Positions 1-64,000 of a stretch of 64,000 bases of DNA are shown here, piece by piece. The stretch comes from Escherichia coli. Lineage in GTDB: Bacteria > Pseudomonadota > Gammaproteobacteria > Enterobacterales > Enterobacteriaceae. Numbering within the stretch: position 1 is the first letter of the stretch; each line of letters opens with the position of its first letter. The DNA is taken from the NCBI RefSeq assembly GCF_036507355.1, contig NZ_AP027877.1; one strand, written 5' to 3'. The translations under genes were made by a program, and so were the position numbers. The notes beneath the pieces were generated by a model. That model was not told where the DNA came from. It was given only the letters and a program-made list of their open reading frames with translations, and did no database searches.

Positions 1-1516
1 CGGCACGCGTATTCTTTCTGACTGGCTGGTGATTGAGTGTAGCGTTAACCCCGGCGAGACATTTCTGGATCGGATGATCGCGATGGTGGAAGGCGCACAG
101 CGACGTAAAACGCCGAACGAGATTGCCCTGACTATTCTGCTGATTGCCCTGACTATCGTCTTTTTACTGGCAACCGCCACGCTGTGGCCGTTTTCCGCGT
201 GGGGCGGTAATGCAGTCAGTGTAACGGTACTGGTGGCGCTGCTGGTCTGTCTGATCCCAACCACTATTGGCGGCCTGTTGTCAGCGATCGGCGTCGCCGG
301 GATGAGTCGGATGCTGGGCGCGAATGTGATTGCCACCAGCGGACGTGCAGTTGAAGCGGCAGGTGACGTTGACGTTCTGCTACTGGATAAAACCGGCACC
401 ATCACACTCGGTAACCGTCAGGCATCGGAGTTTATCCCCGCGCAGGGCGTGGATGAAAAAACGCTGGCTGACGCCGCACAACTGGCTTCGCTGGCTGATG
501 AAACGCCGGAAGGCCGCAGTATTGTGATCCTCGCCAAGCAACGTTTTAACCTGCGCGAGCGCGATGTGCAGTCGCTCCATGCCACCTTTGTACCGTTTAC
601 TGCGCAAAGCCGGATGAGCGGGATAAACATCGACAACCGCTTGATCCGTAAAGGTTCTGTCGATGCCATTCGCCGCCATGTTGAGGCTAACGGTGGTCAC
701 TTCCCTGCCGATGTTGATCAAAAAGTCGATCAGGTTGCGCGTCAGGGAGCCACGCCGCTGGTGGTGGTGGAAGGTTCTCGTGTGCTGGGCGTTATTGCGC
801 TGAAAGATATCGTCAAAGGCGGTATTAAAGAGCGCTTCGCCCAGCTGCGTAAAATGGGCATTAAAACGGTGATGATTACCGGCGATAACCGTCTGACTGC
901 CGCCGCGATTGCTGCGGAAGCGGGTGTCGATGATTTTCTCGCCGAAGCGACACCGGAGGCCAAGCTGGCATTGATCCGTCAGTATCAGGCGGAAGGCCGT
1001 TTGGTGGCGATGACCGGCGACGGCACCAACGATGCTCCGGCGCTGGCGCAGGCAGATGTCGCGGTGGCGATGAACTCCGGTACTCAGGCGGCGAAAGAAG
1101 CGGGCAATATGGTGGATCTCGACTCTAACCCGACCAAGTTGATCGAGGTGGTGCACATTGGCAAACAGATGCTGATGACCCGTGGCTCGCTAACCACCTT
1201 CAGCATTGCCAACGATGTGGCGAAATACTTCGCCATTATTCCGGCGGCATTCGCGGCAACGTATCCACAGTTAAATGCGCTGAACATCATGCGCCTGCAT
1301 TCGCCCGACTCAGCCATTCTCAGTGCGGTCATTTTCAACGCCTTGATTATCGTCTTTTTGATTCCCCTGGCGTTAAAAGGCGTGAGTTATAAACCGCTTA
1401 CCGCTTCTGCCATGTTGCGCCGTAACTTATGGATTTACGGTCTGGGTGGGCTGCTGGTGCCGTTTATTGGTATCAAAGTCATTGATTTACTGCTGACCGT
1501 TTGCGGTCTGGTGTGA
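1..1516 (+). CDS. kdpB: Potassium-transporting P-type ATPase subunit B, 3' portion (5' end lies upstream of the window)
   Basis: ORF 29..1516 is open to the window edge; P-type ATPase motifs DKTGT and GDGTND in the translation; followed by kdpC-kdpD-kdpE. Confidence 0.95.
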
Positions 1517-1524
1517 GGTTTACC

Positions 1525-2097
1525 ATGAGTGGATTACGTCCGGCATTATCGACATTTATCTTTCTGTTATTGATTACTGGCGGCGTTTACCCGCTGCTGA
1601 CCACTGTGCTGGGGCAATGGTGGTTTCCCTGGCAGGCCAATGGTTCGTTGATTCGTGAAGGTGATACGGTGCGCGGTTCGGCATTAATCGGGCAGAATTT
1701 TACCGGCAACGGCTATTTTCAGGGTCGCCCGTCGGCAACGGCAGAAATGCCCTATAATCCACAGGCTTCTGGCGGGAGCAATCTGGCAGTCAGTAACCCT
1801 GAGCTGAATAAACTAATAGCCGCACGCGTTGCTGCATTACGGGCCACTAACCCGGATGCCAGCGCGAACGTTCCGGTTGAACTGGTGACGGCGTCGGCAA
1901 GCGGGCTGGACAATAACATCACCCCGCAAGCGGCGGCCTGGCAGATCCCACGCGTAGCGAAAGCGCGTAATCTCAGCGTTGAACAGCTCACGCAACTGAT
2001 CGCAAAATACAGCCAACAACCGCTGGTGAAATATATCGGCCAGCCGGTCGTCAACATTGTCGAACTCAATCTGGCGCTGGATAAACTTGATGAATAA
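1525..2097 (+). CDS. kdpC: Kdp ATPase subunit C (190 aa)
   Basis: ORF 1501..2097; internal ATG at 1525 gives [15 protein letters not shown]... matching KdpC length; N-terminal transmembrane helix. Confidence 0.93.
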
Positions 2098-4774
2098 CGA
2101 ACCCTTACGTCCCGACCCCGATCGTCTGCTGGAACAAACTGCCGCGCCGCATCGGGGGAAGCTGAAAGTTTTCTTCGGTGCCTGCGCAGGCGTCGGGAAG
2201 ACCTGGGCGATGCTGGCAGAAGCCCAGCGACTGCGGGCGCAAGGGCTGGATATTGTGGTTGGCGTGGTAGAAACCCACGGGCGGAAAGATACCGCCGCCA
2301 TGCTGGAAGGGCTGGCTGTTCTGCCGCCAAAACGCCTGGCGTACCGTGGGCGGCACATCAGCGAGTTTGATCTCGATGCCGCCCTCGCCCGCCGTCCGGC
2401 GCTGATCTTAATGGACGAACTGGCGCACAGTAATGCGCCAGGTTCTCGTCATCCTAAACGCTGGCAGGATATCGAAGAACTGCTGGAAGCTGGCATTGAT
2501 GTTTTCACAACCGTCAACGTTCAGCATCTGGAAAGTCTGAATGATGTGGTCAGCGGCGTCACCGGAATTCAGGTACGGGAAACCGTGCCCGATCCTTTTT
2601 TCGATGCCGCCGACGACGTGGTGCTGGTGGACTTGCCCCCGGACGATCTGCGCCAGCGGCTGAAAGAAGGCAAAGTCTATATTGCCGGGCAGGCGGAGCG
2701 CGCCATTGAACATTTTTTCCGCAAAGGCAATCTGATCGCCCTGCGCGAACTGGCACTGCGCCGTACTGCCGATCGCGTTGATGAGCAAATGCGCGCCTGG
2801 CGGGGGCATCCTGGCGAAGAGAAAGTGTGGCACACGCGCGACGCGATCCTTTTATGCATCGGGCATAACACCGGCAGTGAGAAACTGGTCCGCGCGGCGG
2901 CGCGGCTGGCGTCGCGGCTGGGTAGCGTCTGGCACGCGGTGTATGTTGAAACCCCTGCCCTGCATCGCTTACCGGAGAAAAAACGTCGGGCAATTCTCAG
3001 CGCCTTACGTCTGGCGCAGGAGCTGGGCGCGGAGACGGCAACACTTTCTGATCCAGCGGAAGAGAAAGCGGTAGTGCGTTATGCCCGTGAACATAATCTC
3101 GGCAAGATTATTCTCGGTCGCCCAGCCTCGCGCCGCTGGTGGCGTCGGGAAACGTTTGCTGACCGACTGGCGCGCATCGCCCCCGATCTCGATCAGGTGC
3201 TGGTCGCGCTTGATGAACCACCCGCCCGCACGATTAACAACGCGCCGGATAGCCGCTCTTTTAAAGACAAGTGGCGGGTACAGATTCAGGGATGCGTGGT
3301 TGCCGCCGCGTTATGCGCCGTTATCACCTTAATTGCCATGCAGTGGCTGATGGCGTTTGATGCCGCCAATCTGGTGATGCTGTATCTGCTTGGCGTGGTG
3401 GTGGTGGCGCTATTTTATGGACGCTGGCCTTCGGTGGTTGCCACCGTCATTAATGTGGTGAGTTTCGATCTCTTTTTTATCGCCCCACGCGGCACGCTCG
3501 CCGTCTCTGATGTGCAATATCTGCTGACCTTCGCGGTGATGTTAACCGTCGGGCTGGTGATCGGGAACCTTACTGCTGGCGTGCGTTATCAGGCGCGGGT
3601 AGCCCGTTACCGCGAACAACGCACACGGCACTTATATGAAATGTCGAAAGCTCTGGCGGTGGGCCGCAGTCCGCAGGACATCGCCGCCACCAGCGAACAA
3701 TTTATTGCCTCCACGTTTCATGCCCGCAGCCAGGTATTGTTACCCGATGACAACGGTAAATTGCAGCCGTTAACGCATCCGCAAGGAATGACGCCGTGGG
3801 ACGATGCCATCGCGCAGTGGAGTTTTGATAAAGGCCTGCCTGCGGGTGCGGGCACCGACACGTTACCCGGCGTGCCATACCAGATTTTGCCGTTAAAAAG
3901 CGGTGAGAAAACTTACGGGCTGGTGGTGGTGGAACCGGGGAATCTGCGCCAGTTGATGATCCCGGAACAGCAGCGCCTGCTGGAGACGTTTACGCTGTTA
4001 GTCGCCAATGCCCTTGAGCGGCTGACGCTGACCGCCAGCGAAGAACAGGCGCGGATGGCAAGTGAACGTGAACAGATCCGCAACGCTCTGCTGGCGGCGC
4101 TTTCGCACGATTTACGCACTCCGCTCACGGTGTTGTTCGGTCAGGCAGAAATCTTAACGCTCGATCTGGCAAGCGAAGGATCGCCCCACGCCCGCCAGGC
4201 CAGCGAGATTCGTCAGCATGTGCTGAACACTACCCGACTGGTGAATAATCTACTGGATATGGCGCGAATTCAGTCCGGCGGCTTTAATTTGAAGAAAGAG
4301 TGGTTAACGCTGGAAGAAGTAGTCGGCAGCGCGCTGCAAATGCTGGAACCGGGTTTATCGTCGCCCATCAATCTTTCTCTGCCAGAACCGCTGACCTTAA
4401 TCCACGTTGACGGGCCACTCTTTGAACGGGTGCTGATTAATCTGCTGGAGAACGCGGTGAAATATGCGGGTGCGCAGGCCGAAATTGGTATCGATGCCCA
4501 CGTTGAGGGCGAAAATCTACAACTGGATGTCTGGGATAACGGCCCCGGCCTTCCGCCAGGCCAGGAGCAGACGATATTTGATAAGTTTGCTCGCGGGAAT
4601 AAAGAGTCGGCAGTACCGGGGGTAGGGCTTGGACTGGCAATTTGTCGGGCGATAGTGGATGTACACGGGGGCACTATTACCGCGTTCAACCGACCGGAAG
4701 GTGGTGCCTGTTTTCGTGTTACACTTCCCCAGCAAACTGCCCCTGAACTTGAAGAATTTCATGAGGATATGTGA
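2090..4774 (+). CDS. kdpD: Sensor histidine kinase KdpD (894 aa)
   Basis: ORF 2057..4774; ATG at 2090 gives [10 protein letters not shown]...; Walker-A-like GACAGVGKT, four TM helices, H-box LSHDLRTPL, HATPase domain; overlaps kdpC stop by 8 nt. Confidence 0.95.
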
Positions 4775-5448
4775 CAAACGTTCTGATTGTTGAAGATGAA
4801 CAAGCTATTCGTCGCTTTCTGCGCACGGCGCTGGAGGGCGACGGTATGCGCGTCTTTGAGGCCGAAACGCTGCAACGCGGCTTGCTGGAAGCGGCAACCC
4901 GTAAGCCAGATTTGATTATTCTCGATCTCGGCCTGCCCGATGGTGATGGGATTGAGTTTATCCGCGACCTGCGCCAGTGGAGCGCGGTGCCGGTGATAGT
5001 GCTTTCCGCACGCAGCGAAGAGAGCGACAAAATCGCCGCGCTGGATGCCGGAGCGGATGATTATCTGAGTAAGCCGTTTGGCATTGGCGAATTGCAGGCC
5101 CGTCTGCGCGTCGCATTACGCCGCCATTCAGCCACTGCCGCGCCCGATCCGCTGGTGAAATTTTCCGATGTGACCGTCGATTTAGCCGCCCGCGTGATCC
5201 ATCGGGGCGAGGAAGAGGTGCATCTCACGCCGATTGAGTTCCGCCTGCTGGCGGTGCTGCTCAACAATACCGGAAAAGTGCTCACCCAGCGCCAGCTCCT
5301 TAACCAGGTGTGGGGGCCAAACGCGGTCGAACACAGTCATTATTTGCGTATTTATATGGGGCATCTGCGACAAAAACTGGAGCAGGATCCCGCCCGCCCC
5401 CGCCATTTCATTACCGAAACCGGTATTGGGTATCGGTTTATGCTTTAG
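4771..5448 (+). CDS. kdpE: OmpR-family response regulator KdpE (225 aa), GTG start overlapping kdpD stop
   Basis: ORF 4771..5448; receiver domain (LIILDLGLPDGDG) plus winged-helix output domain; 4-nt overlap with kdpD. Confidence 0.95.
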   Translation: MTNVLIVEDEQAIRRFLRTALEGDGMRVFEAETLQRGLLEAATRKPDLIILDLGLPDGDGIEFIRDLRQWSAVPVIVLSARSEESDKIAALDAGADDYLSKPFGIGELQARLRVALRRHSATAAPDPLVKFSDVTVDLAARVIHRGEEEVHLTPIEFRLLAVLLNNTGKVLTQRQLLNQVWGPNAVEHSHYLRIYMGHLRQKLEQDPARPRHFITETGIGYRFML

Positions 5449-5726
5449 GGGTTGAAATGCCGGATGCGGCGTAAACGCCTTATCCAGCCTACTCATCGTC
5501 CCGTAGGCATGATAAGACGCGTCAGCGTCGCATCAGGCATGGCTCTGTGAATAACGTCGGCAAAAACTGGAAAAAGACCCCGCCCTCGCCATTTTATTAC
5601 CGAAACCGGTATTGGGTATCGGTTTATGCTTTAGGGGCTGACTTGCCGGATGCGGCGTGAACGCCTTATCCAGCCTACTCATCGTCCCGTAGGCATGATA
5701 AGACGCGTCAGCGTCGCATCAGGCAT
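5371..5726. repeat. Imperfect tandem duplication (about 170 bp x 2; copy 1 about 5371..5540, copy 2 about 5561..5726) of the kdpE 3' end plus a REP pair
   Basis: Second copy repeats 'caaaaactgg...ccgaaaccggtattgggtatcggtttatgctttagggg...gccggatgcggcgt(a/g)aacgccttatccagcctactcatcgtcccgtaggcatgataagacgcgtcagcgtcgcatcaggcat' with scattered substitutions. Confidence 0.85.
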
Positions 5727-5747
5727 TGGCACTCATGGCTAAATATT

Positions 5748-6242
5748 TTAATGTGTATTTATCGCTTTCAACTCTTGCTGGCATTTTTCTGACTGGCAGC
5801 GTCGCAACTCAATAATCCCGACATGCATCATCGAGCCAATAAAGCCGCTTTCGCTGACATAATCCTCATTAACTATCGGTCGAGTGCCGGGCTTGCCCTG
5901 GCAAACCAGCATAAAAAATGAGGTGTAGCACTGCCAGCCGGGATTTAAACCGGCTTTTTCTTGTGCTGACATATCGTGAAGATAAATAAGTTCTTTTTCG
6001 TTCCCGCCTGACAACTGCCAGCGGCGGGTATTATCAGGTAAGTTATCGCTACAACAATTTGTCTTACACCGGGAAGGCGCAATATTTACCGCAATGCTAC
6101 CCTTTAACCCTCTGGTTTTATCTTTAGGGGTCAGTAACCAGTCGCCAGCTAATGATGATTGTTCAGGTTGGGCACATGCAGTCAGCAGTAGTGTGGCGGC
6201 AATGAATGTTACTCTTACGACCAGACTCCTTTTGGTCTTCAT
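5748..6242 (-). CDS. ybfP: Small lipoprotein YbfP (164 aa)
   Basis: ORF 5748..6242; signal peptide with lipobox LLTAC-A; family member recalled from E. coli. Confidence 0.85.
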   Translation of the reverse strand: MKTKRSLVVRVTFIAATLLLTACAQPEQSSLAGDWLLTPKDKTRGLKGSIAVNIAPSRCKTNCCSDNLPDNTRRWQLSGGNEKELIYLHDMSAQEKAGLNPGWQCYTSFFMLVCQGKPGTRPIVNEDYVSESGFIGSMMHVGIIELRRCQSEKCQQELKAINTH

Positions 6243-6293
6243 TTTGAATTCCCTTGAGCTATTCAGTTTGTTGGCAAAGTGCGCGTTGTTTTT

Positions 6294-6327
<34 letters not shown>

Positions 6328-6373
6328 GAAATGATGCAAATTCAATATATTGCACCATCAGGCAGTCATACGT

Positions 6374-6407
6374 AAAAAAGGGCGATCTTCCGACCGCCCT
6401 TTTTCTT
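6374..6407 (-). terminator. Rho-independent terminator downstream of pgm (A-tract/hairpin/T-tract, so potentially bidirectional)
   Basis: aaaaaagggcgatcttccgaccgccctttttctt: GC stem flanked by A and T runs, directly after the pgm stop. Confidence 0.6.
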
Positions 6408-6418
6408 ATTTAATGTGT

Positions 6419-8059
6419 TTACGCGTTTTTCAGAACTTCGCTAACAATCTCAACCGCTTCTTTCTCAATCTGCTTGCGATGTTCTTCACCGAGGAAGCTT
6501 TCGCAGTAGATCTTATATGCGTCTTCCGTGCCTGACGGACGCGCGGCGAACCAGCCGTTGTCAGTCATCACTTTCAGACCGCCAATAGAAGCACCGTTGC
6601 CCGGAGCAGCAGTCAGGCGCGCGGTGATCGGGTCACCTGCCAGGGTGCTGGCGCTCACCATTTCCGGAGACAGCTTAGACAGCGCCGCTTTTTGTGCGGA
6701 AGTCGCAGCTGCCTGCAAACGGTTGTAGCTCGGCGCACCAAAGCGTTTTGCCAGTTCGTTGTAGTGTTCCTGCGGGTTCTTACCGGTGACAGCGGTGATT
6801 TCCGCCGCCAGCAGACACATGATGATGCCGTCTTTGTCGGTGGACCACGGCGTGCCGTCGAAACGCAGGAAGGAAGCCCCTGCGCTCTCTTCGCCGCCAA
6901 AGCCGAAGCTGCCGTCGAACAGACCATCAACAAACCATTTGAAACCTACCGGGACTTCTACCAGCTTACGACCCAAGTCATTGACCACACGGTCGATCAT
7001 CGCAGAAGAAACCAGCGTTTTACCAACGGCAACATCTTTGCCCCACTGCGGACGATGCTGGAACAGGTAATTGATCGCCACCGCCAGGTAGTGGTTCGGA
7101 TTCATCAAACCTGCCGGAGTGACGATACCGTGACGGTCATAATCCGGGTCGTTAGCAAAAGCCAGATCGAACTTATCACGCAGTGCCAGCAGGCCCGCCA
7201 TCGCACACTCGGAGGAGCAGTCCATACGGATCGCGCCGTCTTTATCAAGGTGCATAAAGCGGAAGGTTTGATCGACCTGATTGTTAACGATGGTCAGGTT
7301 GAGGTTGTAATACTCGCCAATACGCTTCCAGTATTCGATACCGGAACCGCCCAGCGGATCAACGCCAAGCGTCAGGCCCGCTTTCTGAATCGCCGCCATA
7401 TCAACGATATCGGCCAGCCCTTCCACGAACGGCTGCACCAGATCCTGCTCTTTCACATGACCGGATGCCATCGCTTCGTCGAGGGAGATACGCTTCACGC
7501 CTTTCAGGCCATCGGCCAGCAGTGCGTTGGCTCTGTCTTCCACCACTTTAGTGACGTTGGTATCTGCCGGGCCACCATTTGGCGGATTGTATTTGATTCC
7601 ACCATCTTCCGGCGGGTTATGGGACGGTGTAATCACGATACCGTCTGCCAGCGGGCCACCTTTTTTATTGTGAACCAGGATGGCATTGGAAACGGCAGGC
7701 GTCGGGGTGAAGCCATTGTTTTCCTGCACAATAACATCTACGCCGTTCGCTGCCAGCACTTCCAGAACGGAAATAAATGCAGGTTCGGACAGGGCGTGAG
7801 TATCTTTACCCACATAGCAAGGGCCAGTGATGCCGTTTTTCGCACGTTCTTCAGCAATTGCCTGAGCGATCGCCAGAATGTGCGGCTCGTTAAAGCTGTG
7901 GCGCGCTGCACTGCCACGGTGACCGGAAGTACCGAATTTCACCGCGTGCTCCGCATTCCCTGCTTCTGGTTTCAGTACATAATATTGCGCCGTCAGTTGG
8001 GCGACGTTAATCAAATCACTCTGTTGTGCAGGTTGGCCTGCACGATTGTGGATTGCCAT
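6419..8059 (-). CDS. pgm: Phosphoglucomutase (546 aa)
   Basis: ORF 6419..8110; ATG at 8059 gives [15 protein letters not shown]...; active-site [11 protein letters not shown] motif. Confidence 0.95.
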
Positions 8060-8084
8060 TGCTTTGTCCTTTGTCTGCAACGTT

Positions 8085-8630
8085 TTAGATAGTTCCGCAA
8101 ACCTTCTCAATCAATTCCGCCGGGAATTGCATCGACTGCATGATGTGTTCGATCATGCTGCATTTACGGCCGGTGTTGGTGTTGGTGATCACCCAATACG
8201 GCGTGCCTGGCACATGTTTCGGCTTGGTCTGATTACCATTTTTCAGCAGCGTTTGTTCATCTGCCGCAAAGTAAACGCGTGTACGACCGTGCAACGATTC
8301 CGTTGCTTCGGCAAACGCCTGGGCGTCAAGAGAATATAGTGTAGACAACAGCAGCATAAAGCGATTGACCGCTCGCTTTTGCTCTGCGTATTCATCCGAA
8401 AGCAGAAGTTCACGCATTGCGCGAACCTTGTCTTTAATCGTTTTGACCGGCTTCGCTTCGACGATAGCAGGTGACGCAACGCGAACCTCTTTCGTCACCG
8501 GAGCAGCAGGCTGTGATGCGGCGGAAAATTTCAACATACGCCGTAAAATGTCGGATGCGCTCTCGCCGATATGCTTAGTGTGGCTGGCAATATAGCTGTA
8601 GAGTTCATCATCAACTTCAATCGTTTTCAT
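8085..8630 (-). CDS. seqA: Replication-initiation negative modulator SeqA (181 aa)
   Basis: ORF 8085..8765; ATG at 8630 gives [19 protein letters not shown]...; 25 bp upstream of pgm (seqA-pgm operon). Confidence 0.93.
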
Positions 8631-8814
8631 CTTAATCCAGTGCAGTGTCTTAGCTGAATACAAGTCGCCAGGAGTATATGAATAAATCCCGGCAGCGGAT
8701 AGCGTCAAGCCTGGCTTGCAGAAAAACTCGGAATAAACCTTATTTGTTGCAGCCCTGTGGCACAATGGTCAACATAATACCCTAACCCGACAACGCGAAA
8801 AAAAGAACTTTGCC

Positions 8815-9579
8815 ATGAAATTGAATATCCGCGCGCAAACTGCACAAAACCAGCACAATAATTCTCCCATCGTTCTTGTCCATGGTCTGTTTGGCAGCCT
8901 CGACAACCTTGGCGTACTGGCTCGCGATCTGGTAAACGATCACAATACCATCCAGGTTGATATGCGTAACCACGGTCTTTCACCGAGAGATCCGGTAATG
9001 AATTACCCGACGATGGCGCAGGATCTTGTTGATACCCTGGATGCACTGCAGATCGACAAAGCAACATTTATCGGTCACTCCATGGGCGGTAAAGCGGTAA
9101 TGGCACTTACTGCACTGGCCCCCGATCGCATCGATAAACTGGTGGCGATCGATATCGCACCGGTCGACTATCACGTACGCCGTCATGATGAGATTTTCGC
9201 GGCTATCAACGCGGTCAGTGAATCGGACGCACAAACTCGCCAGCAAGCAGCAGCAATAATGCGCCAGCATCTTAATGAAGAAGGGGTGATTCAGTTTCTG
9301 TTGAAATCTTTTGTTGACGGGGAGTGGCGCTTTAACGTGCCGGTATTGTGGGATCAGTATCCGCATATTGTGGGTTGGGAGAAAATCCCGGCATGGGATC
9401 ACCCTGCCCTGTTTATCCCTGGTAGTAATTCTCCGTATGTTAGCGAGCAGTACCGTGATGATTTACTGGCACAATTTCCACAGGCACGGGCGCATGTGAT
9501 TGCAGGCGCGGGTCACTGGGTCCATGCTGAAAAACCGGATGCGGTATTACGCGCTATCCGTCGCTATCTCAATGATTAA
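8815..9579 (+). CDS. ybfF: Alpha/beta-hydrolase esterase YbfF (254 aa)
   Basis: ORF 8815..9579; nucleophile elbow GHSMGG; divergent from seqA. Confidence 0.92.
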   Translation: MKLNIRAQTAQNQHNNSPIVLVHGLFGSLDNLGVLARDLVNDHNTIQVDMRNHGLSPRDPVMNYPTMAQDLVDTLDALQIDKATFIGHSMGGKAVMALTALAPDRIDKLVAIDIAPVDYHVRRHDEIFAAINAVSESDAQTRQQAAAIMRQHLNEEGVIQFLLKSFVDGEWRFNVPVLWDQYPHIVGWEKIPAWDHPALFIPGSNSPYVSEQYRDDLLAQFPQARAHVIAGAGHWVHAEKPDAVLRAIRRYLND

Positions 9580-9718
9580 CGCAACTGATTAAAAACCCAG
9601 CGTCCGCGTCGCTTTCCGCGCGTGGGCGTTGGCGTGACTCATCGCGCTGATGTATTATGGCGCGCTATCCATCCGGGCAGAGGCCTGGCTGATTGTTTCC
9701 CCCGAAGTCACCAAGATC

Positions 9719-10012
9719 ATGGCCAAAGAACAAACGGACCGTACGACATTAGATCTGTTCGCGCACGAGCGTCGACCGGGACGACCGAAAACAAATCCGC
9801 TTTCGCGCGATGAACAGCTGCGTATTAATAAACGCAACCAGCTAAAACGCGACAAAGTACGTGGCCTTAAGCGTGTCGAACTGAAGCTGAACGCGGAAGC
9901 TGTCGAGGCGCTGAACGAGCTGGCGGAATCGCGCAATATGAGCCGTAGCGAACTGATCGAAGAGATGTTAATGCAGCAACTGGCGGCGCTGCGTAGTCAG
10001 GGCATCGTTTAA
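9719..10012 (+). CDS. ybfE: Small protein YbfE (97 aa), reported as LexA-regulated in E. coli
   Basis: ORF 9650..10012; internal ATG at 9719 gives [14 protein letters not shown]... matching the known 97-aa product; basic/coiled-coil sequence. Confidence 0.8.
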
Positions 10013-10151
10013 ATTTCCACTTTCATGTAGCACAGTGTGCAGTCCTGCTCGTTTGCTGATTCCGCAAGACTGCCTGTTCTGCTATGATTGCCTTTATCCG
10101 TGGGCAATTTTCCACCCCCATTTCAATAAGTTTCAAGAGGTTATTTCACTC

Positions 10152-10682
10152 ATGGCTATCACTGGCATCTTTTTCGGCAGCGACACCGGTAATACCGAAA
10201 ATATCGCAAAAATGATTCAAAAACAGCTTGGTAAAGACGTTGCCGATGTCCATGACATTGCAAAAAGCAGCAAAGAAGATCTGGAAGCTTATGACATTCT
10301 GCTGCTGGGCATCCCAACCTGGTATTACGGCGAAGCGCAGTGTGACTGGGATGACTTCTTCCCGACTCTCGAAGAGATTGATTTCAATGGCAAACTGGTT
10401 GCGCTGTTTGGTTGTGGTGACCAGGAAGATTACGCCGAATATTTCTGCGACGCATTGGGCACCATCCGCGACATCATTGAACCGCGCGGTGCAACCATCG
10501 TTGGTCACTGGCCAACTGCGGGCTATCATTTCGAAGCATCAAAAGGTCTGGCAGATGACGACCACTTTGTCGGTCTGGCTATCGACGAAGACCGTCAGCC
10601 GGAACTGACCGCTGAACGTGTAGAAAAATGGGTTAAACAGATTTCTGAAGAGTTGCATCTCGACGAAATTCTCAATGCCTGA
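10152..10682 (+). CDS. fldA: Flavodoxin 1 (176 aa)
   Basis: ORF 10035..10682; ATG at 10152 gives [20 protein letters not shown]...; flavodoxin FMN-binding signature. Confidence 0.95.
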
Positions 10683-10887
10683 TGTGATGCGGCGTAGACT
10701 CATGTCTACGCCGTATTAATAGATAATGCCAATCAAAATAATTGCTACAAATTTGTAACTTTTGCTGTTGTACCTGTACAATGTTCCGGTGTTCAAGTGG
10801 CCTTGCCGTTGTAAATGTAAGCTGTGCCACGTTTTTATTAACAATATTTGCCAGGGACTTGTGGTTTTCATTTAGGCGTGGCAATTC

Positions 10888-10906
10888 TATAATGATACGC
10901 ATTATC
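10888..10906 (+). promoter_or_regulatory. Fur box (fur autoregulation operator) overlapping a TATAAT hexamer
   Basis: tataatgatacgcattatc matches the 19-bp Fur consensus GATAATGATAATCATTATC at 16/19 positions, immediately 5' of uof-fur. Confidence 0.65.
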
Positions 10907-10978
10907 TCAAGAGCAAATTCTGTCACTTCTTCTAATGAAGTGAACCGCTTAGTAACAGGACAGATTCCGCATGACTGA
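10892..10978 (+). CDS. uof: uof, 28-codon upstream ORF translationally coupled to fur
   Basis: ATG at 10892 gives MIRIISRANSVTSSNEVNRLVTGQIPHD; stop overlaps the fur start by 8 nt. Confidence 0.8.
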   Translation: MIRIISRANSVTSSNEVNRLVTGQIPHD

Positions 10979-11417
10979 TAACAATACCGCCCTAAAGAAA
11001 GCTGGCCTGAAAGTAACGCTTCCACGTTTAAAAATCCTGGAAGTTCTTCAGGAGCCGGACAACCATCACGTCAGTGCGGAAGATTTATACAAACGTCTGA
11101 TCGATATGGGTGAAGAAATTGGTCTGGCTACGGTATATCGCGTACTGAACCAGTTTGACGACGCTGGTATCGTCACCCGCCACAATTTTGAAGGCGGTAA
11201 ATCCGTATTTGAACTGACACAGCAACATCACCACGATCACCTGATCTGCCTCGACTGCGGCAAGGTTATCGAATTTAGTGATGATTCCATCGAAGCGCGT
11301 CAGCGTGAAATTGCCGCAAAACATGGCATTCGCCTGACTAACCACAGTCTCTATCTTTACGGTCACTGTGCCGAAGGCGATTGCCGCGAAGATGAGCACG
11401 CGCACGAAGGCAAATAA
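10971..11417 (+). CDS. fur: Ferric uptake regulator Fur (148 aa)
   Basis: ORF 10971..11417; MTDNNTALKKAGLKVTLPRLKILEVL...; HHHDH and CxxC metal-binding motifs. Confidence 0.97.
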   Translation: MTDNNTALKKAGLKVTLPRLKILEVLQEPDNHHVSAEDLYKRLIDMGEEIGLATVYRVLNQFDDAGIVTRHNFEGGKSVFELTQQHHHDHLICLDCGKVIEFSDDSIEARQREIAAKHGIRLTNHSLYLYGHCAEGDCREDEHAHEGK

Positions 11418-11432
11418 GCCAGTCTGAACGAG

Positions 11433-11462
11433 AAAAGCCAACCTGCGGGTTGGCTTTTTTAT
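11433..11462. terminator. Bidirectional rho-independent terminator between fur (+) and chiQ (-)
   Basis: aaaagccaacctgcgggttggcttttttat: perfect GC-rich hairpin with A and T tracts. Confidence 0.8.
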
Positions 11463-11500
11463 GCAAGGGAAATAAGAAAAGCGAGAGTTACAGCTCTCAC

Positions 11501-11827
11501 TTATTTGTTATTACTGCGAATTTCCTGCCAGACCTTATCACAATCGGCTTTCACCGCCTGATCATTTCCGGTTTGCGTTGCACGCAGACACTGCTGATAA
11601 TCCAGTACGCGTACACTTTCCTGGTCGGCAAACTGCTGATGTTGTTTCTCTTTCTTCAGCACGTTTAACACGCTCTGGCAGGCTTCAATTTTTTCTGGCG
11701 AACCTTGTGCGGTGTTGATACAGGCGCTGTATGCCTCTTTCAGACGGCTGTCTTCCTGTGGCGCGGTTGATTGCGCACAAGCCACCAGCCCCGATGCCAT
11801 CATGGCGATGAGAATCAGTTTTTTCAT
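11501..11827 (-). CDS. chiQ: Lipoprotein ChiQ/YbfN (108 aa), distal gene of the chiPQ operon
   Basis: ORF 11501..11827; signal peptide with lipobox LVAC-A; 49 bp downstream of chiP. Confidence 0.88.
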   Translation of the reverse strand: MKKLILIAMMASGLVACAQSTAPQEDSRLKEAYSACINTAQGSPEKIEACQSVLNVLKKEKQHQQFADQESVRVLDYQQCLRATQTGNDQAVKADCDKVWQEIRSNNK

Positions 11828-11876
11828 AGCAAATTCCTCAAACGTGCGGCAGGCACAAAACCTGCCGCGTCGGGCA

Positions 11877-13283
11877 TCAGAAGATGGTGAATGGTGCGAT
11901 TACCATAAATTTCACGTCACGCTCATCCTGGAAGATGTTGCCGTAACCACCGCCCCAGCTTGGGATGTCGGAGTGGTTGTCGTATTCGGTGAAATGCAGT
12001 TTGAACATCGTGCCTTTGGCGCGGCCGTCCTGAATGGTGTAGACCGCATCCAGGCTGTATGCAGACTCTTCAATAGTCCGGTTTTTGTCGTAGTACGCAT
12101 CCGGATTGCTCTGCCAGGTCGCAGGTTTAGCATCCCATGCGTAAACGTAGGAAGCGCCGATGGCGAAGCCTGGAAGATTCCAGTTTTTCAGGTCATACAT
12201 CGCACCGAAGAAGACCGCTTTTTCGCCGTTGGCGTTGAAGTCAGAACGGTTATCCCACCAGATATCCAGGCGACCGTTCGAGGAAGCGTAGGTTGGAGTC
12301 ATACGTTGCAGGAAGTATCCCTGCTGACCGTCAGCTTTAACCCAGGTGCCTTCGAGGCGCAAATCCACTACGTCAGCCGCCCGGTAACCAAAGGTCAACG
12401 CTTGCAGCCAGGCGGTGCCGTCATAAAGATCGTTGACGCTGCGATCGTCAACTTTATCGCGCGTACCGTAGAACTGGTAGCTGGTGGTTAACGGGCTACC
12501 GGCGATATCAAATTTGTAGCTGGCTTTGGCAAAGTATTGATCGATATACCCTTCCGCCTGACCAAATGCCGCTTCCAGTACGAAGTTATTTTTGAAGTCG
12601 TATTTCGCACCGATGGAGTGCAGATAATCAACTTTGGTAGTTTTATCGTTCTGATAAAACTCATCCATTTCCAGATGCCACGGTGCTTTGTATTCGTTGG
12701 TCCACATGTAGGAGAAACTCAACGCACCGGCATCGCCGTAATCAAAATTCGCTCCGGCTTCCGCACCCTGATAGGTACCTGGCATAAAGCTCCAGTGCGG
12801 CGCTAACAGCGTCTGACCGGTTGGCTGAATATAACCTGCCCTCGCCCAAACCGGACCGTATTTAAATTTGGCCGCAGCTTTATACAGGCTTATACCGCTT
12901 TTGTCGCCGGACCAGTCTTCGTCATAGGCTTTATTACTTTTTGAAAACGCGATTTCGTTCGGGTGAGAGCTGTCGCCGTTTTCCGCCATTTCAATCGCCG
13001 TAAACGCAGCAATATCAAGGCCGAACATATCAGCAGCATAACCGGACTGAAAATCGAGGTTGGCATTCCAGGTGGAGTGAGAAAGGTTGGTTTTGTATTT
13101 GTCGCCGTCGGTAACATCTTTACGGTCGCGTTCACGCTGCCAGTAATATATACCGCCGGTTAAGGTTGAATCGTCGATGAATCCTTCGGCGCGAGCCTCC
13201 GGCATTGCCATAAAGCCCGACATTGCTGTAACACCGGCGATAGCCAGCGCCAGCGTACTACGTTTGCCACTAAACGTACGCAT
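11877..13283 (-). CDS. chiP: Chitooligosaccharide-specific outer-membrane porin ChiP/YbfM (468 aa)
   Basis: ORF 11877..13283; signal peptide, OprD-like beta-barrel with C-terminal aromatic residue (F). Confidence 0.93.
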
Positions 13284-13400
13284 GGGTTAATCCTCTTTGA
13301 CGTATAAATTGCTGCACCAAAGGTGAACAGCGAAAAAAAATAAAAATTAAAAAAGTAGCGTTGAGAAAAGTCTCGCTGACTACAGGAACAGACTATTTTT
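13284..13400 (-). promoter_or_regulatory. chiP 5' leader and promoter-proximal region (expected ChiX sRNA pairing site and NagC control)
   Basis: AT-rich untranslated region directly upstream of the chiP start; regulation inferred from E. coli/Salmonella literature, not demonstrated here. Confidence 0.4.
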
Positions 13401-13632
13401 CGCGACGCGAATTATCAATCTCTTTCTGTAACCAGAATGTAAGAACATGAGCAACCGCACATATTTTGATGATTTTTGTTACAAGGCTTAAGTTTGCGGT
13501 TGAAAGGCTTGCAGAAGAATAAAAGCGTGAATTTCCAGCAAGATGAAAGCGGTTACATTTTATTTAATTATGTTTTGTTATTTTAAATTTATTTTATGGA
13601 TAAATTGCGAAGCGGAATTAATTCGCGAAGAA

Positions 13633-13665
13633 AAGCAGAAAAAACGCCGCTGAACGCGGCGTTTT
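13633..13665 (-). terminator. Rho-independent terminator of glnS
   Basis: Minus strand reads hairpin aacgccgcgttcagcggcgtt followed by a T-run, downstream of the glnS stop. Confidence 0.7.
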
Positions 13666-13685
13666 GGATTGTTTGCATATTTCTT

Positions 13686-13849
13686 GCCGGATGCGGCGTG
13701 AACGCCTTATCCGGCCTACAAAAGCACGCAAACTCAATATATTGCAGAGATCATGTAGGCCTGATAAGCGTAGCGCATCAGGCAATTTAGCGTTTGAAAC
13801 TGTTTGTCTGTTCCTTGCCGGATGTGGCGTAAATGCCTCACCCGGCCTG
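13686..13849. repeat. Cluster of three REP elements (BIME-like)
   Basis: gccggatgcggcgtgaacgccttatccggcctac / gtaggcctgataagcgtagcgcatcaggc / gccggatgtggcgtaaatgcctcacccggcctg. Confidence 0.85.
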
Positions 13850-13862
13850 GTAGAACTTAAAA

Positions 13863-15527
13863 TTACTCGCCTACTTTCGCCCAGGTATCACGCAGCCCAA
13901 CGGTGCGGTTAAATACCGGTTTTTCCGCCGTGGAATGGCGACTGTCGAGGCAGAAGTAACCTTCACGCTCAAACTGGAATGCTTTACCCGCTACCGCATC
14001 TTTCAGCGACGGTTCAGCAAAGCCCTGTTTGATCACCAGCGATTCAGGGTTAATCACCGACAGGAAATCATCCGCAGCACCTGGGTTCGGCACGCTGAAC
14101 AGACGGTCATACAAACGGATTTCAACCGGCAGCGCATGTGCCGCGCTCACCCAGTGAATAACGCCTTTCACTTTACGACCATCAGCCGGATCTTTGCTTA
14201 AGGTGTCGGCGTCATAAGTACAGAAGATGGTGGTGATATTACCTTCGGCATCTTTCTCGACGCGTTCTGCCTTAATCACATAAGCATTACGCAGACGCAC
14301 TTCTTTACCGAGCACCAGACGTTTGTACTGCTTGTTAGCTTCTTCGCGGAAATCGGCGCGATCGATCCAAATCTCACCGCTAAACGGCACCTGACGGCTC
14401 CCCATTTCCGGTTTGTTCGGATGGTTCGGCATGGTAACCATTTCGCCTTCGCCCTGATAGTTTTCGATAACCAGTTTCACCGGATCGATAACCGCCATTG
14501 CGCGCGGGGCGTTTTCGTTGAGATCTTCACGGATGCAGGATTCCAGCGACGCCATCTCAATGGTGTTGTCCTGCTTGGTCACGCCGATGCGTTTGCAGAA
14601 CTCACGAATAGAAGCCGCAGTGTAACCACGACGACGCAGACCGGAAATGGTCGGCATACGCGGGTCATCCCAGCCTTCAACGTGCTTATCGGTCACCAGC
14701 AGGTTCAGCTTACGCTTGGACATCACAGTGTATTCCAGATTCAGGCGCGAGAATTCGTATTGGCGCGGGTGAACAGGAATGGTGATGTTGTCCAGTACCC
14801 AGTCGTACAGACGACGGTTATCCTGGAACTCAAGCGTACACAGAGAGTGCGTAATACCTTCCAGGGCATCGCTGATGCAGTGGGTGAAGTCGTACATCGG
14901 GTAGATGCACCACTTGTTGCCAGTCTGGTGGTGTTCAGCAAATTTAATGCGGTACAGCACCGGATCGCGCATCACGATAAACGGTGAAGCCATGTCGATT
15001 TTCGCACGCAGGCAGGCTTTACCTTCTTCAAAACCGCCGGTACGCATTTTCTCGAACAGCGCCAGGTTCTCTTCAACGCTACGGTCGCGGTACGGGCTGT
15101 TTTTACCCGGCTGCGTCAGGGTGCCGCGGTATTCGCGGATCTGTTCCGGCGTCAGTTCATCAACGTACGCCAGGCCTTTATTGATCAGTTCGATCGCATA
15201 GGCGTGGAGCTGATCAAAATAATCGGAGGAGTAACGGACGTTACCAGACCAGTGAAAACCTAACCACTCTACGTCGTTTTTGATCGAATCGACATACTCG
15301 ATATCTTCTTTTACCGGGTTAGTGTCGTCGAAACGCAGGTTGCACTGGCCTTTATAGTCCTGGGCGATCCCGAAGTTCAGGCAGATAGATTTCGCATGGC
15401 CAATATGCAGATAGCCATTCGGCTCCGGCGGGAAACGGGTGTGTACTGTGGTGTGCTTACCACTGGCCAGATCTTCATCGATGATCTGACGGATAAAGTT
15501 AGTCGGGCGGGCTTCTGCCTCACTCAT
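13863..15527 (-). CDS. glnS: Glutaminyl-tRNA synthetase (554 aa)
   Basis: ORF 13863..15527; class I HIGH (LHIGHAKS) and KMSKS-type (VMSKR) motifs. Confidence 0.97.
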
Positions 15528-15649
15528 CGTGGATTCCTCAAAGCGTAAACAACGTATAACGGCGTATGATCTTATAAGCGGGACAGGCTGACAACTGTTA
15601 GTTAGCGAAAATCGAAAATCTCACTGAGATTATGGGGATGATTGACGAA

Positions 15650-15690
15650 AAAAAAAGCGGCAGAGAAGATCTCCACCGCTTTTGCCAGTC
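15650..15690 (-). terminator. Rho-independent terminator of nagE
   Basis: Minus strand reads hairpin gcggtggagatcttctctgccgc followed by a T9 tract. Confidence 0.7.
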
Positions 15691-15703
15691 CCGCGTCATT
15701 GTT

Positions 15704-15777
15704 GGATGCGCGTCTTATCCAACCAGGACTGAGCTTTTGTAGGCCTGATAAGACGCGTCAAGCGTCGCATCAGGCAT
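15704..15777. repeat. REP elements
   Basis: ggatgcgcgtcttatccaacc ... gtaggcctgataagacgcgtcaagcgtcgcatcaggcat. Confidence 0.8.
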
Positions 15778-15785
15778 AAAGCAGA

Positions 15786-17732
15786 TTACTTTTTGATTTC
15801 ATACAGCGGCGTTTGACCCGCCACAACATGCCCCTGAGCTTTAATGATAAGGCCACTGAAATCGTCGATATTGCTGCAAACCACCGGGCTAATCATCGAA
15901 CGGGCGTTAGCGTTCAGGTAATCCAGATCCATTTCCAGAATCGGTTGCCCTGCGCTTACCTGCGCGCCCTCTTCCACCAGACGTTTAAAGCCTTTACCTT
16001 CCAGCGCTACGGTGTCGATACCCATGTGGACGACAATCTCCGCGCCTTTTTCGGTTTCCAGGCAGAACGCGTGGTTGGTGTTGAAGATTTTCACGATTGT
16101 CCCTGCGGCTGGTGATACGACGATTTTATCTGTCGGTTTCACCGCCACACCGTCACCCACCGCTTTGCTGGCGAATGCTTCGTCAGGAACCTGATCCAGT
16201 GCCACGACATCACCGGTAATCGGCGATACCAGCTCCGCGATAGATACCGCGTTTGGTACAGCCTGCGGTTTTGCTACAGGAGCGGCAGTTGCCGGAGTTG
16301 CTTCAGCAGAGGCAGCTGCTACCGGGCCACGGGCAACGACTTTCTTCATCGCATCGCCGATGGATTCTGCTTTCGCGCCAACAATCACCTGAATAGTCTG
16401 TTTGTTCAGTTTTACTACCCCAGAAGCCCCCAGACGTTTACACATCGTATCGTTAACGCGGGCAGAGTCAGCCACTGTAAGGCGCAGACGGGTGATACAG
16501 GCGTCAATTGCTTTCAGGTTGTCAGTGCCGCCAACCGCAGCAATATAGTTGGTCGCCAGTTGATTGAGGCCTTCTTCAGTGTTGCTGTTGGCTTCTTCAG
16601 TAACGATCTCATCTTCTTTATCTTCACGACCCGGCGTTTTCAGGTTGAACATGCGGATAACCAAACTGAACACCACGAAGTAGATAGCGAAGAAGACAAC
16701 ACCCATCACCAGCAGCATCCAGACGTTCTGGCTGGCGGCCGGCAGGTTATACATCAACGCGTAGTCGATAGCCCCCGCAGAGAAAGAGAAGCCGGCATGG
16801 ATACCCAGCAGCGTTGCCACAAACAGGCTGATACCGGTCAGCAGTGCGTGCAGGAGGTACAGCAGCGGAGCAAGGAACATGAACAGGAATTCCAGCGGCT
16901 CAGTCACACCGGTCAGGAACGCAGTAACAGCAACAGAAAGCAGCATCCCGCCAACCATCGGACGACGCTCTTTCGGTGCTGCGAAGTACATCGCCAGCGC
17001 CGCACCCGGCAGACCGAACATCATGATCGGGAAGAAGCCGGACATGAACATCCCCGCGGTGCCGTCACCAGCGTAGAAACGGTTGATGTCGCCGTGGAAA
17101 ACCGTACCCGCCGCGTTGGTGAATTCACCAATCTGGAACCAGGCGATGGTGTTCAGCACCTGATGCAGACCGGTTGGGATCAGCAGACGGTTGATGAAAC
17201 CAAAGATACCGGAACCCAGCGCGCCCGCAGAAACGATCCACTCGCCGCCTGCATGGATAGCGTGCTGTACCGGCGGCCAGACATAACCAAAAATGGCCGC
17301 CAGCACCAGGCAGAAGAAGCCGGTGGCGATCGGCACAAAGCGTTTGCCGCCAAAGAAGCTCAGGAAGTCCGGCAGTTTAATATCGGACCAACGGTTATAG
17401 GCTGCGCCACCAACCAGACCGGTAATGATACCCGCCAGTACACCCATGTTAATTTCTGGGTTGATGGTCACCATCGCTTTGGTTAACACAAAGTAACCTA
17501 CCGCACCCGCCAGCGCCGCCGCACCTGCGCTGTCTTTCGACCAGCTGGATGCCACACCGATGGCGAAGATTAATGCGAGGTTATCAAAAATCGCACCGCC
17601 CGCCTGGGCAATAAACGCAACGTTAAGTAAATCTGGCTGACCGAATCGCAGCAACAGTGCCGCCACCGGCAGCACCGCGATAGGGAGCTGTAACGCCCTA
17701 CCGAGTCGCTGGAAAAAACCTAAAATATTCAT
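15786..17732 (-). CDS. nagE: PTS N-acetylglucosamine-specific EIICBA component (648 aa)
   Basis: ORF 15786..17732; N-terminal polytopic EIIC, central EIIB, C-terminal EIIA domain. Confidence 0.96.
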   Translation of the reverse strand: MNILGFFQRLGRALQLPIAVLPVAALLLRFGQPDLLNVAFIAQAGGAIFDNLALIFAIGVASSWSKDSAGAAALAGAVGYFVLTKAMVTINPEINMGVLAGIITGLVGGAAYNRWSDIKLPDFLSFFGGKRFVPIATGFFCLVLAAIFGYVWPPVQHAIHAGGEWIVSAGALGSGIFGFINRLLIPTGLHQVLNTIAWFQIGEFTNAAGTVFHGDINRFYAGDGTAGMFMSGFFPIMMFGLPGAALAMYFAAPKERRPMVGGMLLSVAVTAFLTGVTEPLEFLFMFLAPLLYLLHALLTGISLFVATLLGIHAGFSFSAGAIDYALMYNLPAASQNVWMLLVMGVVFFAIYFVVFSLVIRMFNLKTPGREDKEDEIVTEEANSNTEEGLNQLATNYIAAVGGTDNLKAIDACITRLRLTVADSARVNDTMCKRLGASGVVKLNKQTIQVIVGAKAESIGDAMKKVVARGPVAAASAEATPATAAPVAKPQAVPNAVSIAELVSPITGDVVALDQVPDEAFASKAVGDGVAVKPTDKIVVSPAAGTIVKIFNTNHAFCLETEKGAEIVVHMGIDTVALEGKGFKRLVEEGAQVSAGQPILEMDLDYLNANARSMISPVVCSNIDDFSGLIIKAQGHVVAGQTPLYEIKK

Positions 17733-17853
17733 CTTATTCCCCCTACGAGAACCCTATTTGGCTCGTTTAAAGCCGTATTTTTATTGTGCTGCAAATTGTA
17801 CTGCCGATGTTCTGTAATCAGATTGTTAGATCATCTGCCACAGAGTGTGTGAA

Positions 17854-17878
17854 AATTTAATTCGTATCGCAAATTAAA
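17854..17878. promoter_or_regulatory. Candidate NagC operator (nagE-proximal)
   Basis: aatttaattcgtatcgcaaattaaa, an AT-rich dyad (TTAATTCG...CGCAAATTAA) resembling described NagC operators. Confidence 0.5.
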
Positions 17879-17886
17879 CGCGTGTC

Positions 17887-17908
17887 TTTTGTGAGTTTTG
17901 TCACCAAA
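17887..17908. promoter_or_regulatory. CRP binding site in the nagE/nagB divergent promoter region
   Basis: tTGTGAgttttgTCACc matches the TGTGA-N6-TCACA consensus. Confidence 0.6.
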
Positions 17909-18064
17909 TATCGTTATCATCACTCCCTTTTACTGGCTAAATCAGAAAACTTATTTTATCATTCAAAAAATCAGGTCGGATTGACGCCTGTCTGCGCAAA
18001 TCCAAGTTACGCTTAAAGATGCCTAATCCGCCAACGGCTTACATTTTACTTATTGAGGTGAATA

Positions 18065-20073
<2,009 letters not shown>

Positions 20074-20081
20074 GAGAAAGT

Positions 20082-21302
20082 ATGACACCAGGCGGACAAG
20101 CTCAGATAGGTAATGTTGATCTCGTAAAACAGCTTAACAGCGCGGCGGTTTATCGCCTGATTGACCAGTACGGGCCAATCTCGCGGATTCAGATTGCCGA
20201 GCAAAGCCAGCTTGCCCCCGCCAGCGTAACCAAAATTACGCGTCAGCTTATCGAACGCGGGCTGATCAAAGAAGTTGATCAGCAGGCCTCCACCGGGGGC
20301 CGCCGCGCTATCTCTATCGTCACCGAAACCCGCAATTTCCACGCAATCGGCGTACGGCTTGGTCGTCACGACGCCACCATCACCCTGTTTGATCTCAGCA
20401 GCAAAGTGCTGGCAGAAGAACATTACCCGCTGCCGGAACGTACCCAGCAGACGCTGGAACATGCCCTGCTGAATGCCATTGCTCAGTTTATTGATAGCTA
20501 CCAGCGCAAACTGCGCGAGCTGATCGCCATTTCCGTTATCCTGCCAGGGCTTGTTGACCCGGACAGCGGCAAAATTCATTACATGCCGCATATTCAGGTA
20601 GAAAACTGGGGGCTGGTAGAAGCACTGGAAGAGCGTTTTAAAGTGACCTGTTTCGTTGGTCACGATATCCGTAGTCTGGCGCTGGCGGAGCACTACTTCG
20701 GTGCAAGTCAGGATTGCGAAGACTCCATTCTGGTGCGTGTCCATCGCGGAACCGGGGCCGGGATTATCTCTAACGGGCGCATTTTTATTGGCCGCAACGG
20801 TAACGTCGGTGAAATTGGCCATATTCAGGTCGAACCGCTGGGTGAACGCTGCCACTGCGGCAACTTTGGCTGCCTGGAAACTATCGCTGCCAACGCCGCT
20901 ATTGAACAACGGGTGTTGAATCTGTTAAAGCAGGGCTACCAGAGCCGCGTGCCGCTGGACGACTGCACCATCAAAACTATCTGCAAAGCCGCGAACAAAG
21001 GCGATAGCCTGGCCTCGGAAGTGATTGAGTATGTCGGTCGTCATCTGGGCAAAACCATCGCCATTGCCATCAACCTGTTTAACCCGCAAAAAATTGTTAT
21101 TGCCGGAGAAATCACGGAAGCCGATAAAGTGCTGCTCCCTGCTATTGAAAGCTGCATTAATACTCAGGCGCTGAAGGCGTTTCGTACTAATCTGCCGGTG
21201 GTACGTTCTGAGCTGGATCACCGCTCGGCAATCGGCGCTTTTGCGCTGGTAAAACGCGCCATGCTCAACGGTATTTTGCTCCAGCATTTGCTGGAAAATT
21301 AA
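20082..21302 (+). CDS. nagC: ROK-family transcriptional regulator NagC (406 aa)
   Basis: ORF 20082..21302; N-terminal HTH, ROK sugar-kinase-like domain with CxCGxxGC zinc motif. Confidence 0.96.
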   Translation: MTPGGQAQIGNVDLVKQLNSAAVYRLIDQYGPISRIQIAEQSQLAPASVTKITRQLIERGLIKEVDQQASTGGRRAISIVTETRNFHAIGVRLGRHDATITLFDLSSKVLAEEHYPLPERTQQTLEHALLNAIAQFIDSYQRKLRELIAISVILPGLVDPDSGKIHYMPHIQVENWGLVEALEERFKVTCFVGHDIRSLALAEHYFGASQDCEDSILVRVHRGTGAGIISNGRIFIGRNGNVGEIGHIQVEPLGERCHCGNFGCLETIAANAAIEQRVLNLLKQGYQSRVPLDDCTIKTICKAANKGDSLASEVIEYVGRHLGKTIAIAINLFNPQKIVIAGEITEADKVLLPAIESCINTQALKAFRTNLPVVRSELDHRSAIGAFALVKRAMLNGILLQHLLEN

Positions 21303-21349
21303 TGTGCTTTTATAGTGGCGCTTATTGTTGTCAATATTCTGGGTAGTCC

Positions 21350-22102
21350 ATGACCATTAAAAATGTAATTTGCGATATCGACGGCGTGCTGATGCACGAT
21401 AACGTCGCCGTACCGGGTGCAGCGGAATTTTTGCACGGGATTATGGATAAAGGCCTGCCGCTGGTGTTGCTGACCAACTATCCTTCGCAGACCGGGCAAG
21501 ATCTGGCGAACCGCTTTGCCACTGCCGGTGTCGATGTACCTGACAGCGTGTTTTATACCTCTGCGATGGCGACCGCCGATTTCCTGCGTCGCCAGGAAGG
21601 CAAGAAAGCGTATGTGGTGGGCGAAGGCGCGCTGATTCATGAGCTGTACAAAGCCGGTTTCACTATTACCGATGTGAACCCTGATTTTGTGATTGTTGGC
21701 GAAACTCGTTCCTACAACTGGGACATGATGCATAAAGCAGCTTATTTCGTCGCTAACGGTGCACGCTTTATCGCCACCAACCCGGACACCCACGGGCGCG
21801 GTTTTTATCCGGCCTGTGGCGCGTTGTGTGCAGGGATTGAGAAAATCTCCGGGCGCAAACCATTCTATGTGGGTAAGCCGAGTCCGTGGATCATCCGCGC
21901 GGCATTAAACAAAATGCAGGCCCACTCGGAAGAAACGGTGATTGTCGGCGATAACCTGCGTACCGACATTCTGGCGGGCTTCCAGGCGGGTCTGGAGACG
22001 ATTCTGGTGCTTTCTGGTGTTTCATCGCTCGACGATATCGACAGTATGCCTTTCCGCCCAAGCTGGATTTACCCGTCAGTCGCTGAAATCGACGTTATCT
22101 GA
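21350..22102 (+). CDS. nagD: HAD-family UMP phosphatase NagD/UmpH (250 aa)
   Basis: ORF 21350..22102; HAD motif I DIDGVL. Confidence 0.95.
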   Translation: MTIKNVICDIDGVLMHDNVAVPGAAEFLHGIMDKGLPLVLLTNYPSQTGQDLANRFATAGVDVPDSVFYTSAMATADFLRRQEGKKAYVVGEGALIHELYKAGFTITDVNPDFVIVGETRSYNWDMMHKAAYFVANGARFIATNPDTHGRGFYPACGALCAGIEKISGRKPFYVGKPSPWIIRAALNKMQAHSEETVIVGDNLRTDILAGFQAGLETILVLSGVSSLDDIDSMPFRPSWIYPSVAEIDVI

Positions 22103-22107
22103 ATAGC

Positions 22108-22140
22108 AACCACGTCTCAGGACGTGGTTTCTTATTTTTA
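22108..22140 (+). terminator. Rho-independent terminator of the nagBACD operon
   Basis: aaccacgtctcaggacgtggtttcttattttt: hairpin plus T-tract 6 nt after the nagD stop. Confidence 0.75.
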
Positions 22141-22358
22141 CCCATCATTAAAATCATTCCATTCAATAAAACCCGCCAAAAATTATCGATCCATCAATAA
22201 ATACATCACCGCACCCTCCCCTTTTTCACAAATCAGCAATCACCATTACGTTTTTTATTTTTTCACCGCCAAATCGCTTGCGCACAGTGCTGCTTTGCGG
22301 CATTTTTTTAAACAAGCAAACACAACAAGCAACAAATACCAGGTTAACGGAGAAGGTT

Positions 22359-24023
22359 ATGTGTTCAATTTTTGGCGTATTCGATATCAAAACAGACGCA
22401 GTTGAGCTGCGGAAGAAAGCACTCGAGCTGTCACGCCTGATGCGTCATCGTGGCCCGGACTGGTCCGGTATTTATGCCAGCGATAACGCCATTCTCGCCC
22501 ACGAACGTCTGTCAATTGTTGACGTTAACGCGGGGGCGCAACCTCTCTATAACCAACAAAAAACTCATGTACTGGCGGTAAACGGTGAAATCTACAACCA
22601 CCAGGCATTGCGCGCTGAATATGGCGATCGTTATCAGTTCCAGACAGGGTCTGACTGTGAAGTGATCCTCGCGCTGTATCAGGAAAAAGGGCCGGAATTT
22701 CTCGACGACTTGCAGGGCATGTTTGCCTTTGCCCTGTACGACAGCGAAAAAGATGCCTACCTGATTGGTCGCGACCATCTGGGGATCATCCCACTGTATA
22801 TGGGCTATGACGAACACGGTCAGCTGTATGTGGCCTCAGAAATGAAAGCGCTGGTGCCAGTTTGCCGCACGATTAAAGAGTTCCCGGCGGGGAGCTATTT
22901 GTGGAGCCAGGACGGCGAAATCCGTTCTTACTATCATCGCGACTGGTTCGACTACGATGCGGTGAAAGATAACGTGACCGACAAAAACGAGCTGCGTCAG
23001 GCTCTGGAAGATTCCGTTAAAAGCCATCTGATGTCTGATGTGCCTTACGGTGTGCTGCTTTCTGGTGGTCTGGATTCCTCAATTATTTCCGCTATCACCA
23101 AGAAATACGCAGCCCGTCGCGTGGAAGATCAGGAACGCTCTGAAGCCTGGTGGCCGCAGTTACACTCCTTTGCTGTAGGCCTGCCGGGTTCACCGGATCT
23201 GAAAGCAGCCCAGGAAGTGGCAAACCATCTGGGCACGGTGCATCACGAAATTCACTTCACTGTACAGGAAGGTCTGGATGCCATCCGCGACGTGATTTAC
23301 CACATCGAAACCTATGATGTGACCACTATTCGCGCTTCAACACCGATGTATTTAATGTCGCGTAAGATCAAAGCGATGGGCATTAAAATGGTGCTGTCCG
23401 GTGAAGGTTCTGATGAAGTGTTTGGCGGTTATCTTTACTTCCACAAAGCGCCGAACGCTAAAGAACTGCATGAAGAGACGGTGCGTAAATTGCTAGCCCT
23501 GCATATGTATGACTGCGCCCGTGCCAACAAAGCGATGTCCGCCTGGGGCGTGGAAGCACGCGTTCCGTTCCTCGATAAGAAATTCCTTGATGTGGCGATG
23601 CGTATTAACCCACAGGATAAAATGTGCGGTAACGGCAAGATGGAAAAACACATCCTGCGTGAATGTTTTGAGTCGTACCTGCCTGCAAGTGTTGCCTGGC
23701 GGCAGAAAGAGCAGTTCTCCGATGGCGTCGGTTACAGTTGGATCGACACCCTGAAAGAAGTGGCGGCGCAGCAGGTTTCTGATCAGCAACTGGAAACTGC
23801 CCGCTTCCGCTTCCCGTACAACACGCCGACCTCAAAAGAAGCGTATCTGTACCGGGAGATCTTTGAAGAACTGTTCCCGCTTCCAAGCGCCGCTGAGTGC
23901 GTGCCGGGCGGTCCTTCCGTCGCGTGTTCTTCCGCTAAAGCGATCGAATGGGATGAAGCGTTCAAGAAAATGGACGATCCGTCTGGTCGTGCGGTTGGTG
24001 TTCACCAGTCGCCGTATAAGTAA
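22359..24023 (+). CDS. asnB: Asparagine synthetase B, glutamine-hydrolysing (554 aa)
   Basis: ORF 22278..24023; ATG at 22359 gives MCSIFGVFDIK... (N-terminal catalytic Cys of class II amidotransferase); SGGLDSS PP-loop. Confidence 0.96.
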   Translation: MCSIFGVFDIKTDAVELRKKALELSRLMRHRGPDWSGIYASDNAILAHERLSIVDVNAGAQPLYNQQKTHVLAVNGEIYNHQALRAEYGDRYQFQTGSDCEVILALYQEKGPEFLDDLQGMFAFALYDSEKDAYLIGRDHLGIIPLYMGYDEHGQLYVASEMKALVPVCRTIKEFPAGSYLWSQDGEIRSYYHRDWFDYDAVKDNVTDKNELRQALEDSVKSHLMSDVPYGVLLSGGLDSSIISAITKKYAARRVEDQERSEAWWPQLHSFAVGLPGSPDLKAAQEVANHLGTVHHEIHFTVQEGLDAIRDVIYHIETYDVTTIRASTPMYLMSRKIKAMGIKMVLSGEGSDEVFGGYLYFHKAPNAKELHEETVRKLLALHMYDCARANKAMSAWGVEARVPFLDKKFLDVAMRINPQDKMCGNGKMEKHILRECFESYLPASVAWRQKEQFSDGVGYSWIDTLKEVAAQQVSDQQLETARFRFPYNTPTSKEAYLYREIFEELFPLPSAAECVPGGPSVACSSAKAIEWDEAFKKMDDPSGRAVGVHQSPYK

Positions 24024-24030
24024 GAAATGC

Positions 24031-24063
24031 GAAACAGCCCCGGTGAAATCCGGGGCTGTTTCA
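24031..24063 (+). terminator. Rho-independent terminator of asnB
   Basis: aaacagccccggtgaaatccggggctgtttcag: perfect hairpin with flanking A/T runs. Confidence 0.8.
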
Positions 24064-24333
24064 GTTATTGAGGTGCTTGTTGATTCTGATATGCAGTAAG
24101 GAAATGTTCCGGGTTTGCCACATCACTGTTTGACAACTCATCACTGTAGGCCAGTATTTCATAGATTAATTTCCCACCACTATTGTTTAATTCCGAATTT
24201 CATCCTGTATGACAAAAGAATGGCTGTAGGGTGGGAAAAAACACAAAGTAAACAATAATTGACGAATATAGCGCCACGCTGTTCGCAACCTAACCAAACA
24301 GTCACTTTCGAGCAATTTTCCTTGAAAAAGAGG

Positions 24334-24362
24334 TTGACGCTGCAAGGCTCTATACGCATAAT
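24334..24362 (+). promoter_or_regulatory. Candidate sigma70 promoter of the tRNA operon with a GC-rich discriminator
   Basis: -35 TTGACG (24334..24339), 17-bp spacer, -10 cATAAT (24357..24362), then gcgcccc; about 40 nt upstream of metT. Confidence 0.55.
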
Positions 24363-24402
24363 GCGCCCCGCAACGCCGATAAGGTATCGCGAAAAAAAAG
24401 AT

Positions 24403-24479
24403 GGCTACGTAGCTCAGTTGGTTAGAGCACATCACTCATAATGATGGGGTCACAGGTTCGAATCCCGTCGTAGCCACCA
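24403..24479 (+). tRNA. metT: tRNA-Met (anticodon CAU, elongator)
   Basis: GGCTACGTAGCTCAGTTGG...CGTCGTAGCCACCA; cloverleaf with anticodon loop cuCAUaa; encoded CCA. Confidence 0.95.
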
Positions 24480-24487
24480 TCTTTTTT

Positions 24488-24572
24488 GCGGGAGTGGCGA
24501 AATTGGTAGACGCACCAGATTTAGGTTCTGGCGCCGCAAGGTGTGCGAGTTCAAGTCTCGCCTCCCGCACCA
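24488..24572 (+). tRNA. leuW: tRNA-Leu (anticodon UAG), class II with long variable arm
   Basis: GCGGGAGTGGCGAAATTGG...CTCGCCTCCCGCACCA; anticodon loop uuUAGgu. Confidence 0.95.
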
Positions 24573-24595
24573 TTCACCAGAAAGCGTTGTACGGA

Positions 24596-24670
24596 TGGGG
24601 TATCGCCAAGCGGTAAGGCACCGGTTTTTGATACCGGCATTCCCTGGTTCGAATCCAGGTACCCCAGCCA
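24596..24670 (+). tRNA. glnU: tRNA-Gln (anticodon UUG)
   Basis: TGGGGTATCGCCAAGCGGTAAGGCACCGGTTTTTGATACCGG...CCCCAGCCA. Confidence 0.95.
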
Positions 24671-24704
24671 TCTTCTTCGAGTAAGCGGTTCACCGCCCGG
24701 TTAT

Positions 24705-24779
24705 TGGGGTATCGCCAAGCGGTAAGGCACCGGTTTTTGATACCGGCATTCCCTGGTTCGAATCCAGGTACCCCAGCCA
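24705..24779 (+). tRNA. glnW: tRNA-Gln (anticodon UUG), duplicate of the preceding gene
   Basis: Same sequence as glnU; the upstream spacer is also duplicated. Confidence 0.95.
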
Positions 24780-24794
24780 TCGAAGAAACAATCT

Positions 24795-24871
24795 GGCTAC
24801 GTAGCTCAGTTGGTTAGAGCACATCACTCATAATGATGGGGTCACAGGTTCGAATCCCGTCGTAGCCACCA
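24795..24871 (+). tRNA. metU: tRNA-Met (anticodon CAU, elongator), second copy
   Basis: Same sequence as metT. Confidence 0.95.
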
Positions 24872-24919
24872 AATTCTGAATGTGTCGAATATGTTCGGCA
24901 AATTCAAAAACCAATTTGT

Positions 24920-24994
24920 TGGGGTATCGCCAAGCGGTAAGGCACCGGATTCTGATTCCGGCATTCCGAGGTTCGAATCCTCGTACCCCAGCCA
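24920..24994 (+). tRNA. glnV: tRNA-Gln (anticodon CUG)
   Basis: TGGGGTATCGCCAAGCGGTAAGGCACCGGATTCTGATTCCGG...CCCCAGCCA. Confidence 0.95.
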
Positions 24995-25031
24995 ATTTAT
25001 TCAAGACGCTTACCTTGTAAGTGCACCCAGT

Positions 25032-25106
25032 TGGGGTATCGCCAAGCGGTAAGGCACCGGATTCTGATTCCGGCATTCCGAGGTTCGAATCCTCGTACCC
25101 CAGCCA
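25032..25106 (+). tRNA. glnX: tRNA-Gln (anticodon CUG), second copy
   Basis: Same sequence as glnV. Confidence 0.95.
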
Positions 25107-25110
25107 CATT

Positions 25111-25139
25111 AAAAAAGCTCGCTTCGGCGAGCTTTTTGC
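25111..25139 (+). terminator. Rho-independent terminator of the tRNA operon
   Basis: aaaaaagctcgcttcggcgagctttttgc: hairpin with TTCG tetraloop and T-tract. Confidence 0.8.
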
Positions 25140-25149
25140 TTTTCTGCGT

Positions 25150-25255
25150 TCATTCAATGTCGAATGCGATGTTGACACGTCTTATCCTTCAATGTCGGAT
25201 GCGACGCTGCCGCGTCTTATCCGACCTACGGTTGGCACGCATCCGGCAATGTTGT
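25150..25255. repeat. REP-like palindromic repeats (two related copies)
   Basis: caatgtcgaatgcgatgttgacacgtcttatcc / caatgtcggatgcgacgctgccgcgtcttatccgacctac ... gcatccggca. Confidence 0.65.
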
Positions 25256-25259
25256 AAGG

Positions 25260-26435
25260 CTACAACCCTAACGCATATTTCAGCGCCTGACGTTTCAACA
25301 CGCCAGCACGCTCCGCCGCCATCAAACCAAGATTACGCACAAAACGCAGCGGCGGCAGATTATTACTGAATCCGGCATAAAACAGATCCATACCGCTCTG
25401 CATAATGAAGTTATCCGCCATGCGCCGCATCTGGTAGCGCTTGAGGACAGGATAACTGGCCCACGCTTCGCCGTAGCTGCGGGCATTCACCAGAACATCA
25501 ATCAGGGCATCGACATCACGATAACCAAGATTCACCCCCTGCCCCGCCAGCGGATGGATGGTATGCGCGGCATCGCCCACCAGCGCAAGCCCTGGCTGCA
25601 CATACTGCAACGCATGGCGACGCGTCAGCGGAAACGCACCAGCGGCAAGCGGTGTAACGTAACCCAGACGCGACGGGAAATGCTTCGCGATTTCCGCCTG
25701 TAACTGCGCCATGTTCATATTCTGCAACTGGCGAATACGCGCCGGAGAGTCATACCACACCAGCGATGCCCAGTTATCAAACAACGGCAGAAACGCACGC
25801 GGTCCGTCCGGAGTAAATTGCTGCCAGGTGCTATCGCCGGGATCGTTCTCGCACTGGACGCTAATCAACATGCACGACTGCGCATACTGCCATGCATGAA
25901 CGCCAATTCCCGCCATCTGCCGCACCTGCGAATTTGCGCCGTCGGCACCAATCACCAGCTTCGCGCGAATCACTTCACCGCCTTTCAGCTCCAGCTCCTG
26001 AAGATCATTATCTCGATGTAATGCAATCAGCGAGGTTGGCACACGTAACGTTACTTTCGGATGCGCTTCCAGCGCCTGCCACAATGCCTGTTGCAGGACA
26101 GTGTTTTCTACCATATAGCCAAGCAACGGCAACTTTAATTCGGCTGCGTCAAATACCACATGCGCCGTTTCCCACTCCCACGTTTCCAGTCTGCGGTAAG
26201 GATGGCAACGCATAGCCTGTACTGCATCCCAGACCCCTAACCCTTTAAGCAATGATACCGAAGCCGCGCTGATCGCCGAGATCCGCACGTCCGGTTGGCT
26301 ATCAGCGACAAACGGTGCAGGTTCTGCGTGCTCGATCACCGTTACCGTAAATCCGTGCTGTGCCAGCCCCAGCGCCAGTGCGCCGCCGACCATTCCTCCG
26401 CCGACAATGGCAATTTCCGTTGGTTGATTTGTCAT
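25260..26435 (-). CDS. ubiF: FAD-dependent ubiquinone-biosynthesis hydroxylase UbiF (391 aa)
   Basis: ORF 25260..26441; ATG at 26435 gives MTNQPTEIAIVGGGMVGGALALG (Rossmann FAD motif). Confidence 0.93.
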   Translation of the reverse strand: MTNQPTEIAIVGGGMVGGALALGLAQHGFTVTVIEHAEPAPFVADSQPDVRISAISAASVSLLKGLGVWDAVQAMRCHPYRRLETWEWETAHVVFDAAELKLPLLGYMVENTVLQQALWQALEAHPKVTLRVPTSLIALHRDNDLQELELKGGEVIRAKLVIGADGANSQVRQMAGIGVHAWQYAQSCMLISVQCENDPGDSTWQQFTPDGPRAFLPLFDNWASLVWYDSPARIRQLQNMNMAQLQAEIAKHFPSRLGYVTPLAAGAFPLTRRHALQYVQPGLALVGDAAHTIHPLAGQGVNLGYRDVDALIDVLVNARSYGEAWASYPVLKRYQMRRMADNFIMQSGMDLFYAGFSNNLPPLRFVRNLGLMAAERAGVLKRQALKYALGL

Positions 26436-26580
26436 GGTCAATCATCCTGTTAGCAATATGCTTTAAGTTTACAGGATTTTTACCCCCAAGGGCTGATAAC
26501 GCTCATACTGGTCACAACGGCAGCAAAGCATTACACTATGCGCCCTGCATTCCTGGCTACTATTTCGCAAGAGCAAGTCG

Positions 26581-28005
26581 ATGACCAAAAAACTCCATAT
26601 TAAAACCTGGGGCTGTCAGATGAACGAGTACGATTCATCGAAGATGGCCGATCTGCTGGATGCCACCCACGGCTATCAACTGACCGACGTGGCGGAAGAA
26701 GCGGATGTGCTGCTGCTGAACACCTGCTCAATCCGCGAGAAGGCTCAGGAAAAAGTCTTCCATCAGTTGGGTCGCTGGAAACTGTTAAAAGAGAAGAATC
26801 CAGACCTGATTATCGGCGTCGGTGGCTGCGTGGCATCGCAAGAAGGCGAGCACATTCGCCAGCGCGCCCACTATGTCGATATTATTTTTGGGCCGCAAAC
26901 GCTGCACCGTCTGCCGGAGATGATCAACTCCGTGCGCGGCGACCGCAGCCCGGTTGTAGATATCAGCTTCCCGGAAATCGAGAAGTTTGACCGTCTACCG
27001 GAACCGCGCGCCGAAGGGCCGACCGCGTTTGTCTCCATCATGGAAGGCTGCAATAAATATTGCACCTACTGCGTGGTGCCTTACACCCGTGGTGAAGAGG
27101 TAAGCCGTCCGTCTGACGATATTCTGTTTGAGATTGCCCAGCTTGCGGCTCAGGGCGTGCGTGAAGTCAACCTGCTCGGTCAGAACGTGAACGCCTGGCG
27201 TGGTGAAAACTACGACGGCACCACCGGATCGTTTGCCGATCTGTTGCGTCTGGTTGCTGCGATCGACGGGATCGATCGTATTCGCTTTACCACCAGCCAT
27301 CCGATCGAATTCACCGACGATATCATCGAAGTGTATCGCGACACGCCGGAGCTGGTGAGCTTCCTGCACCTGCCGGTACAGAGCGGTTCCGATCGTATTC
27401 TGAACCTGATGGGACGTACCCATACGGCGCTGGAGTACAAAGCGATCATCCGTAAACTGCGTGCGGCGCGTCCGGATATTCAGATCAGTTCTGACTTCAT
27501 CGTTGGCTTCCCTGGCGAAACCACCGAAGACTTCGAGAAAACGATGAAGCTGATTGCCGACGTCAATTTCGACATGAGCTACAGCTTTATCTTCTCTGCA
27601 CGTCCAGGAACGCCTGCCGCTGATATGGTTGATGATGTTCCGGAAGAAGAGAAGAAGCAGCGTCTGTATATTCTGCAAGAACGTATCAATCAGCAAGCGA
27701 TGGCATGGAGCCGTCGGATGCTCGGCACCACCCAGCGTATTCTGGTAGAAGGGACTTCACGTAAGAGCATCATGGAGCTTTCCGGGCGTACCGAAAATAA
27801 TCGTGTGGTCAACTTCGAGGGCACACCGGATATGATCGGTAAATTCGTCGATGTAGAAATTACCGACGTCTACCCGAACTCTCTGCGCGGTAAAGTGGTG
27901 CGAACTGAAGATGAAATGGGTCTGCGCGTGGCAGAAACACCGGAATCGGTGATTGCCCGTACTCGCAAAGAAAACGACCTTGGTGTGGGTTATTATCAGC
28001 CGTAA
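26581..28005 (+). CDS. miaB: tRNA-i6A37 methylthiotransferase MiaB (474 aa)
   Basis: ORF 26581..28005; radical-[11 protein letters not shown] cluster, N-terminal MTTase domain, C-terminal TRAM domain. Confidence 0.96.
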
Positions 28006-28157
28006 TTCTCAGGCCCGCCGTTCCGGTGGGCCTTGTTTTTTCTCTCTTTATCCCCATCTTTATCGCAATGCTTGCGCCTTTTTCCTGTGGCGTGAATAAT
28101 TTCCTTATAGGCCGGTGAATGTTCAGCTTCCGGCGGCATACAGATAAGAGGAACGGT

Positions 28158-29198
28158 TTGAACATAGACACTCGCGAAATCACCCTGGAGCCAGCAGACA
28201 ATGCGCGTCTGTTGAGCCTGTGCGGCCCGTTTGATGACAACATCAAGCAGCTCGAACGCCGTCTCGGCATCGAGATCAATCGCCGCGATAACCACTTTAA
28301 ACTGACCGGCCGTCCGATTTGCGTCACCGCTGCGGCAGACATTCTGCGTAGCCTGTATGTCGATACTGCCCCGATGCGCGGTCAGATTCAGGATATCGAA
28401 CCGGAACAGATCCACCTTGCGATTAAAGAAGCGCGGGTATTGGAGCAAAGTGCGGAGAGCGTGCCGGAGTACGGCAAAGCGGTCAATATCAAAACCAAAC
28501 GCGGCGTAATTAAGCCGCGCACGCCAAACCAGGCGCAGTACATCGCCAATATTCTCGACCATGACATTACCTTCGGCGTTGGCCCGGCGGGTACGGGTAA
28601 AACCTACCTGGCAGTGGCTGCAGCAGTTGATGCCCTGGAGCGTCAGGAAATTCGCCGTATTCTGCTGACTCGTCCGGCGGTCGAAGCCGGTGAGAAACTG
28701 GGCTTCCTGCCTGGCGATTTAAGCCAGAAAGTAGCCCCGTATCTGCGCCCACTGTACGACGCGCTGTTTGAAATGCTGGGCTTTGAGAAAGTCGAGAAAC
28801 TGATTGAGCGCAACGTTATTGAAGTCGCGCCGCTGGCCTATATGCGTGGTCGTACGCTGAATGACGCCTTTATCATTCTCGATGAGAGCCAGAACACCAC
28901 CATCGAACAGATGAAGATGTTCCTGACCCGTATCGGTTTTAACTCAAAAGCGGTTATCACCGGCGACGTCACACAGATCGACCTGCCGCGTAATACTAAA
29001 TCAGGCTTACGTCATGCCATCGACGTGCTGGCCGATGTCGAAGAGATCAGCTTTAACTTCTTCCACAGCGAAGACGTGGTTCGTCACCCGGTGGTGGCGC
29101 GTATCGTTAACGCCTATGAAGCCTGGGAAGAAGCCGAACAAAAACGTAAAGCGGCGCTGGCGGCAGAACGCAAGCGCGAAGAACAGGAACAAAAATGA
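28158..29198 (+). CDS. ybeZ: PhoH-like ATPase YbeZ (346 aa from TTG at 28158; ORF is open from 28119)
   Basis: Walker [11 protein letters not shown] aagaggaa precedes TTG 28158; first gene of the ybeZYX-lnt cluster. Confidence 0.9.
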
Positions 29199-29662
29199 GT
29201 CAGGTGATCCTCGATTTACAACTGGCATGTGAAGATAACTCCGGATTGCCGGAAGAGAGCCAGTTTCAAACATGGCTGAATGCGGTGATCCCGCAGTTTC
29301 AGGAAGAGTCGGAAGTGACGATTCGCGTGGTCGATACCGCCGAAAGCCACAGTCTCAATCTGACCTATCGCGGTAAGGATAAGCCAACCAACGTGCTCTC
29401 CTTCCCGTTTGAAGTGCCGCCCGGCATGGAGATGTCGCTACTGGGCGATCTGGTTATCTGCCGTCAGGTGGTTGAGAAGGAAGCACAGGAGCAAGGCAAA
29501 CCACTGGAGGCGCACTGGGCGCATATGGTGGTGCACGGCAGTCTGCATTTGTTAGGTTACGATCACATCGAAGATGACGAAGCAGAAGAAATGGAAGCCC
29601 TCGAAACAGAGATTATGCTTGCTCTGGGCTATGAGGATCCGTACATTGCCGAGAAAGAATAA
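29195..29662 (+). CDS. ybeY: rRNA maturation endoribonuclease YbeY (155 aa)
   Basis: ORF 29195..29662; metal-binding HGxLHLxGYDH motif; 4-nt overlap with ybeZ. Confidence 0.96.
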
Positions 29663-29751
29663 TTTGCCAGGCATTTGACTGGCAGACGTCCCCGCCGTTG
29701 GTGATTAACGACGGCGTTTTGATTAACTAACATGAGAACCCATACGACGCC

Positions 29752-30630
29752 ATGAGCGACGACAATTCACACAGTAGTGACACGATAAGCAACAAGAAGG
29801 GATTTTTCTCCCTGTTACTCAGCCAACTTTTCCACGGTGAACCGAAAAACCGTGACGAACTGCTGGCGCTGATCCGTGATTCCGGGCAGAACGACCTTAT
29901 CGACGAAGATACGCGCGATATGCTCGAAGGGGTGATGGACATCGCAGACCAACGCGTCCGCGACATCATGATCCCCCGCTCCCAGATGATTACCCTGAAA
30001 CGCAACCAGACGCTGGACGAATGCCTTGATGTCATCATCGAGTCCGCCCACTCACGTTTCCCGGTGATTAGCGAAGACAAAGATCACATTGAAGGGATTC
30101 TGATGGCGAAAGACTTGCTGCCGTTTATGCGCAGCGATGCTGAAGCCTTCAGCATGGACAAAGTGTTACGTCAGGCGGTTGTCGTTCCTGAAAGTAAGCG
30201 CGTAGACCGAATGCTGAAAGAGTTTCGCTCTCAGCGTTACCACATGGCGATCGTCATTGACGAATTCGGTGGGGTTTCCGGTCTGGTGACCATTGAAGAC
30301 ATCCTGGAACTGATTGTTGGTGAGATTGAAGACGAGTATGACGAAGAAGATGATATCGACTTCCGTCAGCTGAGTCGTCATACCTGGACCGTGCGCGCAC
30401 TGGCTTCCATTGAAGACTTCAACGAAGCGTTCGGCACCCACTTTAGCGATGAAGAAGTCGACACTATCGGTGGTCTGGTGATGCAGGCATTCGGGCATCT
30501 TCCAGCGCGTGGTGAAACCATCGACATCGACGGTTACCAGTTCAAAGTGGCGATGGCTGACAGTCGGCGTATTATTCAGGTTCATGTCAAAATCCCGGAT
30601 GACTCACCCCAGCCGAAGCTGGATGAATAA
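29752..30630 (+). CDS. corC: CBS-domain magnesium/cobalt efflux protein CorC/YbeX (292 aa)
   Basis: ORF 29752..30630; tandem CBS domains plus C-terminal CorC_HlyC domain. Confidence 0.95.
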
Positions 30631-30654
30631 AACCGAAACTGGATAGATAACTAC

Positions 30655-32193
30655 ATGGCTTTTGCCTCATTAATTGAACGCCAGCGCATTCGCCTGCTGC
30701 TGGCGTTATTATTCGGTGCCTGCGGAACGCTGGCCTTCTCTCCTTACGACGTCTGGCCTGCGGCGATTATTTCGCTGATGGGGCTTCAGGCGCTGACCTT
30801 TAATCGCCGTCCACTCCAGTCTGCCGCTATTGGCTTTTGCTGGGGATTTGGCCTCTTTGGCAGCGGTATTAACTGGGTCTATGTCAGCATCGCGACCTTT
30901 GGCGGAATGCCTGGCCCGGTTAACATCTTCCTGGTGGTACTGCTGGCGGCGTATTTGTCGCTGTATACCGGACTGTTTGCTGGCGTGCTGTCGCGCCTGT
31001 GGCCGAAAACCACCTGGCTGCGCGTGGCGATTGCCGCTCCTGCTCTCTGGCAAGTGACCGAGTTTCTGCGCGGTTGGGTACTGACAGGCTTCCCGTGGTT
31101 ACAGTTCGGCTATAGCCAGATTGACGGCCCGTTAAAAGGGCTGGCACCGATAATGGGCGTGGAAGCCATTAACTTCCTGCTGATGATGGTTAGTGGCCTG
31201 CTGGCACTGGCGTTGGTCAAACGCAACTGGCGTCCGCTGGTAGTGGCCGTCGTGCTGTTTGCCCTACCCTTCCCGCTGCGTTACATCCAATGGTTTACCC
31301 CGCAACCGGAGAAAACCATTCAGGTTTCGATGGTTCAGGGCGATATTCCGCAATCGCTGAAATGGGACGAAGGCCAGCTTCTTAATACGCTGAAGATTTA
31401 CTACAACGCAACGGCACCGCTGATGGGCAAATCATCGTTGATTATCTGGCCGGAGTCGGCGATAACCGATCTGGAAATTAATCAGCAACCGTTCCTCAAA
31501 GCACTGGACGGTGAGTTGCGTGATAAAGGGAGTACGCTGGTGACCGGGATTGTTGACGCGCGTCTTAATAAGCAGAACCGTTACGATACCTACAACACCA
31601 TCATCACACTGGGTAAAGGTGCACCGTACAGCTACGAATCAGCCGATCGCTATAACAAAAACCATCTGGTGCCGTTTGGCGAGTTTGTCCCGCTGGAGTC
31701 GATTCTGCGTCCGTTAGCACCGTTCTTTGATCTGCCGATGTCGTCGTTCAGCCGTGGGCCATATATCCAGCCGCCGCTGTCGGCAAATGGTATTGAGCTT
31801 ACTGCGGCTATTTGCTACGAGATCATTCTCGGCGAGCAAGTGCGCGATAACTTCCGCCCGGATACCGACTATCTGCTGACTATCTCCAACGATGCGTGGT
31901 TTGGTAAGTCTATTGGTCCATGGCAGCACTTCCAGATGGCGCGAATGCGTGCGCTGGAGCTGGCGCGCCCACTGTTGCGCAGCACCAACAACGGCATTAC
32001 GGCGGTGATTGGCCCGCAGGGTGAGATTCAGGCGATGATCCCGCAGTTCACCCGCGAGGTGTTAACCACTAACGTGACGCCGACCACCGGACTCACACCA
32101 TACGCACGTACCGGCAACTGGCCGCTGTGGGTGCTGACGGCACTGTTTGGTTTTGCTGCTGTGTTGATGAGTCTGCGTCAGCGACGTAAATAA
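30655..32193 (+). CDS. lnt: Apolipoprotein N-acyltransferase Lnt (512 aa)
   Basis: ORF 30655..32193; polytopic N-terminus plus CN-hydrolase domain with catalytic Cys (AAICYE). Confidence 0.96.
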
Positions 32194-32237
32194 CCCCTTC
32201 TTATCGTGCCGGAATACATCCCATATTTCGGCACGCT

Positions 32238-32267
32238 CACCGGATGCGGCATCAGTGCATTATCCGG
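32238..32267. repeat. REP-like palindrome in the lnt-gltI spacer
   Basis: caccggatgcggcatcagtgcattatccgg, a degenerate REP. Confidence 0.45.
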
Positions 32268-32589
32268 ATAACAATATTCTCCTATCCAACTTTGGCACAT
32301 CTATTGCTTTGTTATACAAGGCAAAGCTTTAACCAGCATCAGTACAACCCGGTTGCACCACAGCAATCCGCCGGTAGCACCAAAAGAGTGCATTTTAAGA
32401 ATTTTGCTTCGGAATGGTGCGGTGCACTTCGCAAAAACAAACAATAAAACATCAATATCTTTACATTTAGCCAAACTAAATGTTACCTAACAGTCACAAC
32501 ACTGCACAATAAAGTTGCAGACGATAACAACACAAACACTCACAACGGGTATCCATGCGTTCTTAACGCAGAAGATAAAGGAGTTGGAT

Positions 32590-33498
32590 ATGCAATTACG
32601 TAAACCTGCCACAGCAATCCTAGCCCTTGCGCTTTCCGCAGGACTGGCACAGGCAGATGACGCCGCCCCGGCAGCGGGCAGTACGCTGGACAAAATCGCC
32701 AAAAACGGCGTGATTGTCGTCGGTCACCGTGAATCTTCAGTACCTTTCTCTTATTACGACAATCAGCAAAAAGTGGTGGGTTATTCGCAGGATTACTCCA
32801 ACGCCATTGTTGAAGCAGTGAAAAAGAAACTCAACAAACCGGACTTGCAGGTGAAATTGATTCCGATCACCTCACAAAACCGTATTCCTCTTCTGCAAAA
32901 CGGCACTTTCGATTTTGAATGTGGTTCTACCACCAACAACGTCGAACGCCAAAAACAGGCGGCTTTCTCTGACACTATTTTCGTGGTCGGTACGCGCCTG
33001 TTGACCAAAAAGGGCGGCGATATCAAAGATTTTGCCGACCTGAAAGGCAAAGCCGTAGTCGTCACTTCCGGCACTACCTCTGAAGTTTTGCTCAACAAAC
33101 TGAATGAAGAGCAAAAAATGAATATGCGCATCATCAGCGCCAAAGATCACGGTGACTCTTTCCGTACCCTGGAAAGCGGTCGTGCCGTTGCCTTTATGAT
33201 GGATGATGCTCTGCTGGCCGGTGAACGTGCGAAAGCGAAGAAACCAGACAACTGGGATATCGTCGGCAAGCCGCAGTCTCAGGAAGCCTACGGTTGCATG
33301 TTGCGTAAAGACGATCCGCAGTTCAAAAAGCTGATGGATGACACTATCGCTCAGGTGCAGACCTCCGGCGAAGCGGAAAAATGGTTTGATAAATGGTTCA
33401 AAAATCCCATTCCGCCGAAAAACCTGAACATGAATTTCGAACTGTCAGACGAAATGAAAGCACTGTTCAAAGAACCGAATGACAAGGCACTGAACTAA
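32590..33498 (+). CDS. gltI: Glutamate/aspartate ABC transporter periplasmic binding protein GltI (302 aa)
   Basis: ORF 32515..33498; ATG at 32590 preceded by AAGGAG; signal peptide MQLRKPATAILALALSAGLAQA. Confidence 0.93.
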   Translation: MQLRKPATAILALALSAGLAQADDAAPAAGSTLDKIAKNGVIVVGHRESSVPFSYYDNQQKVVGYSQDYSNAIVEAVKKKLNKPDLQVKLIPITSQNRIPLLQNGTFDFECGSTTNNVERQKQAAFSDTIFVVGTRLLTKKGGDIKDFADLKGKAVVVTSGTTSEVLLNKLNEEQKMNMRIISAKDHGDSFRTLESGRAVAFMMDDALLAGERAKAKKPDNWDIVGKPQSQEAYGCMLRKDDPQFKKLMDDTIAQVQTSGEAEKWFDKWFKNPIPPKNLNMNFELSDEMKALFKEPNDKALN

Positions 33499-33654
33499 TT
33501 ACAAGAACCAGGGGCGGAAATTCTAGCCCTCTCGATTGTTACGTAGCACGGACAGACTATACGCCTGATGGTCGTTCCCCATCGGGCCTGAAAACCGCAA
33601 TACGCTGGGTAACAATCTTCGAGGGTAGCAGTTAACGCTGCTACCCTCTTTTTT
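33499..33654 (+). ncRNA. sroC: SroC sRNA (GcvB sponge) processed from the gltI-gltJ spacer; 5' end approximate
   Basis: The 169-bp gltI-gltJ spacer ends in hairpin gagggtagcagttaacgctgctaccctc plus T6; sequence recalled as the sroC locus of E. coli/Salmonella. Confidence 0.7.
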
Positions 33655-33667
33655 CTGGAGTAGATTT

Positions 33668-34408
33668 ATGTCTATAGACTGGAACTGGGGTATTTTTTTA
33701 CAACAAGCCCCGTTCGGCAACACCACCTATCTTGGTTGGATCTGGAGTGGTTTTCAGGTGACGATCGCTTTGTCGATCTGCGCCTGGATTATCGCTTTCC
33801 TCGTCGGTTCATTTTTCGGCATTTTACGTACCGTTCCAAACCGTTTTCTATCCGGTCTGGGTACGTTGTATGTCGAACTGTTCCGCAACGTGCCGTTGAT
33901 TGTGCAATTCTTTACCTGGTATCTGGTGATCCCGGAGCTGCTGCCGGAGAAAATCGGCATGTGGTTTAAGGCCGAGCTGGATCCCAATATTCAGTTTTTC
34001 CTTTCATCCATGCTCTGCCTGGGGCTGTTTACTGCGGCTCGCGTTTGCGAACAGGTACGCGCCGCGATTCAGTCGCTGCCGCGCGGGCAAAAAAATGCCG
34101 CGCTGGCGATGGGGCTGACGCTGCCGCAGGCTTACCGCTATGTACTGTTGCCTAATGCTTATCGCGTTATCGTCCCGCCGATGACTTCCGAGATGATGAA
34201 CCTGGTGAAAAACTCCGCCATCGCCTCGACTATCGGTCTGGTGGATATGGCGGCGCAGGCGGGTAAATTGCTCGATTACTCGGCCCACGCCTGGGAGTCG
34301 TTTACCGCCATTACGCTAGCGTATGTGTTGATTAACGCTTTTATCATGCTGGTGATGACGCTGGTTGAACGTAAAGTTCGCCTGCCCGGCAACATGGGGG
34401 GCAAATAA
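33668..34408 (+). CDS. gltJ: Glutamate/aspartate ABC transporter permease GltJ (246 aa)
   Basis: ORF 33668..34408; polar-amino-acid permease fold. Confidence 0.95.
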
Positions 34409-35082
34409 TGTACGAGTTTGACTGGAGTTCTATTGTCCCTTCCCTGCCGTATCTGCTGGATGGGCTGGTGATCACCCTGAAAATCACCGTCACGGCAGTC
34501 GTGATTGGTATTTTGTGGGGCACCATGCTGGCGGTGATGCGCTTGTCCAGCTTTGCGCCCGTAGCGTGGTTTGCCAAAGCCTACGTTAACGTATTCCGCT
34601 CGATTCCTTTAGTTATGGTTTTGCTGTGGTTTTACCTGATCGTGCCGGGTTTTCTGCAAAACGTGCTGGGATTATCACCAAAAAATGATATCCGTTTAAT
34701 TTCGGCGATGGTGGCGTTTTCGATGTTTGAAGCGGCCTACTATTCAGAGATTATCCGTGCTGGTATTCAAAGTATTTCTCGTGGTCAGTCGAGCGCCGCG
34801 CTGGCGTTGGGAATGACTCACTGGCAGTCGATGAAACTGATTATTCTGCCGCAGGCGTTCCGCGCGATGGTGCCGCTGCTGCTTACTCAGGGCATCGTAC
34901 TGTTCCAGGATACCTCACTGGTGTATGTGTTATCTCTGGCCGATTTCTTCCGTACCGCCTCAACCATTGGTGAGCGTGATGGTACGCAGGTTGAGATGAT
35001 CCTGTTTGCCGGATTTGTTTATTTCGTTATTAGCCTTAGCGCGTCGTTGTTGGTCAGCTACTTGAAAAGAAGGACAGCATAA
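34408..35082 (+). CDS. gltK: Glutamate/aspartate ABC transporter permease GltK (224 aa)
   Basis: ORF 34408..35082; 1-nt overlap with gltJ. Confidence 0.95.
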
Positions 35083-35807
35083 TGATTACCCTGAAAAATG
35101 TTTCAAAATGGTATGGTCACTTTCAGGTGCTGACCGACTGCTCAACCGAAGTGAAAAAAGGCGAAGTGGTGGTGGTTTGCGGCCCGTCTGGTTCCGGCAA
35201 ATCAACGCTGATTAAAACCGTCAACGGCCTCGAACCGGTGCAGCAAGGTGAAATCACCGTCGATGGTATCGTGGTTAACGACAAGAAAACCGATCTGGCA
35301 AAGCTGCGTTCCCGCGTCGGGATGGTATTCCAGCATTTCGAGCTGTTCCCTCATCTGTCGATTATCGAAAACCTGACCCTGGCGCAGGTGAAAGTGCTTA
35401 AACGCGATAAAGCACCCGCTCGTGAAAAAGCATTGAAATTGCTGGAGCGCGTGGGACTTTCCGCACATGCCAATAAATTTCCGGCACAGCTTTCCGGCGG
35501 TCAGCAGCAGCGTGTGGCGATCGCTCGCGCATTGTGTATGGATCCTATTGCCATGCTGTTCGACGAACCGACATCGGCGCTGGATCCGGAGATGATCAAC
35601 GAAGTGCTGGACGTAATGGTCGAACTGGCGAATGAAGGAATGACCATGATGGTGGTGACCCACGAAATGGGCTTTGCCCGTAAAGTGGCGAATCGGGTGA
35701 TCTTTATGGATGAGGGTAAAATTGTCGAAGACTCGCCGAAAGATGCGTTCTTCGATGATCCGAAATCGGACCGCGCAAAAGACTTCCTCGCGAAAATCCT
35801 GCATTAA
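35082..35807 (+). CDS. gltL: Glutamate/aspartate ABC transporter ATP-binding protein GltL (241 aa)
   Basis: ORF 35082..35807; Walker [13 protein letters not shown] signature LSGGQQQR, Walker [12 protein letters not shown]. Confidence 0.96.
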
Positions 35808-35924
35808 TCACTCTGGCGCGCATCCCCAAGTGCGCGCCATCTCACGCTTTATCGTTTCGCCCCTCGTATCTGTTACATCCTGGCGTTACCCTTGCCGCAA
35901 AGAAGCACACAACAAGGAGCAACA

Positions 35925-36860
35925 ATGGCACTGCCAATTCTGTTAGATTGCGACCCAGGTCATGATGACGCTATCGCAATAGTTCTCGCCCTCGCCTCAC
36001 CAGAGCTTGATGTCAAAGCAATTACGTCTTCCGCCGGAAACCAGACACCAGAAAAAACCTTACGCAATGTTCTGCGTATGCTGACCTTGCTTAATCGCAC
36101 CGATATTCCGGTAGCCGGCGGCGCAGTAAAACCGTTAATACGTGAGTTGATTATCGCGGACAATGTGCACGGCGAAAGCGGTCTCGACGGCCCGGCATTA
36201 CCGGAACCGGCGTTCGCACCGCAAAACTGTACGGCCGTAGAGCTAATGGCGAAAACGCTGCGTGAAAGTGCGGAACCTGTCACGATTGTGTCTACCGGAC
36301 CGCAAACTAACGTTGCCTTGCTGCTCAATAGCCATCCGGAACTGCATAGCAAAATTGCCCGTATCGTGATTATGGGTGGCGCTATGGGGCTGGGTAACTG
36401 GACGCCTGCGGCTGAATTTAATATTTACGTTGACCCGGAAGCGGCAGAAATTGTCTTCCAGTCAGGGATCCCGGTGGTGATGGCCGGTCTGGATGTTACT
36501 CACAAAGCACAAATCCACGTTGAAGACACTGAGCGTTTCCGCGCGATTGGCAACCCTGTTTCAACCATTGTTGCCGAACTGCTGGATTTCTTCCTCGAAT
36601 ATCATAAAGACGAAAAATGGGGCTTTGTCGGCGCACCGCTGCATGACCCATGCACCATCGCCTGGCTGTTGAAACCGGAGTTGTTTACCACTGTTGAGCG
36701 CTGGGTTGGCGTGGAAACACAAGGGAAATATACCCAGGGGATGACGGTTGTTGATTATTATTATCTGACTGGCAATAAACCGAATGCCACTGTAATGGTC
36801 GATGTTGATCGTCAGGGCTTTGTTGATTTACTGGCTGATCGTCTGAAATTTTACGCTTAA
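35925..36860 (+). CDS. rihA: Pyrimidine-specific ribonucleoside hydrolase RihA (311 aa)
   Basis: ORF 35892..36860; ATG at 35925 gives [16 protein letters not shown] (nucleoside-hydrolase aspartate cluster). Confidence 0.93.
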
Positions 36861-36943
36861 CACACGTCATTGATTAAGATCACCACGCGTTACCTGGGTG
36901 GTCTTAATCTGTTTATCTCTTTTTCTTTCAAGATATAAATGCA

Positions 36944-38614
36944 ATGGATAATGCAGAACTCGCCATTGGTATCGATCTCGGTACTACCAATAGTTTAATT
37001 GCCGTCTGGAAAGACGGTGCCGCGCAATTAATTCCAAATAAGTTCGGTGAATATTTAACACCATCCATAATTAGCATGGATGAAAATAATCATATTTTAG
37101 TCGGAAAACCGGCTGTATCACGGCGTACTTCGCATCCGGATAAAACGGCAGCGTTATTTAAACGTGCAATGGGCAGTAATACCAACTGGCGGTTAGGCAG
37201 CGACACATTTAACGCGCCAGAACTGTCCTCTTTGGTATTACGCTCATTAAAAGAAGATGCCGAAGAATTTCTGCAACGTCCGATTAAAGATGTGGTGATC
37301 TCTGTTCCGGCTTATTTCAGCGATGAACAACGCAAGCATACCCGTTTAGCAGCGGAGTTAGCCGGTTTAAATGCAGTTCGCCTGATTAATGAGCCAACGG
37401 CAGCTGCGATGGCGTATGGCCTACATACCCAACAAAATACCCGTTCGCTGGTGTTTGATCTCGGTGGCGGCACGTTTGACGTTACGGTGCTTGAGTACGC
37501 CACGCCGGTGATTGAAGTTCACGCCTCCGCTGGCGACAACTTCCTCGGTGGCGAAGATTTTACCCATATGCTGGTCGATGAGGTTTTAAAACGCGCGGAT
37601 GTCGCCAGGACCACGCTTAACGAGAGTGAACTGGCAGCCTTGTATGCCTGTGTGGAAGCGGCAAAATGTAGCAATCAATCGCTAATGCACATTCGCTGGC
37701 AGTACCAGGATGAAACGCGGGAATGCGAATTTTACGAGAACGAACTGGAAGATTTGTGGTTGCCGCTGCTCAATCGCTTGCGAGTGCCGATTGAACAGGC
37801 GTTGCGCGATGCGCGTCTGAAGCCGAGTCAAATCGACAGTCTGGTGCTGGTTGGCGGCGCGTCACAAATGCCGCTGGTGCAGCGAATCGCCGTGCGTCTG
37901 TTTGGCAAATTACCGTATCAAAGTTACGATCCGAGCACCATTGTCGCGCTGGGCGCAGCAATCCAGGCAGCCTGCCGCTTACGCAGTGAAGATATTGAAG
38001 AAGTGATCCTCACTGATATTTGCCCTTACTCGTTGGGCGTTGAGGTTAACCGTCAGGGCGTTTCCGGCATTTTCTCGCCGATTATTGAACGAAACACCAC
38101 TGTGCCCGTGTCGCGTGTAGAAACTTATTCAACCATGCACCCGGAACAGGATTCAATTACGGTTAACGTCTATCAGGGAGAAAACCACAAAGTTAAAAAC
38201 AACATTCTGGTGGAATCCTTCGATGTGCCGTTGAAGAAAACCGGGGCTTATCAGTCGATTGATATTCGCTTTAGTTATGATATCAACGGGTTGCTTGAAG
38301 TTGACGTGCTTCTGGAAGACGGCAGCGTTAAGTCCAGAGTGATTAACCACAGCCCGGTAACATTGAGCGCGCAGCAGATTGAAGAGAGTCGGACGCGGTT
38401 ATCCGCATTGAAAATTTATCCGCGCGATATGCTCATCAACCGCACCTTTAAGGCCAAACTGGAAGAGTTGTGGGCGCGGGCGCTGGGTGACGAGCGAGAA
38501 GAGATTGGCCGGGTGATCACCGATTTTGATTCGGCGTTGCAGTCAAACGATATGGCCCGCGTCGATGAGGTCAGGCGGCGGGCGAGCGATTATTTAGCCA
38601 TTGAGATCCCATAA
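36944..38614 (+). CDS. hscC: Atypical Hsp70-family chaperone HscC (556 aa)
   Basis: ORF 36944..38614; Hsp70 ATPase signatures IGIDLGTTNS and DLGGGTFDV; shorter than DnaK. Confidence 0.95.
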   Translation: MDNAELAIGIDLGTTNSLIAVWKDGAAQLIPNKFGEYLTPSIISMDENNHILVGKPAVSRRTSHPDKTAALFKRAMGSNTNWRLGSDTFNAPELSSLVLRSLKEDAEEFLQRPIKDVVISVPAYFSDEQRKHTRLAAELAGLNAVRLINEPTAAAMAYGLHTQQNTRSLVFDLGGGTFDVTVLEYATPVIEVHASAGDNFLGGEDFTHMLVDEVLKRADVARTTLNESELAALYACVEAAKCSNQSLMHIRWQYQDETRECEFYENELEDLWLPLLNRLRVPIEQALRDARLKPSQIDSLVLVGGASQMPLVQRIAVRLFGKLPYQSYDPSTIVALGAAIQAACRLRSEDIEEVILTDICPYSLGVEVNRQGVSGIFSPIIERNTTVPVSRVETYSTMHPEQDSITVNVYQGENHKVKNNILVESFDVPLKKTGAYQSIDIRFSYDINGLLEVDVLLEDGSVKSRVINHSPVTLSAQQIEESRTRLSALKIYPRDMLINRTFKAKLEELWARALGDEREEIGRVITDFDSALQSNDMARVDEVRRRASDYLAIEIP

Positions 38615-38622
38615 ACACGGCT

Positions 38623-38655
38623 GCCGGATGCGGCGTAAACGCTGCATCTGGCATC
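38623..38655. repeat. REP element
   Basis: gccggatgcggcgtaaacgctgcatctggcatc. Confidence 0.75.
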
Positions 38656-38673
38656 GGCGCAAAAAACACATCG

Positions 38674-40125
38674 TCAACTAAACAACATCGCGATTTTGCC
38701 GAGAGCATAACCTATCACCAGCACCGTTAAGCTGATTTTGATAATGCTGGTAATGCTCTGTGGTTTTTCATCCTCATCATTTTTTTCTTCATGGTTTTCA
38801 GGTGTTGGCTCATCGACATCTTCATCCTCCGGCTCGAGTTTCACTTTCGTCAACAGCATCCGGGTGATAATGGCCTCTAATGGATGAGCATCTCCACCTT
38901 CCAGCCTTGTATTAAGACGGGCCAGCATCTCTTGTTTCGGAAACGCTTCAAGTACTACCTGTTCCGCTACCCGATACAAATCCAGTAACGGTGAATCTTG
39001 CTCTGTCTCGCTACCGACCCTCGATTTCCACCACGCCCATGCTTTGCGTTTGAAGAATAACGACTCAATAAACGATTGACCTAACGGCGATAGTTTTCCG
39101 CTATGTAAAATTTCCGCCCATAACAGACGCGTCCGGGCGCTCTCACCAGGAACATATTTCAACGGTTTACCTTGCGCATCTACCATGCTCCGTGCTTCGA
39201 TAACCATCACTAATAACGCGAAATAATCCGGGCAATGTTGTGCGCTCCACTGCAACAACAAATTATCGGCTTGTGTAGATGGGTAACTTCCCCAGTACGC
39301 GCAGAGATCGGCAAGCAGGCTTTCCCCCTCGCCGCAGTACAAACGTTGTGCACACTGGTAATACCGGGCATCTTCGCTTTCTGGTTCTTCCGTTTGCCAC
39401 TGTTGGGCAACAGGAATGAGTTCCGCCATACCTGTTTGCACCGAGCTGTACCAGCGCAACAGTTTGCGATGCAACTTCGCATCATCAGGAATTAACCACG
39501 GACCTGCCAACGCCAAAAACGCAGTGACATAGTCAGGATGGTAACGACAGCAACGTTCCAGCGCGAAGTAATACTCAACAGTCTGGTTCTGCAACGCAAT
39601 GGGATATTCCAGAAGGCTAAGGAAATCGAAACAATCACCAGCCTGAATGGCCTCAAGAAAAGCCTCCCTTTCTTCCTCATCCATTCCTACGCTGTCATTA
39701 AACGAATGCCAGTTCAAACGCTCTGCCAGCAAAGAAGCACAATTTAATGAAAGATATCGCGCTTCTATAGCGATTGCACACAGCGGCCAGCGTAATTGAT
39801 CGACATCCTCCATGTTCCAGGTATTTAATTGCTGAATAAATTTCTGCCAGGCGGAAGGCTGAAAACGATCACTTTCTGAATCCAGTAATGTCCTGAATGC
39901 ACGAAGTATTTCATGTTCAGCGGCGGCATCTTTTTCTTCATCATCTGCTTCCTCGACAGGATTTACCGCCAGTCGCAGCGCCTCTTCATAGGCCTGGCGT
40001 AATGCTTTAAACCCCTGCGGATCGGTTTCGGGATGACATAACGGTAAGCGAGCAAAATAAGCCTGGCGGATAATGTCTATTTGCGTCGTGCTTTCAATTT
40101 CGAGGATTTGCCAACATGTTTTCAT
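38674..40125 (-). CDS. djlC: J-domain-like co-chaperone DjlC/YbeV (483 aa) with C-terminal hydrophobic tail
   Basis: ORF 38674..40125; N-terminal J-like segment (...[31 protein letters not shown]), acidic linker, C-terminal TM-like stretch ([19 protein letters not shown]); start overlaps ybeU stop (ATGA). Confidence 0.9.
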
Positions 40126-40829
40126 AGGTCGCTCACATCCTTAAGCGTTACCGGGCATTCAGGCTGGACAGTTAATGGTTGCCAGGGAAGCGTGGCATAG
40201 AAACGATCGCTTCCCGCTGCTAGCTCTTCGAACATATGACTCCTGGCGCTATCGTATTTGTACAGGGTTAGCGCCTCGCGTAGCGAAGTGTTGTCTTCGC
40301 ACTGAGAAGATTGCCAGTAGAGACGCCCTAGTGAATAGGCAGAAAAATAGTGCATCCAGCTGTGATAGTAATGGTGAGCTCGTACATAGACGCGCGATTG
40401 CAGCCATAAACTCTCGTCTTCCGTCAGCCACTTGTTGAGCACACCAACCCGTGATAAAAAACCCATCCGCACATAATCCCAGGCTTTGATTCCCCCTTCC
40501 CCACAACACATAGCGGTTTGGGCAACGAACTGGGTATAAATCAACCCTCTCTCCGAGCCACCAGCAATTAATGCTTTCCACTCTTCAGGGGAAGAGCGAT
40601 GCCATGTCAGATATAAGCCAGCTAAATCATTGGCATGACCATCATCAGTCATCTGATAAATAGTCTGAATTAAATCATCACGATTATTTATTCCCCAGGA
40701 TGATGAGAGATCGAATTCTTTTATCCCGGTATACATTTTTGGCGAGTCATGCGCGGGTTTGCAACCCTGATTAAGTATTTCCATGGGCGCAGAAAGCGCA
40801 AAAAGAAGATATTGTTCTTCCTTATTCAT
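40122..40829 (-). CDS. ybeU: DUF1266-family protein YbeU (235 aa)
   Basis: ORF 40122..40829; paralog of YbeR (shared block [20 protein letters not shown]); translationally coupled to djlC. Confidence 0.9.
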
Positions 40830-40930
40830 TTGTTAATAATCCCTTAAGTGCATTAACTGACTACTTTTTTATTATTGATGAGTATAAACTTGACGCTTTC
40901 AAAATAAAAAGAAAATCGAAACATTCACAC

Positions 40931-41485
40931 ATGAATAAAAAATTAATGTATATATTCGCAATTTTTATAGTTGCAGCAATTACCTGTATTAGCCAACCCA
41001 AGAAAACGACGTTGCGTGATAAAGCCATGGTGAATTATGCCTTTGATTATTTAAGCTCACCGGGCAGTCTTCCATTCACCACGGCAGCCACGGAGCTTTC
41101 CGCGATTCATGGTCACTCAACGTCGCAATATCGCCTTGGAGAATTTTATCTTCATGGTAGCGACGGTAAACCACTGGATTATACACAGGCGAGATACTGG
41201 TATGAGCAATCAGCGGAACAGGAAAATCCACGCGCGCAAAGTAAACTGGGGTGGATCTACCTCAAAGGTCTGGGGGTCAAACCCGACACCCGTAAAGCAA
41301 TTCTCTGGTATAAGGAAGCAGCTGAACAAGGGTATGCTCATGCTCAATATACTTTAGGTTTGATCTACAGAAATGGCTCAGGTATTAATGTTAACCATTA
41401 TGAATCTCAAAAATGGTTAAAACTGGCCGCCAAACAACATTACAAAAATGCGGAAAGATTACTTGCCGGGCTTCCCGCACATTAA
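40931..41485 (+). CDS. ybeT: Sel1-repeat (TPR-like) protein YbeT (184 aa) with N-terminal hydrophobic segment
   Basis: ORF 40931..41485; Sel1-like repeats ([42 protein letters not shown]). Confidence 0.88.
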
Positions 41486-41494
41486 CGTCGACTG

Positions 41495-42922
41495 TCACCC
41501 GAACAGATGGAGTATTTTCCCTATCAAACCAGCAAAGATAAAAATATAGAAAATAATTTTAATGATGCCCAGACAGCCTGGCCCACCATCGTCAACGGGC
41601 ATTGGCTGCGGTTGCGGCTCCGGTTCAACAGTTTGCTTCTCGGTAAAATTCGCCGCCTGAATTAATAATCGACGAATAATTAATGCTTCCAGTGGACAAC
41701 GATTTTCTGCATCAAGACGGCTTACGATCGGCATTAATGATTCTTCTGTTGGTTGGCTGGCCTGCACTAATTGTTTGGCAACTAAATATAATGGCCATAA
41801 GGGATGTTCTGTATCACGCGTGAGTGAGATCCGCGGCTTACGTCCTTTGTGCAAAACCATCTCGACCAGTGAACGCCCCAGAGCAGAGAGTTTTTCATCG
41901 CTGAGTATTTCGTATAAATGAAAACGCGTACGGGCGCTGTCGCCGGGGATATAAAGTAGCGGTTTTCCCTGATCGTTAACCAGTTCACGAGCTTCAATCA
42001 TCATCACCACTAACGGGTAATAATCGACCCGATGCTGACGGCACCATTGCAATATTAAAGCATCCGCCTGGGTGGAGGGATACTCGCGCCAGTAGTCACA
42101 AAGTTCTGCCAGCAAGCTTTCGCCTTCTCCACAATAGACGCGTTGTGCGTATTCATAATAACGCGCATCTTCATTATCAGGTTCAGCTTCCCGCCACGAC
42201 CGGGCGTAATCCAGGAGTTCGGGAATTCCCAGGCGACCTGCGCTATACCAGCGGAGTAAATTTCTGTGCAGTTTTGCATCATCGGGGATAATCACTGCGC
42301 GATGTTGCGCTAAATACAATGTCAGCCATTCTGGATGCGATGACCAAATCCGAGCGAACATTTGGTAAAAATCGATGGTGTCATTTTGCACGGCAACGGG
42401 CAGATGCAGGATGGTCTGGAAGTTAAAAACATTCCCCTTCGCAATGGCATATAAAAAGGATTCCAGTTCTTCTTCGTCTATTTCCCCGACGTTTTCTTCC
42501 TGCAACCACCGCAATCTTTCTGCTAATAACACCACGCACTCGAAGGATAAATGGGCAGTGTTCATGGCTATTGTGCACAGCGACCAGCGTAATTCATCAA
42601 TCTCTTCCATCGAGCAATAATTTAATTGCTGAATGAATCGCTGCCAGGCGGAGGGCAGAAAACGTTCGCTATCAGAGGCAAGTAACGCACGAAAGGCGAG
42701 CAGAATTTCATGTTCTGCTACCTCATATTCTTCTGGTTGCCAAACAGATTTAGCAGGCGACTGCGCAATCCGTAGCGCCTCCTCATACGCCTGACGAAGT
42801 TGTTTAAAACCCTGCGGATCGGTTTCTGGATGAAAGGACGGTAACAGCGCCAGATAAGCGCGGCGGATAATATCGACGTCAGTCGTTTCCTCTATGTTGA
42901 GGATCTTCCAGCAATTTTTCAT
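41495..42922 (-). CDS. djlB: J-domain-like co-chaperone DjlB/YbeS (475 aa) with C-terminal hydrophobic tail
   Basis: ORF 41495..42922; paralog of DjlC with the same N-terminal HPETDPQGF segment and a C-terminal hydrophobic stretch ([22 protein letters not shown]). Confidence 0.9.
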
Positions 42923-43626
42923 AGGTCGCTCATATCCTTAAGCGTTTCCGGGCATGTGGGGTAGTCAGCCAGTGGTTGCCAGGGTAAGGTCGCGTAATAT
43001 GCATCGTCACTGGCAAATAATTGATAAAACATATCATTGCCGGAATCGTCGTATTCTTTACGCGCTAAGAATTCACGTAATAAAGGCAGATTATCATCTT
43101 CGGGAGACTGCCAATATTGCCGACCAAAGGTATAACCGGCAAAGTATTGCCGCCAGTTACTATAATAACGTAGAGCCCGTAGATGAATACGCGACTGGAT
43201 CCATAGACTTTCTTCTTCACTCAACCAGTTATTAAGTACGCCCATTCGACTTAAAAAACCCATCCGGACATAATCCCATGCTTTAATTCCTCCCTCACCA
43301 CAGCATTCGGCTGTGCTGGCGACAAATTGCGCATAAGCCTGACCTTGCTCATTTAATTCAGCAAGATAGTCACGCCATTCACATGGAGAATAACGAAACC
43401 AGCGGTGATAAAACCCTGCCAACCGAGCGGCATGACCGTTATCGATCATTCGGTGAATTGTGCGCAGCAGGTCATCACGGTCATCAATTCCCCAGGAGGA
43501 AGAAAGGTCAAAAAAGCATGTACCTAAATACATTTTGGGGGATGAATGCGAAGGTAAACAGCATTCATTGCGTATTTCCATCGGAGTGGAAAGTGCAAAC
43601 AATATTTTTTGCGACTCCATGTCCAT
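42919..43626 (-). CDS. ybeR: DUF1266-family protein YbeR (235 aa)
   Basis: ORF 42919..43626; paralog of YbeU; stop overlaps the djlB start (ATGA). Confidence 0.9.
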
Positions 43627-43640
43627 ATAATTTATCCTTA

Positions 43641-43659
43641 AACATTCATTTAATGAATG
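43641..43659. promoter_or_regulatory. Perfect 19-bp palindrome in the ybeR/ybeQ divergent promoter region (candidate operator)
   Basis: ACATTCATT-T-AATGAATGT: 9-bp arms, perfect dyad, 15 bp upstream of the ybeR start. Confidence 0.4.
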
Positions 43660-43789
43660 TAAACTACATTAGGAGGCTCATTTATTTATACTTTTCTGAC
43701 ACAACATAATACGCATAAAATAAGACTTACGCAAAAACGGAACACATAAAAATATAATATGTTTTATCTGCAACCATAAGGAAATGATA

Positions 43790-44767
43790 ATGATTTTTAC
43801 GTCAAGTTGCTGCGATAATTTGTCAATAGATGAGATTATCGAACGTGCTGAACAAGGCGATAGTGAGGCTCAATATATTGTTGGGTTTTATTATAATCGC
43901 GATAGCGCAATTGACTCTCCGGACGACGAAAAGGCCTTTTACTGGCTGAAGCTGGCCGCTGAGCAAGGTCATTGTGAAGCACAGTATTCCTTAGGGCAAA
44001 AGTATACCGAGGATAAAAGCCGTCATAAAGATAATGAGCAAGCCATCTTCTGGCTGAAAAAAGCTGCCCTACAAGGCCATACTTTCGCTTCCAACGCCCT
44101 TGGCTGGATACTGGATCGTGGAGAAGACCCCAACTATAAAGAAGCGGTTGCCTGGTATCAGATAGCCGCGGAGAGCGGAATGTCTTATGCGCAAAATAAT
44201 CTTGGGTGGATGTACAGAAATGGCAACGGAGTCGCACAAGACTATACGCTGGCATTTTTCTGGTACAAACAAGCTGCATTACAAGGCCATAGTGACGCGC
44301 AAAACAATCTGGCCGATCTTTATGAAGACGGAAAAGGCGTTGCTCAAAACGAGACACTCGCCGCATTCTGGTATTTGAAAAGCGCACAGCAGGGTAATCG
44401 GCATGCTCAGTTTCAAATTGCATGGGATTATAACGCTGGCGAAGGGGTGGACCAGGACTATAAGCAAGCGATGTACTGGTATCTGAAGGCTGCCGCTCAG
44501 GGGAGCGTCGGCGCTTACGTCAACATCGGTTATATGTATAAACACGGACAAGGCGTTGAGAAAGATTATCAGGCTGCCTTTGAATGGTTTACGAAAGCCG
44601 CTGAATGCAATGACGCCACTGCCTGGTATAACCTGGCCATTATGTATCACTACGGAGAAGGAAGACCTGTCGATCTCCGACAGGCTCTCGACCTGTATCG
44701 TAAAGTTCAGTCATCCGGAACCAGAGATGTCAGTCAGGAAATTCGTGAGACTGAAGATTTACTGTAG
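43790..44767 (+). CDS. ybeQ: Sel1-repeat protein YbeQ (325 aa; ORF is open from ATG 43784)
   Basis: ORF 43784..44767; at least seven Sel1-like repeats (AQYxLGxxYxxGxGV pattern). Confidence 0.88.
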   Translation: MIFTSSCCDNLSIDEIIERAEQGDSEAQYIVGFYYNRDSAIDSPDDEKAFYWLKLAAEQGHCEAQYSLGQKYTEDKSRHKDNEQAIFWLKKAALQGHTFASNALGWILDRGEDPNYKEAVAWYQIAAESGMSYAQNNLGWMYRNGNGVAQDYTLAFFWYKQAALQGHSDAQNNLADLYEDGKGVAQNETLAAFWYLKSAQQGNRHAQFQIAWDYNAGEGVDQDYKQAMYWYLKAAAQGSVGAYVNIGYMYKHGQGVEKDYQAAFEWFTKAAECNDATAWYNLAIMYHYGEGRPVDLRQALDLYRKVQSSGTRDVSQEIRETEDLL

Positions 44768-44836
44768 AGATAAAAACAAGGGCCGGGGAATTTCATTCGG
44801 CCCATATTCTCTTTATTGCTGTGCGAAATCAGACTA

Positions 44837-45319
44837 TTACGGCTCAAACGGGCGTCTCTGGAACTGGTCATGACCACATTTCGGGCATAGCGTCAGCACT
44901 TCCGGTGTGTAGATCGGGAGATGGAAGTGACATTTCTCGCAGACCAGATTTCCCAGCCCGACCACTTCTCCGCTGTGATAAACCCCATGATGATTGAGGT
45001 CCTGGAAAACTTCGCGCCATTCAAGCTGCGTTTTATCGGTGATGTCTGCCAGCTCCTGCCACAAGCTTTCTTTAATCACCCGCATAAAGACGCTGTCAGA
45101 TTCTTCTTTCAGGCTCTCTTCATAGCTCATGGCGAACTCTTCCAGGTCACGTCTGACAGCTCGCGTCAGCTCATCGACCTCGGTTCGCGTTAACTCCCCT
45201 GTTTTTATTACGCGCTCGCGCGCCTGTTCCACCAGTGCGTCGATATCACGTTCGCCATTGCGCAGGCGTTCGCTCAGTGACGCGACCAGTTCACGGTAAT
45301 ATTGAGCAACCTTGTTCAT
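44837..45319 (-). CDS. ybeL: DUF1451 zinc-ribbon protein YbeL (160 aa)
   Basis: ORF 44837..45319; C-terminal CxxC...CxxC (CEKCHF...CPKCGH). Confidence 0.88.
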   Translation of the reverse strand: MNKVAQYYRELVASLSERLRNGERDIDALVEQARERVIKTGELTRTEVDELTRAVRRDLEEFAMSYEESLKEESDSVFMRVIKESLWQELADITDKTQLEWREVFQDLNHHGVYHSGEVVGLGNLVCEKCHFHLPIYTPEVLTLCPKCGHDQFQRRPFEP

Positions 45320-45554
45320 CGTTTCATCTCCCGGGTCGTTAACTGACTATAATAATAGACGTTCTTTGTTCCTTGCTTTGCTAATACGCCCACAAACTCT
45401 GTAAATTAATGTATGAATAATCCGGGCATCATTTCAACGTCGAGTGCGCGAAAGGCTGTTTTGACGCGGACGTTTGGGCTATGCTATGCGGATCTGAAAA
45501 ACCACCTCTAACGCTACTTTTGTAGCCGTAATGAAAACAGGACCACTGGCTGCC

Positions 45555-48137
45555 ATGCAAGAGCAATACCGCCCGGAAGAGATAGAATCCAAAGTACAGC
45601 TTCATTGGGATGAGAAGCGCACATTTGAAGTAACCGAAGACGAGAGCAAAGAGAAGTATTACTGCCTGTCTATGCTTCCCTATCCTTCTGGTCGACTACA
45701 CATGGGCCACGTACGTAACTACACCATCGGTGACGTGATCGCCCGCTACCAGCGTATGCTGGGCAAAAACGTCCTGCAGCCGATCGGCTGGGACGCCTTT
45801 GGTCTGCCTGCGGAAGGCGCGGCGGTGAAAAACAACACCGCACCGGCACCGTGGACGTACGACAACATCGCGTATATGAAAAACCAGCTCAAAATGCTGG
45901 GCTTTGGTTATGACTGGAGCCGCGAGCTGGCAACCTGTACGCCGGAATACTACCGTTGGGAACAGAAATTCTTCACCGAGCTGTATAAAAAAGGCCTGGT
46001 ATATAAAAAGACTTCTGCGGTCAACTGGTGCCCGAACGACCAGACCGTACTAGCGAACGAACAAGTTATCGACGGCTGCTGCTGGCGCTGCGATACCAAA
46101 GTTGAACGTAAAGAGATCCCGCAGTGGTTTATCAAAATCACCGCTTACGCTGACGAGCTGCTCAACGATCTGGATAAACTGGATCACTGGCCAGACACCG
46201 TTAAAACCATGCAGCGTAACTGGATCGGTCGTTCCGAAGGCGTGGAGATCACCTTCAACGTTAACGACTATGACAACACGCTGACCGTTTACACTACCCG
46301 CCCGGACACCTTTATGGGTTGTACCTACCTGGCGGTAGCTGCGGGTCATCCGCTGGCGCAGAAAGCGGCGGAAAATAATCCTGAACTGGCGGCCTTTATT
46401 GACGAATGCCGTAACACCAAAGTTGCCGAAGCTGAAATGGCGACGATGGAGAAAAAAGGCGTCGATACTGGCTTTAAAGCGGTTCACCCATTAACGGGCG
46501 AAGAAATTCCCGTTTGGGCAGCAAACTTCGTATTGATGGAGTACGGCACGGGCGCAGTTATGGCGGTTCCGGGGCACGACCAGCGCGACTACGAGTTTGC
46601 CTCTAAATACGGCCTGAACATCAAACCGGTTATCCTGGCAGCTGACGGCTCTGAGCCAGATCTTTCTCAGCAAGCCCTGACTGAAAAAGGCGTGCTGTTC
46701 AACTCTGGCGAGTTCAACGGTCTTGACCATGAAGCGGCCTTCAACGCCATCGCCGATAAACTGACTGCGATGGGCGTTGGCGAGCGTAAAGTGAACTACC
46801 GCCTGCGCGACTGGGGTGTTTCTCGTCAGCGTTACTGGGGCGCGCCGATTCCGATGGTGACGCTGGAAGACGGTACCGTAATGCCGACCCCGGACGACCA
46901 GCTGCCGGTGATCCTGCCGGAAGATGTGGTGATGGACGGCATTACCAGCCCGATTAAAGCAGATCCGGAGTGGGCAAAAACTACCGTTAACGGTATGCCA
47001 GCGCTGCGTGAAACCGACACTTTCGACACCTTTATGGAGTCCTCCTGGTACTATGCGCGCTACACTTGCCCAGAGTACAAAGAAGGTATGCTGGATTCCG
47101 AAGCGGCTAACTACTGGCTGCCGGTGGATATCTACATTGGTGGTATTGAACACGCCATTATGCACCTGCTCTACTTCCGCTTCTTCCACAAACTGATGCG
47201 TGATGCAGGCATGGTGAACTCTGACGAACCAGCGAAACAGTTGCTGTGTCAGGGTATGGTGCTGGCAGATGCCTTCTACTATGTTGGCGAAAACGGCGAA
47301 CGTAACTGGGTTTCCCCGGTTGATGCTATCGTTGAACGTGACGAGAAAGGCCGTATCGTGAAAGCGAAAGATGCGGCAGGCCATGAACTGGTTTATACCG
47401 GCATGAGCAAAATGTCCAAGTCGAAGAACAACGGTATCGACCCGCAGGTGATGGTTGAACGTTACGGCGCGGACACCGTTCGTCTGTTTATGATGTTTGC
47501 TTCTCCGGCTGATATGACTCTCGAATGGCAGGAATCCGGCGTGGAAGGGGCTAACCGCTTCCTGAAACGTGTCTGGAAACTGGTTTACGAGCACACAGCA
47601 AAAGGTGATGTTGCGGCACTGAACGTTGATGCGCTGACTGAAGATCAGAAAGCGCTGCGTCGCGATGTGCATAAAACGATCGCTAAAGTGACCGATGATA
47701 TCGGCCGTCGTCAGACCTTCAACACCGCAATTGCGGCGATTATGGAGCTGATGAACAAACTGGCGAAAGCACCGACCGATGGCGAGCAGGATCGCGCTCT
47801 GATGCAGGAAGCACTGCTGGCCGTTGTCCGTATGCTTAACCCGTTCACCCCGCACATTTGCTTCACGCTGTGGCAGGAACTGAAAGGCGAAGGCGATATC
47901 GACAACGCGCCGTGGCCGGTTGCTGACGAAAAAGCGATGGTGGAAGACTCCACGCTGGTCGTGGTGCAGGTTAACGGTAAAGTCCGTGCCAAAATCACCG
48001 TTCCGGTGGACGCAACGGAAGAACAGGTTCGCGAACGTGCTGGCCAGGAACATCTGGTAGCAAAATATCTTGATGGCGTTACTGTACGTAAAGTGATTTA
48101 CGTACCAGGTAAACTCCTCAATCTGGTCGTTGGCTAA
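45555..48137 (+). CDS. leuS: Leucyl-tRNA synthetase (860 aa)
   Basis: ORF 45531..48137; ATG at 45555 gives [15 protein letters not shown]...; class I HMGH and KMSKS motifs. Confidence 0.97.
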
Positions 48138-48151
48138 GCGCGGGAGGAAGC

Positions 48152-48733
48152 GTGCGATATCTGGCAACATTGTTGTTATCTCTGGCGGTGTTAATCACCG
48201 CCGGATGTGGCTGGCATCTGCGTGATACCACGCAGGTTCCTTCCACTATGAAGGTCATGATCCTGGACTCAGGCGATCCGAACGGGCCGTTAAGCCGTGC
48301 GGTGCGTAACCAGTTACGTCTGAATGGTGTCGAGTTGCTTGATAAAGAAACCACGCGTAAGGACGTTCCATCCCTGCGTTTGGGTAAAGTGAGCATCGCG
48401 AAAGATACCGCATCGGTATTCCGTAACGGTCAAACAGCAGAGTATCAGATGATCATGACGGTGAATGCGACCGTGTTGATCCCCGGCCGTGATATCTACC
48501 CGATTAGCGCCAAAGTCTTCCGTTCGTTCTTTGATAACCCGCAAATGGCGTTAGCGAAAGATAACGAACAAGACATGATCGTAAAAGAGATGTACGACCG
48601 TGCTGCCGAACAGCTGATTCGTAAGCTGCCAAGCATCCGTGCTGCGGATATTCGTTCCGACGAAGAACAGACGTCGACCACAACGGATACTCCGGCAACG
48701 CCTGCACGCGTCTCCACCACGCTGGGTAACTGA
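48152..48733 (+). CDS. lptE: LPS-assembly lipoprotein LptE/RlpB (193 aa), GTG start
   Basis: ORF 48152..48733; lipobox LITAGC-G; immediately downstream of leuS. Confidence 0.93.
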
Positions 48734-49764
48734 TGATTCGGTTGTACCCGGAACAACTCCGCGCGCAGCTCAATGAAGGGCTGCGCGCGGCGTATCTTTT
48801 ACTTGGTAACGATCCTCTGTTATTGCAGGAAAGCCAGGACGCTGTTCGTCAGGTAGCTGCGGCACAAGGATTCGAAGAACACCACACTTTTTCCATTGAT
48901 CCCAACACTGACTGGAATGCGATCTTTTCGTTATGCCAGGCTATGAGTCTGTTTGCCAGTCGACAAACGCTATTGCTGTTGTTACCAGAAAACGGACCGA
49001 ATGCGGCGATCAATGAACAACTTCTCACACTCACCGGACTTCTGCATGACGACCTGCTGTTGATCGTCCGCGGTAATAAATTAAGCAAAGCGCAAGAAAA
49101 TGCCGCCTGGTTTACTGCTCTTGCGAATCGCAGCGTGCAGGTGACCTGTCAGACACCGGAGCAGGCTCAGCTTCCCCGCTGGGTTGCTGCGCGCGCAAAA
49201 CAGCTCAACTTAGAACTGGATGACGCTGCAAATCAGGTGCTCTGCTACTGTTATGAAGGTAACCTGCTGGCGCTGGCTCAGGCACTGGAGCGTTTATCGC
49301 TGCTCTGGCCAGACGGCAAACTGACATTACCGCGCGTTGAACAGGCGGTGAATGATGCCGCGCATTTCACCCCTTTTCATTGGGTTGATGCTTTGTTGAT
49401 GGGAAAAAGTAAGCGCGCGTTGCATATTCTTCAGCAACTGCGTCTGGAAGGCAGCGAGCCGGTTATTTTGTTGCGCACATTACAACGTGAACTGTTGTTA
49501 CTGGTTAACCTGAAACGCCAGTCTGCCCATACGCCACTGCGTGCGTTGTTTGATAAGCATCGGGTATGGCAGAACCGCCGGGGCATGATGGGCGAAGCGT
49601 TAAATCGCTTAAGTCAGCCGCAGTTACGTCAGGCCGTGCAACTCCTGACACGAACGGAACTCACCCTCAAACAAGATTACGGTCAGTCAGTGTGGGCAGA
49701 GCTGGAAGGGTTATCTCTTCTGTTGTGCCATAAACCCCTGGCGGACGTATTTATCGACGGTTGA
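48733..49764 (+). CDS. holA: DNA polymerase III delta subunit HolA (343 aa)
   Basis: ORF 48733..49764; 1-nt overlap with lptE (TGATG); conserved leuS-lptE-holA-nadD order. Confidence 0.94.
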
Positions 49765-49765
49765 T

Positions 49766-50407
49766 ATGAAATCTTTACAGGCTCTGTTTGGCGGCACCTT
49801 TGATCCGGTGCACTATGGTCATCTAAAACCCGTGGAAACGCTGGCGAATTTGATTGGTCTGACGCGGGTCACAATAATCCCTAATAATGTTCCTCCGCAT
49901 CGTCCCCAGCCGGAAGCGAACAGCGTGCAGCGTAAACACATGCTTGAACTGGCGATTGCCGACAAGCCATTATTTACTCTTGATAAACGCGAGCTAAAGC
50001 GCAATGCCCCCTCTTACACTGCGCAAACACTGAAAGAGTGGCGGCAGGAACAAGGACCGGACGTGCCGCTGGCGTTTATTATTGGTCAGGATTCATTGCT
50101 GACCTTTCCGACCTGGTACGAATACGAAACGATACTCGACAATGCACATTTGATCGTCTGTCGGCGTCCAGGTTACCCACTTGAAATGGCGCAACCGCAA
50201 TACCAGCAATGGCTGGAAGATCATTTGACACATAACCCGGAAGATCTTCACCTTCAGCCTGCAGGTAAAATTTATCTGGCTGAAACGCCGTGGTTTAACA
50301 TCTCGGCGACCATCATCCGCGAACGTTTGCAAAACGGTGAATCGTGTGAGGATTTATTGCCGGAACCGGTATTGACTTACATTAACCAACAAGGCTTGTA
50401 TCGCTGA
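49766..50407 (+). CDS. nadD: Nicotinate-mononucleotide adenylyltransferase NadD (213 aa)
   Basis: ORF 49766..50407; nucleotidyltransferase motif [11 protein letters not shown]. Confidence 0.96.
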
Positions 50408-50430
50408 TACCTGTCGTTACGGAGGGCATG

Positions 50431-51042
50431 ATGCGACTGTGGTTAATTCGTCATGGCGAAACACAAGCGAATGTCGATGGTCTGTACAGCGGTCATGCGC
50501 CCACCCCCCTGACCGCACGCGGTATTGAGCAAGCGCAAAATCTGCATACACTGCTAGATGATGTTTCCTTTGACCTGGTTTTATGCAGTGAACTGGAACG
50601 GGCACAGCATACCGCGCGACTGGTTCTCAGTGACCGCCAGCTCCCCGTTCATATCATCCCTGAACTCAACGAAATGTTTTTTGGCGACTGGGAGATGCGA
50701 CATCATCGCGACCTCATGCAAGAAGATGCCGAAAACTATAGCGCGTGGTGCAATGACTGGCAGCATGCTATCCCCACGAACGGTGAAGGATTTCAGGCAT
50801 TTTCGCAACGTGTGGAACGCTTTATCGCAAGGCTTAGTGAATATCAGCACTATCAGAATATTTTAATCGTCAGCCATCAGGGCGTACTGAGTCTGTTAAT
50901 TGCTCGTTTAATTGGCATGCCTGCCGAGTCTATGTGGCATTTTCGCGTTGACCAGGGGTGTTGGAGCGCCATTGATATCAACCAAAAATTCGCGACGCTA
51001 CGCGTCCTCAATAGCCGTGCCATCGGGGTCGAGAATGCATGA
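50431..51042 (+). CDS. cobC: Histidine-phosphatase-family alpha-ribazole phosphatase CobC/PhpB (203 aa)
   Basis: ORF 50428..51042; second ATG (50431) has better SD spacing; RHGETQAN catalytic motif. Confidence 0.9.
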   Translation: MRLWLIRHGETQANVDGLYSGHAPTPLTARGIEQAQNLHTLLDDVSFDLVLCSELERAQHTARLVLSDRQLPVHIIPELNEMFFGDWEMRHHRDLMQEDAENYSAWCNDWQHAIPTNGEGFQAFSQRVERFIARLSEYQHYQNILIVSHQGVLSLLIARLIGMPAESMWHFRVDQGCWSAIDINQKFATLRVLNSRAIGVENA

Positions 51043-51283
51043 CTTTTCTGTTTTTTTACGGGTAAGCCGCAACGACCATTGACAGCCCCGGGCAGGCTGA
51101 TATTCTCCGCAGCCAGACTTTTTCCGCCAGACACGACTTTGTAGAAATTGTTTTACAAAAATGGCGATGCAATCTGCGGCGCGGGGTGGGATGATAGCCC
51201 ACTTTCGAAAGCCGATTCGGCGACAATTGTCCCGAAATCGCCTCTGGTTCAGGTATACTGACAGACCATTTTTATCTATTTGA

Positions 51284-51619
<336 letters not shown>

Positions 51620-51622
51620 TGC

Positions 51623-52090
51623 GTGAAGCTGCAACTTGTCGCCGTGGGAACGAAAATGCCGGACTGGGTACAAACCGGTTTTACCGAGTACCTGCGTCGT
51701 TTTCCAAAAGATATGCCCTTCGAGCTGATTGAAATTCCGGCCGGAAAACGCGGCAAGAATGCGGACATCAAGCGCATACTCGACAAAGAGGGTGAGCAGA
51801 TGTTGGCGGCCGCAGGCAAAAACCGCATTGTCACCCTCGATATTCCAGGCAAGCCCTGGGATACGCCGCAGTTAGCCGCTGAGCTGGAACGCTGGAAGCT
51901 GGATGGTCGCGACGTCAGTCTACTGATTGGCGGGCCTGAAGGGTTGTCGCCTGCCTGTAAAGCGGCGGCTGAGCAGAGCTGGTCGCTGTCGGCGCTTACC
52001 CTCCCCCATCCGCTGGTTCGCGTGCTGGTCGCAGAGAGTCTGTACCGGGCGTGGAGCATCACCACCAACCATCCTTATCACCGTGAGTGA
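51623..52090 (+). CDS. rlmH: 23S rRNA m3-pseudouridine-1915 methyltransferase RlmH/YbeA (155 aa), GTG start
   Basis: ORF 51623..52090; SPOUT-family methyltransferase. Confidence 0.93.
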
Positions 52091-52120
52091 TAAGGGAGCT
52101 TTGAGTAGAAAACGCAGCGG

Positions 52121-54022
52121 ATGAAACTACAGAACTCTTTTCGCGACTATACGGCAGAGTCCGCGCTGTTTGTGCGCCGGGCGCTGGTCGCCTTTTTGGG
52201 GATTTTGCTGCTGACCGGCGTGCTTATCGCCAACCTGTATAATCTGCAAATTGTTCGCTTTACCGATTACCAGACCCGCTCTAATGAAAACCGCATTAAG
52301 CTGGTGCCTATCGCGCCCAGCCGCGGCATTATCTACGACCGTAATGGTATCCCTCTGGCTCTCAACCGCACTATCTACCAGATAGAAATGATGCCGGAGA
52401 AAGTCGATAACGTGCAGCAAACGCTGGACGCTTTGCGCAGCGTGGTTGATCTGACCGATGACGATATTGCTGCATTCCGAAAAGAGCGCGCACGTTCACA
52501 CCGTTTCACCTCCATTCCGGTGAAAACTAACCTGACCGAAGTACAAGTAGCTCGCTTTGCCGTCAATCAGTACCGTTTTCCGGGCGTCGAAGTTAAAGGC
52601 TATAAACGTCGTTACTATCCTTACGGTTCGGCGTTGACCCACGTCATCGGCTATGTGTCGAAAATCAACGATAAAGACGTCGAACGCCTGAATAATGACG
52701 GCAAACTGGCCAACTATGCGGCAACGCATGATATCGGTAAGCTGGGCATTGAGCGTTACTATGAAGACGTGCTGCATGGTCAGACCGGTTATGAAGAGGT
52801 TGAAGTTAACAACCGTGGGCGTGTTATCCGCCAGTTAAAAGAAGTACCACCGCAAGCCGGACACGATATTTACCTGACGCTGGATCTCAAACTCCAGCAA
52901 TATATTGAAACGCTGCTGGCGGGTAGCCGCGCAGCTGTGGTAGTCACCGATCCGCGTACAGGTGGGGTGCTGGCGCTGGTTTCCACGCCTAGTTATGACC
53001 CAAACCTGTTTGTTGACGGTATCTCCAGCAAAGATTATTCCGCCTTGCTGAACGACCCGAATACACCGCTGGTGAACCGCGCCACACAGGGGGTTTATCC
53101 TCCCGCGTCTACAGTTAAACCCTATGTGGCGGTTTCGGCATTGAGCGCCGGGGTGATCACGCGCAATACGACGCTGTTTGACCCAGGCTGGTGGCAACTG
53201 CCAGGTTCGGAAAAACGTTATCGTGACTGGAAAAAATGGGGCCACGGGCGTCTGAATGTCACAAGATCGCTGGAAGAATCTGCGGATACCTTCTTCTATC
53301 AGGTGGCCTACGATATGGGGATCGATCGCCTCTCCGAATGGATGGGTAAATTCGGTTATGGTCATTACACCGGTATCGACCTGGCGGAAGAACGTTCCGG
53401 CAACATGCCTACCCGCGAATGGAAACAGAAACGCTTTAAAAAACCGTGGTATCAGGGTGACACCATTCCGGTTGGTATCGGTCAGGGTTACTGGACAGCG
53501 ACCCCAATCCAGATGAGTAAGGCACTGATGATCCTGATTAATGACGGTATCGTGAAGGTTCCGCATTTGCTGATGAGCACCGCCGAAGACGGCAAACAGG
53601 TGCCATGGGTACAACCGCATGAACCGCCCGTCGGCGATATTCATTCCGGTTACTGGGAGCTGGCGAAAGACGGTATGTACGGTGTTGCTAACCGCCCTAA
53701 CGGTACGGCGCATAAATACTTTGCCAGCGCACCGTACAAAATTGCGGCGAAATCTGGTACCGCTCAGGTCTTCGGTCTGAAAGCGAACGAAACCTATAAT
53801 GCGCACAAAATTGCCGAGCGTTTACGTGACCACAAACTGATGACCGCCTTTGCGCCTTACAACAATCCGCAAGTGGCTGTCGCCATGATTCTGGAGAACG
53901 GCGGCGCGGGTCCGGCGGTTGGTACGCTGATGCGCCAGATCCTCGACCACATTATGCTGGGTGATAACAACACCGATCTGCCTGCGGAAAATCCAGCGGT
54001 TGCCGCAGCGGAGGACCATTAA
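52121..54022 (+). CDS. mrdA: Penicillin-binding protein 2, elongasome transpeptidase (633 aa)
   Basis: ORF 52121..54022; N-terminal TM anchor; transpeptidase motifs STVK, SAD, KSGT. Confidence 0.97.
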
Positions 54023-54024
54023 TC

Positions 54025-55137
54025 ATGACGGATAATCCGAATAAAAAAACATTCTGGGATAAAGTCCATCTCGATCCCACAATGCTGCTGATCTTACTGG
54101 CATTGCTGGTTTACAGCGCCCTGGTTATCTGGAGCGCCAGCGGTCAGGATATTGGCATGATGGAGCGTAAAATAGGCCAAATCGCGATGGGTCTGGTCAT
54201 CATGGTGGTGATGGCGCAAATTCCTCCACGCGTTTATGAAGGCTGGGCCCCCTATCTCTATATCATCTGTATTATTTTGCTGGTGGCGGTAGATGCTTTC
54301 GGTGCCATCTCTAAAGGCGCTCAACGCTGGCTGGACCTCGGTATTGTTCGTTTTCAGCCGTCGGAAATTGCCAAAATAGCCGTACCACTGATGGTTGCGC
54401 GCTTTATCAACCGCGACGTTTGCCCGCCATCGTTGAAGAACACTGGCATCGCTCTGGTGCTGATATTTATGCCCACGCTGCTGGTGGCTGCACAGCCTGA
54501 CCTGGGAACATCAATCCTCGTTGCGCTTTCCGGTCTGTTTGTACTGTTCCTCTCTGGCCTTAGCTGGCGTCTGATTGGCGTCGCAGTAGTGCTGGTGGCG
54601 GCGTTCATTCCGATTCTGTGGTTCTTCCTGATGCATGATTACCAGCGCCAGCGCGTAATGATGCTCCTGGACCCGGAATCAGACCCACTCGGCGCGGGCT
54701 ATCACATTATTCAGTCTAAAATTGCTATTGGCTCCGGCGGATTACGCGGCAAAGGCTGGCTGCACGGCACTCAGTCACAGCTTGAATTTCTCCCCGAACG
54801 CCATACTGACTTTATCTTCGCGGTACTGGCGGAAGAGCTGGGATTAGTGGGCATTCTGATTCTGCTCGCTCTCTACATTCTGCTGATCATGCGCGGGCTG
54901 TGGATAGCCGCCAGAGCGCAAACCACCTTTGGTCGCGTCATGGCTGGTGGCTTAATGCTGATATTATTCGTTTATGTCTTCGTAAATATTGGTATGGTAA
55001 GCGGTATTCTGCCGGTTGTAGGGGTTCCGCTCCCACTGGTCAGTTATGGAGGATCGGCGCTAATTGTGCTGATGGCTGGGTTCGGGATTGTAATGTCAAT
55101 CCACACCCACAGGAAAATGTTGTCGAAAAGCGTGTAA
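54025..55137 (+). CDS. mrdB: SEDS-family peptidoglycan glycosyltransferase RodA (370 aa)
   Basis: ORF 54025..55137; polytopic FtsW/RodA fold. Confidence 0.97.
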
Positions 55138-55147
55138 GAGGTGCGCA

Positions 55148-56236
55148 ATGCGTAAGCAGTGGCTCGGGATCTGCATCGCGGCAGGAATGCTCGCGGCATG
55201 TACAAGCGATGATGGTCAGCAACAGACGGTAAGTGTACCGCAGCCTGCGGTATGTAACGGCCCCATAGTTGAAATTAGCGGGGCGGACCCGCGTTTCGAA
55301 CCACTGAACGCGACGGCAAATCAGGATTACCAGCGCGACGGTAAAAGCTACAAAATCGTGCAGGATCCGTCTCGATTTAGCCAGGCGGGACTGGCGGCAA
55401 TCTATGATGCCGAACCCGGCAGTAACCTGACGGCCTCTGGCGAAGCTTTCGATCCGACACAGCTGACGGCGGCCCATCCAACGCTTCCGATCCCCAGCTA
55501 CGCCAGAATCACTAACCTGGCTAACGGGCGCATGATCGTGGTGCGCATTAATGATCGCGGTCCTTACGGCAACGACCGCGTTATTTCGCTTTCTCGCGCA
55601 GCAGCTGACCGTCTTAACACGTCAAACAACACCAAAGTTCGTATCGATCCGATTATTGTCGCCCAGGATGGTTCGCTTTCTGGTCCTGGTATGGCTTGTA
55701 CCACAGTCGCCAAACAGACTTACGCCCTGCCTGCACCTCCCGATTTAAGCGGCGGCGCAGGAACAAGTTCAGTGTCAGGCCCGCAGGGTGACATTCTTCC
55801 GGTCAGTAATTCGACGCTAAAAAGCGAAGATCCGACCGGCGCGCCGGTAACCAGCAGCGGTTTCCTCGGCGCACCAACGACCTTAGCGCCAGGTGTACTG
55901 GAAGGCAGCGAACCGACGCCTGCTCCACAGCCCGTTGTTACAGCTCCGTCGACAACGCCTGCAACCTCGCCTGCAATGGTGACACCGCAAGCAGCCTCGC
56001 AAAGCGCCAGCGGCAACTTTATGGTGCAGGTCGGGGCCGTTAGCGATCAGGCTCGTGCGCAACAGTACCAACAGCAACTGGGACAGAAGTTCGGCGTCCC
56101 CGGTCGCGTAACTCAAAATGGCGCAGTCTGGCGGATCCAGCTTGGCCCATTCGCCAGCAAAGCCGAAGCCAGTACCTTGCAGCAACGTTTGCAAACCGAA
56201 GCCCAATTACAGTCATTTATTACCACCGCGCAGTAG
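55148..56236 (+). CDS. rlpA: Septal lytic transglycosylase lipoprotein RlpA (362 aa)
   Basis: ORF 55148..56236; lipobox MLAAC-T, DPBB domain, Pro/Thr/Ala-rich linker, C-terminal SPOR domain. Confidence 0.95.
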   Translation: MRKQWLGICIAAGMLAACTSDDGQQQTVSVPQPAVCNGPIVEISGADPRFEPLNATANQDYQRDGKSYKIVQDPSRFSQAGLAAIYDAEPGSNLTASGEAFDPTQLTAAHPTLPIPSYARITNLANGRMIVVRINDRGPYGNDRVISLSRAAADRLNTSNNTKVRIDPIIVAQDGSLSGPGMACTTVAKQTYALPAPPDLSGGAGTSSVSGPQGDILPVSNSTLKSEDPTGAPVTSSGFLGAPTTLAPGVLEGSEPTPAPQPVVTAPSTTPATSPAMVTPQAASQSASGNFMVQVGAVSDQARAQQYQQQLGQKFGVPGRVTQNGAVWRIQLGPFASKAEASTLQQRLQTEAQLQSFITTAQ

Positions 56237-56375
56237 CGTAAAGCAGGCATCTGATGTGTCAATTTCTGTAAATGACGTTAACAAAGTCACGCGGAAAGTC
56301 AGATGCCTGCCGGTAGTGCATTTGCTATAGTAGGGCACTTTTTTTAATTCCATCACGGATGTCGTAGTTCAGACC

Positions 56376-57587
56376 ATGAATACCATTTTTTCCGCTCGTA
56401 TCATGAAGCGCCTGGCGCTCACCACGGCTCTTTGCACAGCCTTTATCTCTGCTGCACATGCCGATGACCTGAATATCAAAACTATGATCCCGGGTGTACC
56501 GCAGATCGACGCGGAGTCCTACATCCTGATTGACTATAACTCCGGCAAAGTGCTCGCCGAACAGAACGCAGATGTCCGCCGCGATCCTGCCAGCCTGACC
56601 AAAATGATGACCAGTTACGTTATCGGCCAGGCAATGAAAGCCGGTAAATTTAAAGAAACTGATTTAGTCACTATCGGCAACGACGCATGGGCCACCGGTA
56701 ACCCGGTGTTTAAAGGTTCTTCGCTGATGTTCCTCAAACCGGGCATGCAGGTTCCGGTTTCTCAGCTGATCCGCGGTATTAACCTGCAATCGGGTAACGA
56801 TGCTTGTGTCGCCATGGCCGATTTTGCCGCTGGTAGCCAGGACGCTTTTGTTGGCTTGATGAACAGCTACGTTAACGCCCTGGGCCTGAAAAATACCCAC
56901 TTCCAGACGGTACATGGTCTGGATGCTGATGGTCAGTACAGCTCCGCGCGCGATATGGCGCTGATCGGCCAGGCATTGATCCGTGACGTACCGAATGAAT
57001 ACTCGATCTATAAAGAAAAAGAATTTACGTTTAACGGTATTCGCCAGCTGAACCGTAACGGCCTGTTATGGGATAACAGCCTGAATGTCGACGGCATCAA
57101 AACCGGACACACTGACAAAGCAGGTTACAACCTTGTTGCTTCTGCGACTGAAGGCCAGATGCGCTTGATCTCTGCGGTGATGGGCGGACGTACTTTTAAA
57201 GGCCGTGAAGCCGAAAGTAAAAAACTGCTAACCTGGGGCTTCCGTTTCTTCGAAACCGTTAACCCACTGAAAGTAGGTAAAGAGTTCGCCTCTGAACCGG
57301 TTTGGTTTGGTGATTCTGATCGCGCTTCGTTAGGGGTTGATAAAGACGTGTACCTGACCATTCCGCGTGGTCGCATGAAAGATCTGAAAGCCAGCTATGT
57401 GCTGAACAGCAGTGAATTGCATGCGCCGCTGCAAAAGAATCAGGTCGTAGGAACTATCAACTTCCAGCTTGATGGCAAAACAATCGAACAACGCCCGCTG
57501 GTTGTGTTGCAAGAAATCCCGGAAGGTAACTTCTTCGGCAAAATCATTGATTACATTAAATTAATGTTCCATCACTGGTTTGGTTAA
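56376..57587 (+). CDS. dacA: D-alanyl-D-alanine carboxypeptidase PBP5 (403 aa)
   Basis: ORF 56376..57587; signal peptide; SLTK (SxxK), SGN and KTG motifs; C-terminal amphipathic anchor. Confidence 0.97.
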
Positions 57588-57639
57588 AAATCGAACACTT
57601 GAAAGTGTAATTTCCGTCCCCATATACTAAGCATCAGTA

Positions 57640-57675
57640 AAAAACTCCCGCCTTCTGGCGGGAGTTGCTATTTAA
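57640..57675 (+). terminator. Rho-independent terminator after dacA
   Basis: aaaactcccgccttctggcgggagttgctattt. Confidence 0.75.
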
Positions 57676-57696
57676 TTACGTTACGCCGGAGCTGAC

Positions 57697-57960
57697 ATGA
57701 AAACCAAACTTAACGAACTGCTTGAATTCCCTACTCCTTTTACTTACAAAGTTATGGGGCAGGCGTTACCTGAGCTGGTTGATCAGGTGGTTGAAGTGGT
57801 ACAGCGCCATGCGCCAGGTGACTACACCCCAACGGTAAAACCAAGCAGCAAAGGCAACTACCACTCGGTATCTATCACTATCAACGCCACTCATATCGAG
57901 CAGGTTGAAACACTGTATGAAGAACTGGGCAAAATCGATATTGTCCGCATGGTTCTGTAA
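57697..57960 (+). CDS. ybeD: UPF0250 protein YbeD (87 aa)
   Basis: ORF 57697..57960; upstream of lipB. Confidence 0.93.
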
Positions 57961-58060
57961 CTCGCTTCTCCGTTACCCGGCCCCTGGTCGGGTAACTCCC
58001 CTCTCCTCGCTGTGATATACTTTTCCCCCACTTTTACTCATTCTCCACGGAGATGCCGTT

Positions 58061-58702
58061 TTGTATCAGGATAAAATTCTTGTCCGCCAGCTCGGTCTTC
58101 AGCCTTACGAGCCAATCTCCCAAGCTATGCATGAATTCACCGATACCCGCGATGATAGTACCCTTGATGAAATCTGGCTGGTCGAGCACTATCCGGTATT
58201 CACCCAAGGGCAAGCAGGAAAAGCGGAGCACATTTTAATGCCGGGTGATATTCCGGTGATTCAGAGCGATCGCGGTGGGCAGGTGACTTATCACGGGCCG
58301 GGGCAACAGGTGATGTATGTATTGCTTAACCTGAAACGCCGTAAACTCGGTGTGCGTGAACTGGTGACCTTGCTTGAGCAAACAGTGGTGAATACCCTGG
58401 CTGAACTGGGTATAGAAGCGCATCCTCGGGCTGACGCGCCAGGTGTCTATGTTGGGGAAAAGAAAATTTGCTCACTGGGTTTACGTATTCGACGCGGTTG
58501 TTCATTCCACGGTCTGGCATTAAACGTCAATATGGATCTTTCACCATTTTTACGTATTAATCCTTGTGGGTATGCCGGAATGGAAATGGCTAAAATATCA
58601 CAATGGAAACCCGAAGCGACGACTAATAATATTGCACCACGTTTACTGGAAAATATTTTAGCGCTACTAAACAATCCTGACTTCGAATATATTACCGCTT
58701 AA
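58061..58702 (+). CDS. lipB: Octanoyl-ACP:protein octanoyltransferase LipB (213 aa), TTG start
   Basis: ORF 58061..58702; catalytic Cys in KICSLGLR. Confidence 0.95.
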
Positions 58703-58961
58703 TTTCATACCTCAATGGCCCAATTTACACTGGGTCATTACTCATAACACCTGCTAATGCTTTACATCTCCTTCGCGTTTGTATATTTTCTTTATCACTT
58801 GCAGAAATGCGATGCTACGCCTTGCTCCGTAACTCACCCCATTGATTAACTTATTGAAATAGTTGATTATGATGAGCAAAAGCGTTCCGTTCCAATTAGA
58901 CATAAGATTATTGTAATTTTTTTAAATATTATTTTTCCATGAATAAAATTGGAGTAAGTGC

Positions 58962-64000: not shown

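Follow-up and report, generated by a model that had tools for sequence, protein, structure and literature searches.

The closest described system is the HscC–DjlC/DjlB chaperone pair of Escherichia coli (Kluck et al. 2002; PMC8215388). The latter source presents it as a GrpE-independent Hsp70 acting with tail-anchored J-proteins that carry an HPE motif, and as published it consists of two components. The same source attributes to Kluck 2002 and Peschke 2018 both the stimulation of the HscC ATPase by DjlC and the sensitivity to Cd2+ and UV that follows the loss of hscC, or of djlB together with djlC; the insertion of DjlC into the inner membrane by its tail anchor is credited there to Peschke 2018. 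A function at the membrane was proposed earlier and the idea of a membrane-tethered Hsp70 is already published (PMC8215388). The HPE variant of the J domain is discussed in PMC13254874. As for regulation, H-NS silences the block (PMC7582179, PMC5797941, PMC3946193), and at 25 °C an hns mutation raises the level of a DUF1266 gene 308-fold (PMC7582179). The genes ybeT and ybeU-hscD (djlC) were listed among SlyA and H-NS regulon members (PMC5797941), genomic SELEX located sites for the RpoD holoenzyme and H-NS in the ybeQ/ybeR spacer (PMC3946193), and the level of the DjlC protein depends on Crl, a sigma-S cofactor (PMC6469107). In E. coli, the silenced block is expressed once SlyA relieves the silencing. 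The silencing, its relief by SlyA and the Crl dependence suggest that the block serves in stationary phase or under stress and is not a housekeeping system.

The window analysed here is a 64,000-nucleotide stretch of the E. coli contig NZ_AP027877.1 (assembly GCF_036507355.1), and the seven ORFs that a preliminary description had recognised at positions 36944–44767 were confirmed. RefSeq uses the same gene names for near-identical E. coli genomes (best match: 99.3% identity), and the locus corresponds to the hscC chaperone locus already known in E. coli. The gene hscC (36944–38614, plus strand, 556 aa) is followed by djlC (38674–40125, minus strand, 483 aa) and ybeU (40122–40829, minus strand, 235 aa), then by ybeT (40931–41485, plus strand, 184 aa), djlB (41495–42922, minus strand, 475 aa), ybeR (42919–43626, minus strand, 235 aa) and ybeQ (43784–44767, plus strand, 327 aa). 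Each of the two Sel1-repeat genes, ybeT and ybeQ, diverges from its cassette, as had been noted, and the spacers between them (ybeU-ybeT, 40830–40930; ybeR-ybeQ, 43627–43783) were recognised from sequence and GC content as AT-rich divergent promoter regions, the GC content being 0.37 at 40500–40999 and 0.36 at 43500–43999 vs. approximately 0.50 around both. The block lies between gltIJKL-rihA and ybeL-leuS-lptE-holA, in agreement with the placement between housekeeping operons proposed earlier. Its designation as accessory DNA also holds: in addition to the H-NS silencing, about 19% of complete E. coli genomes lack the block and 81% have it, and where it is missing, the rihA-ybeL junction is empty and contains no alternative cargo. 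In about 13% of E. coli genomes, ybeQ and djlB-ybeR were lost together and hscC-djlC-ybeU-ybeT was retained. Escherichia, Salmonella and Citrobacter have the block at one fixed chromosomal position, with stable synteny.

The product of hscC is named 'molecular chaperone HscC' in RefSeq. Its NCBIfam scores were 385 against the DnaK cut-off of 648 and 379 against the HscA cut-off of 708, which rules out both assignments and leaves an HscC-type specialised Hsp70, taken here as the common ATPase motor. In DjlC, a class C J-protein, the J domain (aa 1–55) precedes a helical region of TPR-like character and an acidic linker, and the C-terminus forms a tail anchor. Note that its Pfam DnaJ match is weak (E 0.024) and that in its translation HPE replaces the canonical HPD motif (aa 31–33; 40027–40035, minus strand). 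The hydrophobic tail anchor (approximately aa 458–483; 38677–38754, minus strand) was found in the extreme C-terminal sequence, and in the AlphaFold 2 model described below DjlC is all-helical, with a weak likeness to TPR superhelices. DjlB likewise contains an HPE J domain (aa 31–33 at 42824–42832), a helical region and a tail anchor.

Comparison of the two cassettes, ybeU-djlC and ybeR-djlB, substantiated the suggested paralogy far beyond chance. YbeU and YbeR align without gaps at 60% identity (E 5e-106) and have one identical 20-mer in common, DjlC and DjlB share 53% identity (E 8e-159), and the cassettes recur with a period of 2797 nt according to an independent repeat search. The sequence ...GACCTATGAAAA... 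is found at both junctions, with an ATGA stop/start overlap (40122–40125 for ybeU/djlC and 42919–42922 for ybeR/djlB, both on the minus strand) that couples translation of the DUF1266 gene to that of the J-protein gene, and the junction 40-mers are nearly identical, as described (38 of 40 positions). The accompanying claim of duplication with selection for translational coupling was not upheld. In 60-nt windows, the identity of the junction was 0.80 vs. 0.78 in the other best-conserved coding windows (58% for the cassette overall); it is no better conserved than these, so it gives no particular indication of selection after the duplication or of gene conversion. In addition, the ATGA overlap was found in 73 of 80 cassettes from 12 genera, the remaining seven overlapping by 1 or 10 nt; from these sequences, the overlap is ancestral to the cassette and not a product of the duplication. 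YbeR proteins form a clade separate from the YbeU clade, each with members from Escherichia, Salmonella and Citrobacter, genera in which both the YbeU/DjlC and the YbeR/DjlB orthologue pairs, including djlB in Salmonella and Citrobacter, are retained. An independent duplication was revealed in another locus (L089); the cassette was duplicated independently at least twice, with a single HscC retained.

The distribution of the genes was evaluated by a scan of 100,044 species genomes, seeded with YbeU-like proteins, together with metagenome look-ups, so the counts describe DUF1266 loci rather than all HscC-type Hsp70s. Among 78 loci, about 70 from 11–12 genera have a DUF1266 gene, a Djl J-protein gene and an HscC-like Hsp70 gene adjacent to each other, in three gene orders. 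This supports the reading of the block as a chaperone-centred module, and the linkage of the DUF1266 and J-protein pair to Hsp70, which the preliminary description had considered open to refutation by a survey outside Escherichia, extends well beyond that genus. Only these three families were common across genera, and no fourth conserved gene was found in flanks of up to 10 kb. The same triad surrounds divergent standalone DUF1266 proteins (22–29% identity), including loci with the order Hsp70, J-protein, DUF1266 and one with two tandem cassettes and a single Hsp70. The triads are chromosomal and are also located on 130–165 kb plasmids of Erwinia persicina. HPE is near-universal among the triad J-proteins and a membrane anchor is always there, either a multi-span DUF805 domain in the long form (about 900 aa; E 1.8e-7 for the C-terminal DUF805 of the long P. 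fluorescens Djl) or a single tail anchor in the short form. The long form is ancestral and the short form enterobacterial; judging by these sequences, DjlB and DjlC of E. coli appear to have arisen by shortening of a J-TPR-DUF805 protein of about 900 aa. At one locus (L004), an escaped J-protein paralogue was observed that has no adjacent DUF1266 gene. Thus, going by gene content, the core unit is HscC, a membrane-anchored J-protein and DUF1266, kept across many Gammaproteobacteria, and it provides a concrete way into the still unsolved question of what HscC does.

The third member of the triad was then considered. YbeU matches Pfam DUF1266 (E 9e-45); the domain is all-alpha with conserved charged residues, and structure comparison revealed no match to any solved fold or to known exchange factors. 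The residues H65, D118, R121, R127 and E139 form a conserved polar site that may bind a ligand, and the same H/D/R/E/W positions are conserved in DUF1266 proteins unrelated to Hsp70. Without an Hsp70, the DUF1266 domains of Firmicutes-type proteins occur in tandem arrays or as fusions with Cu_amine_oxidN1, SLH, TPR or LRR domains; since DUF1266 is found without any Hsp70, the domain probably has an activity of its own. To model the contact with the J-protein, a single-chain artificial fusion of YbeU, a linker and DjlC(1–440) was submitted to AlphaFold 2 with a paired alignment of 24 rows. The model had a pTM of 0.78, low confidence being limited to the linker and three short loops. At 700 residues d0 is 9.1 Å and an unplaced 235-residue YbeU would limit the pTM to about 0.6, which argues indirectly for a direct complex of YbeU and DjlC. 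The searched literature did not describe DUF1266 as a partner of HscC or Djl proteins, the term being met in one unrelated paper, and a putative obligate DUF1266 partner of the published two-component system would be new relative to that literature.

All these characteristics allow us to propose, with about an even chance of being right, a three-component membrane-anchored Hsp70 machine of HscC, an HPE J-protein (DjlC or DjlB) and a DUF1266 protein (YbeU or YbeR). DUF1266 and its cognate J-protein would be produced in equal amounts, and DUF1266 would bind the cytoplasmic TPR-like domain of that J-protein, giving a targeting platform at the inner membrane face. The HPE J domain would recruit HscC-ATP and trigger hydrolysis, and HscC would clamp a polypeptide presented by the platform. 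DUF1266 would act as a specificity or regulatory subunit, each cassette supplying one specificity to the common HscC motor. The proposal keeps the membrane anchoring of the machine suggested in the preliminary description, a part that was not new (PMC8215388), and drops the Sel1 clients.

Clearly less probable, though still worth considering, is that DUF1266 is a dedicated client, as IscU is for HscB/HscA, which HscC would remodel so as to switch an enzymatic or binding activity on or off at the membrane. The handover it entails, in which the helical domain of the J-protein holds DUF1266 and passes it to HscC, is similarly tentative. The predicted contact between DUF1266 and Djl suits this reading equally well, the positions kept in Hsp70-unrelated DUF1266 proteins suggest an activity that could be the regulated output, and the isc operon is an established precedent for a co-encoded client, J-protein and Hsp70 (PMC8215388). 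However, a client produced 1:1 with its J-protein, as the conserved ATGA overlap would give, would be unusual because J-proteins act catalytically, and peptide-library data cited in PMC8215388 suggest a broad client range for HscC and not a single client. The triad could also be compared with DnaK-DnaJ-GrpE, DUF1266 being the nucleotide-exchange factor, which is the least probable of the readings considered. All-helical exchange factors (BAG, HspBP1) exist in eukaryotes, and the number of components and the all-alpha, charged character of DUF1266 agree with such a role, as does the absence of a GrpE-binding signature from HscC (PMC8215388). Nevertheless, HscC is expected to release nucleotide rapidly and unaided (PMC8215388), it is the J-protein, not the Hsp70, with which DUF1266 is coupled and duplicated, DUF1266 also occurs without Hsp70 in fusions with the cell-wall-associated SLH and Cu_amine_oxidN1 domains, and it resembles no known exchange factor structurally.

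An integral role for YbeT and YbeQ, as partners or clients of the machine, is unlikely. Each gene diverges from a cassette promoter region under the same H-NS/SlyA control, and ybeQ is syntenic in Escherichia, Salmonella and Citrobacter, the lineages whose J-protein lost its C-terminal helical half. However, ybeQ (327 aa, eight Pfam Sel1 repeats) is restricted to these genera, and ybeT (184 aa, three repeats) was found only in Escherichia, between the cassettes, being absent even from the syntenic Salmonella and Citrobacter loci. The triads of Klebsiella, Rahnella, Pragia, Erwinia, Yersinia, Pectobacterium, Brenneria, Gilliamella, Pseudomonas and Marinobacter have no Sel1 gene, and ybeQ is lost with djlB-ybeR from the E. 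coli genomes mentioned above, which keep the other cassette. In addition, YbeT has a hydrophobic export-type or anchor segment at its N-terminus, so it is probably in a different compartment from HscC, and from YbeQ, a cytoplasmic-type protein without such a segment. On this distribution, the Sel1 genes are later lineage-specific local additions and not core parts. A role as an anti-phage or other conflict system with an Hsp70 motor, also raised earlier, seems still more improbable. The triad is patchy across Gammaproteobacteria with flanks that are not conserved between genera, it is plasmid-borne in Erwinia persicina, variable in E. coli and H-NS-silenced like foreign DNA, and about 3 kb away from one metagenomic triad there is a gene that matches JetD_C weakly. 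Against this, PADLOC gave no meaningful match for any of the seven proteins, no real copies turned up among 50,697 phage records, nor any among 2.9 million viral contigs, and the neighbours at six other loci are mostly metabolic genes. The rihA-ybeL junction of strains without the block is empty, and the fixed position in three genera and the presence in 81% of E. coli genomes are unlike fast-turnover defence islands.

Returning to the proposed three-component machine, its relation to known systems can be outlined. The locus encodes the same system as HscC-DjlC/DjlB, joined here by DUF1266, apparently as an invariant third member. As in HscA-HscB-IscU, the proposed machine would combine a specialised Hsp70 with a class C J-protein of its own that bears a C-terminal targeting domain, and with a third co-encoded protein that the J-protein binds. 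However, homology is limited to the Hsp70 and J domains, with HscC under the HscA cut-off; HscB is soluble, its client is abundant and not translationally coupled, and DUF1266 is not an Fe-S scaffold. In CbpA-CbpM, a J-protein is similarly co-transcribed with a small dedicated binding modulator (PMC8215388). CbpM, in contrast, is unrelated to DUF1266, is encoded downstream, acts on the DnaK system and inhibits by covering the J domain, a feature of which there is no sign for DUF1266. Pam18(Tim14)-Pam16-mtHsp70 and Sec63-BiP are translocation motors of eukaryotic organelles. By analogy, the mechanism may be similar, with a membrane-anchored J-protein that is stably complexed with an obligate partner subunit and places a dedicated Hsp70 pool at the membrane, although Pam16 is J-like and DUF1266 is not, and the bacterial triad has no associated translocon. 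Finally, DjlA of E. coli is also a membrane-anchored class C J-protein that directs an Hsp70 to the inner membrane; it differs in its N-terminal anchor, its C-terminal HPD J domain, its partner DnaK and the absence of a DUF1266-like partner.

The block under study (36944–44767), between rihA and ybeL/leuS, contains precisely the seven ORFs named in the preliminary description: hscC (36944–38614, plus strand, 556 aa), djlC (38674–40125, minus, 483 aa), ybeU (40122–40829, minus, 235 aa), ybeT (40931–41485, plus, 184 aa), djlB (41495–42922, minus, 475 aa), ybeR (42919–43626, minus, 235 aa) and ybeQ (43784–44767, plus, 327 aa). Near-identical E. coli chromosomes (best match 99.3%) carry the identical gene set and names. 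The cassettes ybeU-djlC and ybeR-djlB, each a DUF1266 gene and a J-protein gene, are indeed paralogous: YbeU and YbeR share 60% identity without gaps (E 5e-106), DjlC and DjlB share 53% (E 8e-159), and the duplication was recovered by a mechanical repeat search with a period of 2797 nt. At both cassette junctions, which have the sequence GACCTATGAAAA, the stop codon of the DUF1266 gene overlaps the ATG of the J-protein gene. [quoted passage not shown] Both divergent spacers are AT-rich, as described earlier (GC 0.36–0.37 vs. ~0.50). An Rfam search of 35800–45600 revealed no RNA family, and a promoter and terminator consensus scan gave fewer sites than in shuffled sequences. Older records label fragments of YbeU (window 40122–40829) as 'putative tRNA ligase', and a UniProt entry presents a 627-aa YbeU-DjlC fusion as 'Hsc56 co-chaperone'; both look like errors of annotation.

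Bacteria have only three types of Hsp70, of which HscC is one, and reviews on its role mention Cd2+ and UV sensitivity and guessed membrane clients. The Hsp70 of the window was attributed to the HscC subfamily: it bears this name in RefSeq, and the NCBIfam equivalog models for DnaK and HscA score far below their cut-offs (379.5 bits for HscA, cut-off 708.55). No isc genes were found in the window region. [quoted passage not shown] The same review reports Cd2+ sensitivity upon loss of hscC or of djlB together with djlC, and also UV sensitivity upon loss of hscC (PMC8215388).

In the N-terminal J domain of DjlC and DjlB, HPD is replaced by HPE, a tolerated variant (PMC13254874) that is kept by nearly all of the ~80 cassette J-proteins. 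DjlC matches the Pfam DnaJ profile only weakly (E 0.024), but a long homologue does so at E ≤1e-5; NCBIfam contains no family for DjlC, DjlB, YbeU or YbeR. Both DjlC and DjlB have a C-terminal hydrophobic segment, and membrane insertion of DjlC through an inner-membrane tail anchor is reported from experiment (Peschke 2018, as cited in PMC8215388). Outside the Escherichia–Klebsiella group, the J-protein has 880–920 aa and consists of four parts: the HPE J domain, a helical part that corresponds by homology to residues 60–350 of DjlC, a further ~400 helical residues in which TPR-type and PF27158 (DjlB_C_2nd) signatures occur and, at the end, a DUF805 multi-span membrane domain. [quoted passage not shown] Membrane attachment was kept despite the changed type of anchor, which argues that location matters. 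The idea of a membrane-tethered Hsp70 machine, proposed in the preliminary description, was already in print (PMC8215388). Two Pseudomonas spp. loci (L032:9807–11585 and L070:10687–12381) encode short J-proteins of ~565–590 aa instead of ~900; a large part of their helical region was lost separately from the shortening in enterobacteria.

To evaluate the distribution of DUF1266, 1.84 billion representative proteins were searched without a profile, which gave only 365 relatives. A genome scan with an alignment of YbeU-like relatives, covering 100,044 species with one genome per species, gave 78 loci, in which ORFs were called and compared by phmmer with seven E. coli proteins as queries. In about 70 of the 78, the gene order was DUF1266, DjlB/C-like J-protein, HscC-like Hsp70 (hereafter, the triad). 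The triad was found in Escherichia, Klebsiella, Rahnella, Pragia, Erwinia, Yersinia, Pectobacterium, Brenneria, Gilliamella, Pseudomonas and Marinobacter; in Bowmanella, the contig is truncated and includes just the DUF1266 gene and the beginning of the J-protein gene. Most genera have the Hsp70 gene in convergent orientation and Marinobacter has it co-directional, and the Hsp70s of other triads score 590–750 bits against E. coli HscC. All-against-all clustering of the flanking ORFs revealed only the three triad families as cross-genus families; other apparent 'families' common to the flanks were discarded, all being antisense shadow ORFs. The same triad was found when distant standalone DUF1266 proteins (22–29% identity) were looked up, two of these loci having the order Hsp70, J-protein, DUF1266 and one having two tandem DUF1266-J cassettes with a single Hsp70. 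Linkage of DUF1266 to J-proteins and Hsp70s outside Escherichia, on which the preliminary description had made its own reading depend, thus stands. Being seeded from DUF1266, the survey counts DUF1266-bearing loci and not all HscC-type Hsp70s; a separate HscC homologue search returned proteins of Escherichia and Salmonella only.

The ATGA overlap was present in 73 of 80 cassettes, the remaining seven overlapping by 1 or 10 nt. Therefore the coupling is ancestral and did not arise from the duplication in E. coli, contrary to the earlier proposal of 'duplication with selection for translational coupling'. The gene arrangement shows each cassette-type HscC J-protein with a DUF1266 protein of its own, putatively coupled to it in translation, and shows the two genes of the DUF1266/J-protein pair apparently being duplicated together, with the Hsp70 remaining a single copy. 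Two tandem DUF1266-Djl cassettes adjoin a single Hsp70 in locus L089:2409–11215 (GCA_019703835.1), where no J domain is recognisable in the first of the J-protein paralogues (873 aa); this duplication is independent of that in E. coli, since the two DUF1266 copies of the locus cluster together in the tree. Plasmids of Erwinia persicina of 130–165 kb carry the triad. Most E. coli 'plasmid' hits were set aside, because these records of 0.7–4.9 Mb are probably chromosomal. In another surveyed locus (L082:1222–2962), a gene for a 179-aa RF-1-domain protein adjoins another gene (403 aa, no Pfam match) ~3 kb from the triad, and an IS110 transposase lies on the opposite side. The gene pair presumably resembles ribosome-rescue pairs of the prfH-rtcB type, so the triad would lie there in an accessory stress-gene region.

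YbeU matches the PF06889 profile at positions 2–175 of 175 (E 9.1e-45), and YbeR, 60% identical to it, falls in the same DUF1266 family. In triad-type DUF1266 proteins, W45, H65, D118, R121, R127, E139, W158, Y161, G168, W172 and W216 are invariant or nearly so. The histidine, aspartate, first arginine, glutamate and aromatic residues, presumed to be equivalent, are likewise conserved in a separate alignment of DUF1266 domains from proteins of a quite different kind, so the domain probably has an intrinsic binding or catalytic site. Non-triad DUF1266 proteins contain Cu_amine_oxidN1 (9 of 43), SLH (4 of 43) and also TPR, LRR or peptidase domains; others are encoded next to an ankyrin protein or form tandem arrays, and no Hsp70 gene lies close to them. 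Judging by these neighbourhoods, association with Hsp70 is a trait of one DUF1266 clade, the named hosts of which are all Gammaproteobacteria. A PDB sequence search with DjlC and YbeU found nothing below E 0.2, and Foldseek matches in AFDB50 were other DUF1266 proteins only. In the literature searched, none of ybeU, ybeR and DUF1266 was the subject of a functional paper, and the DUF1266 term occurred in one paper, in an expression table.

The YbeU-DjlC pair was modeled as a fusion with a paired alignment of 24 rows, each consisting of a DUF1266 protein, a (G4S)5 linker and the N-terminal 440–470 residues of the J-protein from the same locus. The E. coli model had a mean pLDDT of 83.8 and a pTM of 0.78; low confidence was restricted to the linker, two short loops and the acidic stretch that follows the J domain. 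With d0 of 9.1 Å at 700 residues, the pTM would not be much above 0.6 if the 235-residue YbeU were not confidently placed, and the value obtained implies a typical predicted error of ~5–6 Å between the YbeU and DjlC parts. The model indirectly suggests that YbeU and DjlC touch, which agrees with the synthesis in equal amounts implied by the gene overlap, with duplication of cognate pairs and with the TPR-like middle of the J-protein. A Foldseek search of the PDB with the fused model gave nothing below E 0.02, only weak matches to generic TPR superhelices.

In 5,426 complete E. coli genomes, counting segments at ≥80% coverage, hscC was present in 4,376, djlC-ybeU in 4,268, djlB-ybeR in 3,705 and the whole 8.9-kb query (36500–45400) in 3,688. 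The block is accessory in E. coli, as the preliminary description had supposed: ~19% of the genomes lack it entirely and have an empty rihA-ybeL gap of ~45 bp. A second group has lost djlB-ybeR and most of ybeQ, and IS1-mediated loss was seen in one genome. In Salmonella and Citrobacter, the block occupies the same chromosomal position with tandem cassettes and ybeQ, without ybeT. In a neighbour-joining tree, YbeU and YbeR form separate clades, each with Escherichia, Salmonella and Citrobacter proteins; therefore the duplication is older than the split of these genera. Several variants were noted. The hscC gene shows allelic length variation, with forms of 506–529 aa in some E. coli and E. marmotae genomes (91–95% identity to the 556-aa form). 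In a Salmonella enterica locus (L090:11951–13189), an additional 412-aa ORF with no Pfam hit, not present in the window, lies between hscC and rihA. Escherichia sp. MOD1-EC7003 (L004:3648–5986) has a third DjlB/C-like gene between ybeL and ybeQ, in two pieces, a J-domain ORF of 93 aa (FHPENDPDGF) and an ORF of 344 aa with a hydrophobic tail at its end; no DUF1266 gene adjoins it, and the next gene encodes a 321-aa protein with a signal peptide. Either this is a third cassette in decay, or the J-protein has escaped from its partner. A ybeU 98% identical to the E. coli gene at the end of a 'Paenibacillus sp.' contig (L008:10001–10387) and the AFDB entry A0A077ZGN2 ('Trichuris trichiura DnaJC13', 94% identity to YbeU) look like E. 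coli DNA contaminating other assemblies.

The tandem 36-residue Sel1 repeats (PF08238) number eight in YbeQ (E ≤4e-4) and three in YbeT, and the likeness of the two proteins is limited to them; YbeT starts with an export or anchor-type segment and YbeQ does not. The Sel1 proteins had been proposed as partners or clients of the machine, but no Sel1 gene was found beside the triad outside Escherichia, Salmonella and Citrobacter, and ybeT was found in Escherichia only. The sole documented link of the Sel1 genes to the cassettes is the common divergent promoters controlled by H-NS and SlyA. They are treated here as probable lineage-specific neighbours outside the core. That ybeQ is the split-off C-terminal half of the long J-protein was ruled out, as Sel1 queries never match long J-proteins, and the 'ybeQ' of a Rickettsia paper is an unrelated mis-named protein.

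The possibility that the triad is a defence system, also raised previously, is suggested by its patchy distribution, plasmid carriage and H-NS silencing, but most observations speak against it and we consider it very improbable. A PADLOC scan of eight proteins gave nothing meaningful: there were no hits for HscC, DjlC, DjlB, YbeU or YbeR, and YbeT and YbeQ gave marginal PtuA matches (E 6e-4 to 2e-3) within the first ~50 profile positions, no stretch of which passes alone. No true phage or viral copies were found: the phage collection contained just two unannotated fragments of 1.5–2.6 kb that look like host pieces, and viral contigs gave no matches. In addition, the E. coli site either holds the block or is empty, the position is stable across three genera, and the neighbours at other loci are mostly metabolic genes.

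With regard to mechanism, DUF1266 would bind its cognate J-protein, and the two would form, on the inner side of the membrane, a platform that selects the targets for loading of HscC; this Hsp70 would be the common motor, to which the two cassettes would give two specificities. DUF1266 is the likeliest candidate for the specificity determinant. A strong rival, by analogy with IscU, is that DUF1266 is itself the client. J-proteins act catalytically, however, and a client made 1:1 with its own J-protein would be odd, because of which we favour an adaptor or regulator role. An exchange factor is unlikely, since DUF1266 tracks the J-protein and not the Hsp70, and HscC should need none. More tentatively, DUF1266 could represent an unrecognised class of Hsp70-system component, an obligate partner of membrane J-proteins with an unmatched fold and a ligand or catalytic site, the triad being a self-contained, horizontally mobile machine and DUF1266 setting its output. 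One possible output would be stress- or conflict-triggered remodelling of membrane proteins, with an Hsp70-driven defence or abortive response as its extreme form.

Published data suggest that growing laboratory cultures keep the block silent and that it is expressed in stationary phase, at low temperature or upon de-silencing. A DUF1266 gene of E. coli 042, presumably ybeU or ybeR, is 308-fold up in an hns mutant at 25 °C (PMC7582179), ybeT and ybeU-djlC are activated by SlyA (PMC5797941), the DjlC protein is Crl-dependent (PMC6469107) and the ybeQ/ybeR spacer is bound by H-NS and RpoD (PMC3946193). The report in PMC8215388 that HscC, DjlB and DjlC are undetectable in exponential phase fits this reading.

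These results turn the HscC system from a vague two-component into a defined three-component one, and naming DUF1266 as the likeliest specificity determinant bears on the job of HscC, sought since 2002. Placing the Sel1 genes outside the core saves effort. [quoted passage not shown]

The locus is the known HscC-DjlB/DjlC system, with the HPE J-protein, the C-terminal anchor and the HscC-type Hsp70 all present. In its mode of action, the triad comes closest to three other systems. It is similar to HscA-HscB-IscU in having a third protein bound by the J-protein, but differs from this Fe-S system in the HscA score below the cut-off and the lack of an isc neighbourhood. It resembles CbpA-CbpM in combining a J-protein with a co-transcribed modulator, and Pam18-Pam16-mtHsp70 in combining a membrane J-protein with an obligate partner. 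The triad belongs to none of these three systems, and what turns out to be new relative to the literature searched is DUF1266 as an obligate third component with an unmatched fold, together with the longer ancestral architecture of the J-protein.

Follow-up and report, generated by a model that had tools for sequence, protein, structure and literature searches.

The window, by which we mean the whole stretch of 64,000 nucleotides analysed, contains the rihA-hscC-djlC-ybeU-ybeT-djlB-ybeR-ybeQ-leuS region of Escherichia coli. A RefSeq annotation at 99% DNA identity names djlC, djlB and hscC and gives ybeU and ybeR as DUF1266 genes (Table 1). The products of the two J-protein genes are 53% identical over 437 aa. 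Both genes follow a DUF1266 gene with a 4-nt overlap (ATGA) between the stop of ybeU or ybeR and the start of djlC or djlB, respectively, and the sequence of the two junctions is identical, while the stop of djlC and hscC are 60 bp apart. With ybeQ a second Sel1 / DUF1266 / J-protein module is complete. The Sel1-type repeat families that YbeT matched below threshold were MerG, AlgK, MotX and ExoR. Neither DjlB/DjlC nor DUF1266 is covered by an NCBIfam model, and a PADLOC search for anti-phage defence genes returned nothing for DjlB, DjlC, YbeU, YbeR or HscC. A defence role was accordingly discarded, as the two Sel1 proteins gave PADLOC matches that were below threshold and no more than repeat noise.

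Table 1. Genes and protein features of the hscC-ybeQ segment, in positions of the window.
Feature	Position	Strand	Basis
hscC, specialised Hsp70 partner, 556 aa	36944..38614	+	ORF; RefSeq
djlC, class C J-domain protein with tail anchor, 483 aa	38674..40125	-	ORF; RefSeq; Pfam; model
DjlC J-domain, residues 1-55, helices I-III	39961..40125	-	Pfam DnaJ 4-47; family profile; model
DjlC HPE triad, residues 31-33, codons CAT CCC GAA	40027..40035	-	Sequence; register from alignments
DjlC all-alpha middle domain, residues 72-427 (DjlB_C_2nd, TPR-like solenoid)	38845..39912	-	High-confidence model helices
DjlC acidic disordered linker, residues 433-455	38761..38829	-	pLDDT < 50
DjlC C-terminal transmembrane tail, residues 458-483	38677..38754	-	Kyte-Doolittle; model helix 458-482; insertion by experiment (PMC6794478)
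ybeU, DUF1266 protein	40122..40829	-	Pfam DUF1266 E 9e-45
ybeT, Sel1/TPR-repeat protein, hydrophobic N-terminus	40931..41485	+	ORF; sub-threshold Sel1-type matches
djlB, djlC paralogue, 475 aa	41495..42922	-	ORF; RefSeq; Pfam
DjlB HPE triad, residues 31-33, codons CAT CCA GAA	42824..42832	-	Sequence; register from phmmer
DjlB C-terminal hydrophobic tail, residues 450-475, predicted tail anchor	41498..41575	-	Kyte-Doolittle
ybeR, DUF1266 protein	42919..43626	-	ORF; 60% identical to YbeU
ybeQ, Sel1-repeat protein	43784..44767	+	ORF; Sel1-type repeat matches

A preliminary description of this DNA had proposed that both J-proteins read His-Pro-Glu (HPE) where J-domains normally have His-Pro-Asp (HPD). 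The ORF translations and codons bear this out for DjlC and DjlB alike, and sequence and profile alignments put the HPE on the HPD of known J-proteins. In phmmer comparisons with PDB sequences, the HPE of DjlB lay over the HPD in three J-proteins (C. elegans dnj-12, human DNAJA1, E. coli DnaJ), while NDUEG6 aligned through its HPD with the triads of both DjlB and DjlC. A family profile of the first 70 residues matched E. coli DnaJ (E 1.9e-10) with HPE over H33-P34-D35. The Pfam DnaJ model (PF00226) gave a weak match (E 0.024 for DjlC, 7e-4 for DjlB) of residues 4-47 to model positions 2-51 that spans helices I-III only, helix IV being unmatched. The AlphaFold model (pLDDT 87) has helices at residues 4-8, 16-29 and 36-54 and a loop at 30-35, with the triad falling in this loop, which joins helices II and III. 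Both proteins have a profile-recognisable J-domain fold, with helices II and III and the loop, and depart from the invariant His-Pro-Asp in that loop. HPE is treated as the one triad variant that is tolerated (PMC13254874), so their membership among J-domains is still accepted in the field. They belong to class C, having neither a CxxC nor a CxxCxGxG motif and a G+F fraction of 0.05 in residues 56-120. A genuine HPD elsewhere in the protein would overturn this register and was looked for. DjlC does contain an HPD further on, at 196-198 (RYHPDYV), but this site lies in the all-helical middle domain, reads HPE in DjlB and is unconserved in the family alignment, and we have rejected it as the true triad.

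The triad is remarkably stable. HPE stands from residue 31 in each of the 106 enterobacterial homologues whose sequence covers the N-terminus, so its presence at this position is not due to chance. Further away, among about 100 diverged J-domains from the best 150 of 1,532 matches in a library of 1.84 billion proteins, we counted HPE 86 times, NPE 10 times, RPD three times, KPE, KPD and PPE once each, and HPD never. Within these best 150 matches Glu was present in 86 of 86 His-bearing clusters, down to about 25% identity. Both GAA and GAG were seen at the Glu position, and Asp never occurred together with His. A single third-base change suffices to convert Glu to Asp. Conservation within the DjlB/DjlC family is highest in the J segment, where W5, Y23, P32, E33, P36, G38, F39, R43 and A45 do not vary across 49 diverse sequences. 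What the present analysis adds is that, as judged from these alignments, Glu is fixed across the whole family, and strong purifying selection probably holds it in the DjlB/DjlC lineage. Some lineages have lost the triad His (NPE, RPD, KPE, PPE) and yet adjoin an HscC-type gene, and a Psychrobacter contig carries two tandem KPD proteins with no Hsp70 nearby.

It had also been suggested that this is an adapted J-domain, perhaps specific for HscC rather than DnaK and working at the membrane. Published ATPase, J-domain swap and tail-anchor experiments with DjlC agree with this idea. DjlC alone was able to stimulate the ATPase of HscC, whereas DnaJ, CbpA and HscB were not (Kluck 2002, as summarised in PMC8215388), and reviews quoting the same work state that DjlC stimulates HscC only. 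The J-domain of DnaJ could not be replaced by that of DjlC (PMC1906734), and an hscC deletion and a djlB djlC double deletion are described as having the same Cd2+ sensitivity (PMC8215388). The partnership of DjlB with HscC would follow from its similarity to DjlC. To our knowledge, sensitivity to Cd2+ and to UV are the only phenotypes reported for the HscC system.

These experiments bear directly on another way of looking at the divergent J segment, namely as a degenerate, J-like domain of 'type IV' that has ceased to act through stimulation of an Hsp70 ATPase, in proteins acting as HscC-independent membrane scaffolds. The weak Pfam DnaJ scores, the absence of helix IV in the model, the relatives with NPE, RPD, KPD and PPE triads and the Psychrobacter pair could all be read in this way. 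We find it hardly credible, given the reported stimulation of HscC by DjlC, the equal Cd2+ sensitivity of the two deletions (both from PMC8215388), the conserved adjacency to HscC, and a J segment that is the best conserved part of the family, with its nine invariant residues.

The other part of the original proposal, a hydrophobic tail of about 20 residues behind an acidic linker, holds in full for the tails and in part for the linker. In both proteins the sole strongly hydrophobic segment is the extreme C-terminus. Windows of 19 residues with a mean Kyte-Doolittle value of at least 1.6 start only at 457-465 in DjlC (maximum 1.99) and at 446-457 in DjlB (maximum 2.39), and the next best windows elsewhere reach 1.36 and 1.53, respectively. 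There is thus a single putative TMD, with the hydrophobic windows confined to the last 27 to 30 residues and polar N-termini that show no signal peptide, and in the DjlC model a helix follows the disordered stretch (Table 1). The linker is fully acidic in DjlC (14 D/E versus 5 K/R in 40 residues) but only mildly so in DjlB, where it is Pro/Glu-rich (6 D/E, 3 K/R, 7 P). Every full-length enterobacterial homologue carries the hydrophobic tail, and in distant relatives it is replaced by one to three TM helices or by a DUF805 membrane domain, so membrane attachment is a family trait. For DjlC, genuine tail anchoring in the inner membrane has been demonstrated, with a TMD that is both required for targeting and enough to bring it about (Peschke 2018, as summarised in PMC6794478), and published work has the TMD drive post-translational insertion through SRP, FtsY and YidC with DnaK assisting. 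Both DjlB and DjlC are called tail-anchored in PMC8215388.

For DjlB, membrane insertion would be expected from its 53% identity to DjlC. The experimental evidence covers DjlC only, and a Lys or Arg sits inside the hydrophobic stretch, 6-7 residues from the C-terminus, in DjlB, DjlC and homologues, so one could imagine that DjlB has parted from DjlC in location and is soluble or peripheral. We regard this as very improbable: the tail of DjlB is more hydrophobic than the proven one of DjlC, and neither the enterobacterial homologues, with their universal tails, nor the distant relatives, with TM helices or DUF805 in its place, fit a soluble protein.

As for the helical middle domain between J-domain and linker, PF27158 (DjlB_C_2nd) is recorded on cluster representatives 96% and 53% identical to the DjlC of the window and on distant relatives, while our profile search with Pfam-A did not report it for the DjlB or DjlC of the window, so that the match is by proxy only. 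The 53% identical representative belongs to a DjlB-type cluster. When the DjlC middle domain was compared with the PDB by Foldseek, nothing stronger came up than weak matches of TPR-like kind (best E 0.12, TM about 0.2), and hence no specific relative.

A way to look at the partnership beyond E. coli is to examine the neighbours of distant J-proteins of this kind. We defined HscC-type Hsp70s by the lobe-I deletion, the deletion of the D211 loop and a length of about 560 aa. Such a gene lies directly beside the J-protein gene in 8 of the 10 informative distant contigs, as hscC does beside djlC in the window, and these neighbours are 42-60% identical to HscC versus 34-42% to DnaK. The pairing of a DUF1266 gene with a J-protein gene, of the ybeU/djlC kind, is also found at distant loci. 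The HscC and J-protein module recurs in distant bacteria, with a DUF1266 gene in about half of the loci. One may go further and see in the HPE J-domain the mark of an old cross-phylum module and not a peculiarity of two E. coli paralogues. An HscC-type Hsp70 and a J-protein of the DjlB/DjlC type would make up this module, often joined by a DUF1266 protein through translational coupling. Glu would be obligatory wherever His is present, the proteins with a replaced His (NPE, RPD, KPE, PPE) would still be the only J-domain beside an intact HscC gene, and the DUF1266 protein would be a third component, as client, adaptor or CbpM-like regulator. We put this forward as a tentative and rather doubtful extension.

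Where the specificity for HscC resides can be approached through the DnaJ-DnaK contact residues listed in PMC8215388. HscC shares 33% identity with DnaK. It carries the lobe-I deletion, and the loop with D211 (DnaK 209-212) is missing. It retains DnaK R167, Q378, L391 and P419 (R146, Q341, L356 and P388 in HscC), and DnaK D477 and D481 are replaced by Ser and Asn. Five distant HscC-type neighbours share this pattern of conserved residues, deleted D211 loop and changed Asps, and D481 is mostly Asn in HscC-type proteins. A compensating change of HscC at the residues that bind D35 was looked for and not found, R167 and Q378 being conserved. Since the partners of DnaJ Asp35, this Arg and this Gln, are both still present in HscC, specificity more likely lies elsewhere in the interface, and from the alignments the loss of the helix-II Lys/Arg (DnaJ K26/R27) together with the deleted D211 loop is the more likely source. 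For the same reason the change from Asp to Glu might be functionally silent, and as a specificity determinant in itself it is a candidate only.

The triad could nevertheless be the switch itself, the extra methylene of Glu33 permitting the activation of HscC and blocking that of DnaK. What speaks for this is the retention of Glu in all the His-bearing clusters (86 of 86 among the best 150 of 1,532 matches) with Asp one third-base change away, the HscC-type gene adjoining the J-protein gene in most informative contigs (8 of 10), and the frequent Asn at D481, the ATP-state clamp of R167, which could alter the geometry of the Arg for Glu33. However, R167 and Q378 are unchanged in all the HscC-type proteins examined, the loss of K26/R27 and the deletion of the D211 loop are larger, paired interface changes, HPD and HPE interchange among orthologues of a eukaryotic J-protein (PMC10410713), and a 2026 review calls HPE a tolerated, not a discriminating, replacement (PMC13254874). 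On balance we think such a switch unlikely.

With high confidence, we regard DjlC and DjlB as paralogous class C co-chaperones dedicated to the HscC encoded next to them, by a mechanism of the following kind. Each consists of four parts: a short N-terminal J-domain (helix II, HPE loop, helix III), an all-helical TPR-like domain of about 350 residues, a disordered linker that is acidic or proline-rich, and a single C-terminal TM helix (predicted for DjlB), which would anchor the protein in the inner membrane with the remainder in the cytoplasm. The HPE loop would dock on ATP-bound HscC as HPD does on DnaK, with Glu33 contacting R146 and Q341 of HscC, His31 the linker at L356, and Pro32 P388. 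Partner specificity would come mainly from paired changes in other parts of the interface: K26/R27 of DnaJ becoming F/L24 and A25, a helix III start about 7 residues shorter, the deletion of the HscC loop with DnaK D211, and D477 becoming Ser. HscC would in this way be brought to clients on the cytoplasmic side of the membrane, chosen by the helical domain and possibly by the DUF1266 protein with which the J-protein is translationally coupled.

That DjlB and DjlC have HPE was spelled out in a 2023 PNAS survey (PMC10410713) and is also stated in a 2026 review (PMC13254874); a search for further literature on the HPE motif in J domains found none. HPE, HscC specificity and the tail anchor of DjlC are all already published, so the finding as first stated changes nothing. 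Answers to why Glu is fixed, what HscC does at the membrane and whether the co-transcribed DUF1266 proteins belong to the system would explain how three bacterial Hsp70 systems are insulated from each other, and would test the universality of the HPD mechanism.

Compared with known systems, the genes of the window are those of E. coli DjlC (YbeV) and DjlB (YbeS) (Kluck et al., 2002; Peschke et al., 2018): lengths, HPE, tail anchor and hscC neighbour agree with what has been published on them, and we see no difference beyond allelic variants, the closest cluster representative being 96% identical. With the J-domains of DnaJ, CbpA and DjlA that act on DnaK (PF00226; complex 5NRO) they share the hairpin of helix II, loop and helix III with the triad in the loop, and in the profile alignment R22, Y25, F47, K48 and K51 of DnaJ correspond to R20, Y23, F39, K40 and R43 of DjlC. 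They differ from DnaJ in the Glu for Asp at the third triad position, in F/L24 and A25 for K26/R27, in a spacing from the triad to the helix III Phe that is shorter by about 7 residues, and in having no matched helix IV, G/F region or zinc finger, and DjlC reportedly does not cooperate with DnaK (PMC8215388 and PMC1906734). The pair HscB-HscA is similar in that a specialised Hsp70 has a class C J-protein of its own, the gene for which lies nearby, and that GrpE is not required. HscB, however, is soluble, has HPD and delivers IscU, whereas DjlB/DjlC are membrane-anchored, have HPE and no known client. DjlA has an N-terminal TMD anchor and a C-terminal HPD J-domain and works with DnaK. It resembles DjlB/DjlC in being an inner-membrane J-protein with a cytoplasmic J-domain, and is listed together with them in PMC8215388, but their layout is reversed (N-terminal J-domain, C-terminal tail anchor) and their partner is HscC. 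Finally, in the survey of Malinverni et al. (2023, PMC10410713) HPE J-domains make up about 1% of all J-domain proteins, DjlB and DjlC serving as examples of those without any other annotated domain, and HPE also turns up there in eukaryotic Na/Ca-exchanger-linked J-proteins, unrelated to the HscC system.

The preliminary description had both J-proteins reading HPE in place of the usual HPD, and this is what is found at residues 31-33 of each translation (see the table below). The register of this triad, the three residues at the HPD position of the helix II/III loop, is borne out by alignment. A phmmer search against PDB sequences places the HPE of DjlB on the HPD of dnj-12, DNAJA1 and E. coli DnaJ, and DjlC and DjlB both align there to the J-like subunit NDUEG6. 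The Pfam DnaJ model weakly matches residues 4-47 of both proteins (model positions 2-51), and a profile from 49 family members matches E. coli DnaJ (E 1.9e-10) with HPE over H33-P34-D35; compared with this profile, DnaJ carries seven extra residues ahead of the conserved Phe of helix III. The AlphaFold model (pLDDT 87.4) shows helices at 16-29 and 36-54 with the loop at 30-35. The alternative, a genuine HPD elsewhere in the protein, was considered for the HPD at residues 196-198 of DjlC (window 39538-39546). Since this motif sits in the helical middle domain, reads HPE in DjlB and is unconserved in the family alignment, it is not a hidden J-domain. It could, all the same, mislead motif searches.

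Positions of the J-protein genes, their triads and the gene overlaps in the window
Feature	Position	Strand	Details
djlC	38674-40125	minus	483 aa
DjlC HPE triad, residues 31-33	40027-40035	minus	codons CAT CCC GAA
ybeU/djlC overlap	40122-40125		ybeU stop over djlC start, 4 nt (ATGA)
djlB	41495-42922	minus	475 aa
DjlB HPE triad, residues 31-33	42824-42832	minus	codons CAT CCA GAA
ybeR/djlB overlap	42919-42922		ybeR stop over djlB start, 4 nt (ATGA)

HPE stands at residue 31 in each of the 106 enterobacterial homologues whose sequence covers the N-terminus, within the family signature HPE-x-[DN]-P-x-G-F-x-x-L-R-x-A-Y-E. Searching 1.84 billion representative proteins yielded 1,532 hits, and the J-domains recovered from the best 150 of these contain HPE (86), NPE (10), RPD (3), KPE, KPD and PPE (one each) and no HPD. 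In the members seen, His at the first position is always accompanied by Glu at the third, and Asp at the third by Arg or Lys at the first. Both GAA and GAG are used for the Glu, and His is never paired with Asp. Because a single third-base change would suffice for Asp, yet none accompanies His, the Glu appears to be under selection in the DjlB/DjlC lineage.

Hydrophobic C-terminal tails had also been claimed for both proteins, and Kyte-Doolittle windows of at least 1.6 are indeed confined to the extreme C-terminus of each. The acidic linker described ahead of the tail holds for DjlC, where it is strongly acidic; that of DjlB is only mildly acidic and proline-rich. Beyond the J-domain, the AlphaFold model consists of a disordered stretch (58-68), an all-helical domain (72-427), further disorder (433-455) and a helix (458-482). 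In all full-length enterobacterial homologues the C-terminus is a hydrophobic tail, and a basic residue lies six to seven positions from the end. Structure searches with the DjlC middle domain and with YbeU returned generic helical or TPR-like matches and nothing more specific, and PADLOC and NCBIfam gave nothing for DjlB, DjlC or DUF1266.

More distant relatives vary in their C-terminal halves, which in some contain a DUF805 membrane domain or two to three TM helices and in others long TPR arrays without TM. Three proteins of about 890-930 aa (P0132, P0135 and P0236, at loci L012, L002 and L010) keep the J-domain and the helical second domain DjlB_C_2nd and end in a DUF805 domain with one to three predicted TM helices, not in a single tail anchor. 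Membrane attachment appears to be conserved in the family, and its mode not. A Psychrobacter contig (L008:6001-10232) encodes two tandem J-like family proteins (630 and 772 aa), both KPD, the first with multiple predicted TM segments; no Hsp70 was found within 6 kb. At L013:844-5333, a relative of the HPE type (1,108 aa, rich in TPRs) directly follows a SUKH/SMI1-KNR4 (immunity-protein-like) gene; there was no Hsp70 in the 5 kb downstream, and the upstream sequence spans 2 kb only.

The genes lie in a segment of the E. coli chromosome ordered rihA-hscC-djlC-ybeU-ybeT-djlB-ybeR-ybeQ-ybeL-leuS, in which RefSeq names djlC, djlB and hscC and gives ybeU and ybeR as DUF1266 proteins (Pfam E 9e-45 for YbeU). 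DjlC and DjlB are 53% identical over 437 residues. Next to hscC, the locus (40122-44767) consists of two tandem copies of a module of three genes (ybeT/ybeU/djlC and ybeQ/ybeR/djlB): a Sel1-repeat gene on the plus strand, and on the minus strand a DUF1266 gene and a J-protein gene. The two overlaps share an identical 17-nt junction sequence; a hydrophobic N-terminus is present in YbeT and absent from YbeQ. GC is 41-46% across 40-44 kb and about 51-54% on either side. The region is not universal in the species: of the 5,426 complete E. coli genomes, 4,408 show any match to a 5.5-kb query (38000-43500), with identities mostly of 95-99%, and at least 80% of the region is held by only 3,692.

An HscC-type Hsp70 gene directly adjoins the J-protein gene in eight of the ten informative contigs with relatives 25-35% identical, and in four of these distant contigs the J-protein gene and a DUF1266 gene overlap, in either order. 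These adjacent Hsp70s resemble HscC (42-60% identity) more than DnaK (34-42%) and share the HscC deletions. DUF1266/J-protein overlaps beside such an Hsp70 occur at L002, L005, L010, L012 and L015. The HscC system may include DUF1266 as a third, so far undescribed component; in the literature searched, a single paper mentions DUF1266, and nothing links YbeU or YbeR to HscC. A Sel1-type gene (PF08238) was listed in none of the distant loci. Beside leuS, a Salmonella-like contig (L015:5001-11377) has three DjlB/DjlC-type and two DUF1266 genes in tandem, so that module copy number varies among enterobacteria. Triads without His (NPE, RPD, KPE, PPE) occur at L004:4785-7790, L005:8001-9365, L009:6001-7560, L010:6001-8793 and L014:5001-6287. 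Such family members stand beside an intact HscC-type Hsp70, and no second J-domain was found at these loci. At the PPE-triad locus (L010:4079-6004 and L011:1830-3755), a pspA (PspA/IM30) gene is found upstream of the DUF1266-J-HscC operon, two genes away, which hints at a membrane-stress context.

The HPE and tail observation is confirmed, and every element of it and of its interpretation is already in print. A survey from 2023 covered about 280,000 J-domain proteins and counted 2,921 HPE J-domains (about 1%), with DjlB and DjlC among the examples named (PMC10410713), and a 2026 review describes HPE as the only tolerated replacement of HPD and as present in the HscC-interacting proteins DjlB and DjlC (PMC13254874). 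The proposal of a J-domain adapted to HscC rather than DnaK and working at the membrane is supported by published data on DjlC. [quoted passage not shown] Two other papers report that membrane targeting requires the DjlC TMD, which also suffices for it (PMC6794478), and that the DjlC J-domain cannot substitute for that of DnaJ (PMC1906734). Only the DUF1266-J-HscC module and the His-less triads beside HscC-type genes might repay further work.

A way to view the Glu is to compare the interface with that of DnaK and DnaJ. As the 2021 review summarizes the crystal structure of DnaK with a J-domain, DnaJ D35 bonds DnaK R167 and Q378, H33 bonds the backbone of the linker residue L391, P34 contacts P419, and the basic residues R22, K26, R27, K48 and K51 face E206, D211, E217 and D477 (PMC8215388). 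HscC retains R167, Q378, L391 and P419 as R146, Q341, L356 and P388; it lacks the four-residue loop holding D211, and S and N replace D477 and D481. Five HscC-type proteins encoded beside distant members of the family follow this pattern too. On the J side, R22, K48 and K51 are retained as R20, K40 and R43, and K26/R27 are replaced by F/L24 and A25. The most economical reading of these sequences is that partner specificity would come mainly from the paired losses, of K26/R27 on one side and of the D211 loop and D477 on the other, the Glu having the putative role of a lineage-fixed fine adjustment.

Follow-up and report, generated by a model that had tools for sequence, protein, structure and literature searches.

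A conserved inverted repeat beside the ybeR Shine-Dalgarno sequence of Escherichia, tentatively read as a leader stem-loop

The ybeR/ybeQ spacer and its inverted repeat

The window analyzed here is a 64-kb stretch of Escherichia coli DNA that carries the gene order hscC-djlC-ybeU-ybeT-djlB-ybeR / ybeQ-ybeL-leuS. Between the divergent genes ybeR and ybeQ lies a spacer of 163 nt, which is as AT-rich as a first-pass annotation of the region had described it (25.8% G+C vs 51.1% for the window). The spacer contains a perfect 9-1-9 inverted repeat, ACATTCATT-T-AATGAATGT. The annotation had already singled out this perfect 19-bp dyad, which is present as described except that its interval is shifted rightward by one base, to 43642..43660 instead of 43641..43659. 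The features of the region are collected in Table 1.

Table 1. Features of the ybeR/ybeQ region and of the ybeT start, in window coordinates
Feature	Position	Strand	Remarks
ATTCA-N4-TGAAT	40923..40936	+	overlaps the ybeT ATG (40931); judged unrelated to the ybeR palindrome
ybeR open reading frame	42919-43626	-	annotated DUF1266 protein
ybeR start codon	43624..43626	-	CAT on the + strand
ybeR Shine-Dalgarno sequence, AAGGAU	43634..43639	-	invariant across all Escherichia alleles
Palindrome arms	43642-43650 and 43652-43660		center base 43651 unpaired
Candidate ybeR -10, TATAAA in GTATAAATAAA	43685..43690	-	putative; conserved in alignments; no good -35
Published predicted sigma-70 ybeQ promoter	43696..43724	+	-35 at 43696-43701 (PMC3946193)

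The dyad sits close to the start of ybeR. On the ybeR sense strand, the Shine-Dalgarno sequence begins 2 nt past the 3' arm and the ATG lies 16 nt downstream of the palindrome end, with the leader reading ...AAUGAAUGU-UU-AAGGAU-AAAUUAU-AUG. Written as RNA, this minus-strand stem is ACAUUCAU-UAA-AUGAAUGU, that is, an 8-bp stem with a triloop. On the other side, the palindrome center is 139 nt from the annotated ybeQ ATG (RefSeq, 43790) and 133 nt from an in-frame ybeQ ATG at 43784. A published study lists the ybeQ/ybeR spacer as an H-NS site with a sigma-70 "constitutive" ybeQ promoter, CTGACG-17-AATAAG, and gives no ybeR promoter sequence (PMC3946193). The published ybeQ promoter is the K-12 sequence, whereas the window reads CTGACA-17-AATAAG.

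Taken from a single sequence alone, the palindrome is not significant. For the exact 19-mer, 0.03 occurrences would be expected per window, but this test is circular. As a fair test, we counted any perfect palindrome with arms of at least 9 nt and a loop of 0-1 nt in dinucleotide-shuffled windows. These held a mean of 0.68 such palindromes, with at least one in 50% of the shuffles, and the real window holds two. The only other perfect 9-1-9 palindrome of the window is ATGCTGAAG-C-CTTCAGCAT, at 30137-30155.

Alleles across Escherichia

We assembled 47 E. coli copies of the spacer (from complete genomes and metagenome contigs) together with five other Escherichia lineages: E. fergusonii, E. whittamii, Escherichia sp. 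E1V33, MOD1-EC7003, and the LHM10-1 type, which is divergent but falls within E. coli. A peptide scan of contigs yielded three usable Escherichia loci only. The loci P0003 and P0006 proved to be ordinary E. coli with assembly errors. The locus is carried by 3,858 of 5,426 complete E. coli genomes, leaving ~29% without it, and its spacer is polymorphic.

The dyad is kept in every sampled Escherichia allele (Table 2) and is perfect in all seven compared E. coli alleles. Most E. coli carry AATATTCATT-N-AATGAATATT, and in K-12-type alleles the symmetry extends to 10-1-10. The window allele has C43643/G43659 where other E. coli alleles have T/A. A mirrored T>C / A>G pair is the sole difference within the dyad between the window and E. 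fergusonii alleles; by a rough estimate, such a coincidence among 7 differences in 81 nt has p ~0.02. In E. whittamii, ~17 nt upstream of the stem are scrambled and the arms match K-12 at 18 of 20 positions.

Table 2. Alleles of the inverted repeat, written on the ybeR sense strand
Allele	Sequence	Genomes
K-12 type	AATATTCATT-T-AATGAATATT	~3,300/3,828 in its identity class
Other E. coli alleles	K-12 arms, center G, C or A	
Window type	ACATTCATT-A-AATGAATGT	~80
LHM10-1 type	GATATTTATT-T-AGTGAATATT	at least 24
E. fergusonii	ATATTCATT-A-AATGAATAT	
E. whittamii	AATATTCATT-T-TGTGAATATT	
Escherichia sp. E1V33	GATATTCATT-G-AGTGAATGTT	
Escherichia sp. MOD1-EC7003	AGTATTCACT-T-AGTGAATATT	

It is this conservation across alleles that appears to lift the palindrome above chance. 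The idea of a real, maintained dyad was borne out in that it persists in all sampled alleles, including through a mirrored double substitution. Judged by these comparisons, the palindrome appears to be a real, conserved, small element.

The center behaves differently from the rest of the spacer. Position 43651 is the only one of the 163 nt at which the 16 distinct E. coli alleles show all four bases (+ strand: A in 6, C in 6, T in 3, and G in 1). Such variability suggests that this site is a mutational hot spot, for instance because it forms the tip of an extruded hairpin and is left unpaired.

Several further features of these alleles deserve mention in their own right. The window spacer allele is rare, occurring in ~80 of 3,828 E. 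coli genomes (at least 95% identity over 91 nt), and is nearer to E. fergusonii (7 differences in 81 nt) than to K-12 (~11). A rare allele with this resemblance suggests either an old polymorphism or inter-species recombination. Among the 16 spacer alleles, one from a metagenome E. coli has a 24-nt insertion after 43679, an apparent tandem duplication of the ATTTATTTATAC...CTGAC block that falls in the region of the candidate ybeR -10 and the ybeQ -35. In E. coli JX21CE35 (L059, 1440-1500, corresponding approximately to window 43638-43641), an IS1-mediated deletion that includes most of hscC extends as far as the ybeR Shine-Dalgarno sequence; the end of IS1 adjoins TAAATATTCATT..., 2-3 bp from the palindrome, which is intact beside ybeQ. 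The cassette is also decaying in several lineages, with an internal stop in ybeQ of O157:H7 H6437, strain 3908, and DL21, and a frameshifted djlB in NEB10-beta.

Pairing is conserved, with departures on one strand

We scored the dyad as paired positions, labeled L and R for the two arms. Across nine distinct Escherichia alleles, 97.5% of the 81 pair cells are standard pairs, and pairing falls to 32-48% when the register is slid. Double changes occur at two pairs, and the pair L2/R2 is found as U·G, U·A, and C·G. The sense strand has eight G·U cells, at five pair positions, and no A·C cells; the remaining non-pairs are two U·U cells, both at the terminal L10/R10. All non-Watson-Crick cells inside the stem are thereby G·U on the ybeR sense strand.

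By parsimony, about four independent transitions (L10 A>G, L9 A>G, R8 A>G, and L4 C>T) account for the G·U departures, each converting a Watson-Crick pair. The absence of A·C among their outcomes has a one-sided p of ~0.06. In a shuffle control of pairing, the observed value was reached in 51 of 500 trials. A G·U strand signal of this kind might partly reflect transcription-associated bias of the non-template strand toward A>G and C>T. We regard the one-strand G·U evidence as suggestive, not decisive.

Variation among the 16 distinct E. coli alleles affects 5 of the 20 arm positions, compared with ~22% of positions spacer-wide. Because sequence conservation is no higher in the arms than across the spacer, the constraint appears to lie on pairing and not on base identity. 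Pairing that is kept with only G·U departures would be an RNA-type signature, rather than that of a base-specific protein site. In line with the strand of the departures, the sense-strand hairpin is predicted to fold in all nine alleles, with minimum free energies of -3.0 to -6.2 kcal/mol, whereas the antisense fold collapses in E1V33 (-1.2 kcal/mol) and LHM10 (0.0 kcal/mol). The 73-nt leader as a whole folds no better than shuffles (z -1.2 to -0.1).

A proposed protein-binding site for the divergent genes

The first-pass annotation had proposed that the dyad is an operator for a dimeric regulator of both ybeR and ybeQ. Two-fold symmetric operators typify dimeric helix-turn-helix repressors of the LacI, TetR, and MarR types, and the ybeR dyad resembles such sites in being a perfect dyad of 19-21 bp with a free center base, near a gene start in a divergent spacer. 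Symmetry that is perfect down to one unconstrained center base is typical of two-fold protein sites, the element is retained across the genus, and real operators commonly depart by one or two bases in each half-site, as the LHM10 type does. A dimeric helix-turn-helix regulator could bind the 9/10-1-9/10 dyad as a roadblock on ybeR-djlB and might act on ybeQ from about -80.

The placement of the dyad argues against control of both genes. Any plausible ybeR promoter would lie upstream of the dyad, which directly adjoins the ybeR Shine-Dalgarno sequence, and its center is ~80 nt upstream of the start site implied by the one published ybeQ promoter prediction. A protein site also does not predict departures that are G·U on one strand, nor arm bases that, in E. 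coli, vary like the spacer with only their pairing conserved. Unlike LacI-, TetR-, or MarR-type sites, the ybeR dyad comes without a cognate regulator, a consensus match, further sites, or base conservation above background. No regulator gene is annotated among hscC-djlC-ybeU-ybeT-djlB-ybeR-ybeQ-ybeL-leuS. The dyad can be written as a genome-scan pattern, AATATTCATTNAATGAATATT, and the 64-kb window holds no second copy at up to three mismatches.

Known consensus sequences fare no better. Of 15 consensus patterns compared with composition-matched shuffles, none fits the palindrome better than it fits the shuffles; the set includes ArgR, Fur, LexA, SlyA, CRP, FNR, NsrR, MetR, Cra, TyrR, KdgR, PhoP, AcrR, and IHF. 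The ARG box, the ArgR site with the consensus WNTGAATWWWWATTCANW, contains the pentamers TGAAT and ATTCA that also occur in the ybeR palindrome, but their order in the palindrome is everted (ATTCA-N5-TGAAT), and even when optimally aligned to an ARG box the palindrome shows 3-4 mismatches, a fit no better than that of 54% of shuffles. The dyad is, moreover, missing from Salmonella and other orthologous loci that retain the genes, and its sequence appears in no searchable paper.

Protein binding and protein responsiveness in the region count in favor of an operator. The spacer is a known protein-bound region, through H-NS (PMC3946193), and the sister cassette responds to SlyA and H-NS: over-production of SlyA raises ybeT and ybeU-djlC, both of which belong to the H-NS regulon (PMC5797941). 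Weighing both sides, we consider an operator unlikely, and joint control of the two divergent genes, as first suggested, is not supported.

Two elements inside ybeR were also noted. At 43520-43539, at a distance of ~110 nt from the palindrome, stands GCATGTACCTAAATACATTT; its reverse complement is AAATGTATTTAGGTACATGC, which has been proposed as a degenerate LexA site at the "unconventional" LexA ChIP-chip target ybeR/ybeS (PMC3542263). Separately, an inverted repeat within the gene, ATGAATGC-N11-GCATTCAT, has the same heptamer as the leader palindrome and encodes the codons N-E-C and H-S-S. Its CATTCAT/ATGAATG copies (43542-43549 and 43561-43568) were considered as half-sites or pairing partners and discarded, as they are lost in E. 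whittamii, where the leader dyad is kept.

H-NS could also be involved more loosely, with the AT-rich dyad acting as a structural DNA site or cruciform within an H-NS nucleation and silencing region and having no sequence-specific partner. The high-affinity H-NS motif is TCGATAAATT, and AGGATAAATT, beside the palindrome and between the ybeR Shine-Dalgarno sequence and ATG (43627-43636, minus strand), matches it at 8 of 10 positions, although this match is no better than that of 22% of shuffles. The spacer, at 25.8% G+C, is flagged as H-NS-bound (PMC3946193). However, H-NS can bind without a dyad, and compensatory changes are not predicted by such binding; we hold a purely structural site to be very improbable.

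The ATTCA-N4-TGAAT motif at ybeT

The first-pass annotation had linked the palindrome to a related half-site arrangement in the ybeU/ybeT spacer and, through it, to shared control of the duplicated cassettes. The motif ATTCA-N4-TGAAT does exist there and overlaps the ybeT ATG (Table 1), but we judge it unrelated. Its spacing is N4 rather than N5. Its location is the start codon of ybeT, the paralogue of ybeQ and not of ybeR, instead of the region upstream of ybeU. Its TGAAT consists of the ybeT ATG start codon plus an AAT (Asn) codon. Escherichia sp. E1V33, MOD1-EC7003, and E. whittamii keep the ybeR palindrome but read ATTGATAAATGAAC at the ybeT site. The 9-mer common to the two places, AAACATTCA, is peculiar to the window allele, with AAGCATTCA in K-12, and the homologous stretch upstream of ybeU (TTAATGCACTTAAGGGAT) has no inverted partner. 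From these alignments, shared control via the ybeU/ybeT motif appears unsupported.

Origin of the distal arm

The inverted repeat is absent from Salmonella and from two enterobacterial lineages at 67-69% YbeR identity, in which the genes are kept. These distant loci retain only the Shine-Dalgarno-proximal block, (G)TGAATAT(T)TAAG. Because the outgroups hold the proximal arm alone, the distal (left) arm appears to be an Escherichia-specific addition to an older Shine-Dalgarno-proximal block. Template switching yields mirrored multi-base changes in one step, quasipalindrome-associated mutations occur in E. coli, and template switching has been proposed to create RNA hairpins. A template-switch mutation may likewise have created the distal arm, an origin that would be compatible with any functional reading.

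The same process could, in principle, account for the palindrome without any selected function. Intra-strand template switching (quasipalindrome correction) would then have both made the palindrome and kept it symmetric, with the center hypervariable as the unpaired hairpin tip. Outgroups with the proximal arm only imply that the distal arm arose de novo in Escherichia, and the ybeR dyad resembles template-switch hairpins in having one ancestral arm, another that appears at once in one genus, and a mirrored double substitution. That substitution and the "perfecting" changes at L2/R2 are the one-step products expected, and the center is the only four-state site of the spacer. By chance alone, a 9-1-9 palindrome is no rarity in 64 kb of DNA, and the locus is dispensable or decaying in many strains, being absent from ~29% of complete genomes and having ybeQ or djlB pseudogenes in several. 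Against this, the dyad persists genus-wide although the adjacent 17 nt are scrambled, and the departures are biased toward G·U on one strand. Three asymmetries persist uncorrected in each of the LHM10 and E1V33 alleles, so correction would not be efficient. Several ybeR-leader alleles differ from template-switch hairpins in keeping asymmetries uncorrected. We rate a purely mutational explanation as somewhat unlikely.

A more elaborate scenario would join origin and function: a template switch copied the proximal block and gave rise to a genus-specific element, either a leader hairpin or an operator, through which the silent HscC co-chaperone cassette ybeR-djlB is now controlled, with the hypermutable center marking hairpin extrusion in vivo. 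We see this full chain of events as quite improbable.

A possible stem-loop in the ybeR-djlB leader

The reading that we favor, at somewhat less than even confidence, is that the palindrome may form a small stem-loop in the ybeR-djlB mRNA leader. It is preferred because the constraint appears to fall on pairing only and because the G·U pattern is confined to one strand. The element would be an AU-rich stem-loop of 8-9 bp with a triloop, located in the 5' leader and ending 2 nt before the Shine-Dalgarno sequence, where it could modulate translation initiation or shield the leader from decay. For the dyad to be transcribed, the ybeR promoter would lie upstream of it, and on the ybeR sense strand a candidate -10 (TATAAA, 43690-43685) precedes the stem by ~24 nt. 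A promoter scan returned nothing at threshold for ybeR and no consensus promoter, and the supplements of ROSE, Cappable-seq, Romero 2014, and Adams 2021 contain no start site for the ybeR leader.

Enterobacterial mRNA leaders include stabilizing or insulating hairpins just upstream of the Shine-Dalgarno sequence, as in the ompA 5' UTR. The ybeR hairpin resembles such leader stem-loops as a short hairpin adjoining an exposed Shine-Dalgarno sequence and in that compensatory substitutions and G·U changes preserve its sense-strand pairing. Unlike ompA-type leaders, the ybeR hairpin is putative, very AU-rich, and weak (-3 to -6 kcal/mol), and it would not lie at the extreme 5' end if TATAAA is the -10.

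Two further observations count against a leader hairpin. The symmetry runs to a single center base (10-1-10 in K-12), which an RNA loop does not need. In addition, H-NS silences the locus, and the encoded proteins fall below the detection limit during exponential growth (PMC3946193, PMC8215388).

Several more specific roles for an RNA structure were considered and dropped. An insulating function, in which the hairpin frees the Shine-Dalgarno sequence, was suggested by a shuffled left arm that lowered Shine-Dalgarno accessibility in silico (from 0.93 to 0.49 and from 0.83 to 0.27); poly-A or other replacements of the arm caused no drop, and the effect was an artefact of the replacement sequence. 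A larger leader structure, with anti-Shine-Dalgarno pairing of CCUCCUAA...UUAAGG, is available to the window allele only and is not conserved. An intrinsic terminator was dismissed, as a scan of 43450-43950 detected none and the stem has two G-C pairs and is followed by UUAAGG. A search of Rfam gave chance-level matches only (E of at least 5), and PADLOC returned nothing meaningful for the neighboring proteins.

Implications

Together, ybeR-djlB, ybeU-djlC, ybeQ, ybeT, and hscC make up a chaperone module that is among the least understood in E. coli and for which no described cis-regulatory element is known. A conserved leader element offers a handle on when and how the cassette is expressed, with arm, compensatory, and G·U mutants that can readily be built. 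The locus is also a clean, small case in which RNA structure, a protein operator, and a mutational artefact can be separated. If functional, the palindrome would add a new instance of a familiar element, whether leader hairpin or operator, to an operon that has been little studied, and its practical importance would be modest. Should the scenario of a copied proximal block hold true, the ybeR leader would provide a natural bacterial case of template switching generating a selected cis-regulatory element.
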